From Nanopusillaceae archaeon (GTDB lineage Archaea; Nanobdellota; Nanobdellia; Nanobdellales; Nanobdellaceae): a stretch of DNA of 10,054 bases. Below the pieces are notes generated by a model. The model did not search any database, had not been told where the DNA came from, and saw only the letters and a program-made list of their open reading frames with translations. Below are positions 1 to 10,054 of this stretch, in pieces; positions within the stretch are counted from its first letter, which is position 1; each line of letters begins with the position of its first letter. Made by a program: the position numbers and the translations under genes. The stretch is taken from assembly GCA_038833255.1 (NCBI GenBank), contig JAWBIX010000013.1, positions 1-10,054 of the forward strand. The letters run 5' to 3'.

Positions 1-83
1 ATTTTGATAATATAGAATAATAGAAGATAATAAAAATAAAAACAATAATATAGAAAGGAGAGTCTCTAAGTTTATTACAAAAC

Positions 84-599
84 TCATTCTGAAACAATTT
101 CTAAAATTTTGCCTATTTTTCTTATAATAATTCTACAATTTCCAAAACAAAGAAAGTCGCAATAGTCGCTTTGAATAATATAGCTGTATTTATCTTCATA
201 ACATCCCTCAAAAGATCTTGGAGTTTTTTTAAAAACTTTATAATATACGTTTGTATTGTTAGAATAGAAGTAATAAGAATTATCATATTTTATTAAATCT
301 CCAATATAATCAATGTTTATAAAAATTGGAAAACATTTGGAAGTCTTATAAAAAATTGAATAATTATATTTACAAATTCCATTTAATTCTAAATTTAAAG
401 ATTTAGAAAAATTATAAAAATTTAAAGCATTTTCTAAATAAAAATCTAAGATTCTCATACTAATATCTTCTTTTTTTTCTGTAAAAATAATAGAAAGAGA
501 TATTTTGCTAGTTTCATAATAATTGTAAATAAAATATATTATTGATAGTGAAATTAAGAATAATAATAAATATTCTAAATATAAACTAACACTTTTCAT
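84..599 (-). CDS. Hypothetical small membrane-anchored protein with a Cys-containing ectodomain; no family recognised
   Basis: 171-aa ORF with ATG start and TGA stop. It lies 33 nt downstream of the RNase J-like gene on the same strand. The N-terminus is MK plus a ~22-residue hydrophobic helix (SVSLYLEYLLLFLISLSIIYFIY). A Y/N/K-rich region follows with 6 Cys (GIC, SKC, EGC, DYC, FLC, GNC), four of them in the last ~35 residues. I cannot assign any known family motif. Confidence 0.5.
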   Translation of the reverse strand: MKSVSLYLEYLLLFLISLSIIYFIYNYYETSKISLSIIFTEKKEDISMRILDFYLENALNFYNFSKSLNLELNGICKYNYSIFYKTSKCFPIFINIDYIGDLIKYDNSYYFYSNNTNVYYKVFKKTPRSFEGCYEDKYSYIIQSDYCDFLCFGNCRIIIRKIGKILEIVSE

Positions 600-632
600 A
601 TCTTACTTTTATATCTTTATTTTTGAAAAATT

Positions 633-1961
633 TTAAACTTCTATTGTTTTACTTTGACCATCCTCTAACATAAATAAATCTTGTCCCATCGTATATCCGA
701 AATCTTCAGCAATATTATAATATGCTGCTTTCTTTAAAATATTTCCATGGTTTGGTATTATATATTCAGGATTTAAAAGTTTCAATAAAATTCTATGATC
801 TTCACTTTTAGCATGTCCAGATACATGGACATCTTTAATTATATGAACCTTTTTTCTTTTTAACCTTTCTTCTAAAATTTTTCTATTTGCTTCATTTATT
901 GGAGTTGGAATTACATTATTTGAAAATATTACAGTAGTATTTTCAAAATTAAATGGTAACTGATCTTTGGCTAACCTATCTAATACAGATCCCGGTTCTC
1001 CCTGATGACCCGTAACAATTAGAAGATATTCTTGTTTTTTATTTGATATATCCTTTAAAACTTTAGGATAATCTTTAGAATTTCCATAAATTTCACAAAC
1101 TTCTGAAAAGTTATATAGCCCAATATTTTCTGCGGCTTTCGTATATTTATATAAACTTCTTCCAATTAAAACCGGTTTTCTTCCTAATTCATATGCAATC
1201 TCTATTATGCTTTTTAATCTAGCGATGTGAGATGCGAAAGTCGTAACAATAATTCCCTCAGTTTCTAATGAAAATAAAACATCATAAAGCATATATTTTG
1301 CAACAATTTCTGAAGGAGTTTTAGATTCTTCATCAGCTCTTATACTTTCTACTACTAATAGTATTACATTTTCTTTTCCAATACTTTTTAATTTTTCATA
1401 ATTTGGTCTTTTTCCTATAATGGGGAAATTATCAAATTTAAAATCCCCAGAAAAAATAATGTGTCCTTTTTTAGTTTCTATGTCAATCATTAAAGATTGT
1501 GGGATTGAATGTGTAGAAGAAATAAAATTTATTTTTATTTTTTCAGATAAATCTATTGATGAATTTGGAGAAATTTTTTTTACATTTTTTGGTAAATCTA
1601 TTTCATAATCTTCAAATAAAGATTTAACTATTTCATAAGTATAAGGAGTTAAATATACAGGGACATTATATTTTTTAATTAAAAATGGAATCGCACCACA
1701 GTGATCTAAATGAGCGTGTGTAATTATTATAGCTTTTATTTTATCTCTATATTTTTCTAAAATTCTATCATCTGGAATGGCTTCAATTTCATATAATTTT
1801 TCTAAAGATAAGTTTTCTATATTTTCCCTCTCTCCGAATTGGGCAAGTTTATCTACATCAATTCCCATATCTATTAATATAAGTTCATCATCTATTCTTA
1901 CTCCACTCATATTCGGTATTACATTGGAGTAACCTCCAATTGCCAAAAGTTCAATATCCAT
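633..1961 (-). CDS. rnj: Metallo-beta-lactamase / beta-CASP ribonuclease, archaeal RNase J-like
   Basis: The ORF track (633..1979) starts on a TTG. The first ATG (1961..1959) gives MDIELLAIGGYSNV..., which is where this family normally begins (M..i..lGG). Supporting motifs are HxHxDH (ITHAHLDHCG), the C-terminal beta-CASP/RNase J-type motifs HVSGHA and IIPNHG, and LIDMGI early in the protein. At ~442 aa with no KH domains it fits RNase J (or aCPSF2) rather than aCPSF1. Confidence 0.75.
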   Translation of the reverse strand: MDIELLAIGGYSNVIPNMSGVRIDDELILIDMGIDVDKLAQFGERENIENLSLEKLYEIEAIPDDRILEKYRDKIKAIIITHAHLDHCGAIPFLIKKYNVPVYLTPYTYEIVKSLFEDYEIDLPKNVKKISPNSSIDLSEKIKINFISSTHSIPQSLMIDIETKKGHIIFSGDFKFDNFPIIGKRPNYEKLKSIGKENVILLVVESIRADEESKTPSEIVAKYMLYDVLFSLETEGIIVTTFASHIARLKSIIEIAYELGRKPVLIGRSLYKYTKAAENIGLYNFSEVCEIYGNSKDYPKVLKDISNKKQEYLLIVTGHQGEPGSVLDRLAKDQLPFNFENTTVIFSNNVIPTPINEANRKILEERLKRKKVHIIKDVHVSGHAKSEDHRILLKLLNPEYIIPNHGNILKKAAYYNIAEDFGYTMGQDLFMLEDGQSKTIEV

Positions 1962-1999
1962 GTAAAAATTTTTTAACAATAATTTATATTTCTTAACTA
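1962..1999. promoter_or_regulatory. Compact divergent promoter region (RNase J-like gene leftward, GlyRS gene rightward)
   Basis: The 38-bp spacer is GTAAAAATTTTTTAACAATAATTTATATTTCTTAACTA. TTTATAT (1983-1989, read as ATATAAA on the minus strand) lies ~22-28 bp upstream of the minus-strand ATG at 1961. The AAAATTTTTTAA tract (~1965-1976) lies ~24-35 bp upstream of the plus-strand ATG at 2000. There is no purine-rich SD before either ATG. This is inferred from spacing only. Confidence 0.3.
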
Positions 2000-3664
2000 A
2001 TGAATATATCTGATTTTATAAAATTTTGTGAAGAAAAAGGATTTTTTTATTTATCTGAAAAAATATATGGTGGAAAATCCGGATTTTACGATTATGGTAG
2101 TTTAGGAAAAATTATTGAATTAAAATTTGAAAATTTGTGGAGAAAATATTTTCTAAAATTATTTGATAATTTTTGGGAAATAGAATCCTCAGATATAATG
2201 AAGGAAATTGTTTTTGAGGCTTCAGGACATTTAAAATTGTTTAATGATCCAATTGTCGAATGTAAAAAAGGACATAGATATAGGGCAGATAAGTTGATCG
2301 AAGAAAAAATGGGAATAAAAGCGGAAAGTTTAAAAATAGAAGAAATGGATAAAATATTTGAAGAAGGAAAGGTGTTGTGTCCAGAATGTAGTTCTAGATT
2401 ATCTAAAGTTAGATTATTTAATTTAATGATACCTTCTATTGTCGGTCCAGAACAAGATATCTTTCTTGTTTTAGAAGAATTTTTTAAAACAAATTCAATT
2501 GACAAAGAAAAGCTATTTCAGAGTTATAAAAAATTTTTAGAAAATAGATATTTTTTAAGACCTGAAACGGCACAGGGAGCGTATGTTAATTTTCCTGTTG
2601 AAATAATTATAAATAGATATAGATTACCGATGGGTTTAGCAATAATAGGAAAAGCATATAGAAATGAAATTTCGCCAAGAAATGCTCTTTTAAGAATGAG
2701 AGAATTTAGACAAGCAGAATTACAAATTTTCTTTAGTTATAATGATTTTGATCATCTGTATGAAAAGGTGAAGGAAAATTATTTAAATATATTATTATTT
2801 GAGGATAGAGAAAAAAATATAGATTTTAAGAAAATTAAAATAAAAGATTTAGAAAATAAGTTACCAAAAGCATATCTTTATTTTATGTATAAAATTCAAA
2901 GATTTTATTTAGATGTTATTAAAATTCCAGAAGATAAATTTAGATTTTTTGAGTTATCTGAAAATGAAAAATCTTTCTATAATATGTATCATTTTGATAT
3001 TGAACTTTTCCTTGAAGATATTGGATGGGTAGAAGTTGGTGGAATACATTTTAGAGTTATAAAAGTAAGAAAAGAAGATATAGAAAATATTGAAGATAGA
3101 AGATTAAAAGAAGTATTATTTGAATTATTTAAAAATAAAGAAGAAATAATGGTTGGTTATGATTTATGGAATCATATGTTAAAGTCAAAAAATACAGGTT
3201 TTATTGTTTTAAAAGATAATGAAAAAATTGTTCCATTAGAATTAGAGCTATCTTTTGGTATTGATAGAAATATTTTTTCAATTATTCGAATATTTTATGA
3301 TGAAAAAGAAAACGTGTTGAGATTGCCAATTTATTTATCTCCTATAGAAGTTGCAATATTTCCTCTGTTAGAAAGTAATGAAAGACATGTAAATAAAGCA
3401 AGAGAAGTTTATAACTTGTTAAAATATTCTTTTAATGCTTATTATGATGATTCTGGAAGTATAGGAAAAAGATATAAAAGACAAGATTCTATAGGTACAC
3501 CGTTTTGTATAACAATTGATGAGCAGACATTCTTAGATAATTCTGTTACAATAAGATTTAGAGATACAAAAGAGCAAATAAGAATAAAAATAGATGAAAT
3601 TAAAGATTTTTTAAAAGAAAAATTAAGTTTAGATTTTTTAGAAGAAGTTATTAAAGACATGTAG
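2000..3664 (+). CDS. glyS: Glycine--tRNA ligase (archaeal/eukaryal-type class II GlyRS)
   Basis: 554-aa ORF with ATG start and TAG stop. It carries LRPETAQGAYVNF, the motif 2 region YRNEISPRNALLRMREFRQAE and the motif 3 region LSFGIDR. The Cys-containing insertion (ECKKGHRYRAD ... CPECSS ... FNLM) is characteristic of the archaeal/eukaryal enzyme. The C-terminal anticodon-binding domain is present (IEVAIFPL ... SIGKRYKRQDSIGTPFCITID). Confidence 0.9.
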   Translation: MNISDFIKFCEEKGFFYLSEKIYGGKSGFYDYGSLGKIIELKFENLWRKYFLKLFDNFWEIESSDIMKEIVFEASGHLKLFNDPIVECKKGHRYRADKLIEEKMGIKAESLKIEEMDKIFEEGKVLCPECSSRLSKVRLFNLMIPSIVGPEQDIFLVLEEFFKTNSIDKEKLFQSYKKFLENRYFLRPETAQGAYVNFPVEIIINRYRLPMGLAIIGKAYRNEISPRNALLRMREFRQAELQIFFSYNDFDHLYEKVKENYLNILLFEDREKNIDFKKIKIKDLENKLPKAYLYFMYKIQRFYLDVIKIPEDKFRFFELSENEKSFYNMYHFDIELFLEDIGWVEVGGIHFRVIKVRKEDIENIEDRRLKEVLFELFKNKEEIMVGYDLWNHMLKSKNTGFIVLKDNEKIVPLELELSFGIDRNIFSIIRIFYDEKENVLRLPIYLSPIEVAIFPLLESNERHVNKAREVYNLLKYSFNAYYDDSGSIGKRYKRQDSIGTPFCITIDEQTFLDNSVTIRFRDTKEQIRIKIDEIKDFLKEKLSLDFLEEVIKDM

Positions 3665-3673
3665 TAACTATTC

Positions 3674-3685
3674 TTTTTTTAATAT
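3674..3685 (+). promoter_or_regulatory. TATA-like element upstream of the phosphorylase-like gene; its T7 run may also terminate glyS
   Basis: TTTTTTTAATAT is centred ~27 bp upstream of the ATG at 3707, with no SD-like purine tract in between. The T7 run begins 10 nt after the glyS stop codon, which fits an archaeal oligo-T terminator. This is inference from position only. Confidence 0.35.
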
Positions 3686-3706
3686 CTCAAGAAAATATAT
3701 TTTAAA

Positions 3707-5314
3707 ATGAATAAAAAAATAGCGTTCGTATGTATGGAATTTTCTATTGAAAAACTTCCAACATATGCTGGAGGGCTAGGAATACTTGCAGGAGATCTAC
3801 TTTATACAGCAAATGATTTGGGTATACCATTTTATGGTGTTACTTTTATAAGTAGAAAAGGATACGTTAAGTATAAAATAAAAGATAGAGATCTGATCAT
3901 AGAGACTGAGGATTATGATCCTATAGAATATTTTTCAAAAATCGATGAAACCTATTCAATAAAATTAAAAAATTTAGAAATAAAATTTGACGTCTGGAAA
4001 TATTCTTTGCCAAATGCTAAACTTTATTTAATAGATACAAACAGACCAGATAATCCAGATTGGATAAGAGAATTAACAGATAGGCTATACTTTGAAAAAA
4101 ATGAGGAAGAAAAATTGCTTAAAGATATTTTATTAGGATTGGGAACATTGGAAATATTTGATAAGCAAGGAATAGAAATTGATAAATATCATTTGAATGA
4201 ATCTCATGGTGGATTTTTAGCAATAGAATTATTTAAAAGGTATAATAGTATTGAAGATGTTCGAAAAAAAGTTGTTTTTACGACCCACTCTATTGTTGCT
4301 GGACATGATGAATTTTCTTATGATTTAGTAGAAAAATATTATAATATTCCAGATGAAATAAGAAAAATTTCTCCAAATAAATTATCTTTAACAAAAGTTT
4401 TATTTGAATTATCTGGAAAAAATAATGCGGTATCATGGAAACATAGAGAAGTTACTAAAAAATTATTTGATGTAGATTTAGATTATATTACAAATGGTGT
4501 TTATCATTTTAGGTGGATAAACAGAAAAATGGCAAATTTATACGATATATATTTACCAGGATGGAAAAAAGAACCGGCAAAATTAGCTTATGCGGATTAT
4601 ATTCCTGATTCAGAGTTTTATAGAGTTAGAAGTATACTTAAAGAAGAATTGATAAACTTCATAAACACAGAATCTTATCAAAATAAATCTTTTTCTCATG
4701 ATAGAATATTAATTTCTGTTAGAAGAAGATTAGTAGAATATAAGAGATTTCACATGCCTTTGTGGAGATTAGAATTATTTGAAGAATTGAATAAAAAATA
4801 TAAAATACAATTTTTAATATCTGGAGCATTTCATCCTGCAGATACCTACGTTCAAAATACAATAAAATGGATTATTGATATTATGTCTACTTTAAATACA
4901 CCCATAGCTTTAATACTTAAAAGAGGAATAGAATTAGAAAAGTATATTATTTCTGGAACAGACATATTTTTGCATATTCCTAGACCACCATTAGAAGCAT
5001 CTGGAACTTCATGGATGAGAGCAGCAATTAATGGAGTTCCAGTTTTAGCTTCTAGAGATGGTAGTGTAATAGAAGGAATTATTGATGGATACAATGGTTG
5101 GTTATTTGGAAAAAATAGAATTTATTTAGATGAACCATATAATGAAGATGAAGATGTTTTAGATTTTTATAGAAAACTGGAAGAAGCTTTTAATTTGTAC
5201 AGATATGAACATAGAGAGTATTTAAGAATATGTAAAAATGCTATAAAAACTATTGGACCAATATTTAATACTTATAGAGTTTTAAGAGAATATATTAGAA
5301 GAATATACGAATGA
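3707..5314 (+). CDS. GT35 alpha-glucan (glycogen/maltodextrin) phosphorylase-family protein, short archaeal type, with atypical active-site residues
   Basis: 535-aa ORF with ATG start and TGA stop. Family motifs are CMEFSIEKLPTYAGGLGILAGD (cf. sMEf..e.lpiYsGGLGvLAGD), HLNESHGGF (cf. hlNEGHaaf), FTTHSIVAGHDEF (cf. FTTHTPvpAGhd.F), ITNGVYHFRW, RRRLVEYKR and PPLEASGTSWMRAAINGV (cf. PlEASGTsgMKaamNG). The lysine of the EASGT..MK motif is Arg here (see findings). Confidence 0.75.
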   Translation: MNKKIAFVCMEFSIEKLPTYAGGLGILAGDLLYTANDLGIPFYGVTFISRKGYVKYKIKDRDLIIETEDYDPIEYFSKIDETYSIKLKNLEIKFDVWKYSLPNAKLYLIDTNRPDNPDWIRELTDRLYFEKNEEEKLLKDILLGLGTLEIFDKQGIEIDKYHLNESHGGFLAIELFKRYNSIEDVRKKVVFTTHSIVAGHDEFSYDLVEKYYNIPDEIRKISPNKLSLTKVLFELSGKNNAVSWKHREVTKKLFDVDLDYITNGVYHFRWINRKMANLYDIYLPGWKKEPAKLAYADYIPDSEFYRVRSILKEELINFINTESYQNKSFSHDRILISVRRRLVEYKRFHMPLWRLELFEELNKKYKIQFLISGAFHPADTYVQNTIKWIIDIMSTLNTPIALILKRGIELEKYIISGTDIFLHIPRPPLEASGTSWMRAAINGVPVLASRDGSVIEGIIDGYNGWLFGKNRIYLDEPYNEDEDVLDFYRKLEEAFNLYRYEHREYLRICKNAIKTIGPIFNTYRVLREYIRRIYE

Positions 5315-5359
5315 AGAAGGACGAAAACTCTGAAAAGTGATGATGGACCAAAACGCAGA
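5311..5359 (+). ncRNA. C/D box sRNA, unit 1 (2'-O-methylation guide)
   Basis: The layout is C = ATGAAGA (5311-5317), 12-nt guide AGGACGAAAACT, D' = CTGA (5330-5333), linker AAA, C' = GTGATGA (5337-5343), 12-nt guide TGGACCAAAACG, D = CAGA (5356-5359). The canonical archaeal spacing is met exactly (12-nt guides, 3-nt D'-C' linker). The region is locally G+C-rich in an AT-rich background. The C box overlaps the TGA stop codon (5312-5314) of the upstream gene. Confidence 0.65.
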
Positions 5360-5407
5360 TGATGAATTTGCCGAGTTCAGATCGATGAAGAATTCTACCC
5401 ATGCTGA
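5359..5407 (+). ncRNA. C/D box sRNA, unit 2 (2'-O-methylation guide)
   Basis: The layout is C = ATGATGA (5359-5365, perfect RUGAUGA), 12-nt guide ATTTGCCGAGTT, D' = CAGA (5378-5381), linker TCG, C' = ATGAAGA (5385-5391), 12-nt guide ATTCTACCCATG, D = CTGA (5404-5407). The guide upstream of D' is complementary to a conserved LSU rRNA stretch that I recognise from memory (see findings). No TCATCA is present in this region, so the minus strand cannot encode the boxes. Confidence 0.7.
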
Positions 5408-5409
5408 AA

Positions 5410-6795
5410 CTAAATTTTTTCTTCTGTGTTAGATAGAATTACAAGTGGTTCTGGATTTACATATTTTCTAAACCATCCAACAAAAATTATAGAAGGAACA
5501 TAATCTCTTAATGTACAAGATCCATCAAATGGCCATGTCCTTAGGCTGTCTGAAAAATATGTGCACATTGTGTTAGAAATGTTTACAAGTTTTCTATACA
5601 TTCCTCCTCCAGAAACCCATGAATTTGTATCCCTAGATAAATCCAATAAAAGATTTAAAGAGTGATTTGTCCAAATTATTGGTGGATTTAAACTTAAATT
5701 AACAATTGTTCCGGCTGTTGGTCTCCCCAAATTAACAGGTCCAAAAACTAAAATCCATCCAGTAGTTGTAAAAGTGTTTGTAAGTTGAGTTCTAGTAGTT
5801 AATTGATATCTTACTCTGTAATTATCTAAATCTCTTCCTGGTTGTTGAACTACGTAAATTCTTAACATAGTTATGTTTACAGGAACTAGATCACCAAAAT
5901 CAGAAGGTCTAATTAATATTTCATTTCTTGCATCATGGTAGTATGTGTTGAAAGTATCTTCTGGATTAGATGATCCAAAGCCCCATGTTGTATTAGGAAC
6001 GTTTGGAAATATTTCTCTTTCAGTCCAAATAAATACTCTAGAAATATCACTTAAACTTGTAGCATCAGGATTTCCATAATATAAGTAAATTGTTTTATTT
6101 GAAAATGCAGTTAAATTAACTCTCACCCAAATTCTTGTATTATTGGTATTGCATCCACTTTCTATCCAATAGTTTAATAAAGTTACTCCATCAGAATCCG
6201 TGAATCTTATATCACCACAATCTGATCTCATTTTTCCTTGAGAAATCAAAGTTCGCGTATCCAATATAATTAAAACTTGATAATCTATCAAATTTTGAAC
6301 AGATCTTTCTAAAATATATATTGGAGTTCTAAAATTCCATGGTTCTAACCATGGTCTTTCTAATACTTCAGAAAAAAATATTGCTTTTTCAAATTTTTTT
6401 CCATTACAACTTATAATCTCAATTTTATTCCAACCATTTTTAATATTATCTAGTCTTATTCTTGCAATTTCAGATGGATTTAATAAATCGTCTTTTAGAA
6501 TTTCTTCTATTTCGTATGAAAAATTTATTAAATTACCATTTACATAAACTTTAAAACAACTTAAATCTAAAGAAAGTTTTCCAATATTTTTTATTTTTAT
6601 TTCTGGTAAACTTATTTTATCATCTAAAATTTCAATTATTTCAAATGTAGATTTTTCATATTTTTGTATGTTTTTTAAAATGATATTTGCCAGATTGTTT
6701 ATATTGTAATTTAAATAAAATAAAAAAATAGAAATTGCTATTAAAAAGAATAAAAAACTAAAAGCAGTTCCAATAATAATTGAATTTGTTTTCAT
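5410..6795 (-). CDS. Membrane-anchored/pilin-like surface protein: N-terminal ArlF/ArlG(FlaF/FlaG)-like beta domain fused to a DUF2341 domain and a further beta-rich C-terminal domain
   Basis: 461-aa ORF. Its ATG overlaps the TGA of the upstream gene (ATGA at 6795..6792), and it ends in TAG. The N-terminus is MKTN plus the hydrophobic helix SIIIGTAFSFLFFLIAISIFLFYL. Residues ~50-140 are paralogous to the upstream 152-aa protein. Residues ~148-250 match the DUF2341 signature very well: PWNFRTPIYI...LIDYQVLIILD...GDIRFTDSDGVTLLNYWIE...TRIWVRVNL...KTIYLYYGNPDATS. The C-terminus ends WFRKYVNPEP. Confidence 0.7.
   Translation of the reverse strand: MKTNSIIIGTAFSFLFFLIAISIFLFYLNYNINNLANIILKNIQKYEKSTFEIIEILDDKISLPEIKIKNIGKLSLDLSCFKVYVNGNLINFSYEIEEILKDDLLNPSEIARIRLDNIKNGWNKIEIISCNGKKFEKAIFFSEVLERPWLEPWNFRTPIYILERSVQNLIDYQVLIILDTRTLISQGKMRSDCGDIRFTDSDGVTLLNYWIESGCNTNNTRIWVRVNLTAFSNKTIYLYYGNPDATSLSDISRVFIWTEREIFPNVPNTTWGFGSSNPEDTFNTYYHDARNEILIRPSDFGDLVPVNITMLRIYVVQQPGRDLDNYRVRYQLTTRTQLTNTFTTTGWILVFGPVNLGRPTAGTIVNLSLNPPIIWTNHSLNLLLDLSRDTNSWVSGGGMYRKLVNISNTMCTYFSDSLRTWPFDGSCTLRDYVPSIIFVGWFRKYVNPEPLVILSNTEEKI
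5415..5425 (+). terminator. Oligo-T tract downstream of the sRNA pair (candidate archaeal terminator)
   Basis: TTTTTTCTTCT begins 8 nt after the last D box. It lies inside the 3' end of the convergent minus-strand CDS. This is positional inference only. Confidence 0.3.
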
Positions 6796-7250
6796 GTTAA
6801 GCTACAAGTATTATTATAGATATAAACTATTTTTTCATCATAAGACCCAACATTTGAAACTACTTTTACAGAATATATTCCATCAGATAAATTAAAAACC
6901 GATATTTTTAATGTTTCATGTTTATGCCATGCAGAATCATTAAAAATCTTATATGCAAAAGATATGAATATTTCGCTATATCTACCATTAATAAAAAATT
7001 TTGTTAAGTTCGGATTTAGGATAGTGTTTCCTCTATTTGTTACATAAAATGATACAACTCCATTTTCATAAGAACAAGAATCAATGTCAATTACAGATTG
7101 TAATCTATCAGAAATTATTTTTTCTCTACTTATTATTGCTCCCTGTATTTCTGCTATATTTTTGAACAATCCAGAAGCAAGTAAATATACGGCAACTATA
7201 GTAACTATGAAAAGTAAGACATATGATATTACAGTTGCAATTCCTTTCAT
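6792..7250 (-). CDS. Archaeal type IV pilin-like / ArlF-ArlG (FlaF/FlaG)-like protein with a putative class III signal peptide
   Basis: 152-aa ORF with ATG start and TGA stop. The N-terminus MKG|IATVISYVLLFIVTIVAVYLLASG resembles the archaeal pilin N-terminal domain consensus: a basic residue, then Gly, then a small residue, then ~20 hydrophobic residues. The following beta-rich domain carries the pattern VTNRGNTILNPNLTKFFINGRY, typical of FlaF/FlaG-like and pilin-like proteins. It is translationally coupled to the downstream DUF2341 gene. Confidence 0.6.
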   Translation of the reverse strand: MKGIATVISYVLLFIVTIVAVYLLASGLFKNIAEIQGAIISREKIISDRLQSVIDIDSCSYENGVVSFYVTNRGNTILNPNLTKFFINGRYSEIFISFAYKIFNDSAWHKHETLKISVFNLSDGIYSVKVVSNVGSYDEKIVYIYNNTCSLT

Positions 7251-7286
7251 AAAATAAAATTATTTTTTAGAAACTTTATTTATTAT

Positions 7287-7358
7287 GGGCCCGTAGTCTA
7301 GCGGTAGGATTCCGGCCTCGCTAGCCGGAGGTCCCGGGTTCAAATCCCGGCGGGTCCA
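7287..7358 (+). tRNA. tRNA-Ala (anticodon CGC)
   Basis: GGGCCCG TA GTCTAGCGGTAGGAT T CCGGC CTCGCTA GCCGG AGGTC CCGGG TTCAAAT CCCGG CGGGTCC A. This folds as a full cloverleaf with the G3:U70 alanine identity pair, anticodon CGC at 7319-7321, a GG in the D loop and a TTCAAAT T loop. There is no intron and no encoded CCA. Position 37 is T, which is unusual. Confidence 0.93.
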
Positions 7359-7396
7359 ATTTTTAATAATATTGACTTACAATTAGAATATATAAC

Positions 7397-7467
7397 GCGC
7401 CGGTCGTCTAGTGGTAGGATGCGGGCCTTCCAAGCCCGTGACCCGGGTTCAAATCCCGGCCGGCGCA
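7397..7467 (+). tRNA. tRNA-Gly (anticodon UCC)
   Basis: GCGCCGG TC GTCTAGTGGTAGGAT G CGGGC CTTCCAA GCCCG TGAC CCGGG TTCAAAT CCCGG CCGGCGC A. The acceptor stem is a perfect 7 bp, the anticodon TCC is at 7429-7431, position 37 is A, and the variable loop is 4 nt. There is no intron and no encoded CCA. Confidence 0.95.
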
Positions 7468-7470
7468 ATC

Positions 7471-8058
7471 TTAAATTAAAAAAGAAATAAGATGTCTTAA
7501 AACATTATCTAGATCTTTATGATATTTTTTATAATACTTTATATACATTATTGTTTTTTTGTCCAATTCTTTTGGTAAAAAAGATTTTATTTTATCATAG
7601 TTCCCTTCTATAATAGCTTTTCTTATGTAGCTAGAGTTTAAAATATTGGTTTTTTTCTCATAATAAACATTTATATGCAATGAATATAATCTTGCTATTA
7701 GAGAAACTATTTTGTATGCTAGAAATCTATCTAAATCTCTAGTATAAATCAAAAATTCTTTCTCTCCAGTAGATTTTAAAATATTCAAAAATTTTATGAG
7801 TAGTTTTTTATCTAAGATATTTATAGGCAAAATATAATATTTTCTATGATCTATATAATTTTCTAGAATAGAAGAGATGTATTTATACCTATAGTTAATT
7901 GGAATTGGATTTTTTGGTGATAAAATTTCTTTTTCATTTTTTTGAAGATATGTGGGTATTACTAGAACTAAATCAGTTTTATTAGATAATTTTAGTATTG
8001 TCTCTAAATGTTGTTTATGGAATGGCTGAAACTTCCCGATGAAGATACCTACTACCAT
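7471..8058 (-). CDS. nadM: Nicotinamide-nucleotide adenylyltransferase, archaeal type (cytidylyltransferase-fold)
   Basis: 195-aa ORF with ATG start and TAA stop. The N-terminus VGIFIGKFQPFHKQHLETI matches the archaeal NMNAT signature G(R/K)xQPFHxGH, except for G->Q. Further matches to the M. jannaschii-type enzyme are NPIPINYRY (cf. DPFTAGER), YYILPI (cf. YYIIPV) and NSSYIRKAIIEGNYDKIKSFLPKEL (cf. [23 protein letters not shown]). Confidence 0.72.
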   Translation of the reverse strand: MVVGIFIGKFQPFHKQHLETILKLSNKTDLVLVIPTYLQKNEKEILSPKNPIPINYRYKYISSILENYIDHRKYYILPINILDKKLLIKFLNILKSTGEKEFLIYTRDLDRFLAYKIVSLIARLYSLHINVYYEKKTNILNSSYIRKAIIEGNYDKIKSFLPKELDKKTIMYIKYYKKYHKDLDNVLRHLISFLI

Positions 8059-8078
8059 CTCTTCTAAGTAATTACAAA

Positions 8079-8090
8079 TTTTATATATAT
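8079..8090. promoter_or_regulatory. Shared A/T-alternating TATA element of a divergent promoter (nadM leftward, HerA-like ATPase rightward)
   Basis: TTTTATATATAT lies in a 56-bp spacer. Its centre is ~27 bp from the minus-strand ATG (8058) and ~30 bp from the plus-strand ATG (8115). There is no SD-like tract on either side. This is inferred from spacing only. Confidence 0.4.
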
Positions 8091-8114
8091 TGTTAAAGAT
8101 GTTTAAAATATTTT

Positions 8115-9425
8115 ATGGATATTATAATAGGAAGAACTCAGGATGAAATTGAAAAATATGGTAAAGAAGGGACAATTTTTATCGGAAAAGAATATATAAA
8201 GATGGAAAATGCTCTTTCTCTTGCAAATGAAGTTTATTTAGATGTCAATTTTCCACATATAATTTTAATTGTTGGAAAGAGAGGGCAAGGAAAATCTTAT
8301 ACATTATCTTCAATTATAGAAGGAATATCTCTGTTAGACTATTCATATAGAAAAAATATAGTCAATTTAGTTTTTGATACAATGGGAATATTTTGGACAA
8401 TGAAATTTCCGAACTATAGGGAAGCAGAATTATTAGAAAGATGGAATATGAAACCAAAAGCATTAGATAATGCAAAAATATATGTACCTGAAGGAATTTA
8501 TGAAAAATACGAGGATTTAAAAATCCCTGTTGATGATACCTTTACTATTAATCCGCATGATTTATCAGAAATCGATTGGACATTGGTTTTTAATTTAAAT
8601 CCAATATCATTGAAAGCAGCATATTTGCAAAGAATAATTAGAGAGCTTAAAAGAAGAAATGAGGACTATTCTATAGAAAACATAATCAATTATATTGAGA
8701 AAAAAAGTTTAGATCCAAAAATAAAAGAAATTTTGATAAATTATTTTGAAAATGCAAATTCCTGGGGATTGTTCTCGGAAAAAGCTACACAATTGAAGAA
8801 AATTTTAACTCCTGGAGATGTAATAATATTAGATATTTCTTTATATACTACAATACTGGGTGGATGGTCTGTTAAAAATTTAGTAATTGGATTAATCTCT
8901 AAAAAAATATTTTATGAAAGATTACTTTGGAGAAAAAAAGAAGAATTAGAAGAAGCATACTTGGGATTTGAAATTAGAGATAGAGAAATGCCTCTCATTT
9001 GGATATATATAGATGAAGCACATGAAGCCATTCCAAAAGATAGTATTACTCCTGCTACAGAACCATTGTTACAGATAATAAGAGAGGGCAGACAACCAGG
9101 AATATCGTTAGTTTTGGCAACGCAACAACCAGGAAAATTATTAATCGATGCAATTTCTCAGTCTGATATAGTTATATCCCATAGAGTTACTGCAAAAAGC
9201 GATATAGATGCTCTTAATGAAGTTATGAAAAATTTTACAGCTCAGGATATTGAAATATATATGAATGAAAATCTTCCAAAAAGAAAAGGGGCAGCAATAG
9301 TATTAGATGATAAATCAGAAAGAATATATCCAGTTCAAATAAAACCAAGATTTTCTTGGCATGGAGGTCAAGATGCTCAGTTAATTAGAAAAAGAATATG
9401 GTTAGAGGAATATTCAAAAAAATAG
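8115..9425 (+). CDS. HerA/FtsK-superfamily P-loop ATPase (DUF87 / COG0433-like), short form without a recognisable HAS-barrel
   Basis: 436-aa ORF with ATG start and TAG stop. Walker A is VGKRGQGKSYT (G54-S61, nt 8274-8297), followed by VFDTMG (cf. ifDpHGEY). Walker B is LIWIYIDEAHEAIP (D300-E301 at nt 9012-9017). The C-terminal HerA-type block is IIREGRQPGISLVLATQQPGKLLIDAISQSDIVISHRVTAKSDIDAL (cf. REGRKfGvsL.l.tQrP..l...vlsQc.t.i..rl....D). Confidence 0.8.
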   Translation: MDIIIGRTQDEIEKYGKEGTIFIGKEYIKMENALSLANEVYLDVNFPHIILIVGKRGQGKSYTLSSIIEGISLLDYSYRKNIVNLVFDTMGIFWTMKFPNYREAELLERWNMKPKALDNAKIYVPEGIYEKYEDLKIPVDDTFTINPHDLSEIDWTLVFNLNPISLKAAYLQRIIRELKRRNEDYSIENIINYIEKKSLDPKIKEILINYFENANSWGLFSEKATQLKKILTPGDVIILDISLYTTILGGWSVKNLVIGLISKKIFYERLLWRKKEELEEAYLGFEIRDREMPLIWIYIDEAHEAIPKDSITPATEPLLQIIREGRQPGISLVLATQQPGKLLIDAISQSDIVISHRVTAKSDIDALNEVMKNFTAQDIEIYMNENLPKRKGAAIVLDDKSERIYPVQIKPRFSWHGGQDAQLIRKRIWLEEYSKK

Positions 9426-10054
9426 AAGGAATAATATCTCTAGTTGTATTTATTTTATTTTTGATTTTTTATTTTAACGTTTATGATATTACGATATTTA
9501 ATGATTCTAATAATGAAATTTACAGAAAAATACAAACCATAGAAGAAATTTATAATAAGCTAAAAAAAGAAGGATATATTGTTAGTTTTAGAGTTTATAT
9601 ATCAAAATATTCTAAAGAAATTTTGTGTAATTTAAATAACGAAGAATTAAGAAAAGAACTTTGTTACAATCATCCTTTTTTTATTCCAATAAATCTTAGT
9701 TTTTTATTAAAAAATGATGGAATATTAAGTAATACAAATAATACTCTTTTTAAAAAAGACCTTGGAGGATTTGTATATCTAAATTTATCTTCTTTTGAAT
9801 GTGAAGAAGAAGAGTATATTTTAATTGAAGTAAAAGGTCCAATAAATTCTCCAAAAATTGTATTTGTTACAACTCCAACTATTTACTATTGGTTAAATAG
9901 TGGTTTTAATGTAACAGTAGAATCTAATGTAGAGGCAGAATTTAGTTATTGTTATTTATCGGAAAATGGAACATGTTTAGAATCTAATACTGGAAAATCT
10001 TATGGTATAATAATAAAAATAGATTATCTTACATCAGAAAAAGCAATTTTTAAT
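9398..10054 (+). CDS. Hypothetical membrane-anchored protein (partial, continues beyond the window); candidate partner of the HerA-like ATPase
   Basis: This ORF is not in the supplied track because it has no stop in the window. I translated it by hand: ATG at 9398, preceded by an in-frame TAG at 9386-9388, then 219 open codons to the window end. The sequence begins MVRGIFKKIEGIISLVVFILFLIFYFNVYDITIFNDSNNEIYRK... It has one N-terminal hydrophobic helix followed by a beta-rich N/Y/E-rich region with 5 Cys. It overlaps the ATPase 3' end by 28 nt in a different frame. An open frame this long is unlikely by chance in DNA this AT-rich. Confidence 0.6.
   Translation, partial: MVRGIFKKIEGIISLVVFILFLIFYFNVYDITIFNDSNNEIYRKIQTIEEIYNKLKKEGYIVSFRVYISKYSKEILCNLNNEELRKELCYNHPFFIPINLSFLLKNDGILSNTNNTLFKKDLGGFVYLNLSSFECEEEEYILIEVKGPINSPKIVFVTTPTIYYWLNSGFNVTVESNVEAEFSYCYLSENGTCLESNTGKSYGIIIKIDYLTSEKAIFN

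Follow-up and report, generated by a model that had tools for sequence, protein, structure and literature searches.

A head-to-tail pair of probable box C/D guide RNA genes beginning on the stop codon of a phosphorylase-family gene in a Nanopusillaceae archaeon

A short spacer on contig JAWBIX010000013.1 of a Nanopusillaceae (nanoarchaeal) metagenome-assembled genome (MAG; GCA_038833255.1) is left empty in genome annotations (5311-5407). The question is what this spacer encodes. The window, meaning the whole stretch of DNA that was analysed, comprises 10,054 nt of the forward strand. The spacer block most likely guides 2′-O-methylation, with 23S rRNA, the wobble base of tRNA-Glu and probably that of tRNA-Gln as predicted targets. 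The features of the locus are the following:

3707-5314, + strand: upstream gene of the alpha-glucan phosphorylase family (535 aa), with its TGA stop within the unit 1 C box
5311-5359, + strand: unit 1, C/D box sRNA of 49-nt span (box pattern, Rfam sR14, homologues)
5311-5317, + strand: unit 1 C box AUGAAGA, including the stop codon 5312-5314
5318-5329, + strand: unit 1 D′ guide, AGGACGAAAACT as DNA, AGGACGAAAACU as RNA
5330-5333, + strand: unit 1 D′ box CUGA, followed by linker AAA
5337-5343, + strand: unit 1 C′ box GUGAUGA
5344-5355, + strand: unit 1 D guide, TGGACCAAAACG as DNA, UGGACCAAAACG as RNA
5356-5359, + strand: unit 1 D box CAGA
5359-5407, + strand: unit 2, C/D box sRNA (box pattern, Rfam sR11/sR47/sR2 and others, homologues)
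5359-5365, + strand: unit 2 C box AUGAUGA
5366-5377, + strand: unit 2 D′ guide, ATTTGCCGAGTT as DNA, AUUUGCCGAGUU as RNA
5378-5381, + strand: unit 2 D′ box CAGA, followed by linker UCG
5385-5391, + strand: unit 2 C′ box AUGAAGA
5392-5403, + strand: unit 2 D guide, ATTCTACCCATG as DNA, AUUCUACCCAUG as RNA
5404-5407, + strand: unit 2 D box CUGA
5410-6795, - strand: convergent DUF2341 gene, bordering the sRNA block 2 nt past the last D box
5415-5420, + strand: T6 run, 8 nt beyond the last D box

The archaeal layout of C box, guide, D′ box, linker, C′ box, guide and D box occurs twice in tandem, and a sequence-only reading that had proposed it proved correct to the base. All four guides are exactly 12 nt long, both linkers measure 3 nt, and A5359 is common to the two units as the last base of the first D box and the first of the second C box. 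A check of the open reading frames agrees that the stop codon of ORF 3707-5314 falls inside the first C box and that the last D box ends 2 nt short of the end of the convergent ORF at 5410. Orthologues of the phosphorylase-family protein terminate in the same C-terminal motif. As that reading also held, the block is richer in G+C than its surroundings (41% vs 26% for the whole window; top 2% among 97-nt windows), but the likening to tRNAs was overstated, given that the tRNAs of the window stand far above it at 66-69%.

The pattern RTGAWGA-N12-CWGA-N3-RTGAWGA-N12-CWGA has exactly two matches in the window, which are the two units, whereas 200 dinucleotide-preserving shuffles gave an expectation of 0. 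A looser regular expression found no further match on either strand of 222 kb of nanoarchaeal loci. The proposed covariance-model scan gave a divided answer: by E-value, the sole sub-threshold Rfam matches are archaeal C/D sRNA families, on the + strand and in the two proposed registers, but every score lies below the gathering threshold. The best match is sR14 over unit 1 (22.7 bits, E 3.6e-4, positions 5307-5361, gathering threshold 38), while sR11, sR47, sR2 and others match unit 2 at positions 5355-5409. At gathering thresholds Rfam returned two tRNAs only, and the units do not qualify as members of the Pyrococcus sR families (sR14, sR11, sR47 and others). Because these models are genus-specific, the shortfall counts against those families and not against the C/D class.

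Structural features point the same way. The terminal boxes can form a kink-turn, with the GA dinucleotides that make G.A pairs intact in both units, and the internal D′ and C′ boxes face each other across a short loop of variable sequence (CUGA-AAA-GUGAUGA and CAGA-UCG-AUGAAGA). The guide length of 12 nt holds in every homologue, and the boxes and guide cores are the conserved parts. The block has no stable fold by itself (z = -0.02), which agrees with the scaffolding of C/D RNAs by proteins. The consensus RUGAUGA/CUGA is not matched by box C AUGAAGA or by box D CAGA. CAGA boxes are invariably partnered with a GAAGA box and never with UGAUGA; N. equitans sRNAs 1, 5, 16, 17, 19 and 21 likewise combine CAGA with a GAAGA box, and the AUGAAGA/CAGA variant pair is present in the RNA-seq-detected sRNAs 16, 17, 19 and 21 (Randau 2012, PMC3491384). 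The A.A versus U.U covariation between boxes is a real pattern. It was dropped as proof of the C/D register and kept as support only, because pairing in the alternative C/D′ register yields A-U, and the few events are not phylogenetically independent. As for the protein partners, no fibrillarin, Nop5 or L7Ae gene turned up in about 300 kb of loci that span a fraction of any single genome, where M. jannaschii fibrillarin and L7Ae queries gave no tblastn match, an uninformative negative; N. equitans encodes fibrillarin (NEQ125) and Nop56 (NEQ342).

Conservation was traced through related loci. In Ca. Nanoclepta minutus, where the adjoining protein is 75% identical, the double unit is retained with 88 of 97 positions identical and no indels, and the differences sit only in one D box position, the linkers and the ends of the guides. 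Outside the block, identity in the upstream coding sequence is 77-82% (68% for third codon positions), and no alignment is possible downstream. The zero-spacer junction is identical in the window clade and Nanoclepta, although linkers and guide ends changed. Unit 1 is limited to these two groups (L004/L005, Nanoclepta L006/L007 and L277). Homologues of unit 2 occupy this locus in eight lineages, four of which (Nanobdella, L010, L011 and L280) carry it alone, with the stop codon within its C box there too; each unit can therefore stand by itself. In all eight homologues the boxes do not change, nor do guide positions 2-10/11; it is the linkers and the outermost guide positions, 1 and 12, that vary. 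Unit 2 is kept beside three different downstream neighbours (DUF2341, FEN1 and tRNA-His). Unit 2 is probably the older unit and unit 1 is narrower in distribution; for the polarity of unit 1, a single gain is as parsimonious as a single loss on an NJ tree of the host protein. A whole unit was gained or lost exactly between two C boxes, with the host stop codon staying in the first C box. A separate scan of viral contigs for unit 2-like sRNAs returned nine matches in one phage ORF (...TDDFAEFRH...), which were attributed to chance.

The guides of unit 1 appear to be directed at the tRNA wobble base. The D′ guide is predicted to target tRNA-Glu(UUC) at positions 30-40, placing U34 at N+5, within a complementarity to positions 30-41. 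Against the anticodon stem-loop of this tRNA in Ca. Nanopusillus (GGGUUUUCGUCCC), a sister genus and not the window MAG itself, the window guide forms 10 Watson-Crick pairs and one G.U pair, and the L004 variant (GGGACGAAAACU) forms 11 and one; the loop of tRNA-Glu(CUC) differs (UUCUCAU). A metagenome scan for archaeal tRNA-Gln and tRNA-Glu whose anticodon loop is the predicted one found tRNA-Glu(UUC) of Nanopusillus. For tRNA-Gln, it returned bacterial-looking genes only, with a pattern that genes carrying a 37/38 intron would escape. By analogy, the D guide would target positions 31-41 of tRNA-Gln(UUG), again with U34 at N+5. Its complement GUUUUGGUCCA is the anticodon stem-loop in 117 of the 120 tRNA-Gln(UUG) genes retrieved with that motif, and Pyrobaculum sR27 offers a precedent for sRNA-guided U34 methylation of tRNA-Gln (Lui et al. 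2018, PMC6009581). The two guides are near-duplicates (cores GGACGAAAA and GGACCAAAAC) that differ, variable end positions apart, opposite anticodon position 36. Read in this manner, the locus would display a half-unit duplication retargeted by the single base that matches this position. The prediction for these minimal-genome organisms is that a single small RNA sets Um34 on tRNA-Glu(UUC) as well as on tRNA-Gln(UUG).

For unit 2, the D′ guide is predicted to target 23S rRNA at GGGAACUC*GGCAAAU, with the methylated C at the equivalent of E. coli 1672; the site was judged on the rRNA of other archaea (consensus AGGGAACUCGGCAAAUUGG), and the stretch predicted for this lineage is GGGAACUCGGCAAA. 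N. equitans sRNA21, detected by RNA-seq at 43,700 reads, is predicted to target the same C (C1790; Randau 2012, PMC3491384), and this guide recurs, in an identical register, in T. tenax sR151 and I. hospitalis sR169. The core of the D guide varies among the eight homologues by transitions only (guide positions 3, 4 and 10), which implies a fixed target R-U-G-G-G-U-R-G-G-R. No convincing counterpart was found among the tRNAs searched or in the 16S and 23S rRNAs of E. coli and seven archaea, as aligned in the Dennis 2015 supplements. Two E. coli candidates, 23S 1186 and 16S 670, were discarded as not conserved in the archaea examined. A contig scan for both unit 2 targets 18-40 nt apart yielded 38 bacterial 23S loci and no Nanoarchaeota, its query being the bacterial AAGGAAC where archaea have AGGGAAC; the AUGGGUARRA found at E. 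coli ~1628 in some bacteria is a coincidence with no bearing on the nanoarchaeal lineage. Complementarity to rRNA or tRNA, on which the sequence-only reading had made itself depend, was found at specific, sensible targets in other archaea for two of the four guides. Together with the Rfam registers, the guide-like conservation and the stand-alone occurrence of unit 2, it upholds the proposed identity of two archaeal C/D box sRNAs.

The preferred explanation is that the locus carries two complete archaeal box C/D guide RNAs, head to tail and with no spacer. In each unit L7Ae would sit on the C/D kink-turn and on the C′/D′ kink-loop, with Nop5 and fibrillarin recruited, and methylation would fall on the 2′-OH of whichever target nucleotide pairs with the fifth guide base counted upstream from box D or D′. 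For unit 2, the D′ guide would accordingly place a Cm in 23S rRNA at the counterpart of E. coli 1672; the unit 1 guides would place Um34 in tRNA-Glu(UUC) and, by extension, in tRNA-Gln(UUG). The pair is most likely made as a 3′ extension of the phosphorylase mRNA, the gene at 3707-5314 being the likely host, and freed by RNP-protected trimming. Such maturation fits published surveys, in which the upstream stop codon is contained in 25% of archaeal C/D genes, lying within box C in about half of these, and C/D gene clusters are transcribed polycistronically. The T6 run could possibly act as an archaeal oligo-T terminator for the + strand transcript; Nanobdella, L010 and L011 have T5-T7 runs 3′ of the unit as well; Nanoclepta has none there. 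What the sequences show is the architecture, how it is conserved, and the pairing of guides with targets, whereas the model predicts that the RNAs are expressed and co-transcribed, that they are cut at the D|C junction, and that the methylations take place. We are highly confident in this explanation, and regard the units as real guide RNA genes.

The sRNAs could also be real but transcribed from a promoter of their own in the last phosphorylase codons, and not processed from its mRNA. The earlier statement that no space is left for an independent promoter was too strong, because a promoter may sit inside the upstream ORF. An A+T-rich, TATA-like GAATATAT (encoding E-Y-I) lies there, 15-24 nt upstream of the C box, and is conserved in all lineages, and some N. 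equitans sRNAs do have their own promoters. Nonetheless, the element lies closer than the canonical spacing of ~26 nt between TATA centre and start site, which would put the start inside box C. Conservation of the element is explained by the encoded protein sequence, and surveys find a promoter motif in only ~20% of archaeal C/D genes. We regard an independent promoter as a real but doubtful possibility.

Another alternative concerns maturation. The units may never be separated, leaving a single ~97-nt (or circularised) four-guide RNA with two RNPs on one RNA. The zero spacer with its shared base suggests as much, as does the D/C junction that stayed unchanged while linkers and guide ends diverged. 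Once both RNPs are assembled, no accessible linker would be left for a nuclease, and maturation is described as unclear for a Pyrobaculum pair whose D and C boxes overlap by 4 nt (Lui et al. 2018, PMC6009581). Against this, unit 2 is a stand-alone gene in four other lineages, all 26 RNA-seq-detected N. equitans sRNAs are single units of 50-60 nt, and the lack of indels over 97 nt may merely reflect constraint on each unit. On balance a permanently joined RNA seems unlikely, and processing into two sRNAs is tentatively preferred. The zero-spacer junction offers a natural substrate well suited to studying how overlapping C/D units mature.

A bolder version holds that the abutment itself is functional, with an intact or circularised 97-nt transcript forming a covalently linked double RNP with four guides. 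Di-sRNPs of archaeal C/D RNPs are known in vitro, and a linked 97-nt RNP would be their natural in-cis version. If true, methylation of 23S rRNA would be coupled to that of the wobble bases in tRNA-Glu and tRNA-Gln, and the double unit would count, formally, as a minimal head-to-tail guide array, a type seen in more elaborate form in TIGR arrays. We consider this rather improbable.

It is very improbable that the kink-turns, instead of belonging to methylation guides, act in cis, as a 3′ UTR element through which L7Ae would regulate the convergent gene or the phosphorylase mRNA. Binding of L7Ae to k-turns in mRNAs is known, and a role in regulating translation has been suggested for it (PMC5539422). 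Such an element, however, would leave unexplained why the guide cores are strictly conserved, why guides pair with the anticodon loop of tRNA-Glu and with a known site of 23S methylation, and why unit 2 is retained beside three different downstream neighbours. Finally, the spacer might be a functionless, A+T-rich stretch in which UGAUGA/CUGA-like words cluster by chance, as sub-threshold Rfam scores and the abundance of UGA-containing words around stop codons could suggest. This reading can be dismissed given the shuffles, the lack of any other match in 222 kb, the specific target matches and, above all, guide-specific conservation across genera, which effectively refutes it.

Among known systems, N. 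equitans sRNA21, from the same phylum, comes close: it shares 12-nt guides, the 3-nt D′-C′ linker and the variant boxes AUGAAGA and CAGA, and its D′ guide GUUUGCCGAUUA is predicted to address the same 23S cytidine (AAAUCmGGCAAAUUG) as that of unit 2 (Randau 2012, PMC3491384). The sRNA21 guide has co-varied with N. equitans rRNA (AAAUC vs AACUC). On the other hand, its D guide AACCAGGCGCUG is unrelated to that of unit 2, and it is a single gene in another context (NEQ424/NEQ423). The Pyrobaculum neutrophilum sR34/sR40 pair resembles the locus in being co-transcribed head to tail, with the first D box overlapping the second C box (PMC6009581). That overlap is 4 nt and the spacing within the genus ranges from -4 nt to >2000 nt, whereas the nanoarchaeal pair overlaps by 1 nt and is kept across genera; no stop-codon position is reported for sR34/sR40. 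Pyrobaculum sR27 is likewise aimed at the wobble nucleotide 34 of tRNA-Gln (Lui et al. 2018), whereas unit 1 carries two near-duplicate guides for the same position of tRNA-Glu(UUC) and tRNA-Gln(UUG).

TIGR arrays share the arrangement of head-to-tail dual-guide units with alternating "edge" (D + C) and "loop" (D′ + C′) elements and no spacer (PMC12045711). By definition they contain many units, typically 5-15, beside a Tas (Nop-domain) gene (Faure et al. 2025, PMC12045711). The present locus has two units only, with no Nop-domain gene among the window ORFs, and, unlike TIGR arrays, its units have L7Ae k-turn boxes, 12-nt guides and predicted rRNA/tRNA targets; the resemblance is purely formal. 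From archaeal C/D genes that overlap ORF 3′ ends (Tripp et al. 2017), as far as they are described via Breuer et al. 2021 (PMC7994747), the locus shows no difference in kind. A literature search found no sRNA described for Nanopusillaceae, which would make these the first C/D box guide RNAs described for this family. Stop-codon overlap, polycistronic clusters and overlapping D/C boxes have each been published already, and the locus is a further example of a known gene type.

The plus strand of 5311-5407 matches exactly the layout proposed by the sequence-only reading, namely two C/D box sRNAs in tandem, and the last A of unit 1 is the first base of unit 2.

Units of the 97-nt block, 5' to 3' (C box, D' guide, D' box, linker, C' box, D guide, D box)
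Unit 1, begins at 5311, plus strand: ATGAAGA, AGGACGAAAACT, CTGA, AAA, GTGATGA, TGGACCAAAACG, CAGA
Unit 2, ends at 5407, plus strand: ATGATGA, ATTTGCCGAGTT, CAGA, TCG, ATGAAGA, ATTCTACCCATG, CTGA

The stop codon claimed within the first C box is likewise present: TGA at 5312-5314 terminates ORF 3707-5314 (plus strand), whose 535-aa product belongs to the alpha-glucan phosphorylase family (PF00343). A DUF2341 ORF, convergent with the block, ends at 5410. The composite box/guide pattern matches the window twice, at these two units, against 0 matches expected (200 shuffles), and a looser pattern gave no further match on either strand of 222 kb of related nanoarchaeal DNA. The block showed no stable intrinsic fold (z = -0.02). 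It is richer in G+C than its surroundings, as noted earlier (41% versus 26% for the window; top 2% of 97-nt windows), but its likening to the tRNAs was overstated, because these reach 66-69% in a 26% G+C genome. The latter, tRNA-Ala(CGC) (7286-7359) and tRNA-Gly(UCC) (7397-7467), lie 37 nt apart on the plus strand, flanked by two minus-strand genes, and have identical T arms (CCCGGGTTCAAATCCCGG).

At gathering thresholds, Rfam called only these two tRNAs and neither unit. An E-value scan of 5200-5520 returned 23 matches, all to C/D box RNA families and all on the plus strand; apart from one eukaryotic family (SNORD82), the remaining 22 were archaeal sR or Pyrococcus models. They occupy two registers, about 5304-5367 and 5355-5409, with a weak sR55 match (5381-5429) as the sole exception. 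The covariance-model search suggested earlier recovered C/D box families in the two proposed registers, although even the top match (sR14, 22.7 bits, E 3.6e-4) stayed below its gathering threshold. Because the Pyrococcus models are guide-specific, sub-threshold scores are what a phylum this distant should give.

The boxes AUGAAGA and CAGA deviate from the C/D consensus. In every homolog, including the window block and L280 9917-9965 (L-handles denote loci fetched from other genomes or contigs), CAGA is partnered with a GAAGA box. Counts for C-type position 5 and D-type position 2 were A/A 7, U/U 14, A/U 3, and U/A 0, and UGAUGA was never paired with CAGA among the homologs counted. This partnership places A.A instead of the usual U.U beside the tandem G.A pairs. 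It also occurs in the RNA-seq-detected N. equitans sRNAs 1, 5, 16, 17, 19, and 21 (Randau 2012, PMC3491384), which argues that the variants are lineage-typical rather than degenerate.

Phosphorylase gene and spacer were found on contigs of three NCBI MAGs, with the 97 nt identical in all three. Phosphorylase homologs include those of a Nanopusillaceae archaeon (96% identity), Ca. Nanoclepta minutus (75%), and Nanobdella aerobiophila (61%), which assigns the window to Nanopusillaceae (Nanoarchaeota). DNA 3' of the orthologous gene was compared in ten further lineages.

sRNA content 3' of the phosphorylase gene
Both units: L004/L005 (96% relatives), Ca. Nanoclepta minutus L006/L007, Logan contig L277
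Only unit 2, its C box holding the stop codon: Nanobdella aerobiophila L008, L010, L011, L280
No sRNA at the locus: L278/L279, L012/L013 (50% relatives)

Double-unit lineages retain the 1-nt overlap without indels and differ solely at guide position 1, at guide bases adjoining D/D', in the linkers, and at one D box position, where CAGA has become CTGA. Against Nanoclepta, 88/97 block positions are identical, compared with 77-82% of the upstream coding sequence (68% at third codon positions), and the alignment breaks down directly beyond the final D box. The eight unit 2 sequences vary in their linkers and at guide positions 1 and 12; in the boxes and at guide positions 2-10/11 they are uniform apart from transitions, the pattern that selection on guide function leaves.

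A neighbor-joining tree of the host protein groups the double-unit lineages in a clade whose sister comprises the single-unit lineages, so that a gain of unit 1 is as parsimonious as a loss. Either way, the change spanned exactly 48 nt from one C box to another, and the first C box still held a stop codon afterward. One lineage nested among those with a single unit (L278 6998-7186, L279) has a phosphorylase gene that terminates with TAA and is followed by no sRNA; a lone ATGATGA is left ~90 nt further on, as secondary loss would leave it.

The neighbor 3' of stand-alone unit 2 varies (FEN1 in L008 and L010, tRNA-His in L280). In Nanobdella aerobiophila (AP019769; L008 11599-11647), the unit 2 homolog overlaps the final ~13 nt of a convergent gene for FEN1/XPG (11635-12681, minus strand), so that the D guide of this homolog is antisense to coding sequence; the conserved core is nonetheless retained. 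In L280 (9917-10051), a convergent tRNA-His gene lies 14 nt downstream of unit 2, and the phosphorylase gene sits among ribosomal protein genes. Given this different neighborhood, it is the phosphorylase gene that the sRNA accompanies, not the downstream neighbor. An RNase J-like beta-CASP ribonuclease gene (633-1979, minus strand), two genes upstream of the sRNA locus, is kept in all lineages examined except L280; its ORF starts with TTG and gives 448 aa by mechanical call, against 442-443 aa in database gene calls.

The predicted target of the unit 2 D' guide lies in 23S rRNA: its core, UUUGCCGAG, complements CUCGGCAAA, part of the consensus AGGGAACUCGGCAAAUUGG of other archaea (Dennis 2015 alignment). 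Counted from D', the fifth guide base would face the C in CUC*GG, E. coli position 1672. N. equitans sRNA21 (D' guide GUUUGCCGAUUA, 43,700 reads) is predicted to methylate the equivalent 23S cytidine, AAAUCmGGCAAAUUG (Randau 2012 supplement, PMC3491384), and GUUUGCCGAGUG is present in the matching register of both T. tenax sR151 and I. hospitalis sR169. Because the unit 2 D guide varies only as Y at guide positions 3 and 4 and as R at 10, its target should be constant, R-U-G-G-G-U-R-G-G-R. No such site occurs in the rRNA examined from E. coli and seven archaea or in the tRNAs examined, which leaves this guide an apparent orphan. In several bacteria (L014-L051; Nitrospirota, Verrucomicrobiales, Atopobium, Babeliales), 23S AUGGGUARRA lies 28-30 nt upstream of AAGGAACUCGGCAAA, mimicking both unit 2 targets, a pairing judged coincidental.

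For unit 1, a metagenome search using the predicted tRNA context retrieved archaeal tRNA-Glu(UUC) with the anticodon arm AUAGG-GUUUUCGU-CCCUAU from 13 A+T-rich contigs (23-30% G+C), assigned by exact-sequence look-ups to Ca. Nanopusillus, of the host's family. The D' guide of the window pairs with positions 30-40 of this tRNA through 10 Watson-Crick pairs and one G.U, and the L004 variant GGGACGAAAACU pairs at all 12 positions. The nucleotide opposite the fifth guide base is U34, the wobble base. tRNA-Glu(CUC) would escape, because its loop differs (UUCUCAU). A second archaeal-looking tRNA-Glu(UUC) group (L196, L223, L229, L237, L238, L267, L270; contigs of 32-38% G+C) has the identical UUUUCGU loop, so the U32/G37/U38 loop is not confined to Nanopusillaceae.

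The complement of the unit 1 D guide, GUUUUGGUCCA, corresponds to the tRNA-Gln(UUG) anticodon stem-loop, and 117/120 viral-contig matches to this motif are tRNA-Gln(UUG) genes. We infer tRNA-Gln(UUG) as its probable target; in Pyrobaculum, sR27 has been published as a guide to U34 methylation in tRNA-Gln (Lui et al. 2018, PMC6009581). Of the four guides, the two D' guides thus match 23S and tRNA-Glu, tRNA-Gln is the putative partner of the third, and the sequences examined gave no match for the unit 2 D guide. The unit 1 guides (5318-5329 and 5344-5355) are 9/12 identical, with one conserved-core difference, C in the D guide instead of G in the D' guide, opposite anticodon position 36. This suggests that half of the unit was duplicated and that a single substitution then switched one copy between tRNA-Gln and tRNA-Glu, in either direction. 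In N. equitans sRNA1 (Randau 2012 supplement), the D' guide TGGACCAAATTA, which precedes a CAGA box, is listed with no predicted rRNA target. It has TGGACCAAA in common with the D guide of unit 1 and may therefore serve U34 of tRNA-Gln in N. equitans, from the D' rather than the D half.

In archaeal C/D RNPs, as reviewed, L7Ae binds the C/D kink-turn and C'/D' kink-loop, and Nop5 with fibrillarin methylates the target nucleotide opposite guide position 5, counted from D/D'. Both units would follow this scheme, with L7Ae on both motifs and Nop5 and fibrillarin acting on the corresponding target base. Co-transcription with the phosphorylase mRNA is most likely, because the stop codon lies in the first C box, a T6 run follows the block at 5415-5420, and upstream promoter spacing is not canonical. 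An internal promoter driving the sRNAs is less likely. Published surveys agree with co-transcription: as summarized in PMC7994747, 25% of archaeal C/D genes contain the stop codon of the gene upstream, about half of these in box C, and clusters are polycistronic, with maturation dependent on boxes, not flanks.

No published description of sRNAs from Nanopusillus, Nanoclepta, or Nanobdella was found in the literature searched. What is new here is the retention of abutting units across genera, together with near-duplicate guides in unit 1 whose predicted aim is the wobble base of two sister tRNAs. Likeness of the two-unit block to a TIGR array is formal only. Every unusual element of the locus has a precedent. 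Stop codons in box C and polycistronic clusters feature in the archaeal C/D surveys, and the 23S site is already the one predicted for N. equitans sRNA21. In Pyrobaculum neutrophilum sR34/sR40 (PMC6009581), the D box overlaps the next C box by 4 nt, compared with 1 nt in the window, and Pyrobaculum sR27 targets U34 of tRNA-Gln, like the predicted unit 1 D guide.

Follow-up and report, generated by a model that had tools for sequence, protein, structure and literature searches.

Archaeal HerA works with NurA in the resection of DNA ends (structures 4d2i and 9x1m), and its HAS barrel is the domain on which NurA docks in the established HerA-NurA structures. Short bacterial HerAs serve in defence, as mad8 of the MADS system and in the SIR2-HerA and DUF4297-HerA systems (8xau, 8wiv, 9c1m), where they have effector partners and an island-like spread. 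Another member of the HerA family, TdtA of Thermus thermophilus, is a ring ATPase of transjugation that sits at the cytoplasmic membrane and functions in DNA transfer; it is 568 aa long, has HAS-barrel motifs, and its gene follows a NurA-family nuclease gene in an operon (PMC5365140). Among archaeal type IV filament (T4F) systems, those of Nanobdellati have their pilins scattered, away from the T4F ATPase and platform genes (PMC13705601).

Here we analyse a 10,054-nt stretch of DNA (the window) from a tiny symbiotic hot-spring archaeon with 25% GC. The window is the whole of contig C13 in an assembly that is 77% complete, and in it a gene for a short HerA-type ATPase overlaps a gene for a membrane-anchored protein. 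The original prediction read this pair as a candidate membrane-tethered translocase module. Our analysis points the other way: probably two separate modules abut at this locus–a core HerA-paralogue ATPase and a pilin-like surface cassette–rather than the parts of one machine.

The ATPase and its placement in the HerA clade

The ATPase gene, as delimited by its ORF, lies at 8115..9425 on the plus strand and ends in a TAG stop codon at 9423-9425. Upstream of it is a divergent nadM-like gene, called as an ORF at 7471-8058 on the minus strand, and the 56-bp spacer that can be read between the two (8059..8114) contains a single obvious TATA-like element, the AT-alternating TTTTATATATAT, which is a putative promoter element of the ATPase gene. 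The product of 436 aa belongs to the NEQ512/MJ1_0636 family. Its hallmarks are those of HerA/DUF87, as originally predicted: Walker A GKRGQGKS at residues 54-61, Walker B IYIDEAHE, REGRQPGISLVLATQQP and SQSDIVISHR, with a Pfam DUF87 match at E = 2.7e-13 (51 bits, against a cut-off of 23.2 bits). The predicted short N-terminus also held up, because only 53 residues stand ahead of the P-loop, which begins at residue 54 compared with residue 160 in canonical nanoarchaeal HerAs, and the Pfam scan gave no HAS-barrel match (PF09378). In the AlphaFold monomer model (pLDDT 87.5) three beta strands and one helix precede the core; the protein consists of a three-stranded N-terminal element, a RecA-like core and a helical insert; a non-conserved C-terminal tail, residues 418-436, has pLDDT values below 50. 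The protein has one N-x-S/T sequon and no Cys, and we found neither a transmembrane nor an amphipathic anchor in it.

The original prediction had placed this ATPase broadly, as a HerA/FtsK/VirB4-like pump. By sequence profile and by fold the HerA part of that placement is supported, and a placement with FtsK or VirB4 is not. In a profile search of the PDB the strong matches were all of the HerA type–for example, 8xau at 1.7e-14 and Sulfolobus HerA (4d2i) at 2e-9–with FtsK at 0.07 and VirD4-type coupling-protein chains at 0.2 being marginal, and VirB4 not appearing. All of the best 50 Foldseek matches to the model are HerA-family or HerA-like ATPases (TM about 0.6), led by 9x1m (8e-20) and 4d2i (6.5e-18), and no VirB4, TraG or CedB profile matched the ATPase in the Pfam and NCBIfam scans. 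Both the profiles and the predicted structure place it in the HerA clade and not with VirB4, VirD4 or FtsK.

The overlapping gene and its cassette

A second ORF begins at ATG 9398 and shares the last 28 nt of the ATPase gene (9398..9425, plus strand, by ORF coordinates), which fall in the part coding for its non-conserved tail. Within the window it runs over 9398..10054 on the plus strand, which is codons 1-219, and the rest is on contig C2, where the ORF continues from 27404 downwards on the minus strand: the reverse complement of C2 begins with the same 127 nt that end C13. An independent assembly, GCA_038891875.1, has the joined sequence in collinear order over 17.3 kb (99.83% identity, 0 gaps). 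Extended in this way beyond position 10054, the ORF is complete at 534 aa (9398-11002 in joined coordinates), and three small pilin-like genes come after it. Its start codon is supported by the N-terminus MVRG..KEIEG, which is also conserved in other genera. The motif GGAGGT at 9363-9368 was considered as a ribosome-binding site and rejected, since 30 nt separate it from the ATG downstream and it codes for an invariant WHGG motif.

The predicted Cys/Asn-rich ectodomain running past the window is borne out by the full protein, which has 15 N-x-S/T sequons and 10 Cys, and so is its single transmembrane helix, since IISLVVFILFLIFYF, near the N-terminus, is the sole hydrophobic helix in the sequence. 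This leaves at most 11 residues of the protein in the cytoplasm to hold an ATPase, which argues against the proposed physical tether between the two. In our description the N-terminus of the 534-aa protein is a signal anchor or pilin-like, and its predicted extracellular part is rich in sequons and Cys; its AF2 model is beta-rich but poor (pLDDT 42.8).

With genes for proteins of 109 and 148 aa and a convergent gene for one of 157 aa, the surface-protein gene makes up a cassette of four. None of the four products has a Pfam or NCBIfam domain above noise, pilin profiles do not match them, and when the three small proteins were compared by hhalign with each other and with ArlF/G-like proteins only the N-terminal helix aligned, with a probability of 25% or less. 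Class III signal peptides have a basic residue, then Gly, Ala or Ser, and then a hydrophobic helix at the extreme N-terminus. Judged by eye, the small proteins agree with this pattern (MRG/WIVLFE.., MKS/QYILIS.. and MKKS/ISLFIE.., slashes marking predicted cleavage sites), and the 534-aa protein fits it less well (MVRG/IFKKIEGIISLVV..). The cassette proteins would most likely be processed by class III signal peptidase, and most likely handled by a conventional type IV filament ATPase and platform whose genes lie elsewhere in the genome. The studied genome has five matches to the type IV filament ATPase T2SSE (contigs C29, C5, C18, C4 and C7), six to the platform protein T2SSF (C5, C32, C18 and C4) and one to the A24 peptidase (C9), and none of these genes is within the ATPase-cassette locus. 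This fast-evolving cassette of sequon-rich, pilin-like proteins may plausibly serve in attachment to the host.

The original prediction held that further components may lie downstream. The joined contig instead shows the bitopic pilin-like proteins and then ribosomal genes: the region 3' of the cassette encodes S19e, L37ae, ZPR1, SepF, prefoldin, GlnRS and Spt4, and we found no Ced-, Ted- or conjugation-type components there and no polytopic CedA- or VirB6-like protein. Together with the HerA-type profile and fold of the ATPase, this speaks against a DNA or protein translocation machine of the Ced/Ted or conjugation-like kind.

Distribution and gene neighbourhood of the ATPase

Across the phylum Nanoarchaeota the ATPase gene belongs to the core: 298 of 301 genomes and 222 of 225 genera have it, mostly in single copy. 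It evolves as slowly as the gene for ribosomal protein S19e: identity to relatives is 66-77% for the ATPase and 67-75% for S19e, compared with 29-46% for the cassette proteins. The genomes of Nanoarchaeota are among the smallest of any cells, and a gene that is kept in 99% of them is probably indispensable. The named orthologues are NEQ512 of N. equitans and MJ1_0636 of Nanobdella aerobiophila; our literature search found no published mention of NEQ512 or of MJ1_0636-0640, and no paper naming such a family of HAS-barrel-less, NurA-independent HerA paralogues. In long relatives from Lokiarchaeota and Diapherotrites the ATPase is fused to TrmB/MarR/ArsR/TFIIE-type winged-helix, SAP or DUF835 domains, and we found neither transmembrane segments nor membrane anchors in them; a P0161 relative has a LAGLIDADG intein directly after the P-loop. 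By homology, the ATPase would form a ring-shaped, NTP-driven translocase, and its family, fold, domain fusions and inteins suggest that it most likely acts on nucleic acid (dsDNA), with neither NurA nor a HAS barrel. Chromosome handling, repair and envelope traffic are candidate roles, and knowledge of the substrate would make the minimal gene set of these symbionts more complete.

The distribution of the partner is quite different, and it is here that the idea of a conserved module lacks support: against the ATPase's 298 genomes, the 534-aa protein has 28 homologues, all of the Nanopusillaceae type, plus one in a sister family. Conservation of the neighbourhood, which the original prediction proposed as a check, is therefore partial. 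The two genes are adjacent in two families (f1 and f2) of one order, Nanoarchaeales, and in 74 of the 79 other loci the neighbours of the ATPase gene are unrelated to the surface protein. Across those 79 loci there is no common partner (HtpX 30, DnaG 22, Trm5 16, RFC-L 10, SSB-like 9). The region downstream of the cassette is syntenic throughout f1, so conserved adjacency within that family is expected and little informative. The 28-nt overlap itself probably reflects co-transcription in a compact genome, and alone is no proof of one machine; in N. aerobiophila 735 of 736 CDSs are expressed (10.1101/2023.10.27.564410).

Three observations run counter to the two-module reading. The overlap is kept across genera and in f2 (28, 19, 16, 16 and 4 nt) though the flanks are rearranged–for example, the gene order in relative genome G001 (locus L028) is HtpX-like, ATPase, a homologous 539-aa protein and an NTPase, with flanks unlike those of f1. 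N. equitans has no big surface protein, and its ATPase is shrunken and very divergent (349 aa, 38-42% identity, branch length 2.9). Thirdly, genes of envelope type (HtpX, anchored parvulin, LemA, DsbA-like) are neighbours of the ATPase gene in 43 of the 79 loci, which are from other orders.

The first two of these would be explained if, in Nanoarchaeales, the core ATPase had been recruited to the pilin-like cassette at the membrane, where it would export, assemble or retract the cassette proteins, or carry DNA or protein through the contact with the host. Such recruitment is the translocase idea restricted to a single order, and we regard it as possible though unlikely. Motors that secrete proteins or DNA do occur in the FtsK-HerA superfamily; TdtA of Thermus, which is HerA-like, is membrane-localised and donates DNA (PMC5365140); and one Nanoarchaeia MAG has a 1435-aa adhesin-like gene with a 4-nt overlap onto the start of the ATPase gene. 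However, about 95 other families keep the ATPase at 45-50% identity without the surface-protein partner, and the two proteins evolve at very different rates. The few cytoplasmic residues of the partner would be fewer still if its pilin-like leader were cleaved, the ATPase lacks an anchor of its own, conventional T4F motors are encoded elsewhere in the genome, the entire region is syntenic in f1, and N. equitans is a single, generally fast-evolving genome. We found no papers linking a HerA-like ATPase to archaeal pilins in our literature search. A bolder form of the proposal, on which we would place rather little weight, is that NEQ512/MJ1_0636 is a phylum-wide ring translocase with an undescribed HerA-type function that in Nanoarchaeales has been wired to the cassette as a HerA-driven surface or host-contact apparatus; if true, such an apparatus might, for example, carry DNA or protein through the junction between symbiont and host, or extract and assemble the surface proteins.

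The third observation bears on a different proposal, that the ATPase serves the quality control or biogenesis of envelope proteins together with the HtpX-type M48 protease, LemA, anchored parvulin and DsbA-like proteins, feeding or extracting membrane and secreted proteins, with the adjoining surface cassette as its clients. HtpX, which to our knowledge has no ATPase of its own, is encoded within three genes of the ATPase in the 30 loci counted above, and directly adjoins it in three arrangements (divergent, convergent, and co-directional with overlap). But 40 of the same 79 loci have replication-type neighbours, so the HtpX linkage may be inherited synteny, and in the studied genome HtpX is unlinked to the ATPase, on contig C1. 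The winged-helix and SAP fusions of the ATPase relatives point to DNA, and all characterised members of the HerA clade that we know of act on DNA. The particular notion of the ATPase as HtpX's stand-in for a missing membrane AAA protease is weakened, although FtsH is absent from the studied genome, by the presence there of LonB, the usual archaeal membrane AAA protease. We consider the chance of an envelope role of this kind to be slim.

Comparison with repair HerA and other described systems

It is also very improbable that the ATPase is the organism's repair HerA, resecting DNA ends with the NurA encoded at C6:6703-7590 among unrelated genes. Such a role would fit its being the sole DUF87 protein above the cut-off in the incomplete assembly, and in N. 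aerobiophila the orthologue carries the annotation 'DNA double-strand break repair helicase HerA'. Against the NCBIfam helicase_HerA equivalogs NF040819 and NF040937, however, the ATPase scores 26.7 bits (cut-off 970) and 22.4 bits (cut-off 800), and it is without the HAS barrel to which NurA would dock. Other genomes of the same genus, family and order encode canonical HerAs of 537-566 aa (549-566 aa in the same genus and family), and in G001 a NurA gene and a canonical HerA gene, whose product matches the Pfam HAS barrel at 2e-8, form an overlapping operon on a different contig from the short ATPase. In our tree canonical HerA is split from the clade of short and long ATPases with support of 100/99. 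Given this split and the separate operon in relatives, the ATPase does not cluster with repair HerA and is a separate HerA paralogue. The canonical HerA of the studied genome is probably unassembled, since the homologue of its downstream neighbour ends contig C49. The distributions of NurA and the ATPase differ too, with NurA Pfam matches found in 24 of 80 genomes and the ATPase in 298 of 301, and NurA adjoins the ATPase neither in the window nor in any of the 79 related loci. As predicted, the Pfam scan of the window found no NurA, Mre11/Rad50, SIR2 or DUF4297 gene.

A part in HerA-effector or MADS anti-virus defence is close to negligible in probability, because the best PADLOC match (mad8, 1.3e-20, full length), the many other defence-HerA models that match and the defence HerAs that lead the PDB sequence matches are set against a single-copy core gene of the entire phylum that evolves as slowly as a ribosomal protein, is not patchy or island-like in distribution, and has no effector (SIR2, DUF4297, nuclease or methylase) beside it in any locus examined.

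Read as two abutting modules, the locus resembles each of the described systems only in part. Ced/Ted and VirB4/VirD4 belong to the same FtsK-HerA/VirB4 superfamily and share the logic of an ATPase plus a membrane protein, but their polytopic CedA- or VirB6-like protein and other T4SS parts are absent downstream of the ATPase. The best precedent for a membrane translocase would be TdtA, although its size, HAS-barrel motifs and nuclease operon have no counterpart in the ATPase. Archaeal T4F systems share with the four cassette proteins their pilin-like N-termini, and their scattered layout is matched in the studied genome; their motor is of the T2SSE/ArlI type, whereas the ATPase beside the cassette is of the HerA type, and no profile, be it of pilins, of ArlF/G or of anything else, matches the cassette proteins beyond the N-terminal helix. 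With archaeal HerA the ATPase has in common the RecA-like core, the HerA-type helical insert, the Walker A and B motifs and an arginine-rich REGR motif. It differs in the HAS barrel, which in archaeal HerA goes with a P-loop at about residue 160, and in standing apart from NurA in both position and distribution, and the two paralogues coexist in relatives. Bacterial defence HerAs differ from this phylum-wide, housekeeping-type gene in their effectors and island-like spread, but they are its best sequence matches, and the mad8 model (314 positions) aligns along nearly the entire ATPase, which gives a HerA core lacking the HAS barrel a precedent.

A short HerA-clade ATPase and the canonical HerA of relatives

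The gene at 8115-9425 on the forward strand encodes a 436-aa ATPase with Walker A, Walker B and REGRQPG motifs, and every feature that the original prediction described in this protein and in the ORF overlapping it was found in the sequence. It has one sequon and no cysteines, matches Pfam DUF87, the HerA central domain (E = 2.7e-13), and has no match to the Pfam HAS-barrel model. Its P-loop starts at residue 54, compared with residue 160 in the canonical HerAs of relatives, and in its AlphaFold model (pLDDT 87.5) just a short strand, a helix and a beta hairpin lie ahead of the core. The protein is a member of the HerA clade, because profile, structure and PADLOC matches all place it there. 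Among PDB sequences, the profile of its family has strong matches to HerA-type proteins only (8xau at 1.7e-14, 8wiv, 9x1l, and Sulfolobus HerA 4d2i at 2e-9), with FtsK at 0.07 and a VirD4-type coupling protein at 0.2. All of the best 50 Foldseek matches in the PDB belong to the HerA family or to HerA-like ATPases (TM about 0.6), among them the Thermococcus HerA-NurA complex (8e-20), Sulfolobus HerA (6.5e-18), Deinococcus HerA, TdpA and defence HerAs. The top PADLOC model is mad8 (1.3e-20).

Several results indicate that this protein is not the repair HerA itself. With the NCBIfam HerA equivalog model it reaches 26.7 bits, where the cut-off is 970, and a second HerA of 489-566 aa is present in relatives from the same genus (G019), family (G003, G006 and Nanobdella aerobiophila, G007) and order (G001 and N. 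equitans, G002). In a maximum-likelihood tree of the ATPase domains, a long branch (100/99) splits three nanoarchaeal canonical HerAs from the short family and its long relatives. In G001, a genome from a sister family, the second HerA has a Pfam HAS barrel (2e-8) and shares an overlapping operon with the NurA gene that precedes it (8e-16); the short ATPase of that genome is encoded on another contig. Our assembly (432 kb in 52 contigs, 77% complete, about 25% GC) contains no canonical HerA, and its 295-aa NurA gene (contig C6, 6703-7590, reverse strand) has a metallo-beta-lactamase-fold gene and ThiI, not HerA, as neighbors. The canonical HerA is probably just unassembled, as suggested by a homolog of the 107-aa small gene found 3' of HerA in N. 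aerobiophila, which lies near the end of contig C49 (2325-2558, reverse strand).

The overlapping gene and a pilin-like cassette

The overlapping ORF starts at ATG 9398, 28 nt before the end of the ATPase gene, and continues past the window, which spans contig C13 from end to end. The final 127 nt of C13 are identical to the start of the reverse complement of contig C2. Joined there, the two contigs align collinearly with a second, independent assembly (GCA_038891875.1, JAWAUN010000001.1; 99.83% identity over 17.3 kb, gap-free at the junction, with an identical downstream protein), so the locus can be read past the window edge. Contig ends of this assembly pair up through exact 127-nt overlaps in ten cases, C13-C2 and C2-C21 among them, and several contigs could therefore be chained.

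The complete protein has 534 residues, with 15 N-x-S/T sequons and 10 cysteines, and its predicted structure is poor. Its start is supported by a conserved N-terminus (MVRG..KEIEG) and hydrophobic helix in other genera. Genes for proteins of 109 and 148 aa follow, each overlapping the previous gene by 4 nt, and then a convergent gene for a 157-aa protein and the gene for ribosomal protein S19e. The three small proteins have conserved cysteines and sequons, and each begins with a basic residue, Gly or Ser, and a long hydrophobic helix (MRG/WIVLFE, MKS/QYILIS and MKKS/ISLFIE), a pattern that resembles archaeal class III (pilin-type) signal peptides. No Pfam or NCBIfam family matches these proteins, and profile comparisons with each other or with ArlF/G-like proteins found nothing past the N-terminal helix. 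The genome has type IV filament machinery on contigs other than C13: five T2SSE-type ATPases that score above the cut-off, six matches to T2SSF platform domains and one A24 prepilin peptidase. According to a 2026 survey of archaeal type IV filaments, the ATPase and platform genes stay together in Nanobdellati and the pilin genes are scattered (PMC13705601), which fits a cassette of orphan pilin-like genes at this locus.

The N-termini of a 171-aa protein encoded elsewhere in the window (84-599, reverse strand; MKSVSLYLEYLLLF) and of the 157-aa cassette protein (MKKSISLFIEFLIY) are very similar, the likeness ending at about residue 22. An hhalign comparison (probability 97.5%) shows homology between the first 150 residues of a DUF2341 protein (5410-6795, reverse strand) and ArlF/ArlG-like proteins, and the 152-aa neighbor of the DUF2341 protein (6792-7250, reverse strand) has NCBIfam ArlF and ArlG matches below the cut-offs.

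Conservation and gene neighborhood

Of 301 sampled Nanoarchaeota genomes, which are related and not independent samples, 298 have the short ATPase (297 of the 300 high-quality ones). Those 298 represent 222 of 225 genera and about 96 families, the gene being single-copy in nearly all of them and found with E-values around 1e-200, and a pattern scan of species-representative genomes gave at least 586 loci. Pfam NurA is detectable in just 24 of 80 high-quality genomes. In comparisons of this genome with other genera, identity is 66–77% for the ATPase and likewise 67–75% for S19e; it is 35–38% for the 534-aa protein and 29–46% for the small cassette proteins. The nearest named relative of the ATPase, at 77%, is from Candidatus Nanoclepta minutus NZ13-N, which places the source of the window among Nanopusillaceae-type nanoarchaea. 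Homologs of the 534-aa protein number only 28 among 5.8 billion clustered proteins, and all the named ones are from Nanopusillaceae, Nanopusillus or Nanobsidianus.

The order ATPase, big protein, 106-109 aa, 146-148 aa, convergent 156-157 aa and S19e is the same in Nanoclepta, Nanopusillus-type genomes and N. aerobiophila (MJ1_0636-0640 for the ATPase and cassette genes). The next 5 kb (L37ae, ZPR1, SepF, prefoldin, GlnRS and Spt4) is equally conserved, however, so conserved order within the family says little about function. More telling is the sister family (G001, locus L028), where the flanks differ, with an HtpX-like gene overlapping the start of the ATPase gene on one side and, beyond the big protein, an NTPase and an ArlG/ArlF-like pair on the other. 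There, a homolog of the big protein (BLASTP E = 4e-7; profile 8e-21) is still 3' of the ATPase, with a 4-nt overlap. The membrane protein proposed in the original prediction as the partner of the ATPase is kept beside it in two families, but of 79 further loci that we examined (mostly Woesearchaeales-type, from related and not independent genomes), 74 have unrelated genes next to the ATPase. These neighbors include an HtpX-type M48 peptidase (30 loci), DnaG (22), Trm5/Taw2 (16), RFC large subunit (10), a membrane-anchored parvulin (10), an SSB-like OB-fold protein (9), LemA (7) and a DsbA-like protein (6). Envelope-type neighbors occur in 43 of the 79 loci and replication-type neighbors in 40, and genomic context singles out no one partner.

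In its 30 of the 79 loci (L024-L103), the HtpX-type gene is at most three genes from the ATPase, often with LemA following it. Where the two directly adjoin, we saw divergent, convergent and co-directional arrangements, the last with a 1-nt overlap (L028). This proximity could be inherited synteny or a functional link. At locus L011, from one Nanoarchaeia MAG, a gene for a 1435-aa adhesin-like protein (2697-7004, forward strand; with tandem-95, CshA-type and Big_9 repeats) overlaps the ATPase start by its last 4 nt, a second instance, unrelated to the first, in which the gene of a surface protein overlaps an ATPase of this family.

Role of the ATPase and readings of the locus

An exhaustive HMMER search with the ATPase retrieved 1404 cluster representatives with E ≤ 1e-3, of which 220 reach E ≤ 1e-30; many are proteins of 600-1650 aa in which the whole ATPase (33–37% identity) is fused to other domains. 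Two long relatives are named in the source databases, one from Lokiarchaeota/Promethearchaeota and one from Diapherotrites. Among 50 long relatives, four have a TrmB-type domain, and MarR/ArsR/TFIIE-type winged helix, SAP and FHA domains occur in one or two members each; none of the 50 has transmembrane segments outside the core. Eight have a C-terminal fusion to DUF835 (e.g. P0271, P0285, P0288 and P0305), an archaeal domain with no assigned function, to which these fusions are a possible lead. An intein with a LAGLIDADG endonuclease lies directly after the P-loop in P0161, a nanoarchaeal-type protein, and several other high-scoring matches are split likewise at about residue 60. The fusions to DNA-binding domains, the intein invasion, membership of the HerA clade and conservation like that of a ribosomal protein suggest that the ATPase is probably a housekeeping translocase that handles nucleic acid.

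We favor, as the probable explanation, a phylum-wide HerA paralog and a lineage-specific pilin-like surface cassette that lie side by side, with genes that are probably transcribed together, the genome being very compact. That the two work together in this lineage seems unlikely, although three observations speak for it. The overlap with the big-protein gene is retained in the sister family, the membrane-located HerA-like TdtA of Thermus offers a precedent, and N. equitans shows joint loss and decay: its genome has no homolog of the 534-aa protein, and its ATPase ortholog NEQ512 (349 aa; L105, 4758-5807, reverse strand), flanked by other genes, is very divergent (branch length 2.9) and lacks approximately residues 1-18 and a subdomain matching approximately residues 117-181. 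If the 534-aa protein is signal-anchored or pilin-like, its cytoplasmic part would comprise no more than 11 residues (MVRGIFKKIEG), which would make a weak attachment point for a hexameric motor. Less likely readings cast the short ATPase as a repair HerA, as part of a defence system, or as coupled to HtpX.

Two known kinds of ATPase bear comparison with the one in the window. The 314-position mad8 model describes a short HerA-like ATPase, with which the window ATPase aligns nearly end to end. TdtA of Thermus is a HerA-like ATPase located at the membrane (PMC5365140), and is a precedent for the less favored reading, a working link between the window ATPase and the surface cassette.
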